Positions 1 to 60,631 of a stretch of DNA of 60,631 bases are shown here, one piece after another. Under the pieces are notes generated by a model. It saw nothing but the letters and a program-made list of their open reading frames with translations, was not told the origin of the DNA and did not search any database. The stretch is taken from positions 1 through 60,631 of the forward strand of contig JAADES010000024.1 of assembly GCA_013153315.1 (NCBI GenBank), written 5' to 3'. Each line of letters opens with the position of its first letter. Position 1 is the stretch's first letter. Position numbers and translations under genes: made by a program. Origin of the DNA: Aquificota bacterium (lineage in GTDB: Bacteria > Aquificota > Aquificia > Aquificales > QOAS01).

Positions 1-124
1 TTCGTGGAGGCCCCCGCTCACAATCTTGACTTATCTAACTGCTTTGGAAGTTGCTTCCCATGTCTTTCCCTAATTTCTCACCCAGCGTATAGCTATATGT
101 TAAAGTTTCAAAACATTATTTTCC

Positions 125-568
125 ATGAAAGGTAAAACTTTTTTCTTAAACCTCGCGTTGGAAGAGGCTAAAAAAGCTTTTCACAAAGGAGAAGTTCCGG
201 TAGGTGCGGTAATAACTTTAAATGGAAAGGTTATCTCTAAAAGCCATAATAGGGTAGAGGAATTAAAAGACCCAACAGCCCATGCGGAAATCCTGGCCAT
301 AAGGGAAGCTTCCAAAAAAATAGGCATTAAAGAGCTCCGAAATTGCGAAATTTATATAACTTTGGAACCGTGTCCTATGTGTGCGGGAGCTATTGCTTTA
401 AACGGCTTCAAAAAAATTTATTTTGGAGCTTGGAATATAAAACACGGTGCGGTTGTTTCTAAGTTTTTCCTTTTGGAGGAGTATAAAATTCCTTGGGAAA
501 AGCTTGATTGCAATAGATGCGAAAGACTGCTTAAAGATTTTTTTGAGGAACGGAGAAAGGGTAAATAG
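125..568 (+). CDS. tadA: tRNA-specific adenosine deaminase (CMP/dCMP deaminase fold)
   Basis: The 147-aa ORF has the zinc-deaminase motifs HAEILAI and PCPMCAGA at canonical spacing. The length is typical of TadA. Confidence 0.85.
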   Translation: MKGKTFFLNLALEEAKKAFHKGEVPVGAVITLNGKVISKSHNRVEELKDPTAHAEILAIREASKKIGIKELRNCEIYITLEPCPMCAGAIALNGFKKIYFGAWNIKHGAVVSKFFLLEEYKIPWEKLDCNRCERLLKDFFEERRKGK

Positions 569-644
569 TTATAAAAGCCTTTCTCCGTCCAGCCCTGCAA
601 GCTTTGTGGGCGGGACAGCCCTACTAAGGAATATTGAGGGGAGG

Positions 645-719
645 CGGAGCGGACGGGATTTGAACCCGCGACCTCCGGCTTGACAGGCCGGCGTTCTGAC
701 CGGGCTGAACTACCGCTCC
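645..719 (-). tRNA. tRNA-Asp (anticodon GTC)
   Basis: The reverse complement folds as a 75-nt cloverleaf. The acceptor stem is GGAGCGG/CCGCTCC with discriminator G, the anticodon arm is CCGGC-CTGTCAA-GCCGG, and the T arm is GCGGG-TTCAAAT-CCCGT. CCA is not encoded (CCT follows). Confidence 0.85.
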
Positions 720-736
720 AGCCTCCTTTAATTTAA

Positions 737-812
737 TGGTAGGCGGGACGGGACTCGAACCCGTGACCTCCGGCTTGTAAGGCCAGCGCTCTCCCAACTG
801 AGCTACCCGCCT
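737..812 (-). tRNA. tRNA-Val (anticodon TAC)
   Basis: The reverse complement AGGCGGGTAGCTCAGTTGGGAGAGCGCTGGCCTTACAAGCCGGAGGTCACGGGTTCGAGTCCCGTCCCGCCTACCA folds as a 76-nt cloverleaf. The anticodon loop is CTTACAA and the 3' CCA is encoded. Confidence 0.85.
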
Positions 813-850
813 TCCAGCGCAGGCTTTTACCGGAGCCCGCCAGAATTTTT

Positions 851-879
851 ATTTTAGAATTAAATTCTTACTTCGTCAA
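851..879 (-). promoter_or_regulatory. sigma70-like promoter for the tRNA-Val/tRNA-Asp pair
   Basis: On the minus strand, TTGACG (874-879) is followed by a 17-nt spacer and TAAAAT (851-856). This sits about 35-40 nt upstream of the tRNA-Val 5' end. Confidence 0.45.
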
Positions 880-966
880 GTCTCTTTCTTTTTCTTTTAA
901 GGAACCAACCCACAGTTCGTAAGGATTAATTTAACAAAACCCCCAGTAAGAAATGAATGATAAAAA

Positions 967-1845
967 TTAGCTACTTACAAGGTTTGCATTGGTTATTTCC
1001 TTTATGCGGTTAATAACAGCCTCTATAATCCATTTTGGGGTGGAAGCTCCGGCCGACACTCCGATAGTTTCAGCATTTTTGAACCATTCGGGGTTTAGTT
1101 CTTCGGGAACCTCTATATGGTGGCTGTTGGGATTAAGGCTTTTAGCTATTTTATAAAGGCGGGTGGTATTTCCGCTGTTTTTCCCACCGATGATAATCAT
1201 TACATCCACCTTAGGGGCTAACTCTCTTACCTCTTCCTGTCTAATGGAAGTTGCATTGCAAATGGTGTTTATAACTTTAACTTCGTTAACCCATAAAGCG
1301 GTTTCCCCTACAACCTCTTTAAAGAATTGTTCGTTTTGGGTGGTTTGGGCTATTATCCCGACTTTTGGGTGTTTAAAGGCTTCTTTAAGGTCTTCCAATT
1401 TTTCTACGATAATACCTTTACCGCCCGCATCTTCTAAATAGCCCCATGTTCCTAATACTTCGGGATGGTTTTTTTCGCCCACCAAAACCACAAAGTAGCC
1501 TTCTTTAACAAGTTGAACAACCGCTTCATGCACTGCTTTAACGTAGGGACAAGTGGCATCGACGATTTTAACACCTTTGGCTTTTAAAGCCCTTTCCTTT
1601 TGGGGAGGAATTCCATGGGAACGGAGTATTAAAACGGTATTTTCATCCAATTGATTTTCATCTTCCAAAACATTTATGCCCAACTTTTTTAACCTTCCTA
1701 TTTCTTGAGGGTTGTGTATTAGGGGCCCGTAGGTGTAAACTTTTTTACCCTCTTTGGCGTATTTGCTGGCTTCTTCGGCCAATTCTATAGCCCTTTCAAC
1801 GCCAAAGCAAAAGCCCGCGTGGGGGGCCACTATAATCTTTGCCAT
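967..1845 (-). CDS. ispH: 4-hydroxy-3-methylbut-2-enyl diphosphate reductase (MEP pathway)
   Basis: The 292-aa ORF starts with APHAGFCFGVERAI, typical of the IspH/LytB N-terminus. It also has the conserved Cys-containing segments (ATCPYV, ICNAT). Confidence 0.9.
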   Translation of the reverse strand: MAKIIVAPHAGFCFGVERAIELAEEASKYAKEGKKVYTYGPLIHNPQEIGRLKKLGINVLEDENQLDENTVLILRSHGIPPQKERALKAKGVKIVDATCPYVKAVHEAVVQLVKEGYFVVLVGEKNHPEVLGTWGYLEDAGGKGIIVEKLEDLKEAFKHPKVGIIAQTTQNEQFFKEVVGETALWVNEVKVINTICNATSIRQEEVRELAPKVDVMIIIGGKNSGNTTRLYKIAKSLNPNSHHIEVPEELNPEWFKNAETIGVSAGASTPKWIIEAVINRIKEITNANLVSS

Positions 1846-1924
1846 TGGCCGATAAAGTTTAAAAAATTTTTAAATCCTTTGTTAGGTTTTTTCTCACTTT
1901 AAACTAAGAGAGGAGAAAAAATAA

Positions 1925-2689
1925 ATGAACCCCAAAAAGGAAGAGAAAACTATATTGTTGGTAAATGACGACGGATATTTTTCCGAAGGTATTTTGACCC
2001 TTCAAAGTTTCTTAAAAAAATATTTTTCAAAGGTTATTATTGTTGCCCCCGATAGGAACTTAAGCGGTGCGGGACATGCTTTAACTTTTACCAAACCTTT
2101 GAGAATTAGGGAAGTTGACGAGGATATTTTTACCGTCATCGAGGGAACCCCCGCCGACTGTGTTCATTTGGGGGTGGGGGTGGTTTTGGGGGGTAAAAAA
2201 CCCGACCTGGTAATTTCGGGAATAAATCAAGGCCCCAACCTCGGAGAGGATATTACCTATTCGGGAACAGTAGCGGGGGCTATGGAAGGTTGCATTTTAG
2301 GAATTCCTTCTGTAGCGGTTTCCCTTTTTGCACGGGAAGATTTTCTATTCGAAGAAGCTTCCAAGGTGGTTTTGGATTTAATTCAACCTATCCTTAAAAA
2401 GGGTTTGGAAAAAAATACCTACCTAAATGTGAATATTCCGAATATCTACTACGAGGAAATAAAGGCTTACGCTATAACCCGTCAGGGGCATAGAAATTAC
2501 AAAGAAACCGTTATCCGTTACCGAGACCCTTACGGAAAACCTATTTATTGGATTGCCGCAACCCAGTTTAATTGGAGTGCCGAGCCGTGGAGCGATTTCT
2601 GGGCTATAAAAAATGGTTTTGTCTCTATAACCCCTTTGGATTTAGATTTAACCAACCCCATAGTTAGAAAGGGAATAGCTATCCTCTGA
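1925..2689 (+). CDS. surE: 5'/3'-nucleotidase SurE
   Basis: The 254-aa ORF has the N-terminal ILLVNDDGYFSEGI motif and the GINQGPNLGEDITYSGTVAGAMEG segment characteristic of SurE. Confidence 0.9.
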   Translation: MNPKKEEKTILLVNDDGYFSEGILTLQSFLKKYFSKVIIVAPDRNLSGAGHALTFTKPLRIREVDEDIFTVIEGTPADCVHLGVGVVLGGKKPDLVISGINQGPNLGEDITYSGTVAGAMEGCILGIPSVAVSLFAREDFLFEEASKVVLDLIQPILKKGLEKNTYLNVNIPNIYYEEIKAYAITRQGHRNYKETVIRYRDPYGKPIYWIAATQFNWSAEPWSDFWAIKNGFVSITPLDLDLTNPIVRKGIAIL

Positions 2690-2724
2690 AAGGAAAAGGA
2701 AAGGAATTAAATTTAAAACCCGCT

Positions 2725-3789
2725 ATGGAACTCCTTATAGATAAAACCCTCAAGGAGTTAAGAGAGTGGGCTATAAAAAATAACCTCGAAAGGTTCCGTG
2801 CCGACCAGATATACCAATGGATGTTCAAAAAGTGGGAAGATGACCCTGCCAAGATGACTAACTTATCCAAAGAACTCCGCACTTGGTTAAAAGAAAATGC
2901 TAAATTCCACACTTTGGAAAAAATCGATAAAGTAGAAGCCCCTGACAGTGTGAAATATCTATTCAAAACCGACGATGGGTATTTGGTAGAAACCGTCCTA
3001 ATAAAGGAAAAAGACCATTGGACTCTGTGCGTGTCCACTCAAATAGGGTGCAATGTGGGGTGTAAATTCTGTGCCACCGCAAAGGACGGATTAATAAGAA
3101 ACTTGACGGTGGGGGAAATAATAGACCAACTCTTTTGGGTTCAGAAAGATATAAAAGACCTTCCCAAGCCGTGGAACAAGGTTAGGAACATCGTCTTTAT
3201 GGGAATGGGTGAACCTTTGGCCAACTTCAACAACCTCAAAAAGGCGGTGGAAATTCTTATCGACCAAAAGGGTATAGATATCTCCAAAAGACGCCTAACA
3301 ATATCTTCCAGCGGAATACTCTACCAGTTGCGGAAAATGGCCAACGATGAAGTTTTAAGGAATGTAAACTTGGCCATTTCTCTGAATGCACCCAACCAAA
3401 AAATCCGCGAAGAGATTATGCCTATAACCAAAACCAACCCATTCAACGAGCTTTGGAATCTGTTGGTTAACTACCCCCTGCCCGAAGGAAGGAAAATAAC
3501 CTTAGAGTATGTCCTCATAAAGGACATTAACGACCAAATAGACCATGCCAAAGAGCTGGCCAAACTTATAAAACCCCACCGAAAGAGGTTTAAAGTGAAT
3601 TTAATTCCCTACAACCCTTCGCCCATTCTGCCCTACGAGCGTCCGCCCCAAGAGAGGATTTATGCCTTTCAAAAGGTTTTATTGGACAACGCCATTATAG
3701 CAACTATCCGTTGGAGCAAAGGCCAAGATGTTTTCGGTGCCTGCGGTCAGCTAAGGGCTAAAAGGGAAATACCGCTTTTGAACAATTAA
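2725..3789 (+). CDS. rlmN: 23S rRNA (adenine2503-C2)-methyltransferase, radical SAM
   Basis: The 354-aa ORF has the radical-SAM cluster motif GCNVGCKFCAT. The N-terminal FRADQIYQW segment and the C-terminal GACGQL are typical of RlmN. Confidence 0.9.
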   Translation: MELLIDKTLKELREWAIKNNLERFRADQIYQWMFKKWEDDPAKMTNLSKELRTWLKENAKFHTLEKIDKVEAPDSVKYLFKTDDGYLVETVLIKEKDHWTLCVSTQIGCNVGCKFCATAKDGLIRNLTVGEIIDQLFWVQKDIKDLPKPWNKVRNIVFMGMGEPLANFNNLKKAVEILIDQKGIDISKRRLTISSSGILYQLRKMANDEVLRNVNLAISLNAPNQKIREEIMPITKTNPFNELWNLLVNYPLPEGRKITLEYVLIKDINDQIDHAKELAKLIKPHRKRFKVNLIPYNPSPILPYERPPQERIYAFQKVLLDNAIIATIRWSKGQDVFGACGQLRAKREIPLLNN

Positions 3790-4145
3790 CTTTTTCCAAA
3801 GATTAACTCTTCCAACTTTTCCACCTCTTTAACTCCAAAGCTTTTGAACCGTTCGCGGAAGCTTTCTTCAACTTCTATATTTGATTGCTCCAAAAGCCGT
3901 TTTAGTTTTTTAAAAATCTTTTCCCCTTGGGGGTCTATATCGACCAGAAGAACCACCCGTTGGACATTTTCGGGAATTTCCTCTATAAAGTCGAAATAAT
4001 TCTTTCCCGAAAGGGTTAGAACATTTTTAATTCCAAAACGGGACAAAAGTTGTTTATCTCTTTTTCCTTCCACTATTATTGGAACGTTTTTTGAAATTTT
4101 CCTTAAATCGGTTAGGAATTTGTATATCTCCTGCGAAAGGTTCAT
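3786..4145 (-). CDS. small Toprim-domain protein (RNase M5-like/primase-like fold)
   Basis: The 119-aa ORF has the Toprim signatures IIVEGKRD (catalytic Glu) and LLVDIDPQGE (DxD). It overlaps the rlmN stop by 4 nt, convergently. Confidence 0.6.
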   Translation of the reverse strand: MNLSQEIYKFLTDLRKISKNVPIIVEGKRDKQLLSRFGIKNVLTLSGKNYFDFIEEIPENVQRVVLLVDIDPQGEKIFKKLKRLLEQSNIEVEESFRERFKSFGVKEVEKLEELIFGKS

Positions 4146-4149
4146 CTAA

Positions 4150-5046
4150 TTACGGTTTTAGTTCGAATTTAAAGAACTGTAAAGGGTCTACCGCTATATC
4201 CCGCAAATAAACCCCAAAGTGCAAATGGGGGCCCGTGGAACGCCCGGTTGAGCCGACTTTTCCTATAATTTGTCCTTGCCTTACAAACTCACCTTTTTTA
4301 ACAAAAATCTTTGATAGGTGGGCGTAAAGGGTCATAAGACCTTCGCCGTGGTCGATAATGACGGTGTTTCCTGTTAGGATAAGTTTCCGAGCTAAGACAA
4401 TTTTCCCCGATAGGGAAGCCCTAACGGGGGTGCCGTAGGGGGCGGCTATATCCACGCCTTTGTGAAACCCCACAAAACGGCCGTTTACATATCTCTTAAC
4501 CCCAAAGGGTGAAGAAATTCTAAATTTTCCCTCCAAAGGGAAAATAGCCCTATTTTCATAAAACCTTTGAAAGGTTATCTTTCTCAGCGTTCTCCTTATC
4601 AGGGAATACTGAATAGAAATTTCCTTTCGGAGGTTATTCTTTTTTCCATCATTGTTTGGATTTTTTTTTATCTCTATTTTCGATACGCCCCCTTTGAAAG
4701 GTTTTATGTAAAAACTACCCTCCCATAGGGTGGAATTGTTTTCCCCCTTAAGGGCGTAGTTAATTTTTCCGTGCCAGTAGTAGGGAACGGCAAATAAAAG
4801 ATAGTCCAATTTAGGATTTAGGTTTTTATAGAAAAAGCGAAGGTGTTTTTTTCCTTGGGAAAGTAGAAGGGTATATTCCCAATGTGGGTTCAAACCTCTG
4901 CATATAAGTTTACCCAATTGGGCGGAGCTCTTGGGGGCTTCCAATTGGCAGGAAAGGCGGTCGCTAAACTTAAGAGATGATTGGGGAAAGGCCGGGCTTA
5001 TAAAGGGGAAGGCAAGGATGAAGGTAAGCAGCGACTTAAAAAGCAT
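4150..5046 (-). CDS. M23/LytM family metallopeptidase
   Basis: The 298-aa ORF has an N-terminal hydrophobic signal. The HKGVDIAAPYGTPV and GSTGRSTGPHLHFGV motifs are the M23 zinc ligands. Confidence 0.85.
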   Translation of the reverse strand: MLFKSLLTFILAFPFISPAFPQSSLKFSDRLSCQLEAPKSSAQLGKLICRGLNPHWEYTLLLSQGKKHLRFFYKNLNPKLDYLLFAVPYYWHGKINYALKGENNSTLWEGSFYIKPFKGGVSKIEIKKNPNNDGKKNNLRKEISIQYSLIRRTLRKITFQRFYENRAIFPLEGKFRISSPFGVKRYVNGRFVGFHKGVDIAAPYGTPVRASLSGKIVLARKLILTGNTVIIDHGEGLMTLYAHLSKIFVKKGEFVRQGQIIGKVGSTGRSTGPHLHFGVYLRDIAVDPLQFFKFELKP

Positions 5047-5059
5047 CTATTTAATTTAA

Positions 5060-6304
5060 TTAAAAGCTTCGGCTGAAACTGTAAGTTAACATTAACCAAG
5101 CTTTTGTAGTGTCTTTATCACCGACACCTGCGTTTTTAGCCTCGGAATTGGCATTGTATTTAGCATATTTGGCCACCACCGAAAGGTTTTTGGTTATTTT
5201 TTTCGCCCAAAGAAGGTCTATTTCATTTCCGAATTTATTACCACCGCCGGGGAAGTCCTTAGGGGCTGTAAATTTGTGGAAAACACCTTCAAATTTACCG
5301 AATTTTGCATGGTTATAACCCAAAGTTAGGTAGAGGTCATTTAAACCGTAGGTATTTGTTGCGGCGGTGTATTTTAAAAAGACATCGGCCCAACCGTTAA
5401 AGGCGTGGAGGGTGGCCAGGGGTGTAACAAAATACCTACCTAAATGCTCATAGCCGATATTAGCAAAGGGCTTTCCGTAAGGTGTAACAAAGGTCGAGCC
5501 TAATTTAAGATGGTAATAATTGGCGGTATCGTAAATATTTGCCGCATCGTTGTGAACAATTTCGTGGGCGTATTCGGCCCAGTAGTTTAGAGAAACACCT
5601 TTTAAGGAGAAATCGCCGTGAATATTTCCGCCGTAGGCATCGGCCACATCGTTAAAGTGGTAGGCATACAGAGAGGTTTTTAGAGGTTTCAAGCCATTAT
5701 AGCTTAGATGGAAGAGCGCAGAATGGTTTATAGGCTGATTCTTACAAGGGTCGGTGGAAAGTTTGTCCAGAACTGCTTGACGAGAACAGATGTAGGCGGT
5801 GGTAAAGGTTAGGTTCTGCAACAGATTAACATCCAAACGTGCCGCGTCGAAGGTTTGGGGTGTCTGCCTCCAATTAACGGCACCTATAAACCTTTGGTTA
5901 TCCAAGTTAATAACCTGCCTACCTAACTTTAACTTAAGGGGTTGGTATTGAAAACCGACCCAAAACTGGGTAAATCTGAATTGAGGCTCGTCGGCCACAA
6001 ACTCGTATCCCGAAGAGACAGGAGAATATCGGTCTGTGTAGGCTACAACAAGCGTATTTTCAATGTAAAAGGTCAGAGGTTTATAGTCAACTTCGAAACC
6101 CAAACGGGCACGAACTGTTCCTGCATTGGCGGTTTTAAGTCCATCGTTCTCTATATCAACATACTCCCAACGGGGCCTTAATTCAAAAATAACCTTTTTT
6201 TGGAGGGAGTTATTTTGTTCCTGGGCCTGGAGAGCCTGAACTCCTACCCCCGTTTGGAAAAGAGCTAAGGCCACTATCAATGGTCTGGAAATTTTTTTTA
6301 ACAT
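5060..6304 (-). CDS. outer-membrane beta-barrel protein (putative porin)
   Basis: The 414-aa ORF has a signal peptide (ALALFQTGVGVQALQA) and alternating aromatic/polar beta-strand patterning. It ends in the C-terminal sequence YSFSRSF, with a terminal Phe typical of OMPs. Confidence 0.55.
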   Translation of the reverse strand: MLKKISRPLIVALALFQTGVGVQALQAQEQNNSLQKKVIFELRPRWEYVDIENDGLKTANAGTVRARLGFEVDYKPLTFYIENTLVVAYTDRYSPVSSGYEFVADEPQFRFTQFWVGFQYQPLKLKLGRQVINLDNQRFIGAVNWRQTPQTFDAARLDVNLLQNLTFTTAYICSRQAVLDKLSTDPCKNQPINHSALFHLSYNGLKPLKTSLYAYHFNDVADAYGGNIHGDFSLKGVSLNYWAEYAHEIVHNDAANIYDTANYYHLKLGSTFVTPYGKPFANIGYEHLGRYFVTPLATLHAFNGWADVFLKYTAATNTYGLNDLYLTLGYNHAKFGKFEGVFHKFTAPKDFPGGGNKFGNEIDLLWAKKITKNLSVVAKYAKYNANSEAKNAGVGDKDTTKAWLMLTYSFSRSF

Positions 6305-6408
6305 AGTAAGTATTAAATTAGATAATAAACCTCAGGAAATTACAAGAAAATTCAACTTTAGGAATATAAAAATTTTTCTATATTCAATTTTTGCGATAAT
6401 AAGGTCGC

Positions 6409-7398
6409 ATGCTCAAAAAACCGAAAATATCGGTAATCGGTAGCGGTAAAGTTGGGGAAAATGTAGCCTACTACACCGCTATAAAAGGTTTGGGCGATAT
6501 CTATCTATTTGGAAGGGCTAAGAACGGCATTCACAAAGCCAAGGGTATCGCTTACGACATAAACGAAATGGTTTATCTTTTGGGCCACGATATAAAAGTG
6601 GAAGGGGTATCCTACAACGAGGAAGGCTGGGAAAAGTTGAGCGACAGCGATATAGTGGTTATCACCGCCGGAGTTCCCCGCCGTCCCGGAATGAGCCGCG
6701 AAGACCTATTAAAAGTTAATCTCGACTTAATTAAATACTTTTCCGAGCAAATAAAAAAATATGCCCCCAACGCTATAGTCATTGTGGTTTCTAACCCGGT
6801 CGATGTTCTTACCTATATGACGCTGAAGTTTACCGAATTCCCCAAGGAAAGGGTTATGGGTATGGCGGGGGTATTGGACACCGCCCGCATGAAGGAGGTT
6901 CTATATAAAAAGGCCGAAGAGGAGCTAAATAAAGTTTCGATTAAAGATATCAAAGCTTTAGTTTTGGGAACCCACGGTGATACCATGGTGCCCGTTTTAT
7001 CCAAAACCTTTATAGGAAATACCAACATAAGGTTCCTCTTTGGTAAAAAGGACATAGAAGATATAGTTGAGAAAACCAAAAAGGGTGGGGGAATTATAGT
7101 CTCCTACATGGGAACCAGTGCTTACAGTGCACCCGCCGCCAGTGTGGTGGTTATGTTGGAAAGTATCGTTAAAGACCTCCACCGAATACTGCCGGCCTCC
7201 GTATACGTTGAAGGAGAGGTTGCCGATTGGTTCGGCTTTGAAGACGTATGCGTTGGCCTGCCCGTTATGTTGGGTAGAAAGGGAATAGAGGACTACGAGC
7301 TGGTCACATTAAACGCCCGCGAGCTTAGGGAACTCCAAAAGTCCGCCCAACATGTTAAAAATATGATTAAGGTAGCCGAAAGTCTAATTTCCCAATAA
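6409..7398 (+). CDS. mdh: malate dehydrogenase (LDH-like family)
   Basis: The 329-aa ORF has the Rossmann motif VIGSGKVG, the substrate loop AGVPRRPGMSREDLL with Arg at the MDH-discriminating position, and GVLDTARM. Confidence 0.85.
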   Translation: MLKKPKISVIGSGKVGENVAYYTAIKGLGDIYLFGRAKNGIHKAKGIAYDINEMVYLLGHDIKVEGVSYNEEGWEKLSDSDIVVITAGVPRRPGMSREDLLKVNLDLIKYFSEQIKKYAPNAIVIVVSNPVDVLTYMTLKFTEFPKERVMGMAGVLDTARMKEVLYKKAEEELNKVSIKDIKALVLGTHGDTMVPVLSKTFIGNTNIRFLFGKKDIEDIVEKTKKGGGIIVSYMGTSAYSAPAASVVVMLESIVKDLHRILPASVYVEGEVADWFGFEDVCVGLPVMLGRKGIEDYELVTLNARELRELQKSAQHVKNMIKVAESLISQ

Positions 7399-7437
7399 GG
7401 CCCTTCTTTACTATTTTTTTTCTAACTTTAAAACTTC

Positions 7438-8184
7438 ATGGGAAGTTGGAAAAAAGTAACAACCCTATTAGGTCTCTCTTTAGCAACTCTCTCCTTTGCG
7501 GGAGGAATTTATGCCCAAGGAACTAAGTTCGGTGAACTAATAAAAATCTCCTTTAAAGGGGAAGGTAAAGAAAAGGTCTATGAAGGTTATTTGGAGCTAC
7601 CGTCGGGAGAAATTTGGAAATTTAACACCCTTAGCGGGGAAGCCGTTAGAAATTTAACCGCCTTTGTAAGAGTTGACTATGTTCAACCCGAAAAAGAAGA
7701 ACCGGCCTTTAAAGGGGCTACAACACCTTATAACGCAGTAAGGTTTACAGCCGTAAGAAAATTTCACCTAAAAAAGGTTTACACCCTACCTGCAGACCGC
7801 GTTAGGAGGTTTATAGAGGAGGGCTACAATTATTCCCGCGGCTTTAGATGTGGAAGGGTTCAGGATATTTCTATTAAGGAATTTAAAACCGGCTGGTTCA
7901 GTCACAAAAAGGCTATGCAAATCCATTTAGCGTTAACCAACATTTATGGTCTCCCCGCGGTGGACCAAAAAGGTCAACCCATTGTTTGGAAAGCAATAAT
8001 TCCCTCAAACCAAAATAAGGAAGGGTTTTTTGAAACCTTCGAAGAGGGAAGAAGGGAGGATTTATATAACGTTCTTTTAACCCGTATGGGGAAATTCGTA
8101 TGCATCGAATACATTCAAAGGGAACCCAACCCGGAAGACCCTTTCAATTATCGCGTTATAGGAGTTTTTGAAGTTTCCCGATAA
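7438..8184 (+). CDS. hypothetical secreted protein
   Basis: The 248-aa ORF has a signal peptide (LLGLSLATLSFAGGIYAQG). I recognise no family motif. Confidence 0.6.
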   Translation: MGSWKKVTTLLGLSLATLSFAGGIYAQGTKFGELIKISFKGEGKEKVYEGYLELPSGEIWKFNTLSGEAVRNLTAFVRVDYVQPEKEEPAFKGATTPYNAVRFTAVRKFHLKKVYTLPADRVRRFIEEGYNYSRGFRCGRVQDISIKEFKTGWFSHKKAMQIHLALTNIYGLPAVDQKGQPIVWKAIIPSNQNKEGFFETFEEGRREDLYNVLLTRMGKFVCIEYIQREPNPEDPFNYRVIGVFEVSR

Positions 8185-8195
8185 GGTTATTTTTT

Positions 8196-8582
8196 ATGAA
8201 AATTCCCAAACACTTTTTGGAAGAAAGGCCCCGTTTAGAAGTAGTTCCCATAGTGGACGTTTTGCTGGCCGTTTTCCTCTTTTTGGCAATTATCGCCTTT
8301 AAAAGCGAATACGTTTCCGTTTTTGTTCAACTGCCCCAAGGGGAAGGTCAGCAGGCAAATTTAAAAATTGTCAAGATTACGATGGATAAAGAGGGAAAGA
8401 TATACATCGAGGGAAAAAAATACACCCTCGACCAACTAAAGGAGTATTTAAAAAAGAAAACCACTTTGGTGGTTAATGTGTTGGCGGATAAGGAAACCCC
8501 CTATAAGTATGTAGCTCAATTGCTAGCCATCCTCCAAAAGGAAGGTATTACCAACGTCAACCTTATTTTGAAAAAACAATAA
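8196..8582 (+). CDS. ExbD/TolR family biopolymer transport protein
   Basis: The 128-aa ORF has one N-terminal TM segment preceded by the VVPIVDVLLAVFLFL pattern. The periplasmic domain has ExbD/TolR length and layout. Confidence 0.7.
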   Translation: MKIPKHFLEERPRLEVVPIVDVLLAVFLFLAIIAFKSEYVSVFVQLPQGEGQQANLKIVKITMDKEGKIYIEGKKYTLDQLKEYLKKKTTLVVNVLADKETPYKYVAQLLAILQKEGITNVNLILKKQ

Positions 8583-8584
8583 TT

Positions 8585-10156
8585 TCAGTCGGTGGGTTTT
8601 CCCCAACCGCCCCCTCCGGGTGTTTCTATTCTTATAGTGTCTCCCTTTTTAAGTCTTCCTTGAAACTTACCTCCCACCGCTTGGCCGTTTATTAAGTTTC
8701 TTCCGACCTGGCCGGGTTTTCCTCCAAAAAGTCCGTAGGGAGGTATTCTGCGGCGTTCGGTCAGCAGGGTTACCTCGGCATGGGTCAAAAGTTGGATTTC
8801 CCTAACCAATCCGTCGCCGCCGCGGTGGATACCTTCGCCGCCGCTACCTCGGCGAATGGAATACTCCTTAACCATCATCGGATAGGCAAACTCTAAAGCC
8901 TCCACCGGTGTGTTTAAGGTGTTGGTCATGTGCGAGTGGATGGCACTTTCGCCGTCGCCGCCCGACCAAGCCCCCATTCCGCCGCCCAAAGTTTCGTAGT
9001 AGCTGAAAGCCTCGCCCGTTTGGGGGTTTATTCCGCCTATAGCGAGGTTATTCATGGTTCCCTGACCGGCGGCGGGTATTATTTCGGGGAGTGCCTTTGA
9101 AAGGGCTCCCAATATAACATCAACAATCCTTTGGGAGGTTTCCACATTTCCGGCGGCCACCGCGGCGGGAAATTTTGCATCGACAATCGTTCCCTTTTTG
9201 GTTATTACTTTTATAGCCCTTCCTATACCGGCGTTGGTGGGAATTTCCTCTTTCCCCAATAGGGAACGGAGCACATACAGAACCGCCGATTGGGTAATAG
9301 CTTCCACCGCATTGAAGGGGCCCAAGGTTTGGGGGTCGCTATCGGAAAAATCGAAGGTCATAGAAGAACCTTCCACGGTTATCTTTACCTTTATCTTTAT
9401 ATCGGTGTTGGAAAAACCGTCGTCCTCCAAGAGGTCGGTATATTCGTAAACTCCGTCGGGAATGGTTTCTATAAATTTCCTTGTTAGGGTTTCGGTGTAA
9501 TCCAACAGTGCCGATGTGTATTTTAAAACTTCCTCTTTACCGTAGTTGGAAAGCAATTCTTTCAACCTTTTTATACCTACGTTGTTGGCCCATATTTGGG
9601 CGGCAAAATCGCCCTCCCTTTCGTAGGGGTTTCGAACGTTGTTCAGGAAAAAAGACAATAGTTCTTTGTCCGTTTTTCCGCCTTTTACCAACTTAACGGG
9701 CGGAATTATTATTCCCTCCTGAAATATTGAGGTGGATAGGGGCATCGAGCCTGCGGTCATTCCCCCCACATCGGCGTGGTGGGCGCGGTTGGCCACAAAA
9801 AATAAAAGCTCACCTTCATAGAATACGGGCGAAACCATTGTTATGTCGGGCAGGTGGGTTCCCCCCTTAAAGGGGTCGTTCAGTATAACCACGTCGCCCT
9901 CTTGAAAATCGTCGCCGTAAGTTTCTATGGCACTTTTAACCGAAAGGGGCATCGAACCCAAATGAACAGGTATATGGGCCGCTTGGGCTATTAAATTTCC
10001 CTCACGGTCGAAAATTGCACAGGAAAAATCCCTACGCTCCTTTATGTTGGGGGAAAAGGCCGTCCTTTGAAGGACAACCCCCATTTCTTCCGCTATATGG
10101 GAAAATCGATTGTTAAATACCTCCAAAAGAATAGGCGATATCTTTTTATCCATCAA
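8585..10156 (-). CDS. hydantoinase B/oxoprolinase family protein
   Basis: The 523-aa ORF shows a HyuB-type N-terminus (DPILLEVFNNRF-like, AFSPNIKERRDFSCAIFD) and Gly-rich C-terminal segments. Confidence 0.8.
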   Translation of the reverse strand: MMDKKISPILLEVFNNRFSHIAEEMGVVLQRTAFSPNIKERRDFSCAIFDREGNLIAQAAHIPVHLGSMPLSVKSAIETYGDDFQEGDVVILNDPFKGGTHLPDITMVSPVFYEGELLFFVANRAHHADVGGMTAGSMPLSTSIFQEGIIIPPVKLVKGGKTDKELLSFFLNNVRNPYEREGDFAAQIWANNVGIKRLKELLSNYGKEEVLKYTSALLDYTETLTRKFIETIPDGVYEYTDLLEDDGFSNTDIKIKVKITVEGSSMTFDFSDSDPQTLGPFNAVEAITQSAVLYVLRSLLGKEEIPTNAGIGRAIKVITKKGTIVDAKFPAAVAAGNVETSQRIVDVILGALSKALPEIIPAAGQGTMNNLAIGGINPQTGEAFSYYETLGGGMGAWSGGDGESAIHSHMTNTLNTPVEALEFAYPMMVKEYSIRRGSGGEGIHRGGDGLVREIQLLTHAEVTLLTERRRIPPYGLFGGKPGQVGRNLINGQAVGGKFQGRLKKGDTIRIETPGGGGWGKPTD

Positions 10157-12835
10157 ATGTTTAAGGTTAAAAGTTTTCTTTCCCTAAGGAGGTTGGCCAT
10201 AAATAAAAACCTTCCCAAATTGGAAAGAATTTTTCTTACCCTTTTTTTGGTTTTTTCTTTACCAATCCAAGCGTTGGAACTTAAATATAACTACCGCCCC
10301 GGGGAAAATAACCTTCAAACTATTAAAAACCCCGATGAGTTAGAAAGTGTAATCCAACATTTGGAGGCGGTGGAAAGTTTTAAAAGAACCAAAACGGGTT
10401 TTTACATAAATCTGAAACCTATTTTGTTGGAGCTTCAGCTTAAACACCTTTCGCCGATAGTGGCCTTTCAATTAAAAAGGAGGTTGGGGCTTGAGCCGCT
10501 ATTTAGGTATTCGGAAAAAACGCTTTTCGATGTGGGCAATGTTATTACCTTTTTCTTGAAAAACCAAGGCTATTTGGATACCTCCACCACCGTTAGGCTC
10601 TTTATATCCAAAGAGGGCTTTGCCAAGGTTAAGGTGGATGTGGACACGGGGCCTATTTTTCTCTACGGGGGATTTGAGTTTATTAACGCCTGTTTTAAAC
10701 CTTCGGAGTTTTACAGAAAATTTAATAAGCCCTTTGGGATACCCTTTAGCTACTTGCTGGCCTACGAGGGTTTGGATAAGGCCTTTGAGCTATGTCGAAA
10801 AAAGGGCTACCTCTATTCGGTGGTCTATTTAGAAGAACCCTTCGATGTTAAAAGGGAAAGCATCTATTCCTTTTTCTGGAAGAATTTAAAAACCCAACCG
10901 GGATTGGTCATAAATTTCCTCTCCTACTACACCGACCTTCTTTTGACCAACCCCATAGAGGCTATTAAATTTATCTACCGCCCTCAGTATGCGGTTTATC
11001 CGAAGTTGGTTTTCCTAAGGAAGGAAAGTCAAAAAATTACCTACACGATTGGAGGGATAGAAAACCACTTTAAAAAACAGATAGAGGAGCTTATAAAGAA
11101 AAACCCACGATTGGTTTACAACCTTGCCCGACTGAAGGAGGAAATAAAAAAACTTTTAGCCGATGAAGGTTATTTCGATGCCAAAGTCTTCCTAAAGTTG
11201 GAGAAAAACAACCTCCTTATTGAGGTTTCCCGAGGAGAACGCTACCGTTTAGTTTTGGAAATAGTCCCAAAGTTGAAAGGTCTCCCGAAGGTGGAGCTTA
11301 AATATTACTCCGCCCAAAAGGTGGAAGAATACCTAAAAAACCTCCAACGGTGGTTAATAGCCCACAGCTACCTTTTTGCCGAAATAAAAAACCAACAAAA
11401 ATTGGAACCTAAAACAAAAACCGTCCACCTTAAGGTGGAAATTAAAAATGCCCGAACTTACCATATAGAGGTTATAAAAAAGATTGAAGTTCCCGATAAG
11501 GGACTGAAGAAAAATATTTTGCAGATACTTTCCAAGGTAAGAACAAAGGAGATAATAACCAACCCCCAAAAGAAAAAAGAATTGGAACAACACCTGGAAA
11601 CTTTTTTAAAAGCCGCCCAATGTGAAAGTCCGACCGTTTCCGTTAAGGTGGAAAAAGAGAAGACCACCGCGAAGGTTGTTTATAAAATTTCCTGCCCTAA
11701 AAGGAGGAAGATAGGAAAACTCCTTTATTGGATAGAGGGAAAACTTCCCAAAAGGGAGCTGGATTATATAATGCCCTTTTCGGTAGAAGGAAAAACTTTT
11801 TCCCAAAAGTGGATTGAACTGGTTAGGGAAAAACTTTTAAAGGAAAACCTCTTCTATAACTTCACCGTAAAACCTATTAAAGTCAAAAAGGATAAAGTTG
11901 ACCTCTTGGTGGAAGGAAACCAGAGACGGCCTTTTTCCCTAAGCGGGGCGGTAGGTTTTTCCACCGACGAGGGGCTATTTCTACAAACCCGTTTCCAAAT
12001 AATAAACCTTTTAAATACGGGAGAAATCTTTTCCTTGGACTATTCCCTATCGGGTAGGCGAAATACCTACAACTTAGGTTATTTTGACAATCATCTTTTT
12101 TCCAAAACCCTCTTTGGGGGTGCAAACCTTTTTAAAAGCTACGAGGAGCATACCCAATACGATATAACCTCCAAAGGGTATTCTCTAATATTGGGTTTCC
12201 ATCGCGGGTTTTACAGCGATTTTTCCCTTACCTTGGTAAGTTCCGAAAACAACTATACCTTCGACGGGACAGAAAATAATCTAACCCTCGGGAAGGTAAT
12301 ATTCGACTACACCTACAGGAAACCGATTTTTGAAGGGGAACTGAAGAGGGGAGCGGTATTTAACAATATCCGACTTACCCGAGGTATAAAAGGAAAAAAC
12401 TTCTACAAATGGACATTTACCCACCATATCCACCGACAATGGGAAAGTTTTATAGGAGCTTTGAACCTCTCTTTTGGTCAAGCTTCCAAACATACCCCCG
12501 TCTTTGAAAGGTTCTATTTGGGGGGAATGAAAAACCTAAAAGGTTATTCCTTCGAAAGTGTAGCACCTTACGGCGGTGGAACGGTTTACTGGTATTTCAA
12601 CCTAGAGGGGGGTTTTAAAGTTTATAAAAGCTTTTACCTCTTCCCCGGTTTCGATATTGGAAACTGTGCCCTTAGTTGGAAAGAGAGCTTTAAACAACCT
12701 AAAAAGGACATTTATGTAGGCTTGGGAACCCTTACGGGGGTCGGGCCTATAAGGTTTACAGTGGCCGTTCCTTTAAAAAACCGTATCCAACTGCAGGATA
12801 TTAAATATTTCCTCTATATAGGGTTCGGTTTTTAA
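10157..12835 (+). CDS. Omp85/BamA-like outer membrane protein assembly factor
   Basis: About 892 aa from the ATG at 10157; the longer ORF from 10067 overlaps hyuB. It has a signal-like N-terminus, a long POTRA-like region, a C-terminal beta-barrel with a FYLGG segment, and terminal IGFGF. Confidence 0.6.
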   Translation: MFKVKSFLSLRRLAINKNLPKLERIFLTLFLVFSLPIQALELKYNYRPGENNLQTIKNPDELESVIQHLEAVESFKRTKTGFYINLKPILLELQLKHLSPIVAFQLKRRLGLEPLFRYSEKTLFDVGNVITFFLKNQGYLDTSTTVRLFISKEGFAKVKVDVDTGPIFLYGGFEFINACFKPSEFYRKFNKPFGIPFSYLLAYEGLDKAFELCRKKGYLYSVVYLEEPFDVKRESIYSFFWKNLKTQPGLVINFLSYYTDLLLTNPIEAIKFIYRPQYAVYPKLVFLRKESQKITYTIGGIENHFKKQIEELIKKNPRLVYNLARLKEEIKKLLADEGYFDAKVFLKLEKNNLLIEVSRGERYRLVLEIVPKLKGLPKVELKYYSAQKVEEYLKNLQRWLIAHSYLFAEIKNQQKLEPKTKTVHLKVEIKNARTYHIEVIKKIEVPDKGLKKNILQILSKVRTKEIITNPQKKKELEQHLETFLKAAQCESPTVSVKVEKEKTTAKVVYKISCPKRRKIGKLLYWIEGKLPKRELDYIMPFSVEGKTFSQKWIELVREKLLKENLFYNFTVKPIKVKKDKVDLLVEGNQRRPFSLSGAVGFSTDEGLFLQTRFQIINLLNTGEIFSLDYSLSGRRNTYNLGYFDNHLFSKTLFGGANLFKSYEEHTQYDITSKGYSLILGFHRGFYSDFSLTLVSSENNYTFDGTENNLTLGKVIFDYTYRKPIFEGELKRGAVFNNIRLTRGIKGKNFYKWTFTHHIHRQWESFIGALNLSFGQASKHTPVFERFYLGGMKNLKGYSFESVAPYGGGTVYWYFNLEGGFKVYKSFYLFPGFDIGNCALSWKESFKQPKKDIYVGLGTLTGVGPIRFTVAVPLKNRIQLQDIKYFLYIGFGF

Positions 12836-12875
12836 ATTCCCTTTTTTGGAAAATTAAAAGCCTTGGAAAAAACCC

Positions 12876-14516
12876 ATGTCGGTCTTTGAAGAAATCCGCC
12901 GCCGTTTGGACATAGTGGAAGTAATTTCGGAGTATCTACCTCTAAAAAGGGTGGGCAGCAATTATGCCACCAACTGCCCCTTTCATCCCGACAAAACCCC
13001 TTCCTTTTACGTTTCGCCCTCCCGCCAAATATGGAAATGTTTCGGTTGCGGTAAAGGGGGCGATGTTATAGCCTTTGTGGCCGAATATGAAAATCTTAGC
13101 TATGCCGAGGCCGCCCGCCTGCTGGCCGAGCGGTATAACCTCAATTTAGATTTTGGCAAACAAGACCAAGAGGAGAAAAACAAATACCTTTCGGCCCTAA
13201 AGAGGATTTCCAAATTTTACGAAGAACATTTAAGGGAAGTTAAAGAGGCTAAACACTACCTTTTAAAGGAAAGAAAACTATCGGCCCAAACGGTGGTAGA
13301 TTTCAACATCGGCTTTGCGGGGGACGGTTTTAAATCGGTGGCCTTCGCACGGAAAGAAGATATTTTCCAACCCCTTTTGGAGCTAAAACATTTTTACCAA
13401 ACCGCCGAAGGTAGATATAAAGATTTTTTCTACGAAAGGATAACTATTCCGATACGCAACAGCCAAGGAAAAATAGTCGCCTTTGGCGGAAGGGCTATAA
13501 AAGATAGCCTAACGCCAAAATATAAAAACTCGCCTAATAGTATTGTTTTCCAAAAAGAAAAAACACTTTTTGCCATCGACCGAGCAAGAAAGGCGGCTCG
13601 GGAGAAAGAAAGGTTAATACTGGTGGAGGGATATTTTGACGTTATAAGGCTCCACTCGGTAGGTTTTAGGGAAACGGTCGCACCTTTGGGAACATCGCTA
13701 ACTTTGCACCAAGCGAGGTTAATAGCCCGAACAACCTCCAACGTTTACCTTCTTTTTGACGGCGATACAGCGGGACGGAAGGCCGCCATAGCCGCCGCAA
13801 AGAACCTTTTGAGGTTTTCGCTGAATGTTTATGTAGCCTTTTTACCCGCGGGTGCCGACCCCGACACCTATGTCCTCCAAGAGGGAATAAAGGGTTTAAA
13901 AAGTCTCCTTTCGGAGGCTAGACTTATTCAAGATTTCCTTATAGAGAAGGTTCAAGAGGCCGACCTCCAAGGGAAGGAAAAATTAGCCCACCTTTATAAG
14001 GAATTGGTCGATAACATTCCCGAACCCATAAAAAGGGAACTTTGGTATAAAGAATTTCGCAATAGGACAGGTTTAACTTTAACCAAAAAGGGAAAGGTCT
14101 ATTTTGGAGGCCAACCTTCGGCGGTTGAAAAGGAGCTAGACCCTTCGGAGGTGGAATTTCTTTTGGGACTATTCCATTTAGGGGAAAAGGTAAATTTGGA
14201 AGAATACAAACTTTCCCCCAAAGCTAAACAATTGGCCGAAATAATCCTCTCCGAAGATGGAAAAGAAAAAGTTCCCCGCTGGCTTTTGGAGGCCGATACC
14301 ACCGATTTAAAAAGACGCTTTGAGCTGGCTAAGGTAAAACTTTCGATAGAAAAAAACCTAATGGAGGAAACCTTTAAAACCCTCTACCAATTGGAGAAAA
14401 AAATAAAAGAGGGACAAGCCACCCGCCAAGAGGTGGAAGATTTTTGCCGTCTGTTGGGGAGTGTAAATAAAAAGCTCTACCAACTTTATAAGAGGAAAAT
14501 TGAAAGTTCCCACTAA
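12876..14516 (+). CDS. dnaG: DNA primase
   Basis: The 546-aa ORF has a CHC2 zinc finger (CPFHPDKTPSF..CFGCGKGGD) and the Toprim segments EGYFDV and LLFDGDTAG. Confidence 0.9.
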   Translation: MSVFEEIRRRLDIVEVISEYLPLKRVGSNYATNCPFHPDKTPSFYVSPSRQIWKCFGCGKGGDVIAFVAEYENLSYAEAARLLAERYNLNLDFGKQDQEEKNKYLSALKRISKFYEEHLREVKEAKHYLLKERKLSAQTVVDFNIGFAGDGFKSVAFARKEDIFQPLLELKHFYQTAEGRYKDFFYERITIPIRNSQGKIVAFGGRAIKDSLTPKYKNSPNSIVFQKEKTLFAIDRARKAAREKERLILVEGYFDVIRLHSVGFRETVAPLGTSLTLHQARLIARTTSNVYLLFDGDTAGRKAAIAAAKNLLRFSLNVYVAFLPAGADPDTYVLQEGIKGLKSLLSEARLIQDFLIEKVQEADLQGKEKLAHLYKELVDNIPEPIKRELWYKEFRNRTGLTLTKKGKVYFGGQPSAVEKELDPSEVEFLLGLFHLGEKVNLEEYKLSPKAKQLAEIILSEDGKEKVPRWLLEADTTDLKRRFELAKVKLSIEKNLMEETFKTLYQLEKKIKEGQATRQEVEDFCRLLGSVNKKLYQLYKRKIESSH

Positions 14517-14591
14517 GAGTGTTTCAATATTCTTTTCTCTTCTGGCTTCTTTGCCTTCCCTTTGTGTTAGAGAAAACTTTATAACCCTTAG

Positions 14592-16790
14592 ATGGAAAAA
14601 GAGGTTGTTGCCCACCTTAAGGTGGTTTTTCCCAACGGAAGGAGTGCCCTCTATAGGTTGGAGGAAGAAATAAATTTCAACCCCGTTGGGTATAGGGTTT
14701 TAGTCCCCCTTCCTTCCAGCGGTAAGGGTGCCACCGCCATAGTGGTTAAAAGCCTGCTTATGCCTTTTGACGCATCCCTTCCCATGGTGGATAGCTTTCC
14801 CGACAGCCACCCCGTTATAAACCCTTTGGCGGTTGAGCTTTTAAAAAACCACCTTTTGGAGCATCTTACCACCCTCGGGGAGGCTCTATTTAAGCTTATC
14901 CCTTCCGAGTTGGATTGGTATCAGGAAACCTTTGTGGTGGCCACAGACAAAAACCCCGTCGGTTTACCCCCCTCTCTGAAGGAAGTTTTTGAACTTCTAC
15001 GGAAAAAGGGAAAAATGGAATTGGAAAAACTTACCAAAAAGGTAGATAAAAAACTTATCCAACTTTTGAAGGAAAAACATTTAATAAAAATCGAGACCCG
15101 TTGGGTGGCCCCCAAATTTGAAGAATACCGCTATAGGTTGGTTTTAAAACCTTCCCTTGCGTGGGAAAAACTAAAAAAAATTCGTTCCCAAAAGAGGTTG
15201 GAAGAAATAAAAAAACTGTTTGAGTTGTTGGAAACCTTTATAGAAGTTTCCCAAGATGAAATAAAGGTAGCCGGCGTTAGCTCGGCTACCTTGCGACTGT
15301 TGGAGAAAAAGGGAATTATTGAAAAGGTGGTTTATACCGTTGCCGATATAAAGCCTTCGGCTATTTTTAGGCAGGGTGTCCTAAAAGCCCAAGACCCCCC
15401 CCAAAGGGGGCTTTTTGAAAATTTAAAGACCAACCAAAGGTTGGAAAAAGCCCTAAGTTTCTCCGAGTGGGCTTTAAAAAACTCTAAAGATGTTTTGATA
15501 GTTGTTCCCACCTTGGAGCTTTTAAAGGTTTACCACCACAGGTTTATGGAAATATTCGGCGACCGTGTGGTGGTTTTTAACGATAACCTACCCACCAAAG
15601 AAAGGTTAAAAAATTGGTTTTACACCGCCAACAAAGGTTTTCCTAAAATTTTTTTGACCACCCCCAAATGGATATTTGCCCCAATATCCAACTTGGGGTT
15701 AATAATTGCCGATGACGAAAGTTCGCCCTTCTACAAGCTCCAACGCCACCCCTACTTTAATATGAAAAAGCTTATTTTTGAGCTTGCCAAATATACCCGT
15801 TCGGCGTTGGTATTATTCTCCCAACCCCCCTCGGTGGAAATCTATTTGAAAAGAAACCTTTTTGAGGTAAAAGAAGCCCAAAACTTTCCCAAGGTAGAAA
15901 TTTATGAAGGGAAAAACCCCCTAAAGGATAACGGTTTTATAAGCCGATTACGTTCCTTGGAAGGGGAAACTTTAGTATTGGTTCCCAAAAAGGGTTATTC
16001 CAACCTCTATTGTTCCCGCTGTCAGGTCTTTATTGAATGTCCCCGTTGCGAGGTATTTTTAACCCTTACCGAAGATAGGCAGATAGCCCAATGTCCTTTG
16101 TGCGGTTATAAAACCAAACCTAAGGAGTGCCCCCATTGCGGTAGTCCCCTCAAAAGGGAAGGTTTCGGGATAGAGCGGGTAAAGGAGGTAGTAAGTTTTT
16201 ACCTTCCCGAAGAAAGGGTTTTTTATGGAACTTCGCCCAACCTTTTTTGGGATAGAGAATTTGACAATGTATTAATACTATTTGCCGACACTTTGCTTTC
16301 CAGCCCCGATTTCCGCCGAAGGGAAGAGTTTTTGGATTACCTTACAAAGGCGGCCTTACTTTTAAAAAACCCCTCCGAAGGTTTATTTTTTGTCCACTCC
16401 AACCATATGGAGGAGGACATAATAAAGGCCCTCCAAGGGGACAAATCGGAATTCTATAAAAATGAGCTCCAGATGAGGGAATTATTACAACTTCCCCCCT
16501 TCTCGTGGCTCTACTTGGTGGCAATTAACCTAAAAGAAGATAAAGAAGATTTGGCAAAAGAGATTTACAGGGAAATTAAAACGGCCCTCTTACCTTACAA
16601 GGAAATAGAGGTTTTATATTCCAAAGCCCCCATATTTAAATTGAGGGAAAAATACCGCTATCAGGTTTTGGTAAAAATTCCCGCAAAGGTGGATAGGGAG
16701 GTTTTTAAAAAAGCCGTAAAAGTTTTAAAGGAAATAAGAAACCGATATAAGTATGTAAGGGTTATTCCCAACCCGCGTAGTTTTCTTTAA
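14592..16790 (+). CDS. priA: primosomal protein N' (PriA) homologue with degenerate helicase motifs
   Basis: The 732-aa ORF has PriA architecture, including the Cys-rich zinc module CSRCQ..CPRCE..CPLCG..CPHCG. The Walker A position reads ENLKTNQR and the DEEHD position reads ADDES. Confidence 0.75.
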   Translation: MEKEVVAHLKVVFPNGRSALYRLEEEINFNPVGYRVLVPLPSSGKGATAIVVKSLLMPFDASLPMVDSFPDSHPVINPLAVELLKNHLLEHLTTLGEALFKLIPSELDWYQETFVVATDKNPVGLPPSLKEVFELLRKKGKMELEKLTKKVDKKLIQLLKEKHLIKIETRWVAPKFEEYRYRLVLKPSLAWEKLKKIRSQKRLEEIKKLFELLETFIEVSQDEIKVAGVSSATLRLLEKKGIIEKVVYTVADIKPSAIFRQGVLKAQDPPQRGLFENLKTNQRLEKALSFSEWALKNSKDVLIVVPTLELLKVYHHRFMEIFGDRVVVFNDNLPTKERLKNWFYTANKGFPKIFLTTPKWIFAPISNLGLIIADDESSPFYKLQRHPYFNMKKLIFELAKYTRSALVLFSQPPSVEIYLKRNLFEVKEAQNFPKVEIYEGKNPLKDNGFISRLRSLEGETLVLVPKKGYSNLYCSRCQVFIECPRCEVFLTLTEDRQIAQCPLCGYKTKPKECPHCGSPLKREGFGIERVKEVVSFYLPEERVFYGTSPNLFWDREFDNVLILFADTLLSSPDFRRREEFLDYLTKAALLLKNPSEGLFFVHSNHMEEDIIKALQGDKSEFYKNELQMRELLQLPPFSWLYLVAINLKEDKEDLAKEIYREIKTALLPYKEIEVLYSKAPIFKLREKYRYQVLVKIPAKVDREVFKKAVKVLKEIRNRYKYVRVIPNPRSFL

Positions 16791-16818
16791 CCATTAACCC
16801 TCTCCTAACCGTTAACCC
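16786..16818. repeat. left arm of the 33-nt inverted repeat flanking gyrB
   Basis: TTTAACCATTAACCCTCTCCTAACCGTTAACCC. Its reverse complement matches 19354-19386 at 32 of 33 positions. It begins within the priA stop codon. Confidence 0.9.
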
Positions 16819-16835
16819 CTTAAAATGGGGTTAAC
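16811..16835 (+). terminator. hairpin downstream of priA (9-bp stem, no U-tract)
   Basis: GTTAACCCC-TTAAAAT-GGGGTTAAC is a perfect 9-bp stem. It lacks a following T-run, so it is not a canonical intrinsic terminator. Confidence 0.3.
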
Positions 16836-16848
16836 GCTTAACAATAGC

Positions 16849-16870
16849 ACACATGCTTTTAAGCATGTGT
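16849..16870. terminator. hairpin between the convergent priA and gyrB genes
   Basis: ACACATGCTT-TT-AAGCATGTGT has 10-nt complementary arms (effective stem about 8 bp). There is no T-run on either strand. Confidence 0.3.
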
Positions 16871-16892
16871 TAACGCTATAGGGATTAACGCT

Positions 16893-19900
<3,008 letters not shown>

Positions 19901-20097
19901 TTTACTTCCTCCTTAGGGATTTCTTCTGTCAAAAAACCGAAAAAGGTAATTATAGCAATTCTTAACCTTTTAAGCTTTCCTCTTAAAACTCTCCTTTTTA
20001 AGTTGTTTTGATATTCAATCTCTACTTGAAATAATTGAATGTCATTTACACAAAAAGGATTTTTGTTTAATTTATTTTCCGCAGGAGGTAAATAAAA

Positions 20098-22371
20098 ATG
20101 GCTATCACAAATGTTACTTTAAATACCACCTCCACAACTTCTACAACCTCCACAACCCAAACTAATCCCGATATCCTTTTCCAAGACCTATTGGATTCCT
20201 TTAATACCGTTACTTTGGATACAGAGCAAACAACATCCACCACGCAAATACAACTACCCAACGATGCTATTAGTCAAGCTATTTTAGAGAGCCCGGTAGA
20301 GGATGCGGAAGATTTATCCGCCCAATGGGAAGTTCAAAATACAGTTAAATTTCCCTTGCTAAATATCACAGGTTATAAAACCGTTACGGTAGTTTTAGAA
20401 GGAACAGACCAAAGTGCAACCTTTAAAATTCCCATCTTGGGTGAGGCGGGAGAAGCGACTCTAAGTTTTGGTAAATTTGAAGTGACCCTTCCCAACGGCG
20501 ACAAAGTTGTTATGGCCGTTCCCGCATCGGCCTCTAAAGAGGTTCCGTCGGCCGACCAAACCGAAGTTAGCGAGACTATCGTAGTAAACGACCTACAGTC
20601 CTTCGAGTATGTAAAAGCATCCCTTCAGATGATTCAACAGGGCGTAGATTCAGCCCTCCAAATTCAAGATGGGGCCCTTCAGGCCATAGAAGGTTATTCC
20701 AACGCTTTAATCCAATATGCCAAAGCTATTGAAGAGCTTAAAGAAAACGCTGAAAACTTACTCCAACAGGCCGACGAATATGAAAATAAAGCGGCTGAAC
20801 TAAGGGACGAGGCGAACCAAAGGGCGGCAGCTTTGTTGGGTGACGATTGGACAATGGACGAACTTGAACAATTGGCTTCTACCGTTCCTAACTACCAAGA
20901 CTACATAGATGAAAACGGCAATTTTGACGAAGCCGCCTTCAATGAAGCGGTATCCCAATATCAAGAGGCCAACGAAATCCTATCTCTATTCCAACAGGCC
21001 GACGCTTACGACCAGACAGTTCAGCAGCTAAGAGACCAAGCGGCCCAACTTCAAGAGCAAGCTAAACAGCTCGCCCAAGAAGCCCAAGACACCTTTGAAA
21101 ACGGTTTAACTTCGGTTATAAACCAATATGTAAGCCAAGCTAACAGCTATCTATCCCAAGCTCAAAGCTACGCTTCCAAAGCTGCAAGCGATAGCGAGCC
21201 TCAAAAATATTTGGACGAAGGTTATGCCCAACTTTACGAAATATTGGGAACAGCCTTTAAAGTTTCCGCCGATAATATGCAGGCGGTTTTAGATACTTAC
21301 AAAACTGTATCGGAAAATCTAAATGAACCCAACGAAGCTAAATTCCCCCTACTTAACGTAATAGGCTACGAAACCGTTACCGTAGTAAACGAAAGCACCG
21401 GACAGCAGCAAACCTTTAAAATTCCTGTATTGGGTGAAACTAAAGAAGAAACTATTACCTTTACTCAAGATACAGTGACTCTGCCCACGGGAGAAACTTT
21501 GAACACTCCCGTAGTTCAAAATGTTTCCACCACAGATTTGAATTACACACCCGTAAATGAATCCAAAACCATAACCGTTAGCGACGATGTTGAATTTGCC
21601 TATGTAACCGCCGCCCTTCAAATGAAACAGCAGGCTGCCGATGTTGTTTTACAACTGCAAGATGCCGCTTTGAGTGTAATTAACGGTTACAGTGATGCCT
21701 TGGATTCCTACAAAGATGCCATAGAGCAGATATCCAACTCCATAGCCCAACTTCAAGACCAAATAGCCCAATACCAAGAATTGGCTACTAACCTCCGCGA
21801 AGAGGCAAACCAAAGGGCGGCCGCATTGCTGGGCGATAACTGGACAATGGACGAACTTGAGCAATTGGCTTCTACCGTTCCTAACTACCAAGATTATGTA
21901 GATGAAAATGGAAACTTCGACGAAGAGGCCTTCAACGAGGCGGTATCCCAATATCAAGAGGCCAACGAAATCCTATCTCTCTTCCAACAGGCCGACGCCT
22001 ACGACCAAGCAGTAGAGCAAATGAACGCTCAAATAGAATCTCTACGCGAGCAGGCCGCCTCCTTAGCAGAGCAAGACCCTCAAACCTTTATAGAGGGCGT
22101 TCAGAACGTTATTAATCAATTCTCCTCGCAGTCTGCTTCTTATGCCTCGCAGGCCGATACTTACCTCAACAAATTGGAAAGCGACACAGAACCCCAAAAA
22201 TATTTAGACGAAGGTTATTATGAGCTATACAACACCCTCAGCTTCGGCTTCGATAGGGCTTCAGATATATTGCAGGCCGTATTAAACGCTTTTAACGCAA
22301 CAATAAATAACGAAACGGGAACCTACATCCCCACTGTGGATATTAATTCCGTTAATATCAACCTCGCTTAG
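20098..22371 (+). CDS. orphan acidic Gln/Ala/Asp/Thr-rich protein with two tandem 331-aa repeats
   Basis: The 757-aa ORF has an SD (GGAGG 8 nt upstream of the ATG) and an uninterrupted frame. It has a Thr/Ser-rich N-terminus, and I found no Cys or His. The internal duplication has a period of exactly 993 nt. Confidence 0.8.
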   Translation: MAITNVTLNTTSTTSTTSTTQTNPDILFQDLLDSFNTVTLDTEQTTSTTQIQLPNDAISQAILESPVEDAEDLSAQWEVQNTVKFPLLNITGYKTVTVVLEGTDQSATFKIPILGEAGEATLSFGKFEVTLPNGDKVVMAVPASASKEVPSADQTEVSETIVVNDLQSFEYVKASLQMIQQGVDSALQIQDGALQAIEGYSNALIQYAKAIEELKENAENLLQQADEYENKAAELRDEANQRAAALLGDDWTMDELEQLASTVPNYQDYIDENGNFDEAAFNEAVSQYQEANEILSLFQQADAYDQTVQQLRDQAAQLQEQAKQLAQEAQDTFENGLTSVINQYVSQANSYLSQAQSYASKAASDSEPQKYLDEGYAQLYEILGTAFKVSADNMQAVLDTYKTVSENLNEPNEAKFPLLNVIGYETVTVVNESTGQQQTFKIPVLGETKEETITFTQDTVTLPTGETLNTPVVQNVSTTDLNYTPVNESKTITVSDDVEFAYVTAALQMKQQAADVVLQLQDAALSVINGYSDALDSYKDAIEQISNSIAQLQDQIAQYQELATNLREEANQRAAALLGDNWTMDELEQLASTVPNYQDYVDENGNFDEEAFNEAVSQYQEANEILSLFQQADAYDQAVEQMNAQIESLREQAASLAEQDPQTFIEGVQNVINQFSSQSASYASQADTYLNKLESDTEPQKYLDEGYYELYNTLSFGFDRASDILQAVLNAFNATINNETGTYIPTVDINSVNINLA
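20347..21339 (+). repeat. tandem intragenic repeat, copy 1 (993 nt)
   Basis: It starts at KFPLLNITGYKTVTVV. It aligns collinearly with copy 2 without indels across the anchor points I checked (20347/21340 and 20809/21802). Confidence 0.85.
21340..22332 (+). repeat. tandem intragenic repeat, copy 2 (993 nt)
   Basis: It starts at KFPLLNVIGYETVTVV. It contains the 69-aa core EANQRAAALLGD(D/N)WTMDELEQLASTVPNYQDY, which is nearly identical to copy 1. Confidence 0.85.
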
Positions 22372-23225
22372 TTCTTATCTTCTTTTTCCTTCAGATGTTT
22401 TTCTATAATCTCTTTGGCCCTAAAAAGCTCTTGTAAATTTAAAACCTTTAAGGCTTCCTTTAATTCTTCTTCCTTGGAAAGGAAGGTTTTCTTTTGAACC
22501 ACCTTGCGGTTTATTAATTTCAACCAAGGTTTCTCCCTAAAGAGGTTAACAATTTCTTCGGCTCCGAAAAAGGGGGTTTCTGGATATAAATAGTCAAAGA
22601 CCGCACACAGGAGGGCATAATCTTCCTCCGTATCGAGGGTAATCCTTATATCGGGAGCCCTTAGGTGGGGTGGGGCTTCTACATTGACCAATTTAAATTT
22701 TTCTCTGTTGGTGGTGTGGATATAGGGGCAAACATGCTCCCTTTCAAAGGGTTGGGCTGCCTTACAAAAGGCCTCTTCCAGAGCCTTGAAGCTAATAACC
22801 TCCACATCCAAACCGTGGGGGTAGGTTCTTTTTAAAGTGTTGGAGGTATAATCGGCCTCCTCCTTAAGGTGGGTAAAAATTACCCTATCCACCACTCGGG
22901 GGTCTATACAGGGACAATCGGAGGTTATTCTAACAATTACGTCCAAATTGTGTTCTTTGGCAGCAAAGTAATACCTAGAAAGGACATCTTTTTCATCCCC
23001 TCGGAAGGTTTTTACCTTTTCCTTTTCCGCAATATGGACTATAGCATCGTCTTGGCTTTTGGTGGTTGTTGCCACAATTATTTCATCCAAAGAAAGGGAA
23101 CGTTTAACCCTTCTAATAACCTGTTGGAGGACGGTAATATCCGAACCGTAAGGAAGCGGTTTTAAAACTTTCTTTGGTAAACGGCTGGAACCGCTACGGG
23201 CTTGGATTATCGCTCCTATCTTCAT
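22368..23225 (-). CDS. cytidylyltransferase family protein (SpsF/NeuA-like, CMP-sugar type)
   Basis: The 285-aa ORF has the N-terminal IIQARSGSSRLPKKVL motif typical of the CTP_transf_3 family. Its stop overlaps the stop of the 757-aa gene by 4 nt, convergently. Confidence 0.7.
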   Translation of the reverse strand: MKIGAIIQARSGSSRLPKKVLKPLPYGSDITVLQQVIRRVKRSLSLDEIIVATTTKSQDDAIVHIAEKEKVKTFRGDEKDVLSRYYFAAKEHNLDVIVRITSDCPCIDPRVVDRVIFTHLKEEADYTSNTLKRTYPHGLDVEVISFKALEEAFCKAAQPFEREHVCPYIHTTNREKFKLVNVEAPPHLRAPDIRITLDTEEDYALLCAVFDYLYPETPFFGAEEIVNLFREKPWLKLINRKVVQKKTFLSKEEELKEALKVLNLQELFRAKEIIEKHLKEKEDKN

Positions 23226-23670
23226 GTTTCAATAAAAAATGTAACAGCAAAATAGAGATACCCACGCTAACGCAGATGTCGGCCACATTGAAGGCGGGAT
23301 AGTGCCAATTTCCTATATGAAAATCAAAAAAATCCCTAACTTGGTGAAGAAATATTCTATCCCAAAGGTTGCCCAATCCGCCGCCCGCTATCATTCCCAA
23401 AGCTACAGGAACAAATTTGTTTTTCCCCCGTAAGGCATAAAAAAAAGTGGCCATAATAACCAATAGCGGAAAAAAGATATATAGAACCTCTTTCAGGAAA
23501 CCTTCCCAATTTTGACCTAAACCGAAAGCAAACCCTTTGTTGTAAACCAAAACGAGGCTAAAAAAATCGGTTATTTCCACAATGCGGTTCTTTAAAAGAT
23601 TTTCAAGCCAAAACTTGGAAAATTGGTCAAGCAGAAAACACCAAACGAGGGAAAGAATATAAAAAACCAT
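23194..23670 (-). CDS. lspA: lipoprotein signal peptidase (signal peptidase II)
   Basis: The 158-aa ORF has 4 TM segments, with VYNKGFAFG and the catalytic-Asp segments NLWDR and FNVADICVSVG. Confidence 0.85.
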   Translation of the reverse strand: MVFYILSLVWCFLLDQFSKFWLENLLKNRIVEITDFFSLVLVYNKGFAFGLGQNWEGFLKEVLYIFFPLLVIMATFFYALRGKNKFVPVALGMIAGGGLGNLWDRIFLHQVRDFFDFHIGNWHYPAFNVADICVSVGISILLLHFLLKHEDRSDNPSP

Positions 23671-23697
23671 GAAAGGGTTAGTTTAAGGCTAAACAAT

Positions 23698-24447
23698 TTA
23701 GGAAATTTTGGCCATAACCTCTTGGGGTATATCGAAATTGGAGATAACTTGGGAAACGTCATCGTGGTCTTCCAAAGCCTCGAGAAGTTTTAAAAGTTTT
23801 TGGGCCTCTTCGGGGTTCTCTATTTTTACCGTTGTGGTGGGAATGAAGCTTATTTCGGCCTTTTCTACGGGAACGCCCAACTTTTCCAACTCTTCTTTTA
23901 CCTTATAAAGGTCGGAATCTAGGGTGTAGATAATATGAACCTCCTCACCGGGAACAACGTCTTCGGCTCCCGCCTCTATCGCTTTTTCCAATATTTCTTC
24001 TTCGCCAATATTTTCGGCGGGAACTTCTATAACACCTTTCCTTTCGAAGAGGAAGGCAACGCTTCCGCTGGTTCCCAATTTACCTCCGTGTTTGTTAAAT
24101 ATGTTTCTAATTTCGGCTACTGTTCTGTTTTTGTTGTCTGTTTGGGCTACCACCATTATGGCGACACCGCCGGGGCCGTAGCCTTCATAGACAACCTCTT
24201 CGATAGCTTCGCCCTCTATTAGACCAGCTCCCTTTTTAATTGCGTATTCGATTTTTTCGGAAGGCATTTTTGCCTTTTTGGCCCTTTCTATTGCCTGTCT
24301 CAACCTAGGGTTGTGGTCGGGATTGGGGCCTCCCAAACGGGCCGCTATCATTATCTCCTTTGCCAGTTTGGAGAAAAGTTTTCCTTTTTGTGCGTCTACT
24401 TTTGCTTTTTTATGTTTTATTTGCGCCCAGTGGCTATGCCCTGCCAT
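23698..24447 (-). CDS. yebC: YebC/PmpR family DNA-binding regulator
   Basis: The canonical N-terminus MAGHSHWAQIKHKKA begins at the ATG at 24447. The ORF-track extension to 24504 has no homology logic. Confidence 0.85.
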   Translation of the reverse strand: MAGHSHWAQIKHKKAKVDAQKGKLFSKLAKEIMIAARLGGPNPDHNPRLRQAIERAKKAKMPSEKIEYAIKKGAGLIEGEAIEEVVYEGYGPGGVAIMVVAQTDNKNRTVAEIRNIFNKHGGKLGTSGSVAFLFERKGVIEVPAENIGEEEILEKAIEAGAEDVVPGEEVHIIYTLDSDLYKVKEELEKLGVPVEKAEISFIPTTTVKIENPEEAQKLLKLLEALEDHDDVSQVISNFDIPQEVMAKIS

Positions 24448-24614
24448 TTTTAACCTCCAAAAGATTTTTATAGGTCTTAACGCTTTTAAAATTTTAACTT
24501 CCAAAAAGGGGAAATAATATTTTCCTTCATAAACTATTGGTTGTTTCCAAAGGTTATTAAAACATTCTTAGGAAAGGTATTTAATAACCCTTTTGCTGGA
24601 AAAATGTTTTGTTT

Positions 24615-26366
24615 ATGTCCTCGCGTTGGTTTTTTTTGCTCGGTGTAGTTATTTCTTTGTTGGCTTTTATTCCTTTCTATTTGCTCCGTAGCCCTCAAAT
24701 AGGGAAAGATTTAAAAGTTCACTTTCAGAGGGTTAATTTACCCGACCAACCTTTGGAGGGTAAACCTTCGGAAAAACCTTTGGTGGTTAGGTTGGCGGGA
24801 GATGCAAAAACCTTAAACCCCGCCTTGGTTCAGGAAACCTCTTCTTCCGCGATTATAGGGGACATATTCAGCGGTTTGGTAAAAATTGACCCCAAAACCC
24901 TAAAGGTAGAACCAGATTTGGCAACCGATTGGGAACATTCCCCCGACGGAAAGGTTTGGATATTCCACCTACGGAAGGGGGTCAAATTCAACGACGGACA
25001 CCCCTTTACGGCCGACGATGTAGTTTTTACTTTTCGAGATGTCTACTTTAATCCCCAAATCCCCACCCCCGTAAGGGATACCCTTCTTGTAAACGGAAAA
25101 CCTTTTAAGGTTGAAAAAATAGACAATTACACCGTTAAGTTTGTTTTACCCGAAACCTTTGCACCTTTTTTAAGAACCTTGACGGTGCCAATTTTACCCA
25201 AACACAAATTGGAAAAGTATGTAAAGGAAGGAACCTTTTTAAGTGCTTGGAATATAAACACCCCACCGAAGGATATTGTAGGAACGGGCCCCTATAGGCT
25301 GAAAGAATATATAAAGGGCGAAAGGGTTGTCTGGGAGGCCAACCCCTACTATTACGAAAAGGACAAAAGGGGTGTTCAACTCCCCTATATAAGGAAAAAA
25401 ATCGGTTTAATAATTCCCGACCCCGACACCGCCCTTATGAAATTCTTAACGGGACAAATCCAAATTATGGGTGTGGGAGCCTCTCAACTGCTGACACTAT
25501 TTATTCAGGCAAAGGATAAACCGATTAAAATTTACGATTTAGGAGCAACACCCTCTTTAACCTTTCTGGTCTTCAACCAAAATCCCAACGCCGATATACC
25601 TAAATACAAAATTAAATGGTTTAGGAACCCGCTCTTTCGTTGGGCTATTTCCCACGCTATAGACCGCCAAGGTATAGTTAATCTAGTTTATAACGGTTTA
25701 GCCCAACCTCTGTATGGGCCCGTTTCACCTGCCAACAAATGGATTTATGACCCGAAACTTTTTCCTCCTATAGATTACAACCTTAAAAAGGCAAAACAAC
25801 TGTTGGAACAAATAGGTTTTAAGGACCGCGACGGGGATGGAATATTGGAAGATAAAGAGGGCCACAAGCTGGAAATAATCCTCCTAACCAACGCGGGGAA
25901 TAAAGAGAGGGAAGCTATCGGGGACATAATAAAACAAGACCTTGAAAGGATTGGTATAAAGGTTCATTTCCAACCTTTGGACTTTAATAACCTAGTTAGG
26001 CTTCTTACCACCCCGCCCTACGGTTGGGAGGCGGTAATTATAGGGTTAACCGGCTCGGTAGACCCCCACTTCGGGCGGAACGTTTGGTGCAGTTGGGGCA
26101 GTCTCCATATGTGGTATCCTTTGCAGAAAAAACCTTCCACCGCTTGGGAGGCCAAGGTTGACCAACTTTTTGATAAGGCGGCTCTAACCCTAAATGCCAC
26201 CGAGAGGAAAAAACTATATAAACAAGCATTTCAAATAATCTACAAAGAGCAACCGATGCTTTTTATTGCCACCCCCGAAGAGCTAATGGCCTCCTGGGAT
26301 ATTTTCGGAAACTTCTATCCCACCGTTTGGGGCTTTTGGAAAGGTCTCTATATATTCCAACAGTAG
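24615..26366 (+). CDS. ABC transporter substrate-binding protein, family 5 (peptide/nickel type)
   Basis: About 583 aa with an N-terminal membrane anchor. The family-5 SBP layout is present (LATDWEHSPDGKVWIFHLRKGVKFNDG). No permease or ATPase is adjacent. Confidence 0.75.
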   Translation: MSSRWFFLLGVVISLLAFIPFYLLRSPQIGKDLKVHFQRVNLPDQPLEGKPSEKPLVVRLAGDAKTLNPALVQETSSSAIIGDIFSGLVKIDPKTLKVEPDLATDWEHSPDGKVWIFHLRKGVKFNDGHPFTADDVVFTFRDVYFNPQIPTPVRDTLLVNGKPFKVEKIDNYTVKFVLPETFAPFLRTLTVPILPKHKLEKYVKEGTFLSAWNINTPPKDIVGTGPYRLKEYIKGERVVWEANPYYYEKDKRGVQLPYIRKKIGLIIPDPDTALMKFLTGQIQIMGVGASQLLTLFIQAKDKPIKIYDLGATPSLTFLVFNQNPNADIPKYKIKWFRNPLFRWAISHAIDRQGIVNLVYNGLAQPLYGPVSPANKWIYDPKLFPPIDYNLKKAKQLLEQIGFKDRDGDGILEDKEGHKLEIILLTNAGNKEREAIGDIIKQDLERIGIKVHFQPLDFNNLVRLLTTPPYGWEAVIIGLTGSVDPHFGRNVWCSWGSLHMWYPLQKKPSTAWEAKVDQLFDKAALTLNATERKKLYKQAFQIIYKEQPMLFIATPEELMASWDIFGNFYPTVWGFWKGLYIFQQ

Positions 26367-26383
26367 AACTAATTTCTTTTTTT

Positions 26384-27097
26384 ATGGCAAGTTGGGAAAA
26401 CTTAGAAGCTAAACTAAAACACGCCGAAAGGACTTTGGTTTTTGAAAAAATAGGAAACCCCGAAAAGGAAAGAGAATTTGAACTCCGTTCTTTGAGGGAT
26501 TGGGGTTTCGACCTCCTTTTGGTTTGGCACAAGGGAAAATTAACCTACCTATTGCAGGAAGAAGGTTTAAGAAAAAAAGGAGAGGCTTTTACCTACGAAG
26601 ATGAGGAATATACAGTCGAGGAAGTTTTAGAGGAACTTCCCAAGGATACTTCGATTTTTGCCAAGGTGGAGGAAAGGGACGGTAGAGCCTACATTCTGGT
26701 GGAAATCAGACACATTAAAAAGAAGTGGGGCGAGGGAACACTAATATTAAACGTGCCCGCCGCAGAACTGCTGATAGCCTTCTTTAGAAAGAAAGGTTTG
26801 GACAGGCTTTACAACTATGTGGAAAGTGTGGGTATTACCACCGAATTTTTCCACCAAAGGGGACAGCCACGGGTGCCTATGGACTACAAAAAACTCCCCG
26901 CAGGGGCCAAAGATTTTATTCGTCGAACCAAGGAAATTTTTGACCTTGTAGGGTTCGGAAGGATGTCTTTAGCCTACTACGGAAAGGATAAAAATAAAGA
27001 TAGCAAATACAGGGTATTTTTAACCTTGCCCACCATAGACCTCTTTGACCTTTGGATAGCGGAAAAATTGAATAACTCTTTTAGAGTGTTTAAATAA
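26384..27097 (+). CDS. hypothetical protein
   Basis: 237 aa from the ATG at 26384; the ORF track starts at a TTG at 26327, inside the preceding gene. The composition is coding-like and Lys/Glu-rich. I recognise no family. Confidence 0.55.
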   Translation: MASWENLEAKLKHAERTLVFEKIGNPEKEREFELRSLRDWGFDLLLVWHKGKLTYLLQEEGLRKKGEAFTYEDEEYTVEEVLEELPKDTSIFAKVEERDGRAYILVEIRHIKKKWGEGTLILNVPAAELLIAFFRKKGLDRLYNYVESVGITTEFFHQRGQPRVPMDYKKLPAGAKDFIRRTKEIFDLVGFGRMSLAYYGKDKNKDSKYRVFLTLPTIDLFDLWIAEKLNNSFRVFK

Positions 27098-27100
27098 AGC

Positions 27101-27985
27101 TCAATCGAGATTCCTCCGAAGGATACTTATTTCATTTAGATACTCTTTTAGTTCCTCTATTTTTTCTTCCTTTATTAGGTTTTCCAATGTTTCTAAAGAC
27201 CTTTTAAAGTGGTCTATAGCCTTTAGCATATTGTCCTTGTTTGCTATAAATATATCCCTCCACATTACAGGGTCGGAGGCGGCTATTCGGGTAAAGTCCT
27301 TAAATCCCGCGCCGGGGTATTTGAAAAGGTCTATTTTTTCGTTGGACATAGCCCTTAGTGTATCCACCAGTGCGAAGGCTACCGCGTGGGGAAGATGCGA
27401 AACAACCCCGAAAATATAATCGTGCAGTTCGGGGCTCATAAATTCTATTTCCGTTTTTAGGAATTTCCAAAGGTTTACAACCCTTTGGAGGTGGTTTTTA
27501 TCTGTTTCCGATGTGGGGGTAATAATTAGTTTTTTACCCTCGTAGAGGTTGTCTATTGAATATTCAACTCCACTTTTTTCGGTTCCCGCTATAGGGTGGG
27601 CCCCAACAAAGCGAGGGCCTAATATTTCCTCCATACGGTAAACCAACCTTTTGGTGCTACCTAAATCGCTGACCGTGGTTTGGGGAGTAATTTTATCCTT
27701 CAACTTTTGGGCTATTTTTTCAAAGGTGCCCACGGGGGACGCCAAAATAACAAAATCTATCTCCTCCCAAGGGACTTTTTCATAATTGTCCCAGCCTTGG
27801 TTTATAACCCCCAGTTCTATACCCTTTTTAATGGCTTGGGGATTGATATCCAAACCGTAGATTGGTTTATCAAAACCTTGCTTTCGAAGCCCCTTTGCCA
27901 ACGAACCGCCCATAAACCCCAGCCCTATTATTAGAAGGCCTTTTTCAACAAAGGTTGGCTTATTTTTAGCCGAAGCTTTATCCAT
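27101..27985 (-). CDS. tyrA: prephenate dehydrogenase
   Basis: The 294-aa ORF has the Rossmann motif IIGLGFMGGSLA and the HPIAG and SHLPH catalytic segments of TyrA. Confidence 0.85.
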   Translation of the reverse strand: MDKASAKNKPTFVEKGLLIIGLGFMGGSLAKGLRKQGFDKPIYGLDINPQAIKKGIELGVINQGWDNYEKVPWEEIDFVILASPVGTFEKIAQKLKDKITPQTTVSDLGSTKRLVYRMEEILGPRFVGAHPIAGTEKSGVEYSIDNLYEGKKLIITPTSETDKNHLQRVVNLWKFLKTEIEFMSPELHDYIFGVVSHLPHAVAFALVDTLRAMSNEKIDLFKYPGAGFKDFTRIAASDPVMWRDIFIANKDNMLKAIDHFKRSLETLENLIKEEKIEELKEYLNEISILRRNLD

Positions 27986-28086
27986 GCATGCTATAGGATA
28001 AACAAAGAGCAGTTGCTTCCTTGATTTTTCTTCCTTTATAAACCTTTCCGAATATAGTTCCTAATGAGATAAAATCTCACCCAGTT

Positions 28087-28890
28087 ATGAAGTTTAGGAC
28101 TCCTTCCCTACCAAAGGTTCTAACCGTAGGTTTGGGGCTTTTTGCAACAAAAGGTTTAGCTTTAGCCCACTTTTTGGTGCTCCTACCCGACTCCGATGTA
28201 AAAGAACACTCTAGACAAATCCACCTTTGGACTGAATTTACCCACCCGGCCGAAGGGGGGCCCACAATGCACTACCAAATAGAGAAAAGTGGGGCTTTTA
28301 TAGGTGGAAAAATCTATCCCCTCCACTGGAAAAAGAAGTATGTGCCCGCCCTCCCTGGTAGTAACATAAAAGTGGAAAAATATGAAACTACCTTCACCGT
28401 CTTCCGTCCGGGGGTTTACCAATTCTTTGTGGAGCAAAAACCCTACTTTGAGCCGGCGGAAGAGCAATTTATACAACAAATAGCAAAGGTTTATGTTGAT
28501 ACCTTCGGATTGGAGGAAGGTTGGCAGCAGCCCATAGGGCTAAAGGTGGAAATAGTCCCTTTAACCCGTCCCTTTGGTCTATGGGAAGGAAATACCTTTA
28601 AAGGGCAAGTTCTAATAGACGGCAAGCCCGCCCCCAACGTTAGGGTGGAAATCGAATATTACAACGACAAACATGTTAAATATCCCAACGACACCCTTAT
28701 AACTCAAGTGGTAAAAACCGACTCCAACGGTTACTTTGTTTATACCATCCCTTGGTCGGGTTGGTGGGGATTTTCTGCTATAACCGATGGGGGAACTTAC
28801 AAAAACCCCCAAGATGGAAAGGAATATCCCTTAGAACTGGACGCGGTTTTATGGATATATGCCTATCCCAAGCCAAAGGGGGTTAACTAA
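28087..28890 (+). CDS. DUF4198-type periplasmic component of a Ni/Co uptake system (NikK-like)
   Basis: The 267-aa ORF has a signal peptide followed by the AHFLVLLP start typical of DUF4198 proteins. It sits immediately upstream of cbiM/nikM. Confidence 0.6.
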   Translation: MKFRTPSLPKVLTVGLGLFATKGLALAHFLVLLPDSDVKEHSRQIHLWTEFTHPAEGGPTMHYQIEKSGAFIGGKIYPLHWKKKYVPALPGSNIKVEKYETTFTVFRPGVYQFFVEQKPYFEPAEEQFIQQIAKVYVDTFGLEEGWQQPIGLKVEIVPLTRPFGLWEGNTFKGQVLIDGKPAPNVRVEIEYYNDKHVKYPNDTLITQVVKTDSNGYFVYTIPWSGWWGFSAITDGGTYKNPQDGKEYPLELDAVLWIYAYPKPKGVN

Positions 28891-29487
28891 ATGCATATCT
28901 CCGAAGGGGTTTTGCCCACTTGGGAAATAGTCACAGGTTGGGGTCTAACACTCATAGGAACGGCCATAGGTTTGAGAAAATTGGAAGGGGAAAAGTTAGT
29001 CTTGGCCGCCTTGTTAACCTCCCTCTTTTTTGTGGCCTCCTTAATCCACGTTCCAATAGGGGTAGGTAGCGCCCACCTATTGTTCAACGGGTTTATAGGC
29101 TTAATCCTCGGTTGGGCGGCCTTTCCAACAATACTGATTGGTTTACTTTTCCAGGCCCTCCTATTTCAATTCGGGGGGCTAATGGTTTTGGGGGTCAACA
29201 CCTTCAACATGGCATTCCCCGCCGTTATAGCCCACTATCTATTCAAAGACTGGATAAAAACCGAGGGTTGGAAATTTTATGCGGGAGCTTTTTTAAGTGC
29301 CTTCGTAGCAATTTTAGGGGCCGGCCTTTTGGTTGCTATAGAATTGGCCTTGGCGGGAGAAAAATTTATAAAGGACGCCGAATTAATTTTCCTTATCCAT
29401 ATTCCCATAGCTACCGTCGAAGGAATTATTTACATCTTCCTTCTTAAGTTCCTTAAAAAAACCTATCCCCAATTCTTGGAGGATTAA
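28891..29487 (+). CDS. cbiM: ECF transporter substrate-capture component CbiM/NikM
   Basis: The 198-aa ORF has the diagnostic N-terminus MHISEGVL (metal-ligating Met1-His2) and is a multi-TM protein. Confidence 0.85.
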   Translation: MHISEGVLPTWEIVTGWGLTLIGTAIGLRKLEGEKLVLAALLTSLFFVASLIHVPIGVGSAHLLFNGFIGLILGWAAFPTILIGLLFQALLFQFGGLMVLGVNTFNMAFPAVIAHYLFKDWIKTEGWKFYAGAFLSAFVAILGAGLLVAIELALAGEKFIKDAELIFLIHIPIATVEGIIYIFLLKFLKKTYPQFLED

Positions 29488-29489
29488 AA

Positions 29490-30197
29490 ATGAAAAAAAC
29501 TTTTGCGGTTGTTTTTTTACTACTTTCCACCGTGGCTTTTGCCCACAAAGTCAGCATATTTGCCACCGAACAAAACGGAAAAATAGATGTTTACGGCTAC
29601 TTCTCCGATGGAACACCGGCTAAAAATTCCCAAGTTGAGGTTTACGATGCTCTTAGCGGGAAACTTCTTTTGACGGGCAAAACCGACGGCAACGGATTTT
29701 TTGAATTTACTCCACCCCAAGGGGTTAAAGAGTTGAAAATTGTCCTTTATTCGGGTTTGGGACATAAAGCGGTAACCACCTACCAACTGGAGGAAAATAG
29801 TTCCCAAACAACAACCACCCAAGGGAAAGAAAAAACTACCCCTTCGCAAGAAAATATAACTACCACCAACTTAGGAACTGAAAGCATAAAAGTTTCTTCC
29901 AACGTTGAGAAAATTCAATTGATACTTTACACCGCCGACGGGAAAAAGGAAATCTTTACCTTTAAGGTTGGTGGAAACAATGCCCTAACCAAGGTAGAAC
30001 AAAAAAATACAGCCCGGGCGGTGGAAAACGGTCAAACTTCCAACGAGCAGGAAGAGCTGCAAAAAATCCGCCAAATAGTGAACAAAGAAACCGCCTTCCC
30101 GTGGGCTAAGGTCTTTTGCGGTATAGGGTGGATATTGGGAATTTTCGGTATCTTAGAATTTATCTATGCTCGACGCGGCAAAAATAAGGTTGATTAG
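29490..30197 (+). CDS. membrane-anchored periplasmic protein of the Ni/Co operon (NikL-like; carboxypeptidase-regulatory-like beta domain)
   Basis: The 235-aa ORF has a signal peptide and a beta-sandwich-like segment (QVEVYDALSGKLLLTGKTDGNGFFEF). A Thr/Ser/Gln linker and a C-terminal TM (ILGIFGILEFIY) follow. Confidence 0.5.
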   Translation: MKKTFAVVFLLLSTVAFAHKVSIFATEQNGKIDVYGYFSDGTPAKNSQVEVYDALSGKLLLTGKTDGNGFFEFTPPQGVKELKIVLYSGLGHKAVTTYQLEENSSQTTTTQGKEKTTPSQENITTTNLGTESIKVSSNVEKIQLILYTADGKKEIFTFKVGGNNALTKVEQKNTARAVENGQTSNEQEELQKIRQIVNKETAFPWAKVFCGIGWILGIFGILEFIYARRGKNKVD

Positions 30198-30732
30198 TTT
30201 TGTTTTTCTTTCTTTGATTATTTACCCTATACATTCTATAAAACTGCTTTTTTTGGCTATGTTAGGTAGCCTTTTGCTGTTTTTTGTTTTAAAGACACCC
30301 CTTAAATTCCTAAAAGGTTTAATTTACGCAAATACCTTCACCGTTTTTATTGTTGTTAGTCTCCTTCTGTTGGATTTTAAGAATAACCTAACCACCGCGT
30401 TGGTAATATTTTTGAAATCCAACACAATTTTATTGTTAACCTTTAGCTTGGTTCTGCCTTTGGGAATTACCACCCTTATAAGAACCTTGGAAAGTTTTAA
30501 AGTTCCCAAAAAATTTACCCTGATGGTGTTTTTATCCTACCGTTATATATCCTCCATAAAGGAAGAGTATGAAAAAATGAAAAAAGCGGCCCAACTAAGG
30601 GGCTTTGAGCCTAAATTTAACCTACGAACTTACAAAATTTTCGGTTATATGCTCGGCACCCTTACGCTAAAAACCTTTTTTAAAGCTCGGCAGGTGTATA
30701 AAGCCATGGTGTGCCGCGGCTTTGGAAGCTAA
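30166..30732 (+). CDS. cbiQ: ECF transporter transmembrane (T) component CbiQ/NikQ
   Basis: The 188-aa multi-TM ORF has the C-terminal AAQLRGF..KAMVCRGF pattern typical of CbiQ. It is shorter than usual. Confidence 0.7.
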   Translation: MLDAAKIRLISFVFLSLIIYPIHSIKLLFLAMLGSLLLFFVLKTPLKFLKGLIYANTFTVFIVVSLLLLDFKNNLTTALVIFLKSNTILLLTFSLVLPLGITTLIRTLESFKVPKKFTLMVFLSYRYISSIKEEYEKMKKAAQLRGFEPKFNLRTYKIFGYMLGTLTLKTFFKARQVYKAMVCRGFGS

Positions 30733-30747
30733 ATTTGAAACCCCTAC

Positions 30748-31842
30748 ATGAAAGGTCTATATATCCATATTCCCTTTTGCAATCAAAAATGTCCCTATTG
30801 CGATTTTTTTTCTATAACCCAATGGAAGGTTTCCTTCGAAAGCTATTTTGAAGCCCTACTGAAGGAATTGGAATATTACGCTTCCCTTTACACGCTAAAC
30901 ATAAAAACCATCTACTTTGGTGGGGGAACACCCTCGGTAGTTCCTCCAAAAGTTTACAAAGATTTTTTCTCCCGTTTGGGGTCTATTTTAGACCTCTCCA
31001 AAGTGGAAGAAATTACCATAGAGGTAAACCCCGAAAGTTATGGATTAGAAGAATTTATCCAACTAAGGGAAATAGGTTTCAATAGGATTTCGGTAGGAGT
31101 TCAAAGCTTTTTGGAAGAAAACCTAAAGAAGTTGGGAAGAAAGCACTCGGTAAAACACTCTTTGGAAACTCTAAAAAATTTATCCCGTGCGGAGTTTGAA
31201 AATATTTCGGTCGACCTTATTTGGGGTCTGCCCCAACAAACTCCCCAACAACTGAGGGAGGAATTTAAATATCTTTCCGACTTGGGGGTGGTTCATCTTT
31301 CGGCTTACCTACTTACGGTTTACGAAGAGACGCCCCTTTACCGTTGGGTGGAAGAGGGGAAATTCAACCTTCCCGAGGAGGAACAAATAGAAACTCTTTA
31401 TTACACCCTTTTGGAAGAAACAAAAAAAATAGGCTTTCAAAGGTATGAAATATCTAACTTTGCAAAAGAAGAAAAATATCGTTCCAAACATAACCTGCTC
31501 TATTGGAAGATGGAACCCTTCTTAGGAATAGGGGCAGGGGCTTGGAGTTTCGACTCCAAAAAAAGATGGTTTAACAAAAGAAACCTGCTAACCTACATAG
31601 AAGCTTGGAATAAAAGAACCCCGCCGGTGGAAGAAGTTATAAACCTATCGGAGGAAGAACTCCTTAGGGAAACCCTGATAATGGGATTGAGAACCACCGA
31701 AGGAGTTAATAAGGAACTGGTTTTGAAGAAAAACCTACCGAAGGAAATAATCGAAGAATTTTTCACCTTTAAAGGGAACAAAATAGCTTTCAACGACCGA
31801 GGTTTTCTGTTGTCAAACTCAATCCTATCTATGTTGATTTAA
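30748..31842 (+). CDS. hemW: radical SAM heme chaperone HemW (HemN-like)
   Basis: The 364-aa ORF has the N-terminal YIHIPFCNQKCPYCDF radical-SAM motif and the GGGTPS segment. Confidence 0.85.
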   Translation: MKGLYIHIPFCNQKCPYCDFFSITQWKVSFESYFEALLKELEYYASLYTLNIKTIYFGGGTPSVVPPKVYKDFFSRLGSILDLSKVEEITIEVNPESYGLEEFIQLREIGFNRISVGVQSFLEENLKKLGRKHSVKHSLETLKNLSRAEFENISVDLIWGLPQQTPQQLREEFKYLSDLGVVHLSAYLLTVYEETPLYRWVEEGKFNLPEEEQIETLYYTLLEETKKIGFQRYEISNFAKEEKYRSKHNLLYWKMEPFLGIGAGAWSFDSKKRWFNKRNLLTYIEAWNKRTPPVEEVINLSEEELLRETLIMGLRTTEGVNKELVLKKNLPKEIIEEFFTFKGNKIAFNDRGFLLSNSILSMLI

Positions 31843-31888
31843 AAGGGAAAATCAAAAAGGCGGAGAAATAAAAAAGAACAACAAAAGG

Positions 31889-32779
31889 TTAAATTGCTTT
31901 GGGTTTGCAAACATCGATGAGGTTTTGGATATTTTCTTCCCTACCGACGCGGGCTTTAACTTCTTCAACCCTATCGTGGTAGGTGGGTTTTTCAACTTTG
32001 TAGTAAACCCCGATGTGGGCTTTGGCATTTTCGGGGTCTCTGTAGTTGTCATCCCAGTGGATAGCCATTTCCATAGCTTTGTTAAAGTCGTCCAACTGGG
32101 TATGTCCGAGGTCTTCGTTAATATCTATGAGGTGGTTTTTGTAATACTTGTAGCTGTCAAACTTGTTGAAGGTGGGGCAGGGCGAAATGATATTTACGAA
32201 GGATAGTCCCTTGTGCTGGATGGCCTCTTTAATAATTTTGGTCATGTGTTTTAGGTTTCCGGCGTAGGTTTGGGCAACGTAGGTAGCTCCGAAAGTAAGC
32301 ATATACATTATGGGGTTAACGTGTCCGTCAATATTTCCGTAGGGAGTTAACGAACCGGGCTGTCCATCTCTGGAGGTGGGGGAGATTTGGTTTTTGGTTA
32401 GTCCATAAACCTTATTGTCCATCATTATTATGGTTATGTCGATGTTTCTTCTTGCCACGTGGGGGTTGTGACCGCTACCTATGGAGAACATATCCCCGTC
32501 ACCGGTGAACACTATAACGTCGAGGTCGGGGCGGGAAACTTTTACACCGATAGCGAAGGTGATAGCCCTTCCGTGGAGGGTGTGGGCATTATAACCTTTC
32601 AAGAATAGGGGTAACCTTGAGGAGCAACCAATTCCCGAAACGCCAACCACTTTAGCGGGGTCTTTTTGAAGTTCGGCCAAAGCCCTGGCGGTTGCGTTCA
32701 AAACACCGAAGTCACCGCAACCGGCACACCAAGTAGGTTCTACTTCACTTCTATAATCTTTTGCGGTCAATACTGCCAT
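31889..32779 (-). CDS. korB: 2-oxoacid:ferredoxin oxidoreductase beta (TPP-binding) subunit
   Basis: The 296-aa ORF has WCAGCGDFGVL and the TPP motif TGDGDMFSIG. Confidence 0.85.
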   Translation of the reverse strand: MAVLTAKDYRSEVEPTWCAGCGDFGVLNATARALAELQKDPAKVVGVSGIGCSSRLPLFLKGYNAHTLHGRAITFAIGVKVSRPDLDVIVFTGDGDMFSIGSGHNPHVARRNIDITIIMMDNKVYGLTKNQISPTSRDGQPGSLTPYGNIDGHVNPIMYMLTFGATYVAQTYAGNLKHMTKIIKEAIQHKGLSFVNIISPCPTFNKFDSYKYYKNHLIDINEDLGHTQLDDFNKAMEMAIHWDDNYRDPENAKAHIGVYYKVEKPTYHDRVEEVKARVGREENIQNLIDVCKPKAI

Positions 32780-32861
32780 GGAAAGAAACCTCCTTTAGGT
32801 TTAGTTAAAAACAAACCCCAAAAAGGGGGAAGGGAAAAATGTTTAAAACCATAAAAGGGAA

Positions 32862-34775
32862 TTAAATTGCTCCGACAACGGTTCCGTAAACGTCGGAGGG
32901 TGTGAACCAACCCTTCTTAATGTCTTTTTCTATAGCCATTTTTACAAAGTCTTCTATTTCCTTAGGTATGAAGGCCTCACCTCTGTAAGCAACATAGGAA
33001 ATTAGGTCTTTTAGGTTGGTTGTTGCCCTTAGAATGAAAGCGAACTGTCCGTGGTAGTTTGTTTCGGGAACTATAACCCTCTTGGCTTTGGAGGCGAACT
33101 CTTCAAATACCTCGGCTTTAACGGGCCATAGAAGTCTGGGATAGAACTCGTTAACGGTGTAGCCTTGTTTACGCAACCTTTCGGCCGCCTCTCTGGCTAT
33201 GGAAGCGGTCAATCCCCAAGAGATAATAGCAACGTCGGCATTGTCGCTGTCGATTCTCATGTCTTTGTAGTAGCGGTCGGCATCTTCCCTTAGGAGGGTT
33301 TGGAGTTTTCTAAAGCGTTTGTTCATCTGTTTAACACGGATTTCGGGGGTAAATCTTGGGTCGGTGTTTTCGGTTCTTTCCAAACCGGTGATAGCGTGCA
33401 AGGCGTTGGGGTCTCCGGGTATTCCCATGGGGGTTATACCGGTGGGGGTGTCTGTTTTATATCTTAGGAACCTTCCGGTGGGGGAACGGAATTTTCCTTC
33501 TTTATCTTCCTCGGCGTTGTAAACCCACCTGTTTATAACTTCGATTTCATCAACACCGTAGGGAATATTACCTTTAACCACAACTTTGCCGTCGGGTCTT
33601 TGCTCTATTTTTGGAGTGGGGAACACTTCCGAACGGATAGCCAAAGCTCCGTCGGTCATGAGGAATACGGGAATTTGGTATTTTTCGGCCAAGTTAAATG
33701 CCTCTACCGCCAAGTAGAAGTTATCTTCAACGGTTGTCGCGGCCAAAATAGCCCTGGGGAAATCACCGTGTCCGCCGAAAGCACACACGAAGAGGTCTGC
33801 CTGCTCGTGTTTGGTGGGCATACCTGTTCCGGGGCCTCCCCTTTGAACGTCAACTATAACAATGGGCAACTCGGTTATTCCGGCGTAGGAAATAAATTCG
33901 CTCATTAGGGATATTCCGGGGCCCGATGTTGCGGTCATAGATTTTTTACCTGCAAATGAGGCCCCCAACGCCATACCGAGGGATGCTATCTCGTCTTCCG
34001 CCTGATAGAGCCAACCGCCCCTTTTGATTAAGTCCATAACTATGTGGTTTCCTACGGTGGTTGCGGGGGTTATGGGATAGGCTGCATAGAATTCTACGCC
34101 CGCGGCTATGGAACCTTTGGCAACGGCCTGGTTACCTTCCATAATTACAACGTCTTCGGGGGTTTTGGGTTCGGGGAATTTATAAGGGTCTTTCTTTTGG
34201 AGGTTTTCCCTAACATACTGGCGTCCCAAGTCGAAGGCCTTATAGTTTAGTTCAACTATTTTTTCGCCCTTTCTCATAAATTTGGCTTTAATCGCGTCCT
34301 TAATGGACTGTTCGGGAATTCCGAATAGCTCGGACAATACACCCAAGGCTATGATGTTTTTGGTAATGTAGGCCTTCATAACATCTTTGGCCAACTCGGA
34401 TAGGGGAACGGGGTAATAGATTACGTTTTCCAAAGCTTGGGCGGGTTCGTAGTCGGTGCTGTCGTAAACGAGAACTTTGGGTTTTGCTTCGTCTTTGGCC
34501 CTTTTGAGAAATACCATATTTTTTTCTACCGCTTCGCCGTTGAAAGCACAGAGGATATCGAAGCTGTCGCCGGTAGAGTAAACCCTGTCGTCGGAAATTC
34601 TAACGGTAGATTGGGCATATCCACCTTTAATTTCGGCGGGGTAGGATTTGTAATTAACGGCCCAGTAGCCTGCCCTTGCGGCGGTTTCGGTTAGGAAGTC
34701 TCCCGCGGTAATAACACCCTCACCACCTTCACCGCCAACTTTAATAACGAGGTCGAAACCTTTATTTTCTGCCAT
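32862..34775 (-). CDS. korA: 2-oxoacid:ferredoxin oxidoreductase alpha subunit (fused gamma-alpha type)
   Basis: The 637-aa ORF has an N-terminal gamma-domain motif (GGEGGEGVITAG) followed by the alpha domain (AYPITPAT). It forms the two-subunit KorAB arrangement. Confidence 0.85.
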   Translation of the reverse strand: MAENKGFDLVIKVGGEGGEGVITAGDFLTETAARAGYWAVNYKSYPAEIKGGYAQSTVRISDDRVYSTGDSFDILCAFNGEAVEKNMVFLKRAKDEAKPKVLVYDSTDYEPAQALENVIYYPVPLSELAKDVMKAYITKNIIALGVLSELFGIPEQSIKDAIKAKFMRKGEKIVELNYKAFDLGRQYVRENLQKKDPYKFPEPKTPEDVVIMEGNQAVAKGSIAAGVEFYAAYPITPATTVGNHIVMDLIKRGGWLYQAEDEIASLGMALGASFAGKKSMTATSGPGISLMSEFISYAGITELPIVIVDVQRGGPGTGMPTKHEQADLFVCAFGGHGDFPRAILAATTVEDNFYLAVEAFNLAEKYQIPVFLMTDGALAIRSEVFPTPKIEQRPDGKVVVKGNIPYGVDEIEVINRWVYNAEEDKEGKFRSPTGRFLRYKTDTPTGITPMGIPGDPNALHAITGLERTENTDPRFTPEIRVKQMNKRFRKLQTLLREDADRYYKDMRIDSDNADVAIISWGLTASIAREAAERLRKQGYTVNEFYPRLLWPVKAEVFEEFASKAKRVIVPETNYHGQFAFILRATTNLKDLISYVAYRGEAFIPKEIEDFVKMAIEKDIKKGWFTPSDVYGTVVGAI

Positions 34776-34920
34776 TTAAGCAACCTCCCTTTTGGGTTTT
34801 AGGTTATTTTAAAAATTTTTGACAACCTTTTCAGCCAACCGAAAAACCTCTTGTTTGGTTGCTCTAACAATCTACCAAAAGGGGGAAGGTTTTTTCAAGT
34901 TTCTATTAATGATTTTTTCT

Positions 34921-35679
34921 TTAAACTTCCACCACGCTAAGGTCTTCGACGGCTATAGTTTCTACCCCCGTTTGGGAAGAAATTTCCTTAGCCACCTTTA
35001 GGGGGTTCTTTAATAACATCTCTTTCGAATAGTGGGTTATTACCGCCTTTTTGGGTTTCTTCTCTCGGAGGATTTTTATTACATCTTCCACCGAAAGGTG
35101 GTCTATATGGGGTCTTTTCCTGTAAAAGGTTGCGTTAAAAATCATTAAATCCGCACCTTGGGGAAGATGTTCCAGCCAATATTCCTCAAACCTTCCGCAG
35201 GGAATATATACAACCTTTTTCCCTTCGGGGTTTTCAAAGAGGAGGGAATAGACTTCCACCCTATGGTGGGTGTGTTTGTGTAAAACTTTAAGAGTTATTT
35301 CATTAATTTGAAAGCTTTTTTCCTCCTCCAGGGTGTGGGTTTCTACCAACCTTTGAATGTAAGGTAGAACCACCCTATGCTCACCTTTTAAGGCGTCGGC
35401 GGGGGCAAAAAGTTTAACCCCTTTACGCCTACCGCTTTCCGTTGCACTTTCCAATATTGTGTTAACGTCGGCCGAGTGGTCTAAGTGAAGGTGGGAAAGC
35501 ACCACGGCGTTTAAATCCTTCCAGGGTTCGAAGGGGGTATTGAAAAAATAGACAAAAGCTCCCGGGCCGGGGTCTATATGAATTAGGCTTTTATCCTTTA
35601 GGAGTATTCCCCCGCTGTTTCGTATTTTTTTAAATGTGACAGTCCTTCCTCCGGCGGTTCCCAAAAAATAAAGTTTCAT
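34921..35679 (-). CDS. MBL-fold metallo-hydrolase
   Basis: The 252-aa ORF has the HLHLDH metal-binding motif and a downstream His/Asp pattern. Confidence 0.75.
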   Translation of the reverse strand: MKLYFLGTAGGRTVTFKKIRNSGGILLKDKSLIHIDPGPGAFVYFFNTPFEPWKDLNAVVLSHLHLDHSADVNTILESATESGRRKGVKLFAPADALKGEHRVVLPYIQRLVETHTLEEEKSFQINEITLKVLHKHTHHRVEVYSLLFENPEGKKVVYIPCGRFEEYWLEHLPQGADLMIFNATFYRKRPHIDHLSVEDVIKILREKKPKKAVITHYSKEMLLKNPLKVAKEISSQTGVETIAVEDLSVVEV

Positions 35680-35780
35680 CCTTAAGGATTTTAGAAATTC
35701 TCCTTTTGCGGAGAAAATCTATTAATTTCCAAAAAAGGGATTAAAAAAACAATTTTCAACCTTCTACATTCCTTAATTAA

Positions 35781-37490
35781 ATGGATATTCCCGTCCGCTG
35801 GAGGGAAATTATAGAAAAAGTTCCCCAAAAGTGTGGGGTTTATATTTTCAAAAACTCCAATAGGTATATATACATAGGTAAAGCCAAAAATTTGAAAAAA
35901 AGACTTCTTCAACACCTTAGGGCAATTTCTACCGACCCCAAGGAGAGGGAAATTTTTAAACAATCTACCTCCCTAAGTTGGATATTAACCGAAAATGAAT
36001 ATGAAGCCCTCCTTTTGGAAAGGCAACTTATAAACCTTCATAAGCCCAAATTCAACATAGTCTTTAAATACGGCGGCGGCTACCCTATGCTGGTTATAAC
36101 CAAAGAGGAATTTCCCACCGTTAAAATTGTTAGAGATTTTGAAATCGAAGGGGAATATTTCGGCCCTTTCTTCTCGGTAAATCAGGCTAAGAGGACTAAA
36201 AGGCTTATCCATCAACTTTTTAAACTCCGCACCTGCGACCCTATGCCCAAACCGGGAAAACTATGTATGGACTACCACTTAGGGTTATGTTCCGCCCCCT
36301 GCGTTAAGGGAAAAATCTCTAAAGATGACTACCTAACTTCGGTTGAGGCGGCTAAAGCCTTCCTTTCGGGGGAGGTCGGTAAAGTCTTGCCCCTCCTTTA
36401 CGAGAAATTGGAATATTACAAACAAAGGTTGGAATTTGAAAAATGTGCCCTCCTAAAGGAGCAAATAACCGCTTTGGAAAACCTCGCCGCGGGTCAAAAT
36501 GTAACCAATTACCCCTTTAGGGAGGCAGATATTTGGGTTTTCTTGGAGGGAAAAATTTACCTATTCCTTGTAAGGGGAAAAAAGTTTGTCGGAAACAAAG
36601 AATTTAGCTTACCTCCCGATAAGTTGGGAAAATTTGAAGATTGGCTTTTAGGGTATTATTCGGTTAACTATATTCCCGAAAAGGTTTTTTATTACCCACC
36701 TTCGGCGGTAGAGAACAAAGAAAATATTGAAAAATACCTCTCCCAAAGGAGAGGTAAAAATGTAATCCTCCAAGGGGTTATTCCTTCCGAAATTCAACCC
36801 TTGGTAGAGCTAAACATTAAAAAACCTTATGGGGAAGAAAATGTTAAAACGACCTTCGAAAGGGTTTTAAAAATTCCCTACCCCGAAAGGATAGAAGGGT
36901 TTGATATTTCCCACTTTTTGGGGGAATTTATAGTCGGCTCCTGTGTTGTTTGGGAAAAAGGTTCTATGAACAAAAAATGTTATAGAAGGTATAGAGTAAA
37001 AACCGTCGAAGGGATAGACGATTATCAAGCTCTCTTTGAGGTTCTATCGCGAAGGGCCAAAAGAATTAAGGAAGGTAAATATCCCGTTCCCGATATTTGG
37101 CTTATCGACGGGGGAAAAGGACAGCTTAATGTGGCCTTAAAGGTAAAAGAGAAGTTTAAACTACCCACCTTTGTGGTTGCTTTGGCAAAACGAAACGAAA
37201 TCCTCTTTACGGAGGATGGTCGCCAAATCCCTTTAAAGGAATATCCATCCCTTTACCAAATATTTGGGCTAATAAGGGACGAAGCCCACCGTGTGGCGGT
37301 TAACTATAACCGCCGACTTAGGGAAAAAAAAATATTAAAAACCCTCCCCCAAAGGGAAAGAAAAATTATCGAAAGGAACTTTTCAGGTATTTACGAAGTT
37401 TTGAATTCTCCCGATGAAAGATTAAAAAGGTTAGGTTTGGAACCTTCTTTGAAACAAGAAATTAAAAGACTTTATGGGGAAAAGGATTAA
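35781..37490 (+). CDS. uvrC: excinuclease ABC subunit C
   Basis: The 569-aa ORF has an N-terminal GIY-YIG domain (GVYIFKNSNRYIYIGKAKNLKKRL) and a UvrBC-interaction helix region. An RNase H-like endonuclease domain (IEGFDISH) follows. Confidence 0.85.
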   Translation: MDIPVRWREIIEKVPQKCGVYIFKNSNRYIYIGKAKNLKKRLLQHLRAISTDPKEREIFKQSTSLSWILTENEYEALLLERQLINLHKPKFNIVFKYGGGYPMLVITKEEFPTVKIVRDFEIEGEYFGPFFSVNQAKRTKRLIHQLFKLRTCDPMPKPGKLCMDYHLGLCSAPCVKGKISKDDYLTSVEAAKAFLSGEVGKVLPLLYEKLEYYKQRLEFEKCALLKEQITALENLAAGQNVTNYPFREADIWVFLEGKIYLFLVRGKKFVGNKEFSLPPDKLGKFEDWLLGYYSVNYIPEKVFYYPPSAVENKENIEKYLSQRRGKNVILQGVIPSEIQPLVELNIKKPYGEENVKTTFERVLKIPYPERIEGFDISHFLGEFIVGSCVVWEKGSMNKKCYRRYRVKTVEGIDDYQALFEVLSRRAKRIKEGKYPVPDIWLIDGGKGQLNVALKVKEKFKLPTFVVALAKRNEILFTEDGRQIPLKEYPSLYQIFGLIRDEAHRVAVNYNRRLREKKILKTLPQRERKIIERNFSGIYEVLNSPDERLKRLGLEPSLKQEIKRLYGEKD

Positions 37491-37498
37491 ATAAAACC

Positions 37499-38383
37499 TC
37501 AAACTGTTTTTTTCTTTAAAGGAAACTTTAAAAGGTTAAATCTTTTCAAATCCAAAAGAAGGGCCGATGCTATAAATACGGAGGAGTAGGTTCCTACCAC
37601 AATACCCACCAAAAAGGCAAAAGCTATATTGGACAGCATTTCACCGCCAAAGAAGTAAAGCACCGCGGCAACGGCGAAGGTGGTTAGAGAGGTCATTAAA
37701 GTCCTTGAAAGAGTTTCGTTTATTGAAATATCAATAAGTTTGGAAAAATCGGTGGCGGGACGCAATTTTAAGTTTTCCCTAATACGGTCGAAGACCACCA
37801 CCGTATCGGTAACGGAATAACCGGCAACGGTAAGGAGGGCTCCCATAACTTCGAGGTTTACCTCTCGGTATGTTAGCGAATAAGCCCCTAAGCTGACGAT
37901 AATATCGTGAAATAACGCCAGCAAGGCGGTTATCGCCCAAAGGGGTTGGAACCTAAAACCTAAATATATAGCAATAAGTATTAGGGCCGTTATAACCGCA
38001 GAGATGGCCTTTTCCTTCAATTCTTTACTGAATACCGCCCCTATCATTTCAAAACGGACTAACTTGGCTTTGGGGTCGAGTTTTTTTAATAGCTCTTTAA
38101 CCTTCTCTATAGGGGCTCCTAATTTCACCTTAACCAAAATATGGCCCTCTTTGGTTTCCTGAACTATAACCCCTTGGATTCCTTCCTTTTTAAGGAAATC
38201 TTTAATTTGATTTTCGGGTATTGGGTGGGAGGGGGCTATTTCGATGACGTAGCCACCGGTGAAATCCAACCCCCAATTAATTCCCCTGAACTGGAGCAAA
38301 AATAAACTACCTATAATTAAAAAGGCCGAAAGAAGGTAGGCTTTAAAACGGTGTTCCATAAAGGGAATGAACCTTGTAGCCAT
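37499..38383 (-). CDS. secF: protein translocase subunit SecF
   Basis: The 294-aa ORF has 6 TM segments. The GLDFTGG and VVVFDRIREN motifs are present. Confidence 0.85.
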   Translation of the reverse strand: MATRFIPFMEHRFKAYLLSAFLIIGSLFLLQFRGINWGLDFTGGYVIEIAPSHPIPENQIKDFLKKEGIQGVIVQETKEGHILVKVKLGAPIEKVKELLKKLDPKAKLVRFEMIGAVFSKELKEKAISAVITALILIAIYLGFRFQPLWAITALLALFHDIIVSLGAYSLTYREVNLEVMGALLTVAGYSVTDTVVVFDRIRENLKLRPATDFSKLIDISINETLSRTLMTSLTTFAVAAVLYFFGGEMLSNIAFAFLVGIVVGTYSSVFIASALLLDLKRFNLLKFPLKKKTV

Positions 38384-38455
38384 CAGAGGTTTTAAGTTTA
38401 TGGTTCTTTTATGGGTTTTTTAAAAGAAAGCCCTAAGTGTGGAAAAAAAGAAAAA

Positions 38456-39493
38456 TTAAACCTCTCCGAGGGTTGCTATTTTTTGGAAAAATTCCATATC
38501 GGTCACAAAATCATCGGTATATCTAATGTAGAGCTTTCCAACGGGATATTCCCAATCTCTGGGAGGTTCTTGATTTAGAGCCGCCATTAGGAGCCTTGCA
38601 GGTAAATTTATCCCCGCTCCGGTTGCAAAATATACCCACGCGGGGAAACGGGGATTTATTTCGATTAGGTAAAGCTCTCCCTCTTCGGAATAAATGCATT
38701 CCAACTCGAAGGGGCCCCTCCATTTGAACTCGGAAACAAAATTTTGGGCCGCCTCTATAACTTTGGGGTTTTTAATGGTTACGCCCGTCCAAATTTTTCC
38801 CAGTTGGGTAATCCAAAGTTTTTTTATGTTTAAAAAACCAAAATGTCCGCCTTCACCGTCTCCCACACCTACAAGGTTTAACTCCTCACCCTTGACCACT
38901 TGCTGAACCAAAACGGGATAACCCCATTCGGCCACTATGGCGTTAAATTTCTCCACAGCTTCGGCGTAGTTGTAAACTTTGTAAGCTTTGTAGAATAAGC
39001 CCTTAATCATGGCAGGATAGCCCACTTCGTTAAGGGCTTCCTGCAGTCCTTTGTAGTCTATAACGCTGAAGGTTTTAGGGGATTTTGCCCCTATTTTATC
39101 TGCTATTTCGGGCAGTTTTTCTTTGGAGCGAAGCCTAAACTGTTCCTTAGTTGGAAGAAAATTGGCTATTCCGTAGTCTTTTAGCTTTTGGGCGTACTCA
39201 ATATAGAGGGGCAATTCGGCGTCAAGGTTTGGTATTACTGCGTCCAAGCCGTAGGTGTTTTTTATATAGAGCAATCTTTCAATGTAAGCGTCGGCTCCTT
39301 GGGAAGGGTAGGGCATCAAGTAGGAGCGGTCGATTAACCACTTCATATAAATGCCCGGCTCCATAGTGTCATAGGCCAGACCTACTATAGAAATATCTTT
39401 ATTCCATTCTTTTATGCTTTTTGCCACTCCCACACCGGGGCCGGGATTGTCTACTGCATTTATGCCGCTAATGCCTACTTTTAGTTTATCCAT
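38456..39493 (-). CDS. ATP-grasp domain protein of unknown specificity
   Basis: The 345-aa ORF has an ATP-grasp core (YPAMIKG, LVQQVVKGEE, LYLIEINPRFPAWV). No partner gene is adjacent. Confidence 0.65.
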   Translation of the reverse strand: MDKLKVGISGINAVDNPGPGVGVAKSIKEWNKDISIVGLAYDTMEPGIYMKWLIDRSYLMPYPSQGADAYIERLLYIKNTYGLDAVIPNLDAELPLYIEYAQKLKDYGIANFLPTKEQFRLRSKEKLPEIADKIGAKSPKTFSVIDYKGLQEALNEVGYPAMIKGLFYKAYKVYNYAEAVEKFNAIVAEWGYPVLVQQVVKGEELNLVGVGDGEGGHFGFLNIKKLWITQLGKIWTGVTIKNPKVIEAAQNFVSEFKWRGPFELECIYSEEGELYLIEINPRFPAWVYFATGAGINLPARLLMAALNQEPPRDWEYPVGKLYIRYTDDFVTDMEFFQKIATLGEV

Positions 39494-39559
39494 TGGGTTC
39501 TTAGTTTATGACGGGCTGAACCGAGCTGTTTAACCCTACTAAAAAAGTTAAATATCTTT

Positions 39560-40633
39560 CTAACTTCTAACCTCTTTAAAAACCTCCTCCAAAAGGGTTT
39601 GAACCATCTCTTCCTCTTTGACGGTTTTAATAACTACCCCTTTACGAAATAGCAGAGCCCGACCCTTACCGCAGGCAAGTCCTATATCGGCCTCTTTAGC
39701 CTCACCGGGGCCGTTTACCACACAACCCATAATGGCTACTTTTAAAGGTTTTTTAACCCCTTTGAGTTTTTCTTTTACTTCTTTCACCACCTTGGGAAGG
39801 TCTACTTCTATTCTTCCACAGGTTGGACAGGATATTATTTCCACCCCCCTTTTTCTTAAACCGAGGGAGCCCAAAATTTGGTAGGCAACTTCTATTTCCT
39901 CCACAGGGTCACCGGTTAGTGAAACCCTTAGGGTGTCCCCTATGCCCAAATAAAGCAATATCCCTATACCTACGGAGGATTTTATTACTCCACTTTCTCC
40001 AAAACCGGCCTCGGTAATTCCTATATGTAGAGGAATATCCGTCTTTGAGGCGAAAATTTTATTAGCTTCAACGCAGGTTAAAACATCGCTCCCTTTAATG
40101 GAAACTTTAAAGTTTTTAAAGCCCCACTTTTCAAATTTTTCGCTCCACCTTAGGGCACTGTGGGCCAAAGCTTCGGCGGTAGGTCGGCCGTATTTTTCCA
40201 AAAGGTCTTTTTCCAGCGAGCCGCTATTTACCCCTATTCTTATGGCCACATTTTTTAACCTTGCATGCTCTACGATTTCCCTAACCAGACTTTCGTCTCC
40301 TATATTTCCGGGATTTATCCTAATGCCGTGGGCACCTTTATCCATAGCTTCAAGAGCCAAAGAGGCCTTAAAGTGTATATCGGCAATTATTGGTACGGGG
40401 GATTCTTTCACTATGGTTTCTAAGGCTTGGGCATCTTCTTCGGTAGGCACGGCAACCCTTACAATTTCACAACCGGCTTCGTATAGTCTCCTTATTTGGT
40501 TTAAGGTTTCTTTTATGTTCCTTGTTTTGGTCGATGTCATTGATTGAACCACTATTGGGTGGTCGGAACCTATTTTTACCCACCCTACGGAAATTTCTCT
40601 TGTTTTTCTCCTTGGAAGGGAAAGAGTGGTCAT
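39560..40633 (-). CDS. ispG: 4-hydroxy-3-methylbut-2-en-1-yl diphosphate synthase (MEP pathway)
   Basis: The 357-aa ORF has GSDHPIVVQSMT, RINPGNIG and the C-terminal Fe-S cysteines (ISCPTCGR, GCVVNGPGE). Confidence 0.9.
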   Translation of the reverse strand: MTTLSLPRRKTREISVGWVKIGSDHPIVVQSMTSTKTRNIKETLNQIRRLYEAGCEIVRVAVPTEEDAQALETIVKESPVPIIADIHFKASLALEAMDKGAHGIRINPGNIGDESLVREIVEHARLKNVAIRIGVNSGSLEKDLLEKYGRPTAEALAHSALRWSEKFEKWGFKNFKVSIKGSDVLTCVEANKIFASKTDIPLHIGITEAGFGESGVIKSSVGIGILLYLGIGDTLRVSLTGDPVEEIEVAYQILGSLGLRKRGVEIISCPTCGRIEVDLPKVVKEVKEKLKGVKKPLKVAIMGCVVNGPGEAKEADIGLACGKGRALLFRKGVVIKTVKEEEMVQTLLEEVFKEVRS

Positions 40634-40695
40634 AAAAAGGAATTGTTAAGCCAACCTAAAACCTATAAAAGGAATTTTCTTATAAAAGGAAAACT

Positions 40696-41376
40696 TTAAG
40701 AGTTTTGGGGATTATCTTTACCTTTTTTGGTTTTCTTTTGTAACTTTTCCTTAAAGTGTTCTTCTACCATTTTTTGGGCCGCCTTCTGTTCGGCTTCTTT
40801 TTTAGTTTTTCCTTCCCCGAGGGTAGAAAATTCTTTGACTTTACATTCAACGGTAAAGGTTTGGTCGTGGGGTGGCCCTTCGGCTTTTACCAGCTCATAG
40901 GATGGTTTTTCTTTAAACATAGATTGGGTAATTTCCTGCAGTATCGATTTGTAGTCGAAATAGAGACCCTGCCTTACCGCCTCTATAATTTCCTCCTCAA
41001 AATGGTAACGGAATAACCTTTTTACAAAGTCTATACTTCTACCGCTGTCCACATATATGGCGGCCCAGATTGCCTCAAAGACATCGGCCAATACGGAGGG
41101 GGAATTTCGACGGCCTTTTATTTCTTCACTACGGCTTAGGTAAATAAAGTCTTGAACATTCCACTTTTTTGCCAGCTTGGATAAAAAATTTTCAGATATT
41201 AAAAAAGCTTTTGCTGCCGCCAATTTTTTTAGCGGCATGCGGGTAAATTTTTCAGTAAGAATATCAACTATTAAAAAGTTCACCACCGAATCACCTAAGA
41301 ACTCCAAACGTTCATAGTTGTAGTTAAGGTCCTTTTGTTTTGCATAGGAAATATGGGTTAACGCCTGAAGGAGCAA
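40696..41376 (-). CDS. rnc: ribonuclease III
   Basis: The 226-aa ORF has the RNase III signature ERLEFLGDSV and a C-terminal dsRBD (GPPHDQTFTVECKV..GEGKTKKEAEQKAA). It starts at a TTG, and the frame is closed just upstream. Confidence 0.85.
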   Translation of the reverse strand: MLLQALTHISYAKQKDLNYNYERLEFLGDSVVNFLIVDILTEKFTRMPLKKLAAAKAFLISENFLSKLAKKWNVQDFIYLSRSEEIKGRRNSPSVLADVFEAIWAAIYVDSGRSIDFVKRLFRYHFEEEIIEAVRQGLYFDYKSILQEITQSMFKEKPSYELVKAEGPPHDQTFTVECKVKEFSTLGEGKTKKEAEQKAAQKMVEEHFKEKLQKKTKKGKDNPQNS

Positions 41377-41455
41377 ATTTTTTTTTTAAAACAATAATGG
41401 AGCTTTTCTTCCAATTTCCTTAAATCGGTTTCCATAGGAAAACAATATAGAGCTA

Positions 41456-42088
41456 ATGCCCAAAATAGAGCCCTTTGAAAGGTATGCCGATTACTACGAG
41501 CAATGGTTCGAAAGAAATAAAAATCTTTTCCTTTCGGAGCTGAAACTTTTATCTTCCCTTTTGGAGGATGCTAATAAAGAATCTTCCCTCGAAGTTGGGG
41601 TAGGTAGCGGTATATTTGCCCACCCGTTGGGGATAAAAATAGGGGTAGACCCCTCAATGGAAATGTTGAAAAGGGCCCTTAAAAGGGGTATTAAAGTAGT
41701 CCGAGGGGTAGCCGAAAAATTACCCTTCCATGCAAAGGTTTTCCAAACGGTTCTTATGGTAACCACAATATGTTTTGTAGACGACCCAATCCTTTCCTTT
41801 AAGGAAATTGAAAGGGTTTTAAAAACGAATGGCACCTTGGTGGTTGGTTTTGTAGATAAAGAGAGTTTTTTAGGTAAACTTTACGAGGCGAAAAAAACCC
41901 ACAGTAAATTCTACGGCCCGGCCACCTTCTATTCCACCGAAGAAATTATCCGTCTGGTGGAAAACCATACCAACCTAAAATTGGTCGAAGTTAAACAAAC
42001 CCTTTTTGGTAAGGAAAATATCTTCTACCCTACCGAGGAAGGTTATGGAAAGGGGGCATTTGTGGGACTAAAATTTAAACTTCCCTAA
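41456..42088 (+). CDS. class I SAM-dependent methyltransferase
   Basis: The 210-aa ORF has motif I LEVGVGSGIF and a Methyltransf_11-like layout. Confidence 0.7.
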   Translation: MPKIEPFERYADYYEQWFERNKNLFLSELKLLSSLLEDANKESSLEVGVGSGIFAHPLGIKIGVDPSMEMLKRALKRGIKVVRGVAEKLPFHAKVFQTVLMVTTICFVDDPILSFKEIERVLKTNGTLVVGFVDKESFLGKLYEAKKTHSKFYGPATFYSTEEIIRLVENHTNLKLVEVKQTLFGKENIFYPTEEGYGKGAFVGLKFKLP

Positions 42089-42102
42089 TCTTTAAAAGAA
42101 GT

Positions 42103-42543
42103 TTAACCTTCCCATTCAAGGTAAGGGCCAACATCTTCCACATAACGGATATCTTCTACCTTTTCGCCCTTTGGGTGGGTTACATAATATATCCACGCCT
42201 TTATAGGTTTTCTTTTTCCGCCCTCAAAGAGGTCTATATCGATAATCATCCTCTTGTAGTGATAGGGAAATCCTTCAAGGAAATCCAATTTTTCCAACTG
42301 CTCGGGGGAGGTTAATTTATAAACTTCCACCTTCAGGGGTAAACCCAAAGGGTTGGGCACCGCCATAGGGTAGCCAACATCAAACAAGTCAAAGTTTTCT
42401 TGGGTTATACCTTCTCCTACAAAAATGGCATCCTTTAAATAGTGATGGTTCCAATATCCCTTCTTCAAAGTTCCGTAAACGGCTACATAGGGGCATTTTT
42501 TAAAGGCTCTCTCCGGGTCGTAAAGCTTTAGTTCTTTTTCCAT
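42103..42543 (-). CDS. gamma-glutamylcyclotransferase (AIG2/GGCT-like) family protein
   Basis: The 146-aa ORF has the N-terminal VAVYGTLKKGYWNHH motif and a downstream LDxxEG segment (LDFLEGFP). Confidence 0.65.
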   Translation of the reverse strand: MEKELKLYDPERAFKKCPYVAVYGTLKKGYWNHHYLKDAIFVGEGITQENFDLFDVGYPMAVPNPLGLPLKVEVYKLTSPEQLEKLDFLEGFPYHYKRMIIDIDLFEGGKRKPIKAWIYYVTHPKGEKVEDIRYVEDVGPYLEWEG

Positions 42544-42597
42544 TTAGCAAATAAAATATAGGGAAAAAGATTTTGATACAAAAACAAATTGCATGTG

Positions 42598-43713
42598 CTA
42601 ATTTTGAGCATTTTTATGTTTGTTGGCCCACCACTTAAGGTAGGCTTCTATAAATCCATCTATTTCTCCATCCATTACCGCGTCTATGCGGCTTTCTTCG
42701 TAGCCCGTTCTTAAATCTTTAACCAGTTGGTAGGGGGTAAAGACGTAGGAACGGATTTGATGGCCCCAACCTATGTCGGTTTTTTCTCCTTCGTATTGTT
42801 TTCTCTTTTCTTCCAATTTCTGAAGCTCCAACTGGTAAAGTTTGGCTTTTAGAATTTTTAAAGCTTTTTGTTTGTTTTGAAATTGGGAACGTTCATCCTG
42901 GCACTGCACCACTATGCCGGTGGGCAGGTGGGTTATTCGGACGGCTGTGTCGGTGGTGTTAACATACTGGCCGCCCGCACCGCTGGAACGGAAGGTTTCT
43001 ATTTTTAAGTCTTCGGGTCGAATTTCTATTTGGATTTCTTCATCTATTTCGGGTGCTACCTGAACGGAAGCAAAAGAAGTGTGTCGGCGTTTGTTGGCAT
43101 CGAAGGGCGAAATTCTAACCAACCTATGAACGCCACTTTCGCCCCTTAAATAACCGTAAGCGTAAGGGCCTTTTATATGCAAGGTAGCGCTTTTTATACC
43201 CGCCACATCATCGGGGGTTATATCAACCACCTCAACGGTGTAGCCATGTTTTTGTGCCCAGCGGGTGTACATTCTCATTAACATTTGAGCCCAGTCGCAG
43301 GCTTCCGTTCCGCCGGCCCCCGCCTGAATGGTTAAAAAGGCATTTTTAGAATCCATTTCCCCACTTAGGTAGGTCTTTATTTCCAACTCGTGGATTTCCT
43401 TTTCGAGGTTTTTAATTTCTTCCTCCAAAAGGGATAGGTTTTCTATATCCGTTTCGGGAACCTCCGATAGCATTTCTTCTATTCCTTCCAAGGAACTTTG
43501 GATGTTTTCAAATTTTTTTAGGGTTTCCTCTATAAACTTCCTTTTTTGGAGGACTTCCTTAGCCTTGTTGGGGTCGTCCCAAAAGTTGGACGCCGACATT
43601 TGGGCATCAAGTTCTTTTAATTCCTTCTTTAGTTTTTCTATATCCAACGTTTGTTTTATGTCGGAAAATTTTTCTTTCAACTCCGTAAGGGTTTGCTCCA
43701 GTTCGTATTTCAT
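42598..43713 (-). CDS. prfB: peptide chain release factor 2
   Basis: The 371-aa ORF has the SPF tripeptide ([16 protein letters not shown]) and the GGQ motif (SGAGGQYVN). It is a single uninterrupted ORF from the N-terminus. Confidence 0.9.
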
Positions 43714-43808
43714 AGGAAGAAAAATTGTCCCTTGGAAGGGTTTTTAAAGGTTAATTTGTATTACCAAGGTTTTGGCTTTTTCAATATGGGATTGAGCCTG
43801 AAATCAAA

Positions 43809-44630
43809 TCAAACCTTAAAATGGAGCTTTGCAACTTTTTTTAAAACCTCCAACCCATACTTTTGTTCGATAAGTCTATAAATCTTTTTAGCCTGTGGGC
43901 CACTGCCGGGGGGTAGTTGAATACCTAAACTTCGGGAAAGTTTTTCCAAATAAATTTCGTAGTGGTATCGTGCCAGTATTGAGGCGGCCGCCACGGCGGG
44001 GTAGCGTTCGGCCTTAGTTTCTTCCACAAGAGATATTGGACAAGAGAGTGCCCTTTTTAAATAAGGGGCATTAGTAAACTTATCGACCACAGCCTTTTTT
44101 AAACCAAGTTTTAGATAAAGCCTTTCTATTACATTGGCGTGGCTGACTGCCAAAAGTTTGTTTAAATTCCCAAAGTCGGGATAAATATCGTTATAAGTTT
44201 GGGGCAAAATAACTACACAACTGTAGGTTGATAACTTTAATAACTCTTGGGCTATCTTATGTAAACTCTCCTTTGGAAGATTTTTAGAATCTCTAACACC
44301 CAAAGAAAGAACTTTTTTTGAATTTCTTGAGGTTAGACCGAAGGAACAAACCACCAAAGGGCCGAATAAATCCCCCTTTCCTGCCTCGTCGGAGCCTATA
44401 TAGTTAGTTTCCATTGAAAGGTTAGAAACAATTTTTTCCGCCAATCGGTCAACATCGCCCTTTCCTTGGATTAACAAAGTTCCGGTGGGGTAAAAAATCA
44501 CTTTAAAATCCTTACTGCGGTAGGAAAATAACACGTTGGGGTTTTCCTCTTTTTCCAAACCCAGTTTTTGCAGAATATTTTCTAAATCCTCTTTTTGGGT
44601 AGGTTGGAATTTTAAAACCTTGTTGGGCAT
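43809..44630 (-). CDS. rnhC: ribonuclease HIII
   Basis: The 273-aa ORF has the catalytic motif GSDEAGKGDLFGPLVV about 80 aa from the N-terminus, after an N-terminal substrate-binding domain. That placement indicates HIII rather than HII. Confidence 0.7.
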   Translation of the reverse strand: MPNKVLKFQPTQKEDLENILQKLGLEKEENPNVLFSYRSKDFKVIFYPTGTLLIQGKGDVDRLAEKIVSNLSMETNYIGSDEAGKGDLFGPLVVCSFGLTSRNSKKVLSLGVRDSKNLPKESLHKIAQELLKLSTYSCVVILPQTYNDIYPDFGNLNKLLAVSHANVIERLYLKLGLKKAVVDKFTNAPYLKRALSCPISLVEETKAERYPAVAAASILARYHYEIYLEKLSRSLGIQLPPGSGPQAKKIYRLIEQKYGLEVLKKVAKLHFKV

Positions 44631-44744
44631 TGTATAAATAGTAGACCTTACGAGGTTTTTGAAAGCTTACTTTTTTTAAAAATTGTTATGGATATCACAA
44701 GCATTTAAAACCCTTTTGAAGGAATAAAGAAAAAGAAGAAAACT

Positions 44745-45356
44745 TTATTCGGAAGATTTTATATTTTCCCCACGGCGGGTTTGTTTTTGGAAAATGTAGT
44801 CAATAAGACGGTTTAGAATACCACCAACATAATCGACCTTTTTGCGGTAATCGAAATTTTTGAAGTTTAGGCTTAACATTGCCAAATAGATATCCTCCAG
44901 CACCTGGCGAACTTCCCAAGCAAAGTCGATATTGTCTTTAATCATCTCTTCCACCGCTTTACGCAGAAGTTCACCGGCGGCGTCCATAAGCCCGGTGACA
45001 TACGCCTCTTCGGGAACCCCCAATTCTTCGTGGGTGGGAAGCCGTTTTTCCTTCAGGTAGTGATAAACAACCTCTGCCTCTACATACTCTTGAAGGGGTA
45101 TAAAAGCGTTGTTGTAATATTGGGGGTAGCGGGTTGTAACTTCTTCCAACAGTTGTTTGGCAAGTTGACGGTTTTCTTGAATGTATTTTTCCGCCTCCTC
45201 CCAATCGTCCCTTATGAGGGAGTAAATGATGGTTTTGGAATTTTTATTAATAGTTCTTCCCAACTGCAGGAGTTCGTCCCTTTTATCTTCCAATTGGCGG
45301 AAGGTGTTTTTTAGTTGGTTAACATACTCGGGCTTTAGGTATTTTCCTTTCTTCAT
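44745..45356 (-). CDS. putative translin-family protein
   Basis: The 203-aa all-helical ORF has a length and helix pattern (..DKRDELLQLGRTINKNSKTIIYSLIR.., ..YVTGLMDAAGELLRKAVE..) that resemble prokaryotic translin-like proteins. The call is from memory only. Confidence 0.4.
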   Translation of the reverse strand: MKKGKYLKPEYVNQLKNTFRQLEDKRDELLQLGRTINKNSKTIIYSLIRDDWEEAEKYIQENRQLAKQLLEEVTTRYPQYYNNAFIPLQEYVEAEVVYHYLKEKRLPTHEELGVPEEAYVTGLMDAAGELLRKAVEEMIKDNIDFAWEVRQVLEDIYLAMLSLNFKNFDYRKKVDYVGGILNRLIDYIFQKQTRRGENIKSSE

Positions 45357-45371
45357 TTGAATGGATTTTAA

Positions 45372-47234
45372 TTAGGAAGAGGAAAAATCCGGTTTTATTC
45401 CCAAATAGGAGGAAACCTCATTAACAATTTCCCTCCAGTAGGGGGCGGCCACCGTTCCCCCGTAAAGGAGGTATCTTCTTGGAGCCTGAGGTTGGTCTAC
45501 CAAAACCAATAAAACATATTTAGGATTGTTGTAAGGAAAATACCCTATAAAGGAAGTTACATATTTGGTTTTAGAATAGCGGTGCAGTTTTTTATCGTAA
45601 ATCGCTGCAGTTCCCGTTTTGCCTCCAACCTTGTAATAATAGGGGTTGGCTTTTTTACCCGTTCCCTCCAAAACTATAAGGTGCAAAACCTTTTTTAACC
45701 AACTTCGGGTTTTCTCATCGAAAAGGGGCCGGTTTGGGTTCAAATAGGATGGTTTAGCCTCATAAAGGATTTTTCCGTCTTCCCTAACAACCCTTTTTAC
45801 CAATAAAGGTTTGGGTGCATATCCGGTAAGCAGGGCGGCATAGGAAGTTACCAGATGAATGGGTGTCAACGCCAAACCGTGACCGAAGGCTATATAAAGC
45901 CTATTTGCAGGATACTTCAACGGTGGTATTAAACCCGCAGTAGACCCCGGAAAGTTGGAAATAACTTTATTCCACTTTAAGGTTTCTATTAAATCTTTAA
46001 CATCTTCCAAAGTGAGCTTTTTGGCTATTTGAACGGTTCCCACGTTGGAAGAGTGAATTAAAACCTCGGCGGGGGTTAAATATTGTTTAGGAAGTCGCTC
46101 GGCGTCCCTTACCCAATGACGGCCCACCCTAACCTTGCCGTGGTCGATGTAAATTTTATCGTCGGGTTTTATATAACCCTTGTAAAGGGCCATACCTACA
46201 AAGAAGGGTTTTATAACCGAACCCATTTCAAAAACATCCATAAAAGCGGGATTTCTACTGTTTAAAAACTCCTGCCAATTTCGGAAAGGTTTGTTAGGGT
46301 CAAAGTCGGGATAGACCGCCAACCCCTTAATTTCCCCTGTATGGATATCCATCAATATGAGTACAACCTTTTTAGGGTTCCATCTTTGAACTATTTCATT
46401 TTTTACCCTTTCGAGGATAGCCTGAATAGTCCCATCTATGGTTAGATAAACATCTCCCACGAAGAGGTTTTTAACTTTTGAGGCTATAGGCTGGTCGATA
46501 ATTTTTAAACCCCTTAAACCCCTTATATAGGGTATTTCTATGGGGCCCTTATAAAGGTATTTATTCTCCATTAATTCGATGCCCGCCCGTCCTGTTCCGT
46601 TGGAAGATACAAAACCCACCGTATTGGCCAAATATCGACCTTGGGGATAGAACCTTTTATAGGCTTTGGTGTATCCGAACCACTTTAGAACATGCAAATA
46701 ATGAAGGGCCAAAGCCAGTTTTGGGCTTTTGGTTTTTTGGTAATATTCCCGAATTTTATCCTCGTCGTAGGTTCTTATACCTATAACTTCCTTTGCGAGG
46801 GTTATAACTTTGTGGATTATTTCCTTACGGCGTTTTTTGTATTTTTCCCAAACTTCCCAATCGGTGGTTTCGTAAATTTTTACATAACCTTCTTTGGATT
46901 GGAGTTTCTTTAACAACTCCGAAGGGGGTATTCCAAAAACGGGGCCAAATTCCTTCGCAAGCAATTCTATATCGGTATCATCCAGGCGGTTGGTCAAAGC
47001 AAAAAAGACAAAACTATTAAGGGATAGAGCCAAGGGAATGCCGTCTTCGGTGTAGATAGCCCCCCTCCAGCCGGGGAATTTTATAACCCTTTCGGTATTG
47101 AATTTTTTTAGCAACCTTTCGAAGGGTTTATCGTCCATTAAAACCTGGATTTGGAAATACCTAACCGCCAGAAGGAGGAACATAGATAGGAAAAACAGGT
47201 AAAGGAGCAGATATTTAAACCGTAAAGAGGGCAT
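45372..47234 (-). CDS. class B penicillin-binding protein (peptidoglycan D,D-transpeptidase, FtsI/PBP2 type)
   Basis: The 620-aa ORF has an N-terminal TM anchor and the SxxK (SVIKP), SxN (SSN) and KTGT (GGKTGTA) motifs in order. Confidence 0.85.
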   Translation of the reverse strand: MPSLRFKYLLLYLFFLSMFLLLAVRYFQIQVLMDDKPFERLLKKFNTERVIKFPGWRGAIYTEDGIPLALSLNSFVFFALTNRLDDTDIELLAKEFGPVFGIPPSELLKKLQSKEGYVKIYETTDWEVWEKYKKRRKEIIHKVITLAKEVIGIRTYDEDKIREYYQKTKSPKLALALHYLHVLKWFGYTKAYKRFYPQGRYLANTVGFVSSNGTGRAGIELMENKYLYKGPIEIPYIRGLRGLKIIDQPIASKVKNLFVGDVYLTIDGTIQAILERVKNEIVQRWNPKKVVLILMDIHTGEIKGLAVYPDFDPNKPFRNWQEFLNSRNPAFMDVFEMGSVIKPFFVGMALYKGYIKPDDKIYIDHGKVRVGRHWVRDAERLPKQYLTPAEVLIHSSNVGTVQIAKKLTLEDVKDLIETLKWNKVISNFPGSTAGLIPPLKYPANRLYIAFGHGLALTPIHLVTSYAALLTGYAPKPLLVKRVVREDGKILYEAKPSYLNPNRPLFDEKTRSWLKKVLHLIVLEGTGKKANPYYYKVGGKTGTAAIYDKKLHRYSKTKYVTSFIGYFPYNNPKYVLLVLVDQPQAPRRYLLYGGTVAAPYWREIVNEVSSYLGIKPDFSSS

Positions 47235-47245
47235 GGAAAAAAAAG

Positions 47246-48637
47246 TTAAACTTCGGTGCCTCCTAAGGTTAGTTTTTTAATTCTTAAAGTTGGCTGGGCG
47301 TCGGTAACGGGAACGCCCTGGCCGTCTTTTCCGCAAGTTCCTATAGACCAACCTAAGTCATTTCCTACGGCTTCCACATCTTGGAGGGCTTTAGGGCCGT
47401 TTCCTATGAGGGTAGCCCCGCGGATGGGGTAGGTTATTTTTCCGTTTTCTATGAGGTAGGCTTCCATAACTTCGAAGACAAAGTCGCCGGTGGTTGTGTT
47501 AACTTCGCCCCCTCCCATTTTAACTATGTAAATACCTTTTTTGGTATCGGCAATTATGTCTTGGGGATTATCTTTACCCGGAGCTATGTAGGTGTTGGTC
47601 ATTCTAACTATGGGGGCAAAGCGGTAGGATTGGCGTCTTCCGTTTCCTGTAGATTGTTTGCCTTCCCGCATAGCCGTTAGGCGGTCGTACATATAGCCCT
47701 GCAAAACTCCTTCGGAAATTAGGACTTTTTTCTGGGCCGGCACCCCCTCGTCGTCAATGGAAAAGCTTCCGTTATGGTGGGGTAAGGTTGCGTCATCTAT
47801 AACTGTTACAAGCTCGGAGGCAACTTTTTGGCCGATTTTGCCCGCATATACCGAAATACCCTTTTGAACCAGGTCGGCCTCCAAGCCGTGGCCCACCGCC
47901 TCGTGTATCATTGTGCCGCCTGCTTCGGAAGATATAACCACCGTAAACTGGCCGGCGGGTGCCGGTTTGGCTTTAAGCATAGTTAACGCTCGACGGGTCG
48001 CCTTTTCTGCTATAACCTCGGGAGGGGTTTGTTCGAAAATTTCAAACCCAACCAGGCCCCCTAAACTTTCATAACCCCTTTGGAGGTTTCCATTTTCCCC
48101 CACCACCGTTTCGACAAAAAAGACAACCCTTTTTTGGGTATCTTCTCCAATTTCTCCCAAGGAGTTTATTACCAAAATTTCCCTCGTTTTGTCCATTAAC
48201 ACCGCCTGAACCTGTTTAACTTTATCGCCTCCTACCTCGCGGGCTTTTTGGTTTGCCCTTTCCAAGATTTCAACGCGGTAGGATAGGGGTGTTTGGTCGG
48301 GGTCTATTTTTACATCGGTGGTTCCTACCCTTTTTATAAGGCCCCAGTTAACGGGCCCTTGACCGTCGGCTTTTGCCAGGACTTTAGCTATTTCCAGCAA
48401 ATTAGACAGGGTGGGTTCGTTGGTGTAGCCGTAATAAACTTTAAAGTCCTTTATAAGCCGCAAACCTACCCCGCCGTCAAAGCCGTGTAAAACTTTATCG
48501 ACCTTACCATTTTCGTAATGAACGCGGGTAGTTCTCGAATGCTCAAAAAATATTTCGGCGTATTGTCCCCCGTTGGACAAAAGGGTAGAAAGGATATATC
48601 CTCCCTTCGAAAGGAGGAGTTCTTTAACTTTTTCCAT
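47246..48637 (-). CDS. tldD: metalloprotease TldD
   Basis: The HEAVGHGLEAD zinc motif is present. The length is about 463 aa from the ATG at 48637 (MEKVKELLL). The ORF-track extension to 48799 adds 54 aa with no TldD-like logic. Confidence 0.85.
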   Translation of the reverse strand: MEKVKELLLSKGGYILSTLLSNGGQYAEIFFEHSRTTRVHYENGKVDKVLHGFDGGVGLRLIKDFKVYYGYTNEPTLSNLLEIAKVLAKADGQGPVNWGLIKRVGTTDVKIDPDQTPLSYRVEILERANQKAREVGGDKVKQVQAVLMDKTREILVINSLGEIGEDTQKRVVFFVETVVGENGNLQRGYESLGGLVGFEIFEQTPPEVIAEKATRRALTMLKAKPAPAGQFTVVISSEAGGTMIHEAVGHGLEADLVQKGISVYAGKIGQKVASELVTVIDDATLPHHNGSFSIDDEGVPAQKKVLISEGVLQGYMYDRLTAMREGKQSTGNGRRQSYRFAPIVRMTNTYIAPGKDNPQDIIADTKKGIYIVKMGGGEVNTTTGDFVFEVMEAYLIENGKITYPIRGATLIGNGPKALQDVEAVGNDLGWSIGTCGKDGQGVPVTDAQPTLRIKKLTLGGTEV

Positions 48638-48994
48638 CGTATTTAATACCTTAAGAAAGGGGTAGCTTTCTACCAAAGCCCAATTTTTGGAGTTCTGAAA
48701 GGTTTTTGCAACGGCAGGAAAAAATATTCTTTTTTCCTCTTGTTGGTTAAATAAATTAACTTCCAAAGAAGGTTGTTTAAAATTATGCAAATCCACCAAT
48801 TGGGAAATTTTTGATACTTGGAAGGGGTTTTAAAAACTTTTCAAAGATTGGAAATCCGGCTATTTGCTCAAAAATAAGGAACTATCATCTTATGATAAAA
48901 GATATGACTTTATTCAACAAGTTTAACTAAGTTAAGATTTTTTTGTGAAAATTAAACCCATAAGAAGAAAGAATAAATAACTTCAAACAGCAAG

Positions 48995-49348
48995 TTATCG
49001 TTTCCAAAGAACGGTAATAACCCCATCAATTTTTCCACCAGCAACCTTTAAATAATTCCTCATAGCCTCAGCTAGATTTTTTCCATCCACCGAAAGTTTA
49101 AGATTATGAAAAACATATTGCCGACTAAACCCATCCATCCGAGCTATCACCTTCACAAGAGACCAATACCTTCGGTCATCAAGAGGAACATCTCCCATTG
49201 GCTCCTCATAAACAATTTTTTCAATCCTTACAACCTTTGCAGCGGATACCCGCTTATAAAAAGCAAGAACATCCTCGACCCTATCGGCCTCAACATATTC
49301 AATCCAAGTCTTTTGGCCTTGCTTAAGAGCTACTTTAAACTTAGCCAT
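48995..49348 (-). CDS. hypothetical small protein (orphan)
   Basis: The 117-aa ORF has a strong SD (AGGAGG about 7 nt upstream of the ATG). Its start overlaps the upstream ORF's stop (ATGGCTAA). It lies in locally AT-rich DNA. Confidence 0.6.
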   Translation of the reverse strand: MAKFKVALKQGQKTWIEYVEADRVEDVLAFYKRVSAAKVVRIEKIVYEEPMGDVPLDDRRYWSLVKVIARMDGFSRQYVFHNLKLSVDGKNLAEAMRNYLKVAGGKIDGVITVLWKR

Positions 49349-49601
49349 TTAAAAACCTCCTTAAAGCTTCAAAAAAGCTATAGACATTTTCACTTTTAGG
49401 GGCTATATTTTTAGACCCGCTTTCTGGGGCCTCTTTAGAAGTTCCAAAATCCAAACCCGACGAGGAAGAAGAAAACAAATCCTTTTCCTCTTTTTGGTCT
49501 TCTTCTTTTTCTTTCTCCTTAAGTTGGTTAATAACAGCGGTAGCACCGGCAACAGTTAAGGCATACTGCACAAACTGAACCAAAGCCTCGCCTTCAAACA
49601 A
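49341..49601 (-). CDS. hypothetical small protein, possibly 5'-truncated
   Basis: The 86-aa ORF starts only at a TTG, has a hydrophobic N-terminal segment (ALVQFVQYALTVAGATAVI) and an acidic/Ser-rich tail. Its 5' end coincides with the junction to the EAL remnant. Confidence 0.4.
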   Translation of the reverse strand: MFEGEALVQFVQYALTVAGATAVINQLKEKEKEEDQKEEKDLFSSSSSGLDFGTSKEAPESGSKNIAPKSENVYSFFEALRRFLNG

Positions 49602-49612
49602 AGCCCCTATAG

Positions 49613-49942
49613 CTAAAATTTTCCATCGACGACTTTGGAACAGGGTATTCTTCCCTCAGATTGGTTATAGACCTATCCCAAAAAGGGTTAATAGAAGCGA
49701 TAAAGTTAGATTGCTCCCTTATTAGAGGATATCCCGAAAGCACCGAGGCGCGGGCGGTCGTCAATTCGGTTGCCGGCTTTGCCAACCAGATGGGGTTAAC
49801 GACCGTAGCCGAATGTGTGGAAAATAAAAAACAAGTTGAAGCACTAAAGAAGGCGGGAATAACCCACGTCCAAGGTTTCTATTTCTACAAACCGATGCCT
49901 CTAAACCAACTTTTGGAAATTTGCAAAGAGAACCACACCTAA
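49613..49942 (+). pseudogene. C-terminal remnant of an EAL-domain (c-di-GMP phosphodiesterase) gene
   Basis: The frame reads LKFSIDDFGTGYSSLR...IKLDCSLIRG...VAECVENKKQVEALKKAGITHVQGFYFYKPMP, which is the distal half of an EAL domain. An in-frame TAG sits at 49610-49612, and there is no EAL N-terminal half or sensor domain upstream. Confidence 0.75.
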
Positions 49943-50044
49943 GGTAGGCAATGTTTTAATTTCTCCTTTCTTTGGAAAATCTTTTTGTAGTTTCTCCTTT
50001 AGAAGGGAAAGGTAAAGAAAAAACTTAAAATTAACCACTTTACG

Positions 50045-51613
50045 ATGTTTAATTTAAAAAACCTCTCTAAGGTAGCACTCTTTCCCTTCCTTATTGGGGT
50101 AGGATTTGCCCAGGAAAACCAAGATTTGGAAAAAATAATAAATTTCTTTTCCGTTCAGGGTCAGATAATAGCCAACGCCAAAGATGATATTTATGTTAAC
50201 TCCAAAGGGCTACCCTACTTTAAGGTGGGTTTCCCCGTGGCCATTTACCGAGGCACCTACGTCGAAAACCCCCTAACCCATACAAAAAGTTTTGTAATCA
50301 TCGGCGAAACGGGCAAAGGTTATATTTACCAAAGTTTTCCAACCAACTCTTTGGTAAAGGTAACCCAAAACCAGGGTGTTAAGGTGGGCGATATTGTTAG
50401 GCTCGATGTTGGAAAAATTTGCTTTGAAGGAAGCGACTTTGTATTTCAAAAGCTAAGCCAAACCCTTCCGGTGGTAAAAACAAAAGATATTCACTCCTGC
50501 CGTTGGTCTATAGAGGAAACCAACCAAGGGTTTAAAATCTTGTTAAACCAACAGGAGGTTTATTTTGTTCAGAAATCCTTACCCGGTTATGCCTTTACTT
50601 CCAACCCAGCCTTGGATTTAAAGGATTTAAAAATTTTTGCCAATCCATATTTGTTGGAAACCTACAGAGAGATACCTACCGCCATAGACAGCGGCTATAT
50701 AGTGGATAACAAAATTCCCTTTGTTGCGGTGGGTTTTCCCGAAAAAGTGGTTGTATATCAAAAGGTAGGCGACAGTTTAAAGAAAATTACCGAATTTCCC
50801 ACCCCGGCGGGGATATTGGTCGGTCTTCAGTTGGTTAAAATCAACGGTCAGGGCTACATCATCGGAAATATGTTTACCATCGACGCCCAGCCCGCCGCTT
50901 TCATAGCAAAATTGGTAGGAACAAACGCCGTTATAGTGGCCCAAAATATACCCTACTATTTGGCCGTATTGAACAAAAACGCTCCCGAAAAAACCTTTAT
51001 AGCCCAACGCTTCAGCGAGGGCTCTTTCGGAGATGTTTATTCGGTTCAATTTAATAACGATGTGGCCGTTTTAGGCAAAAAACTGAATATGCCCGCAGGC
51101 TTCCGTGCCGACAGCGCCGTTATGACCGACGATAACACCTTAGCCTTCATCGACAGCAGCGGAACTTTAAGGATTTATAAAGGCGACCTTCAAAAGGGCT
51201 TTAAACATATAGTGGACATCGAAGGGGATTTCGGAAAATCCTACGTTTACATAAATATTCCCGACGTAATGGGCACCAACACTTTAACCAAGTTTTTCTT
51301 TAATCCCCGCCCCCAACCGATAACACTTTTTGGCTTTAAGGGTTTTGTGGTGGTGAAAAATATTCCCGAGCAGCTTGTTCCCATATTGGGTTCTAAGTTT
51401 GTTAAATACAAAAAAGGGAAACTCTATTTTGTAGCCAAAAACAGGGAAGGTTATTATCAAAGCAAACCTATATTGGGTGCGGTTTTTGAAGATGCCGTAG
51501 ACGGCTTTACAATATCCCCCGACGGAACCCCCTATTTAATTACCGGCAAAAGGAACCCTATTCTTTTCCAGACCGAGGGAGATTTATACAAACTACAATT
51601 TAGGTATTACTGA
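50045..51613 (+). CDS. hypothetical secreted protein
   Basis: The 522-aa ORF has a signal peptide (ALFPFLIGVGFAQE) and beta-rich sequence, and ends in an aromatic C-terminus (QFRYY). I recognise no family. Confidence 0.6.
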   Translation: MFNLKNLSKVALFPFLIGVGFAQENQDLEKIINFFSVQGQIIANAKDDIYVNSKGLPYFKVGFPVAIYRGTYVENPLTHTKSFVIIGETGKGYIYQSFPTNSLVKVTQNQGVKVGDIVRLDVGKICFEGSDFVFQKLSQTLPVVKTKDIHSCRWSIEETNQGFKILLNQQEVYFVQKSLPGYAFTSNPALDLKDLKIFANPYLLETYREIPTAIDSGYIVDNKIPFVAVGFPEKVVVYQKVGDSLKKITEFPTPAGILVGLQLVKINGQGYIIGNMFTIDAQPAAFIAKLVGTNAVIVAQNIPYYLAVLNKNAPEKTFIAQRFSEGSFGDVYSVQFNNDVAVLGKKLNMPAGFRADSAVMTDDNTLAFIDSSGTLRIYKGDLQKGFKHIVDIEGDFGKSYVYINIPDVMGTNTLTKFFFNPRPQPITLFGFKGFVVVKNIPEQLVPILGSKFVKYKKGKLYFVAKNREGYYQSKPILGAVFEDAVDGFTISPDGTPYLITGKRNPILFQTEGDLYKLQFRYY

Positions 51614-51677
51614 TATTTCCTTTCCTTTTCGGGGAGCTTTTCTAATATCTATCCCCCTTTTGCTAAAATTCCCCAAT

Positions 51678-52016
51678 ATGTCCAATTTGGAAAACGACCT
51701 TCAAGTCCAATACCTCGTAAGGGTTTTTATTACCGAAGAAGATACCTATCAAGGACAAAAACTCTATAAATACATCCTCCAATGGTGTTATGAAAACGGT
51801 ATCCGTGGGGGGACGGTTTTCAGAGGTATAGCCGGCTTCGGTAAACATAAGGTTTTAAGAAAACCCTCCCTTTTGCCTAAGAGCAACCTACCCATAGTGG
51901 TTGAAATAATGGACAGTCCCCAAGTTGTGGAAGAAAAACTGATACCCTTCCTAAAAGAGGTTATTAAGGAGGGAACAATAACCCTTGAAAAGGTTTATGT
52001 TTTAAAAAGAAACTAA
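51678..52016 (+). CDS. DUF190 (PII-like fold) family protein
   Basis: About 112 aa from the ATG at 51678. The RVFITEEDTYQGQKLYKYIL..GIRGGTVFRGIAGFG pattern is typical of DUF190/UPF0166. Confidence 0.65.
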   Translation: MSNLENDLQVQYLVRVFITEEDTYQGQKLYKYILQWCYENGIRGGTVFRGIAGFGKHKVLRKPSLLPKSNLPIVVEIMDSPQVVEEKLIPFLKEVIKEGTITLEKVYVLKRN

Positions 52017-52028
52017 AAAGGGTTTTGT

Positions 52029-52469
52029 TTAGTGTATTCCGGCATATTGGAGAAGCTTTTTAAATTGCTCCTCGGTAAGGATTTTTCTCAATGCTTGAAT
52101 ACATTCGTAGTTGAGCAAGCTTTTTCTAATTTTTAAATCGGCCAAAAGGGTTAGTTCATCTTCGACCATTTTCTTATCGGGATTGAATATTAGGTCTCTC
52201 CTTATTTTGGGAACCAATTCATCTATCCTTTGGGAGTAGTAAACGGCTTTAGGTTTTATTTCCCTTATGAGGGCTTTTATTTTCTCTTTTTGTTCCGGTG
52301 TAAGGTTTAGTTCATCTTTGTGCTTTATTAGGACAGGCATTAGAAATACAGGTTCCACTATGTAGTAGTGGGTTAAACAGTGTTCCCCTTTGGGGAGTTT
52401 TGCCCAGCTTCCGAAGGTGGGAACAATAAAGGTTGTTAACGCTATAAGGGAAAGGAAAATTTTTCTCAT
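52029..52469 (-). CDS. periplasmic Spy/CpxP/ZraP-like protein (LTxxQ motifs)
   Basis: The 146-aa ORF has a signal peptide and two LTxxQ motifs (LTPEQKEKI and LTEEQFKKL). Confidence 0.6.
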   Translation of the reverse strand: MRKIFLSLIALTTFIVPTFGSWAKLPKGEHCLTHYYIVEPVFLMPVLIKHKDELNLTPEQKEKIKALIREIKPKAVYYSQRIDELVPKIRRDLIFNPDKKMVEDELTLLADLKIRKSLLNYECIQALRKILTEEQFKKLLQYAGIH

Positions 52470-52492
52470 GAGGGTCTATTTTCTTCCTTTTT

Positions 52493-53257
52493 TCAAACAG
52501 TAAAAGAACCTGTTTTAGCCGCACCAAGTTTCTTTTCTAAAGCTAAACTTTTTATGTTTAATTTTTTGGCTAAATTATCCGCCACGTGTTGCTCCCATGT
52601 TAAAACAAAAACCCTTTGGAGAGCATTTTTATTTAATACTTTTATTGTTTTCAAAGGAACTTCTACCAGCCGTTGGTCGTTGGAGTAAATAGAAACAAAT
52701 TTGCCGTTTCCTATTAAAAAGGATACCAATCCCGAGAAGGTTAAATCATCATCCCTCTCAATTTTTTGCCCCTTGTGGGTTTGTTTTCTTTTTAGAATAG
52801 TTTTAACTACCTGTATGGAATTTATATTTAAACCGGCCTCTTTGACTGCTTTAGATAGAGCTTGTTGAACTTTATTCCAGAAGCTCTCGGTATATATGTA
52901 GTTGGAGAATATTTTCTTTTCTAAGTCTTCCTTCTCTTTATTTAATTGATTTATTGAGTTTTCCAATTTTTTCTTTTTAAAAATGTTAAGAGGGGAAACT
53001 TTTTCTTTTTCTTCCACCAACCGAAGGTATTCCTTTTTAATTTTTTCCAATTGTCTTTCCAAACTTAAAATATTTTCATCTACACCACCGATAATGAAAA
53101 TATTGTCAACATATTTTTGTGTTTCTTTGTAGGTTAAACGGCATAGGTTGACAACATATTTAGCTACCGAATAGGGGGTATTTTTTGAAAAATTCTTAAT
53201 TCGGTAGGTTAAATTTAAGCCATCCACTACAAGAAACCCGTTTCCATGGAGACCCAT
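52493..53257 (-). CDS. hypothetical protein, possible split NYN/LabA-like nuclease fold with a coiled-coil insert
   Basis: The 254-aa ORF has an N-terminal FLVVDGLNL and distal ERDDDL and SIYSNDQ acidic clusters that loosely resemble NYN catalytic segments. A Lys/Glu-rich coiled-coil segment of roughly 60-70 aa lies in the middle. Confidence 0.3.
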   Translation of the reverse strand: MGLHGNGFLVVDGLNLTYRIKNFSKNTPYSVAKYVVNLCRLTYKETQKYVDNIFIIGGVDENILSLERQLEKIKKEYLRLVEEKEKVSPLNIFKKKKLENSINQLNKEKEDLEKKIFSNYIYTESFWNKVQQALSKAVKEAGLNINSIQVVKTILKRKQTHKGQKIERDDDLTFSGLVSFLIGNGKFVSIYSNDQRLVEVPLKTIKVLNKNALQRVFVLTWEQHVADNLAKKLNIKSLALEKKLGAAKTGSFTV

Positions 53258-53285
53258 AATTAGACGATATTAAAAGAAGAAAAAA

Positions 53286-54410
53286 CTAGTTTGTGTTTAT
53301 ATAAACCACCCTTATGGGCCAGTTGTGTAAAGCTATTTCCCTCAGACGGAACTGTCCCGCCACAAGGATACCCATCTGAGGGGACAAATTCCCTTTAACA
53401 CAGGCGAGGTTTTTAGAAATTGCCCCAACCTTAACAGGAATAAGTTTTTTATCGGTATTTACTACGAAAGTTCCCGCATCTAAATACAAAACCGCACCGA
53501 AGGGAACTATAAAACCTTTGCATTCCTTTGTGGGGAGAGAAACATTAATATAGCTGTCGTCCGGTAGGGGTAATTTTTTTGTTAGGATTTCTACCACCTT
53601 AAGGTTTTGGTTGGTCGAAGGTAAAACCCTATTTACGGTAAGTTTGTATTCTTTCCCTCCAAGGGTAATAAAGCCTTCCTTTCCCACCGAGGTCTGGAGG
53701 GGAACATTTACCAAAATCCTGTAAAGGTCGGTCTTTGCTATTTCCATTAGGGGTTTTCCTGCTCCGACAAAGTCACCTTCCCTAACAAGGAGTTTTCTAA
53801 CAACTCCGTCGTAGGGAGCCCTTATGTAAGTGTAAACTTCCAAGTTGTGTTTTAAATCCTTTAGCTGGGCTTGGAGAGCTTTAAGGTTGCTTAAAGCCGC
53901 CTCATATTGGGCTTTGGTTTGCATATATTTGGTTTTGGAAAGTTGAAATTGCTCTTTGGAAATACCTCCCGTTTCGAAAAGCTTTTTATCCCTTTCGAAT
54001 ATCGCCTTTTGGGTTTCGAGGGCTACCTGCAAGGCTTGGATTTGGGCTTTTTGTGCCTCTAATTTGGCTTCGGTCGCCTCTATTTGGCTTTTTATATCGG
54101 TGGGGTCGATTACCGCCAATATTTGACCTTTTTTAAAGGTATCCCCTTCGGAAACATTTAGCTTTACTACCGCCCCGTTGGTTTTTGTTGATAAAAACCC
54201 TTTGGTGTAGGGTTCATAAAACCCTTGGAAGGTAGTGTATTCTTTCAAAATACCTTCCTTAGGGTGAACGGCTTCCACCGTGTAGGGCAACCTTTGGGGG
54301 GTGGGTAATTTTTGGTATTCCAACTTCCGTTGTTTTAATTTGTAAAATCCGAACCCGAAGAAGACAACCAAAATTAAAAGAACCACCAAAATATAGCGTT
54401 TGTTGGACAT
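53286..54410 (-). CDS. efflux transporter periplasmic adaptor subunit (HlyD/MFP family)
   Basis: The 374-aa ORF has an N-terminal TM anchor and lipoyl-like halves (VKLNVSEGDTFKKGQILAVID; IRAPYDGVV). These flank a long alpha-hairpin (AKLEAQKAQIQALQ...). Confidence 0.8.
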   Translation of the reverse strand: MSNKRYILVVLLILVVFFGFGFYKLKQRKLEYQKLPTPQRLPYTVEAVHPKEGILKEYTTFQGFYEPYTKGFLSTKTNGAVVKLNVSEGDTFKKGQILAVIDPTDIKSQIEATEAKLEAQKAQIQALQVALETQKAIFERDKKLFETGGISKEQFQLSKTKYMQTKAQYEAALSNLKALQAQLKDLKHNLEVYTYIRAPYDGVVRKLLVREGDFVGAGKPLMEIAKTDLYRILVNVPLQTSVGKEGFITLGGKEYKLTVNRVLPSTNQNLKVVEILTKKLPLPDDSYINVSLPTKECKGFIVPFGAVLYLDAGTFVVNTDKKLIPVKVGAISKNLACVKGNLSPQMGILVAGQFRLREIALHNWPIRVVYINTN

Positions 54411-54427
54411 TTCAACCTCCTTTGGGA

Positions 54428-55402
54428 TTAGCTTAATTCAAGCATCCTTTTTATGGGTTTATAGGCTTTTTCAATAACCTCTGAGGGGAGGGTTATCTCA
54501 TTTTTTTCCTCTTTAAGGGTTTCATATACCTTCTCCAAACTAACGCTTTTCATTTGGGCACAAAATAGATAGCCGACCCCTTCTTCGGGTGTAGGGAATA
54601 TATATTTCCTTTTGGGGTTTATTTTTTCCATTTGGTATTTAAGACCGATTTCGGTAATTATGATTACCTCCTGTGCATCAAGTTGGTCGGAGGTTGCCCA
54701 CTTTAGGAGCTGGGAGGTCGAACCTACAAAGTCGGCCATATCTTGCACCTCGGGAGGAGTTTCCGGATGAACTCCCACGGGGGCGTTGGGGTATTTTTCT
54801 TTCAACTTTAGGAGCATATTTTTGGTAAACAGGTAGTGGTCGGGACAAAATCCTTCGAAGGGTATTATCTTTTTACCCTTCACTTTTTTGGAAACGTGAT
54901 AGGCTAAACCTTTATCGGGAACAAATATTATTTCCTCAGAAGGGATTTTTTCTATAATCCTAACGGCGTTGGCCGAGGTACAACAGATATCGCTTATTGT
55001 TTTTACCTCCGCGGTGGTGTTTACATAGGAAACAACCCAAGCGTTGGGATATTTTTCTTTAAGCTTTAAAACTTCCTCCTTGGTAGCCATATCGGCCATA
55101 GCACAGCCGGCTTTAGGTTCGGGCAAAAGAACTTTTTTTGAGGGGTTGAGAACCTTGGCCGTTTCCCCCATAAAGTGGACGCCGCAAAAAACTATTATTT
55201 CTGTGTCCACTTCGGTGGCTTTGCGCGCTAGCTCCAAACTATCCCCAACAAAGTCGGCTATATCTTGAATTTCGGGTCTTTGGTAGTAGTGGGCTAGTAT
55301 AACGGCGTTTTTTTCCTTCTTTAGTTTTTCTATTTCTTCCTTTAATTGGCGGTAGTTTACAACCTCCATAGGTCGGGAATTTTTATCGGTGAGCCCTTGC
55401 AT
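54428..55402 (-). CDS. nadA: quinolinate synthase
   Basis: The 324-aa ORF has the ILAHYYQRPEIQDIADFVGDS motif and conserved Cys positions for the 4Fe-4S cluster. Confidence 0.9.
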   Translation of the reverse strand: MQGLTDKNSRPMEVVNYRQLKEEIEKLKKEKNAVILAHYYQRPEIQDIADFVGDSLELARKATEVDTEIIVFCGVHFMGETAKVLNPSKKVLLPEPKAGCAMADMATKEEVLKLKEKYPNAWVVSYVNTTAEVKTISDICCTSANAVRIIEKIPSEEIIFVPDKGLAYHVSKKVKGKKIIPFEGFCPDHYLFTKNMLLKLKEKYPNAPVGVHPETPPEVQDMADFVGSTSQLLKWATSDQLDAQEVIIITEIGLKYQMEKINPKRKYIFPTPEEGVGYLFCAQMKSVSLEKVYETLKEEKNEITLPSEVIEKAYKPIKRMLELS

Positions 55403-55443
55403 GGTGGGAAATGATTTTAAAAGAGAAGCAAGGGGAGGATTTT

Positions 55444-56430
55444 TTAGAAGAACCTACGGTGGGTATAGAAATCCAAAATTTCCTTATTAGGAATGAAATC
55501 CTCAACTCCATCTTGGTTAACGCACTCACAACCTACACAATCGTAGTGTTTTGCTATCTTTTCAAAGTCTTTGGGTAGCAACCAATCGAGGGTGGTTTCT
55601 TTTATAGATTCCCCCTCTTGGTAGACCAAAAGCCTCCTTAGGGGGTCTATTTCCAATATTTTTATTTCCCTTTTGGTGTCCAGTAAACATATTTCGGTTC
55701 CTACGGGGGGAAGAAGTTTTTTTTCCACATAGTTGCCCTTCTCGAAGGCTAAACAGCATTTTAAGCGGCCGCACAGTCCGGTAAATTTGGACGGAGAATT
55801 GGGCAGGTTTTGCTCCGAAATAAAATTCAAATTGACCGATTCAAATTTTTCCATAAAAGTTGAACAGCAGACTTTATTTCCGCATACACCGATGCCCCCT
55901 TTCATTTGAACGGCGTCCCGAACGCCTATTTGCCTCATCTCTATTCTGCGGCGGTATTTTTTGGACATATCACGGATAAATTGCCTAAAGTCTACCCTTT
56001 GAGGGGCGGTGTAATAAAAGAATATCCTTTGGTTGTCCAAGGGTATATAAACCGCCAAAGGTTTTAAAACCATGTTGTATTTTTCCACCTCTTGGGAAAG
56101 TTCATTGAATACCCTTTTGGCCAACTTTTGGAACCTTTTAAATTTTTCCCTATCTAGGTAGGTGGCCTTTCTTATATAGGTTGCTATAGGGTCGGTGGGG
56201 CAGTTTTCTACCGACATTCCCATATATTCGACCAACTCCAGCCCCCGTTCGCTCTCTACCACCAATTTGTCCCCTTTACGTAGGTGTTTTACAAACTTTA
56301 TATGGGGAACCAACATTTGACCTATTTTGTTGGTTACGGGAAACCTTATTTTGAACACCTTCCGTTTTTTGTTTTTTTTATATTCCTTATTGGGGTTATT
56401 TTTATTTTTAAACCTTGTTTGGTTAAACAT
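55444..56430 (-). CDS. PSP1 domain protein (RicT/YaaT-like)
   Basis: The 328-aa ORF has the PSP1 C-terminal signature GLCGRLKCCLAFE and a preceding GVCGNKVCC. It has an extra Cys-rich C-terminal tail (CVGCEC). Confidence 0.75.
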   Translation of the reverse strand: MFNQTRFKNKNNPNKEYKKNKKRKVFKIRFPVTNKIGQMLVPHIKFVKHLRKGDKLVVESERGLELVEYMGMSVENCPTDPIATYIRKATYLDREKFKRFQKLAKRVFNELSQEVEKYNMVLKPLAVYIPLDNQRIFFYYTAPQRVDFRQFIRDMSKKYRRRIEMRQIGVRDAVQMKGGIGVCGNKVCCSTFMEKFESVNLNFISEQNLPNSPSKFTGLCGRLKCCLAFEKGNYVEKKLLPPVGTEICLLDTKREIKILEIDPLRRLLVYQEGESIKETTLDWLLPKDFEKIAKHYDCVGCECVNQDGVEDFIPNKEILDFYTHRRFF

Positions 56431-56468
56431 TATTTAGCCTCCTTTTGGTGTTTAACTAATAGTTTTCC

Positions 56469-57248
56469 ATGGGTGAGTTGTTTATTTATTTGCTCCTATT
56501 TTTGGTCGGAGCTTCCATAGGGAGTTTCCTCAATGTGTTAATTTACCGTTTTTCCAAGAGGGAGAATTTAAGACAAATCCTTAGCGGGCGCTCTTATTGT
56601 CCCCACTGCAAAACCCCTTTAAGGTGGTATGACAATATACCTCTTTTGTCTTTTGTCTTGTTGGAAGGTAAATGCCGTTATTGCTCGGCTCCTATCTCTT
56701 TACGTTATTTCTTTGTTGAGTTTGTTGGTGGGTTATCGCTTTTGGTTTTATACCACTTTTTCCACCCTTTGGGTTGGCCTACCGTCTTGGGGTTATATAT
56801 TTTTGTTTGCCTTTTGGTGGTTTTATCCTTTATCGATTGGGAGACCTTTGAGGTTCCCGATATTTTTACCTTCGGTGGAACGGCTTTAGGATTAATTTTG
56901 TCCTTTCTTAGGAAGGATATAACTCCATTGGAGGCTTTTATAGGTGCATTAATCGGTTTCTTTTCGGTGGTGGTTATTTCCTTTCTTTATAAGAAATTCC
57001 GCGGGGTGGAAGCCCTCGGTTTGGGTGATGCTAAATTCCTGGCTGTGGTGGGAGCTTTTTTGGGCCCTATTGGGGTTTATTGTTCCTTATTCCTCGGTTC
57101 GGTTTTCGCCCTTTTATATTTCCTACCGCAGGTCGTTAAAAGTCGCTCCTTGCAGTTCGCCGTTCCCTTTGTTCCTTTTTTGGCATTGGGGGCTTTGGTG
57201 GGGTTAATTTGTAAATATTTCCCTTATTTGGGTTTCCTTTCAAAATAA
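56469..57248 (+). CDS. pilD: prepilin peptidase (A24 family)
   Basis: The 259-aa ORF has the zinc-ribbon CPHC..CRYC, the NIPLLSF segment, and the catalytic-Asp regions (FIDWETFEVPD and GLGDAKF). Confidence 0.85.
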   Translation: MGELFIYLLLFLVGASIGSFLNVLIYRFSKRENLRQILSGRSYCPHCKTPLRWYDNIPLLSFVLLEGKCRYCSAPISLRYFFVEFVGGLSLLVLYHFFHPLGWPTVLGLYIFVCLLVVLSFIDWETFEVPDIFTFGGTALGLILSFLRKDITPLEAFIGALIGFFSVVVISFLYKKFRGVEALGLGDAKFLAVVGAFLGPIGVYCSLFLGSVFALLYFLPQVVKSRSLQFAVPFVPFLALGALVGLICKYFPYLGFLSK

Positions 57249-57291
57249 AGAAAAAACATTAAAGGGTCGAAAATTTTTAAAGCCTACCCCT

Positions 57292-57888
57292 TTAAGTTTC
57301 TTTTTTGGTCTCCGACGGGGATAAAAGTTTCCTTCGGTGGTATTTGCTGTATACCGCCCCCGCCGGATTGTGGGCTAAAACCCTATCCTTCACTATTAAG
57401 GTGGTGGTCGGGGCTTTGGAATGCATATTGAAGAGCATATCGTGGCCTACGCACAAGCCTATTACGATATTCATGTCGGTATTCTTTTCGTTCAAAACGA
57501 AGGCTTGACCCACCGGGTTGCAAGAGGCCTCTAAATTTTGGGGTTGGATTTTTTCTATGTTTAGTTCGGCCTTGTCCACCGCTCCTATTTTGCATGCCGC
57601 CGAGTATACGGTAAAACCGTGATTTTCAAAGATTTTAGCTATTATTTTGGTTTCCTCAAAAAGCCCTATACAGAAGGCTATACCTATTTTTTTAAAACCC
57701 ATTCTTTTGGCAAACTCGAGCAACTCCTCCAAACGGGTTAAAACACCGTAATATTCCCTTTCAATGTCGGAAGATACAGTTAACAGTTTCCTTTCTAAGG
57801 GAGTAAGTTTTTCAAAAATCTCTTTAAGGTCTTTACATTCCTTACCCTCCCTGTAGCAGGAAGGAAAATCGCAATTGTGGCACTTCAC
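57292..57888 (-). CDS. DUF1847 family metal-binding protein
   Basis: The Cys-rich N-terminus (CHNCDFPSC..C) and ASCNP/GLCVGHD segments are typical of DUF1847. The start is placed at the GTG at 57888, preceded by a G-rich SD. The longest ORF (TTG at 57972) would overlap the divergent GNAT gene. Confidence 0.6.
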   Translation of the reverse strand: MKCHNCDFPSCYREGKECKDLKEIFEKLTPLERKLLTVSSDIEREYYGVLTRLEELLEFAKRMGFKKIGIAFCIGLFEETKIIAKIFENHGFTVYSAACKIGAVDKAELNIEKIQPQNLEASCNPVGQAFVLNEKNTDMNIVIGLCVGHDMLFNMHSKAPTTTLIVKDRVLAHNPAGAVYSKYHRRKLLSPSETKKET

Positions 57889-57947
57889 TCCATCCCCCCC
57901 CTTTAGGAAAGGATTATCCCTAGGGACAAACCTACATTTTTCCTTTG

Positions 57948-58463
57948 ATGGAGACAAAAACCCGACAACCAAAATTGGAGGTCGAACAATTGCCTCCCCG
58001 CGAGGGGGAAAACATAATTATTGAACGTTGGGAATATATGAAAGACTTTAAAAGCTTTTTCCCTATGTTGAAGGAGATGCTGGCCGCTATCTACGGGAGT
58101 GCCCAACGGGGTTTGAAAATTTATTCCGAGCGTTACGATGCAATTAATTACTATAAGCATTATCGGGCTACGCCAAATTCTTATTTGTTAATAGCCAAAA
58201 ATAAACGGGGCGAACCTATTGGTTTCCTTTACGCTAGGAGGAAAAAGAACCATACCTATCTCTACGATATTTACGTTAAACCGGCCTACCGCCGCCAAGG
58301 GGTTGCAAGAAAACTTATTCAAACTTTGGAGAAGTGGGCGGGAGGGCCTATTCGAGCCGACACCCACGACGGTGCCCTTGAAGCTTTCAAAAAAATGGGC
58401 TTTAAAGTTTTAAAGGAATATTTGGAAGACGGTATAAAGTGGTATTTGATAGAAAAGGAATAA
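57948..58463 (+). CDS. GNAT family N-acetyltransferase
   Basis: About 171 aa with acetyl-CoA motif A (YVKPAYRRQGVARKLI). Confidence 0.75.
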   Translation: METKTRQPKLEVEQLPPREGENIIIERWEYMKDFKSFFPMLKEMLAAIYGSAQRGLKIYSERYDAINYYKHYRATPNSYLLIAKNKRGEPIGFLYARRKKNHTYLYDIYVKPAYRRQGVARKLIQTLEKWAGGPIRADTHDGALEAFKKMGFKVLKEYLEDGIKWYLIEKE

Positions 58464-59264
58464 TTAAAAATCGACCAACCTTTGGGCCTCAAATACCGGC
58501 CCCTCCTTACAAACCCTTTCAAAACCTTTTTGGGTTTTTACCACGCAACCCAAACATACGCCCCAACCGCAGGCCATTCTCCTATCCAAAGATAGATAGG
58601 TTTCTACCTTCCTTTGGTAGGAATAATTTTTCAAAAACCTCAACAAGGGTTTGGGCCCACAGGCGTAAATAACCCACCTTTGGGGGTCGTCGATATATTT
58701 ATCCAAATCCTGAACGGGGAAACCTTTTATTCCAAAACTACCGTCGTCGGTGTAATAGTAAACTTTAGCCCCCTTTTGGCGGGCTTTTTCATACCATTGA
58801 AACATCGAAAGGTATTCTTTATTTCGAGCCCCGTAAAGGACAACCGTAGGAATATTTTTCTCAAGAAGTTTTTTAACCAGCAGAGAAACCCCCGAGGCAC
58901 CTATTCCGCCCGCCACAACCAACGCCTTTTTGTCTTCCCTTATAGGGAAAATACCTTCCCCCAAGGGGCCTAAGATTTTTATAAATTCTCCCTCTTTCAG
59001 ATGGGTAAGCAAACGGGTTCCCCGCCCTACAACATCGTAGTAAACCGAAATCCAGCCTTCGTTTTCGCAGCTATCGGCGACGGCAAAGGGACGCCTGTTT
59101 AAAGGGTCGTATTTTTTTACGTCCGAAGTGTGAACCGATAGCATAACAAACTGACCGGGTTGGGCTTTTTGGGCTATATAGGGGGCTTGTAAAACTATTT
59201 CCCAAGTTATTCCCGAAACAAATCGATTTTTTAAAACCTTTACCGCACCTTCGAATAATTCCAT
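58464..59264 (-). CDS. PyrK-like FAD/[2Fe-2S] electron-transfer subunit (dihydroorotate dehydrogenase B / NfnA-type)
   Basis: The 266-aa ORF has a ferredoxin-reductase-like fold (RRPFAV, GGIGASG) and the C-terminal cluster motif CGWGVCLGCV..C. No catalytic partner is adjacent. Confidence 0.7.
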   Translation of the reverse strand: MELFEGAVKVLKNRFVSGITWEIVLQAPYIAQKAQPGQFVMLSVHTSDVKKYDPLNRRPFAVADSCENEGWISVYYDVVGRGTRLLTHLKEGEFIKILGPLGEGIFPIREDKKALVVAGGIGASGVSLLVKKLLEKNIPTVVLYGARNKEYLSMFQWYEKARQKGAKVYYYTDDGSFGIKGFPVQDLDKYIDDPQRWVIYACGPKPLLRFLKNYSYQRKVETYLSLDRRMACGWGVCLGCVVKTQKGFERVCKEGPVFEAQRLVDF

Positions 59265-59286
59265 TGGGGTTTGATTTTAAGGTTTG

Positions 59287-59784
59287 TTAAAAAGTTTGTT
59301 TAAACAGCTCCTTACAACGTTTTTTTATTCTTTTTAAGGTTTTATCCATTAGCTTAGTGTGCCCTCCCTGCCAGTAGATTTGACCACATTGGGGGCAGAG
59401 GGTGAAATTTTTACCGCACTTGTAGGAGGGATAGGGGATTTTTCCGAAAACCTCCTCTTTGGGGACAGGTTTTAAAGGACTCAAACAGTGGGGGCAATAG
59501 TTAAGTTTTAACTCTGGTTGGATATTGAAATGTCTTAAAACCATACAAAGTTGGGTTATCCAATCTTCGGTGTTGGGAAGCAGAAAATAGTCCACCTTAA
59601 GGTTTTTGAAAGTATTTTCCCACCTTCGGGAGGTGGTTAAAACGGTGCACCTCTTGGCGGCACAAAAGGCTATATCTTCCTTGGTGAGTTCTTTAACCAC
59701 TCGGGTTGGATATCCAAAAAGGGTTAACCAGCGGGCTATCTTTTGAAGGTGCCATTGGGTCAAAAACCTTGGCGAGGTTTCCAT
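59287..59784 (-). CDS. Mut7-C/DUF82 PIN-like RNase domain protein with C-terminal zinc ribbon
   Basis: The 165-aa ORF has the LQKIARWLTLFGY pattern and the CPHC...CPQCGQIYWQGGH zinc ribbon typical of DUF82. Confidence 0.65.
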   Translation of the reverse strand: METSPRFLTQWHLQKIARWLTLFGYPTRVVKELTKEDIAFCAAKRCTVLTTSRRWENTFKNLKVDYFLLPNTEDWITQLCMVLRHFNIQPELKLNYCPHCLSPLKPVPKEEVFGKIPYPSYKCGKNFTLCPQCGQIYWQGGHTKLMDKTLKRIKKRCKELFKQTF

Positions 59785-59802
59785 TCTTAAATTCTAAATA
59801 TC

Positions 59803-60351
59803 ATGGAAAAGAAAAATAACCAACCCGAGGAAAAGAATAAACAATCGGAACCTTCAACGGAAGAATTAAAAAACTATATTGCCCAACTGGAGGAAAAGGT
59901 TAAAAAACTTGAAAACCTTGCCAAGGTTAGCAACGAAAACTATCTCCAACTCCAAAAGGAGGTGGAACTTTTAAGAACCCGCCACCGCGAAGAAATACTA
60001 AACCAAAGGAAGTATGGAATAGAGAAACTGGCTAAGGAACTTCTTGAGGTGGTCGATAACTTCGAAAGGGCTCTAAAACATATGTCCCAAATGGAGGGTT
60101 GTAAAGAGGCCTACATAGGGGTGGAAATGATTTATAAGCAACTATTGAAGGTTTTGGAAAACCACGGTGTAAAACCCATAGAGGTTGATAAATTCGACCA
60201 TAACCTTTGTGAGGCGGTGGCCACAGTTCCCACCGACCAAGTGGAGGAAAATACAATCCTCGAGGTGGTTCAAAAGGGATATATGCTCCACGATAAGGTT
60301 TTGCGTCCAGCCAAGGTTGTGGTGGCGGTAGGCAAAGAAGAGATTACTTAG
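59803..60351 (+). CDS. grpE: nucleotide exchange factor GrpE
   Basis: The 182-aa ORF has an N-terminal coiled coil, the DNFERAL motif and a C-terminal beta domain (GYMLHDKVLRPAKV). Confidence 0.9.
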   Translation: MEKKNNQPEEKNKQSEPSTEELKNYIAQLEEKVKKLENLAKVSNENYLQLQKEVELLRTRHREEILNQRKYGIEKLAKELLEVVDNFERALKHMSQMEGCKEAYIGVEMIYKQLLKVLENHGVKPIEVDKFDHNLCEAVATVPTDQVEENTILEVVQKGYMLHDKVLRPAKVVVAVGKEEIT

Positions 60352-60375
60352 TTTCCCCCTTTTTTAATTAAATTT

Positions 60376-60399
60376 TTTGGTCTTGCCTTTGGTCTTGCC
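60376..60399. repeat. perfect 12-nt tandem duplication (TTTGGTCTTGCC x2)
   Basis: Read directly in the convergent spacer after grpE. Confidence 0.8.
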
Positions 60400-60404
60400 A
60401 ATAC

Positions 60405-60631
60405 TTAACAATACTTAATGTTATTTTCTTGAGCGTAAGCTTCCAAGAGGTTTAGAAAGCGTGCAATTTGTTCTTTAGGCCAGGGAAGCTCTAGGGTTTC
60501 TTCAAATTTTTGAGTTAGATTTTTAATATCTTCTTCTAATTCTTCCACAGAGGAGTATTTATCTTTAATAAACTTTTCCAAAAGGGGGTGTCTTTTTAAA
60601 AAATTTTCAAAAAAGTCCCTTTTTTGCTCTT
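60405..60631 (-). CDS. 3' end of an unidentified gene (partial; continues beyond the window)
   Basis: The minus-strand frame is open from the window edge to a TAA at 60405-60407 (...ELPWPKEQIARFLNLLEAYAQENNIKYC*). The composition is coding-like. It is not in the ORF track because no start lies inside the window. Confidence 0.4.
   Translation of the reverse strand, partial: EQKRDFFENFLKRHPLLEKFIKDKYSSVEELEEDIKNLTQKFEETLELPWPKEQIARFLNLLEAYAQENNIKYC

Follow-up and report, generated by a model that had tools for sequence, protein, structure and literature searches.

The open reading frame at positions 20098..22371 (+) of the window, by which is meant the whole 60,631-nt stretch of Aquificota DNA that was analysed, encodes a 757-aa protein that belongs to a new module family. 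Judged from its sequence and those of its relatives, it is a headless, internally duplicated, Lys-to-Gln-neutralised member of this small, undescribed family, and a role as a surface stalk or anchor module exported without Sec is put forward at close to, and just short of, an even chance. An initial sequence-only reading had taken the protein for a strict orphan; this view was overturned, since a very small family is detectable by sequence search, comprising about ten relatives in all, every one from hydrothermal-vent metagenomes.

The gene and its two modules

The frame starts with ATG, runs unbroken to its stop codon (included in the coordinates), and holds two modules of the new family. A Shine-Dalgarno sequence, AGGAGG, read directly off the sequence, lies at 20083..20088 (+), 9 nt upstream of the ATG, and dN/dS against the ortholog of a sister strain is 0.12; the ORF is a real gene, as its strong Shine-Dalgarno and uninterrupted frame had been taken to mean. 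A sigma-70-like promoter candidate at 20008..20035 (+), about 63 nt before the ATG (TTGATA, 16 nt, TG-extended AATAAT), agreed with the consensus at 10 of 12 positions in a consensus scan, as a pattern match only, and no sigma-28 or sigma-54 motif was found upstream of the ORF.

Residue counts agreed with the composition first described (free of Cys and His, poor in Lys and Arg, rich in Gln, Ala, Asp and Thr), giving C 0, H 0, K 23 (3.0%) and R 7 (0.9%), with Q at 10.4%, A 11.1%, T 8.7%, S 7.1%, N 7.1%, D 7.0% and E 9.0%, and a net charge of -91. The protein is an outlier among the 50 window ORFs of at least 150 aa, with the minimum K+R content (4.0%, against 10-19% in most ORFs and 5.6-7.7% in membrane proteins) and the maximum Q content. 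Neither a transmembrane segment nor a signal peptide was found in it, again as first noted, the best 19-aa Kyte-Doolittle mean being 0.95 on a yardstick by which membrane and signal segments of neighbouring proteins score 2.3-2.6; this most hydrophobic stretch sits in the first beta strand, away from the hairpin tip.

Two collinear 331-aa copies with a period of 993 nt, opening with KFPLLNITGY at 20347 and KFPLLNVIGY at 21340, were recovered as described before. Module 1 (aa 84-414, 20347..21339, +) consists of a beta-hairpin part (20347-20586) followed by three helices, and module 2 (aa 415-745, 21340..22332, +) has the same topology by AF2 prediction. Aligned without gaps, the copies share 184 of 331 residues (55.6%) and 59% of nucleotides, a similarity far above chance. 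Identity is uneven, at about 50% (nt) over most of the unit and 87% over repeat residues 151-223, within which sub-blocks reach 97-100% nt identity. The hairpin-tip 'head' block, the most conserved part of the family, lies at 20797..21015 (+) in module 1 (ELRDEANQRAAALLGDDWTMDEL...NGNFDEAAFNEAVSQYQEANEILSLFQQADAYDQ), with its counterpart in module 2 at 21790..22008 (+). Since sub-blocks of the module 1 head block are nearer to the module 2 block of the same protein than to the module 1 block of the ortholog, patchy gene conversion is indicated. The block is kept across most of the family alignment (A2), and is largely missing or diverged in P0010 and P0012, the two most divergent members in that alignment.

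The N-terminal 83 aa (20098..20346, +) are hypervariable in comparison with the ortholog (P0002, from locus L001), and are predicted to be disordered (AF2 pLDDT <50 for residues 1-76). The first ~40 residues are unconserved between the two proteins save for M[AT]ITN[VI], with good alignment from about residue 41, and pN over codons 19-68 is 0.33. The Thr/Ser run that had been pointed out here (TSTTSTTSTT) is present as a 9-nt tandem repeat at 20128-20157 encoding (TST)3 (TRF), but the Thr/Ser-rich stretch is not conserved even in this 86%-identical ortholog. At the other end, the C-terminal tail TVDINSVNINLA (22333..22368, +) fits the terminal motif of the family, VDIxxVNxxI; its alternating hydrophobic residues suggest a beta strand, and its pLDDT is <50 in the monomer model. 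The internal module 1 lacks this tail, which is carried only by the extreme C-terminus of the protein. The idea that the tail duplicates the module's opening strand (YIPTVDI vs KFPLLNV, by eye) was rejected, the likeness being weak and absent in relatives.

Prediction of a single repeat by AF2 on alignment A1 (pLDDT 93.7, pTM 0.80) produced a model of long beta-hairpins and a ~13-nm helical hairpin (strands 2-17, 23-47, 53-65, 73-80; helices 83-164, 195-281, 286-323), and in the full-length model this topology occurs twice, with disordered ends. The predicted division into ~80 aa of strands and ~250 aa of helix reproduces the order of a beta part and then helix proposed from the sequence, and the helical part has a hydrophobic periodicity of 3.5-3.67 residues. 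All structure predictions are monomer models. Foldseek searches of PDB and BFVD with the repeat model, and of PDB with the full-length model, returned nothing at E <0.001 (TM <=0.37). Whatever the function, the monomer fold is thus one predicted with confidence that is without a counterpart in PDB or BFVD.

Long helical bundles plus a beta element, and the presence of SmhB, AhlB and ClyA in the Foldseek list and of tail-fibre and chaperone models in the BFVD list, would suit an alpha-helical pore-forming toxin (ClyA/Hbl/Smh/Ahl type) or a phage tail-fibre or mobile-element protein, either of which is scarcely credible here. These matches are at noise level (E 0.2-0.5, TM 0.15-0.25; for ClyA-type likeness E 0.24-0.46, TM 0.15-0.25), and the hairpin tip is hydrophilic, without a hydrophobic tongue. 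A search of IMG/VR gave no relatives, PHROG matches were at E 6e-4 or weaker without any matched stretch, and the gene has native codon usage in a syntenic chromosomal context of housekeeping genes.

A small family from hydrothermal vents

A profile of four repeat copies was searched against 1.84 billion representatives, giving 12 matches, nine of them true relatives (E 1e-33 to 4e-5) that align collinearly from the beta part through helices and tip to the tail. With an HMM from alignment A2, each half of the ORF was matched, at domain E values of 1e-23 to 1e-104. Word-indexed search with A2 returned nothing, its candidate list having probably been overrun by coiled-coil words, and with the single 757-aa protein it returned the 86%-identical ortholog only. 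The family is sampled very thinly, from a few related metagenomes; at about ten sequence clusters in 1.84 billion representatives, the family is among the rarest detectable, whatever its function. A scan of GTDB genomes with A3 found one Desulfurobacteriaceae MAG that carries a relative, and the window PriA has its best matches in Aquificota genomes (45-52%), on which the placement of the window rests; on these two grounds the lineage of the family, where judgeable, is Aquificota. A GyrB scan, dominated by a universal motif, gave just ~50%-identical proteins of unrelated phyla, and a FliG scan aimed at the lineage of L015 gave no match.

Modules of the family span ~340-380 aa and are ordered as very long amphipathic beta-hairpins, an antiparallel ~13-nm helical hairpin, a shorter third helix and a flexible, beta-type C-terminal tail. 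The tip motif ALLGxxWTMxxL ... EYxEAxxIxxLFxxAD, the most conserved block of the alignment, is present in both window repeats, and VDIxxVNxxI ends every relative whose C-terminus is complete. In the relatives a single module stands at the C-terminus behind vWA, DUF4114-lectin or LamG heads (Pfam Integrin_beta/VWA_4, DUF4114 and a Laminin_G_3 tail), and their variable N-terminal parts also include Ig-like domains. The vWA type concerned occurs as well in extracellular proteins with RTX or TSP3 repeats (PF00362+PF00353 for RTX). Adjacent gene pairs with identical C-modules are found at L005/L008 and L012, adjacent members also at L007 and L010, and no family member has a signal peptide.

Relatives are mostly Lys-rich, with a net charge of +13 to +18 per module against about -40 per module in the window protein, a contrast on account of which its partners or function may differ. 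In the window protein Gln is the commonest replacement for their Lys and Arg, accounting for 31 of 98 aligned cells. The claim that its composition is unlike that of its neighbours was confirmed, and the reason is a lineage-specific replacement of the relatives' Lys, mostly by Gln. Such wholesale Lys-to-Gln recoding of a thermophile coiled coil is an oddity, Gln being normally scarce in thermophiles.

With the protein, its modules and its relatives as queries, Pfam, NCBIfam, PHROG and PADLOC yielded sub-threshold coiled-coil noise only, and PDB sequence searches with the 757-aa protein and two profiles gave no match. With the Foldseek result, the earlier statement that the protein could be tied to no characterised family withstood each of these checks.

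Genomic setting of the relatives and of the window gene

L008 has a flagellin gene and a FliD-like ORF some kilobases downstream of its family members, FliI and FlgD lie within 8 kb of members in L012, and in L015 a member stands upstream of fliG-fliH-flgE on the same strand with short gaps. The motif TTAAY-N16-17-CGATAT occurs exactly once per locus in three family loci, 25-45 nt before the first family gene, and also once upstream of the L008 flagellin, against a chance expectation of 0.10 per 60 kb. CGATwt is the -10 element of sigma-28 (PMC4626219). Going by this promoter motif, head-bearing module proteins in a few related vent bacteria would be co-expressed with the flagellum.

In the 60-kb window, no flagellar gene and no homolog of the conserved small ORF-A/ORF-B or of the 398/701-aa pair was found, and the sigma-28-type motif has 0 occurrences. 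The window protein thus has neither the head domain nor the sigma-28-type promoter, flagellar neighbours and ORF-A/B that are usual in relatives; head, promoter, ORF-A/B and flagellar setting characterise the head-bearing subgroup and do not belong to the module itself.

Flagellin, FliD, FlgK and FlgL share with the 757-aa protein a Cys-free, acidic, Gln/Asn/Ser/Thr/Ala-rich composition, disordered monomer termini, and long helices mixed with beta domains, and one relative, P0007, gave a sub-threshold Flagellin_C match (E 0.0013, 19.4 bits against a cut-off of 23). Taken with the flagellar genes and sigma-28-type promoters near relatives, these features could be read as those of a divergent flagellar axial protein or a direct filament component, a reading judged very improbable and, as regards axial-family membership of the 757-aa protein, already largely refuted. 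No match to Flagellin_N/C, FliD_N/C or Flg_bb_rod/Flg_bbr_C was found in that protein even at E up to 1 in a Pfam scan whose positive control, the L008 flagellin, matched both Flagellin_N and Flagellin_C; no family member passed threshold for Flagellin_N/C, FliD_N/C or Flg_bb_rod, the weak Flagellin_C signal being confined to 1 of 12 modules. No flagellar chain appeared in PDB sequence and profile searches or in Foldseek, the protein lacks the terminal helical domains of axial proteins, and its succession of beta part, helical hairpin, helix and tail does not follow the axial plan of N-helix, insert and C-helix. The 757-aa protein is not a homolog of flagellin, FlgK, FlgL or FliD, as the mismatch of its N-terminus had indicated. 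Besides its two family members, L008 codes for an ordinary flagellin and for a FliD-like protein, and the idea of the family as a FliD replacement was rejected because of that FliD-like ORF.

The neighbours of the window gene are housekeeping genes (dnaG, priA, gyrB, lspA, yebC). Its locus is syntenic with that of the ortholog in the sister strain L001, and synteny is not conserved in distant Aquificota. Between window and L001, the gene has dS 0.63 and dN 0.074, against dS 0.02-0.24 and dN <=0.025 for flanking genes, that is, a dS 3-30 times that of its neighbours; this excess at low dN/dS is read as allele replacement under purifying selection. Amino-acid identity between the strains is 94% for module 2 and 83% for module 1. 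These comparisons point to allele replacement by recombination, in the manner of surface proteins, and independently of function the gene clearly exemplifies replacement of a local allele, with gene conversion inside the gene, in a region that is otherwise nearly identical. Codon usage of the gene is native (GC3 0.44; synonymous codon choice typical, z = -0.82), which, with synteny in the sister strain, spoke against the recent horizontal acquisition from a foreign source once considered. It is no ordinary core gene of the clade either, being absent from GTDB species representatives in a pattern scan, as expected from the sequence-only reading. Assignment of L012 and the window to one genome was tried on tetranucleotide frequencies (r = 0.96) and dropped; the measure does not discriminate, since 0.95 is reached even by an Aquificota MAG whose PriA is just 48% identical.

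With dnaG, priA and gyrB as immediate neighbours, a net charge of -91, and no signal peptide or transmembrane segment, the protein might instead be a cytoplasmic coiled-coil scaffold or nucleic-acid-related protein (SMC-like, 'DUF342-type'), or an acidic DNA mimic acting on neighbouring replication and topology proteins. Cluster members bear the IMG label 'uncharacterized coiled-coil DUF342 family protein', which points to DUF342/FapA or COG1340 coiled-coil proteins, and weak matches to SMC, Rad50, JetC and LmuB coiled coils were obtained. Against this, which we consider unlikely, the label is an automated name, and Pfam FapA (DUF342) was absent at E up to 1 for the protein and every module. 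SMC/Rad50/JetC-type matches reached 20-32 bits against cut-offs of 300-1087 (26 against 567 for SMC) over coiled-coil stretches only, and neither the ABC-type ATPase head domains of such proteins nor any other catalytic domain was found in the 757-aa protein. The vWA, DUF4114 and LamG heads of relatives are typically extracellular, the positively charged relatives are unfit for a conserved mimic role, and very high allele divergence beside near-identical neighbours would be unusual for a housekeeping scaffold.

Proposed role and comparison with known systems

Since the C-terminal module is constant behind variable adhesin or lectin domains, it may serve as a rod-like stalk, anchoring or oligomerisation device that would keep variable binding heads at a distance from a conserved site of attachment, either at the cell surface or on a structure associated with the flagellum, with the conserved hairpin tip and tail as putative attachment or assembly elements. 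Adjacent genes of relatives carry identical modules and the window protein is headless with two modules, on which grounds it may be a single-chain version of a two-module unit. It would then be an ~80-kDa acidic rod, a structural surface fibre, spacer or scaffold and not an adhesin. Under this stalk reading export would of necessity be Sec-independent; for the head-bearing relatives the flagellar type III apparatus is the favoured route, and type I secretion is the alternative. We infer for the family an extracellular location, the stalk or anchor role, the export route and oligomerisation; any link of the window gene itself with the flagellum would likewise be no more than inferred. The extracellular or surface-fibre character first suggested for the protein is best supported by the adhesin heads, sigma-28-type promoters and flagellar neighbours of relatives; for the window protein itself this function is proposed rather than proven.

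The extracellular, structural part is common to the stalk reading and to one in which the protein is a type I secretion substrate, S-layer-like or fibrillar, exported through ABC/MFP/TolC with its extreme C-terminus as secretion signal. RsaA/SapA-type S-layer proteins and LapA-type RTX adhesins are similarly without an N-terminal signal or Cys, acidic, and informed by their C-terminus; some type I-secreted surface proteins have vWA heads, and S-layer genes are hypervariable between strains, as this gene is. Its Ser/Thr/Ala/Asn/Gln-rich composition, the conserved terminal motif (Asp, then hydrophobic residues), and the fusion of the relatives' vWA type to RTX repeats in other bacteria (PF00362+PF00353) fit as well. 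This reading is nonetheless improbable: no HemolysinCabind match or RTX GGxGxD repeat was found in the protein (Pfam), no secretion gene adjoins the window gene, and no linked ABC-MFP-OMP (TolC) exporter genes adjoin any family locus. The sole HlyD-family gene of the window (53286-54410) lies 31 kb away without an adjacent ABC partner. Type I substrates are not usually as Lys-rich and basic as most of the relatives are, and the relatives' sigma-28-type promoters and flagellar neighbourhoods point elsewhere.

More speculatively, and rather doubtful as a whole, the family might be a hitherto unrecognised class of modular adhesin fibres, coupled to the flagellum, in thermophiles of hydrothermal vents, sigma-28-regulated and exported free of a Sec signal (probably by flagellar type III), in which a novel rod module would attach by its hairpin tip and assemble by its C-terminal strand; the window protein would be a headless, single-chain double-rod shaft or base, or an independent surface fibre with alleles exchanged under diversifying pressure. 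If true, the short list of non-flagellar cargoes linked to the flagellar programme would no longer be confined to Campylobacter-type pathogens and would take in vent thermophiles of deep-branching lineages, with a bearing on the attachment of vent cells to mineral surfaces or to each other.

Rod-like coiled-coil surface spacers are known in Staphylothermus tetrabrachion, Thermotoga Omp-alpha and the stalks of trimeric autotransporters, proteins with a signal peptide and a defined anchor of the membrane or SLH type. The spacer role would be alike; the 757-aa protein lacks such a signal peptide and such anchors, and has no homology to these stalks as judged from Pfam and Foldseek negatives only.

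The Campylobacter proteins Feds, FlaC and CiaI, as cited within PMC4626219, are sigma-28-dependent, co-expressed with the flagellum and non-flagellar. The head-bearing relatives, known from sequence alone, resemble them as there described in having a CGATwt-type -10 spaced as in their own flagellin gene, no signal peptide, and a place beside flagellar genes. There is no homology, and the window gene differs further in its sigma-70-like candidate and in having no flagellar neighbours.

A parallel in design is found in the type IV pilus-tip proteins PilY1.1 and PilY1.3 of Myxococcus xanthus, in which DUF4114 and vWA are interchangeable adhesive N-domains on a conserved C-domain (PMC9109919). PilY1 is unrelated to the family in sequence and fold, its C-domain being a beta-propeller and its Sec signal present, whereas the new family has a beta-hairpin and helical-hairpin rod, no signal peptide, and a flagellar rather than pilus neighbourhood, and the window protein is headless. 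Two head families, DUF4114 and vWA, are identical at the Pfam level between PilY1 and the relatives, and the logic of a conserved C-terminal anchor or assembly domain with alternative adhesive N-domains is common to both. If the proposal is true, the module would present interchangeable adhesive heads in a structurally new way, with a role like that of the PilY1 C-domain, the FimH pilin domain and autotransporter stalks, but with another fold, free of Sec and co-regulated with the flagellum.

Repeat architecture and predicted fold

The ORF at 20098-22371 (+) was read from the sequence and stands as the sequence-only reading had described it, being 757 aa long with an ATG start, uninterrupted, preceded by a Shine-Dalgarno sequence (AGGAGG, 20083-20088, +), and carrying two repeats (modules 1 and 2, aa 84-414 and 415-745, + strand) with a period of exactly 993 nt. 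The repeats are identical at 184/331 residues without gaps, and their nucleotide identity is uneven, ~50% over most of the unit and 87% at repeat residues 151-223. The N-terminus contains a (TST)3 run encoded by a 9-nt tandem repeat (20128-20157, +), and a sigma-70-like promoter candidate lies upstream of the gene (20008-20035, +). The protein lacks Cys and His and contains 23 Lys and 7 Arg, with 10.4% Q, 11.1% A, 8.7% T, ~7% each of S, N and D, and a net charge of -91. Of the 50 window ORFs with >=150 aa it is the richest in Q and an outlier in K+R (4.0% vs 10-19% in soluble neighbours). No 19-aa window exceeded a Kyte-Doolittle mean of 0.95, and the protein was thus assigned neither a TM segment nor a signal peptide.

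Searches of Pfam, NCBIfam, PHROGs and PADLOC gave no match at curated thresholds, all matches being of the generic coiled-coil kind (SMC, 26 bits vs a cut-off of 567), and neither the protein nor two family profiles matched any PDB sequence, so that the Pfam and PDB check proposed earlier returned no known family. An automated IMG label on cluster members, 'coiled-coil DUF342 family protein', was not reproduced by Pfam. AF2 prediction of the repeat from a four-sequence repeat alignment (pLDDT 93.7, pTM 0.80) produced a rod of ~13 nm, consisting of four long strands (2-17, 23-47, 53-65, 73-80), an 82-residue helix, a small tip (165-194, within the 'head' block of the module), an 87-residue return helix and a 38-residue third helix. 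The full-length model (pLDDT 72.5) shows this topology twice, with residues 1-76 and 738-757 disordered, and the helices have a hydrophobic periodicity of 3.5-3.67 residues. The structural comparison proposed for one repeat was likewise carried out on the confident repeat model, and Foldseek gave no match with E <0.001 in PDB or BFVD; the matches listed were SH3BP5, SMC arms, designed bundles and SmhB/AhlB/ClyA (E 0.2-0.5), with TM <=0.37.

Orthology, allelic divergence and window locus

A 738-aa ortholog (P0002), 86% identical to the target, occupies the same place on sister contig L001, in the gene order BamA, DnaG, PriA, GyrB, 163-aa ORF, target, CTP_transf_3 cytidylyltransferase, LspA, YebC. 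Between the two alleles dN/dS is 0.12, which indicates purifying selection on the target protein, and this value and the ortholog bear out that the gene is real. Recent acquisition from a foreign genome, which had been raised as a possibility, is unsupported in view of the synteny, a GC3 of 0.44 and a synonymous codon choice ordinary for the window (z = -0.82).

Divergence from L001 is concentrated in the target, with dS 0.63 and dN 0.074 vs dS 0.02-0.24 and dN <=0.025 in flanking genes, and within it pS approaches saturation (0.5-0.77) in module 1 and the N-terminus, module 2 being much closer. The adjoining 163-aa ORF (19409-19900, -), a Lys/Glu-rich, helical product without a family match, encoded divergently at 197 bp from the target, is 100% identical at the protein level vs 86% for the target. 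No conservation between the target and P0002 is seen 5' of the start codon or, M[AT]ITN[VI] excepted, over the N-terminal ~40 residues. This pattern of divergence, high in the target and module 1 and lower in the flanks and module 2, indicates partial gene replacement via recombination with a divergent allele. Since head sub-blocks of module 1 in the window allele are 97-100% identical to the module 2 head vs 70-87% to the orthologous module 1 head, patchy intragenic gene conversion between module heads is also indicated by the alignments.

The only suggestive neighbour of the target is the CTP_transf_3 cytidylyltransferase (22368-23225, -), which is convergent with it and overlaps it by 4 nt (22368-22371, including the target stop codon). 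It matches Pfam with E 2.6e-29, falls below all NCBIfam equivalog cut-offs, and belongs to the CMP-Kdo / CMP-nonulosonate synthetase family. Enzymes of the CTP_transf_3 family activate nonulosonic or Kdo-type sugars, and this one might be tied to glycosylation of the Thr/Ser-rich target N-terminus.

Elsewhere in the window, no Pfam match at E <=1e-5 was found for ORFs of 522 aa (50045-51613, +, with the signal-peptide-like start MFNLKNLSKVALFPFLIGVGFAQ), 254 aa (52493-53257, -, adjoining an HlyD-family gene at 53286-54410) and 248 aa (7438-8184, +). Precomputed Pfam matches on identical contigs include PF01997 (Translin family, uncommon in bacteria) at 44745-45356 (-) and PF23023 (anti-Pycsar Apyc1 family), the latter for a protein of metallo-beta-lactamase fold at 34921-35679 (-), and the only Rfam matches were two adjacent tRNA genes (645-719 and 740-812, -). 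A gene with a product identical to the window GcpE (39560-40633) is present in other samples on L013 (Logan SRR7968109_6155) and L014 (ENA k141_157460); because only ~7.7 kb remain past the examined range, the contig behind L013 should end inside the second repeat of the target, which would agree with assembly breaks at the internal repeat or at strain variation.

Relatives and their flagellar neighbourhoods

Search of 1.84 billion representatives with the repeat profile gave 12 matches, 9 of them convincing, and the target, called an orphan in the sequence-only reading, almost certainly belongs to a new module family; neither the fold nor the family has been described, and both are extremely rare. 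The nine relatives are collinear with the repeat from first strand to end, with ALLGxxWTMxxL ... EYxEAxxIxxLFxxAD as their common tip motif and VDIxxVNxxI as their common terminal tail; the tail of the target reads TVDINSVNINLA. All are from hydrothermal-vent-type metagenomes, one within a Desulfurobacteriaceae MAG, and the window PriA is closest to Aquificota (45-52% identity). No relatives were found on viral contigs (IMG/VR), and a pore-forming toxin or phage protein, an identity that is unsupported, is extremely unlikely.

Relatives carry a single C-terminal module, preceded by variable domains, namely an integrin-type vWA inserted in DUF4114, DUF4114 alone, a LamG-like domain or an Ig-like domain; the target has no such head domain, and none of the relatives has a signal peptide. 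Other proteins in which this vWA type is fused with RTX or TSP3 repeats are extracellular. The PilY1 proteins of Myxococcus combine a constant C-domain with an adhesive N-domain that is either vWA or DUF4114, the latter a lectin-type domain dependent on Ca (PMC9109919). A type I-secreted S-layer-like target, a reading that has its extracellular part in common with the best explanation, is improbable in view of the missing RTX repeats and of the missing linked exporter genes.

Lys is abundant in most relatives (net charge +13 to +18 per module), and their Lys/Arg columns are most often occupied by Gln in the window modules (31/98 cells), so that the odd target composition is explained by neutralisation, specific to this lineage, of a coiled coil rich in Lys. 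With its negative charge and its replication-gene neighbours, the target might be a cytoplasmic scaffold or DNA mimic, a function made unlikely by relatives that are basic and bear heads of extracellular type. The P0010/P0025 subtype of relatives is acidic, with a short Ig-like N-domain and, like the target, a housekeeping context, its gene lying directly after lspA in 4/4 contigs (L099, L017, L018, L100). Its gene call (360 aa) is probably too short, as the frame is open for ~85 aa further upstream (L099 4522-4767), encoding an Ig-like domain homologous to the one that precedes the module in P0009.

At locus L008, two adjacent members (DUF4114 type, then vWA type) with identical C-modules are followed by small conserved ORFs (B, then A), 398-aa and 701-aa proteins, flagellin and a FliD-like ORF. 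At L012, FliI and FlgD lie 6-8 kb upstream of two adjacent members with identical modules, followed by ORF-A, and at L015 (27% GC) a member, ORF-A, ORF-B, an HD-domain protein, FliG, FliH and FlgE are encoded on one strand with short gaps, followed on the other strand by FlgI and homologs of the 701- and 398-aa proteins. Adjacent members are also present in L007 and L010. ORF-A (122-139 aa, acidic, pattern PDxxG...ExE...ETC) and ORF-B (111-118 aa, helical) lie 3' of family genes in three lineages (L008 4678-5371; L012 13989-14357; L015 2303-3067), have no match in Pfam, NCBIfam, PHROG or PADLOC, and could be chaperones or partners. The ~400-/~700-aa pair (L008 5381-8652; L015 9366-12236, -) travels with family and flagellar genes and is 43% and 61% identical between the 39%-GC and 27%-GC contigs; the 701-aa protein has weak, sub-threshold epimerase/glycosyltransferase similarity (Epimerase_2/GT4), and may be a glycosyltransferase with flagellin or the adhesins as its substrate.

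A sigma-28-type motif, TTAAY-N16-17-CGATAT, occurs exactly once each in L005 (886-912), L012 (9076-9103) and L101 (1086-1112), 25-45 nt 5' of the first family gene, and also once 5' of the flagellin gene in L008 (8984-9010), against a chance expectation of 0.10 per 60 kb; ~80 unrelated loci gave only 3 matches. CGATwt is the known sigma-28 -10 element (PMC4626219). Since the motif is common to family genes and flagellin, the head-bearing relatives are very probably in the late flagellar regulon, and the motif could serve to map that regulon in these vent lineages. The whole 60-kb window lacks the motif, flagellar genes, and homologs of ORF-A, ORF-B and the 398/701-aa pair, and a flagellar link of the target would derive solely from module homology. 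Tested for membership of the flagellar axial protein family, the target did not qualify, and that identity is very unlikely.

Proposed role of the module

Across the family the module is constant, tip and tail are most conserved, heads are variable and of adhesive type, and paralog modules are kept identical, a combination most economically read as a module that would serve as stalk, anchor or assembly device, with the two-module unit probably functionally relevant. The target would be a single-chain, headless two-module rod, and its strain-level allele replacement, together with the absence of Cys and of a Sec signal, would fit an exposed structural protein with non-classical export; as a whole, the reading as a surface stalk is tentative, with somewhat less than an even chance of being right. 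For the head-bearing relatives, promoters and neighbourhoods make the flagellar type III apparatus the leading candidate for export, with type I secretion as the main alternative. That these proteins form a new class of flagellum-coupled adhesin fibres is doubtful, and the role proposed for the module, a conserved anchor with interchangeable adhesive heads, is a known kind of design.
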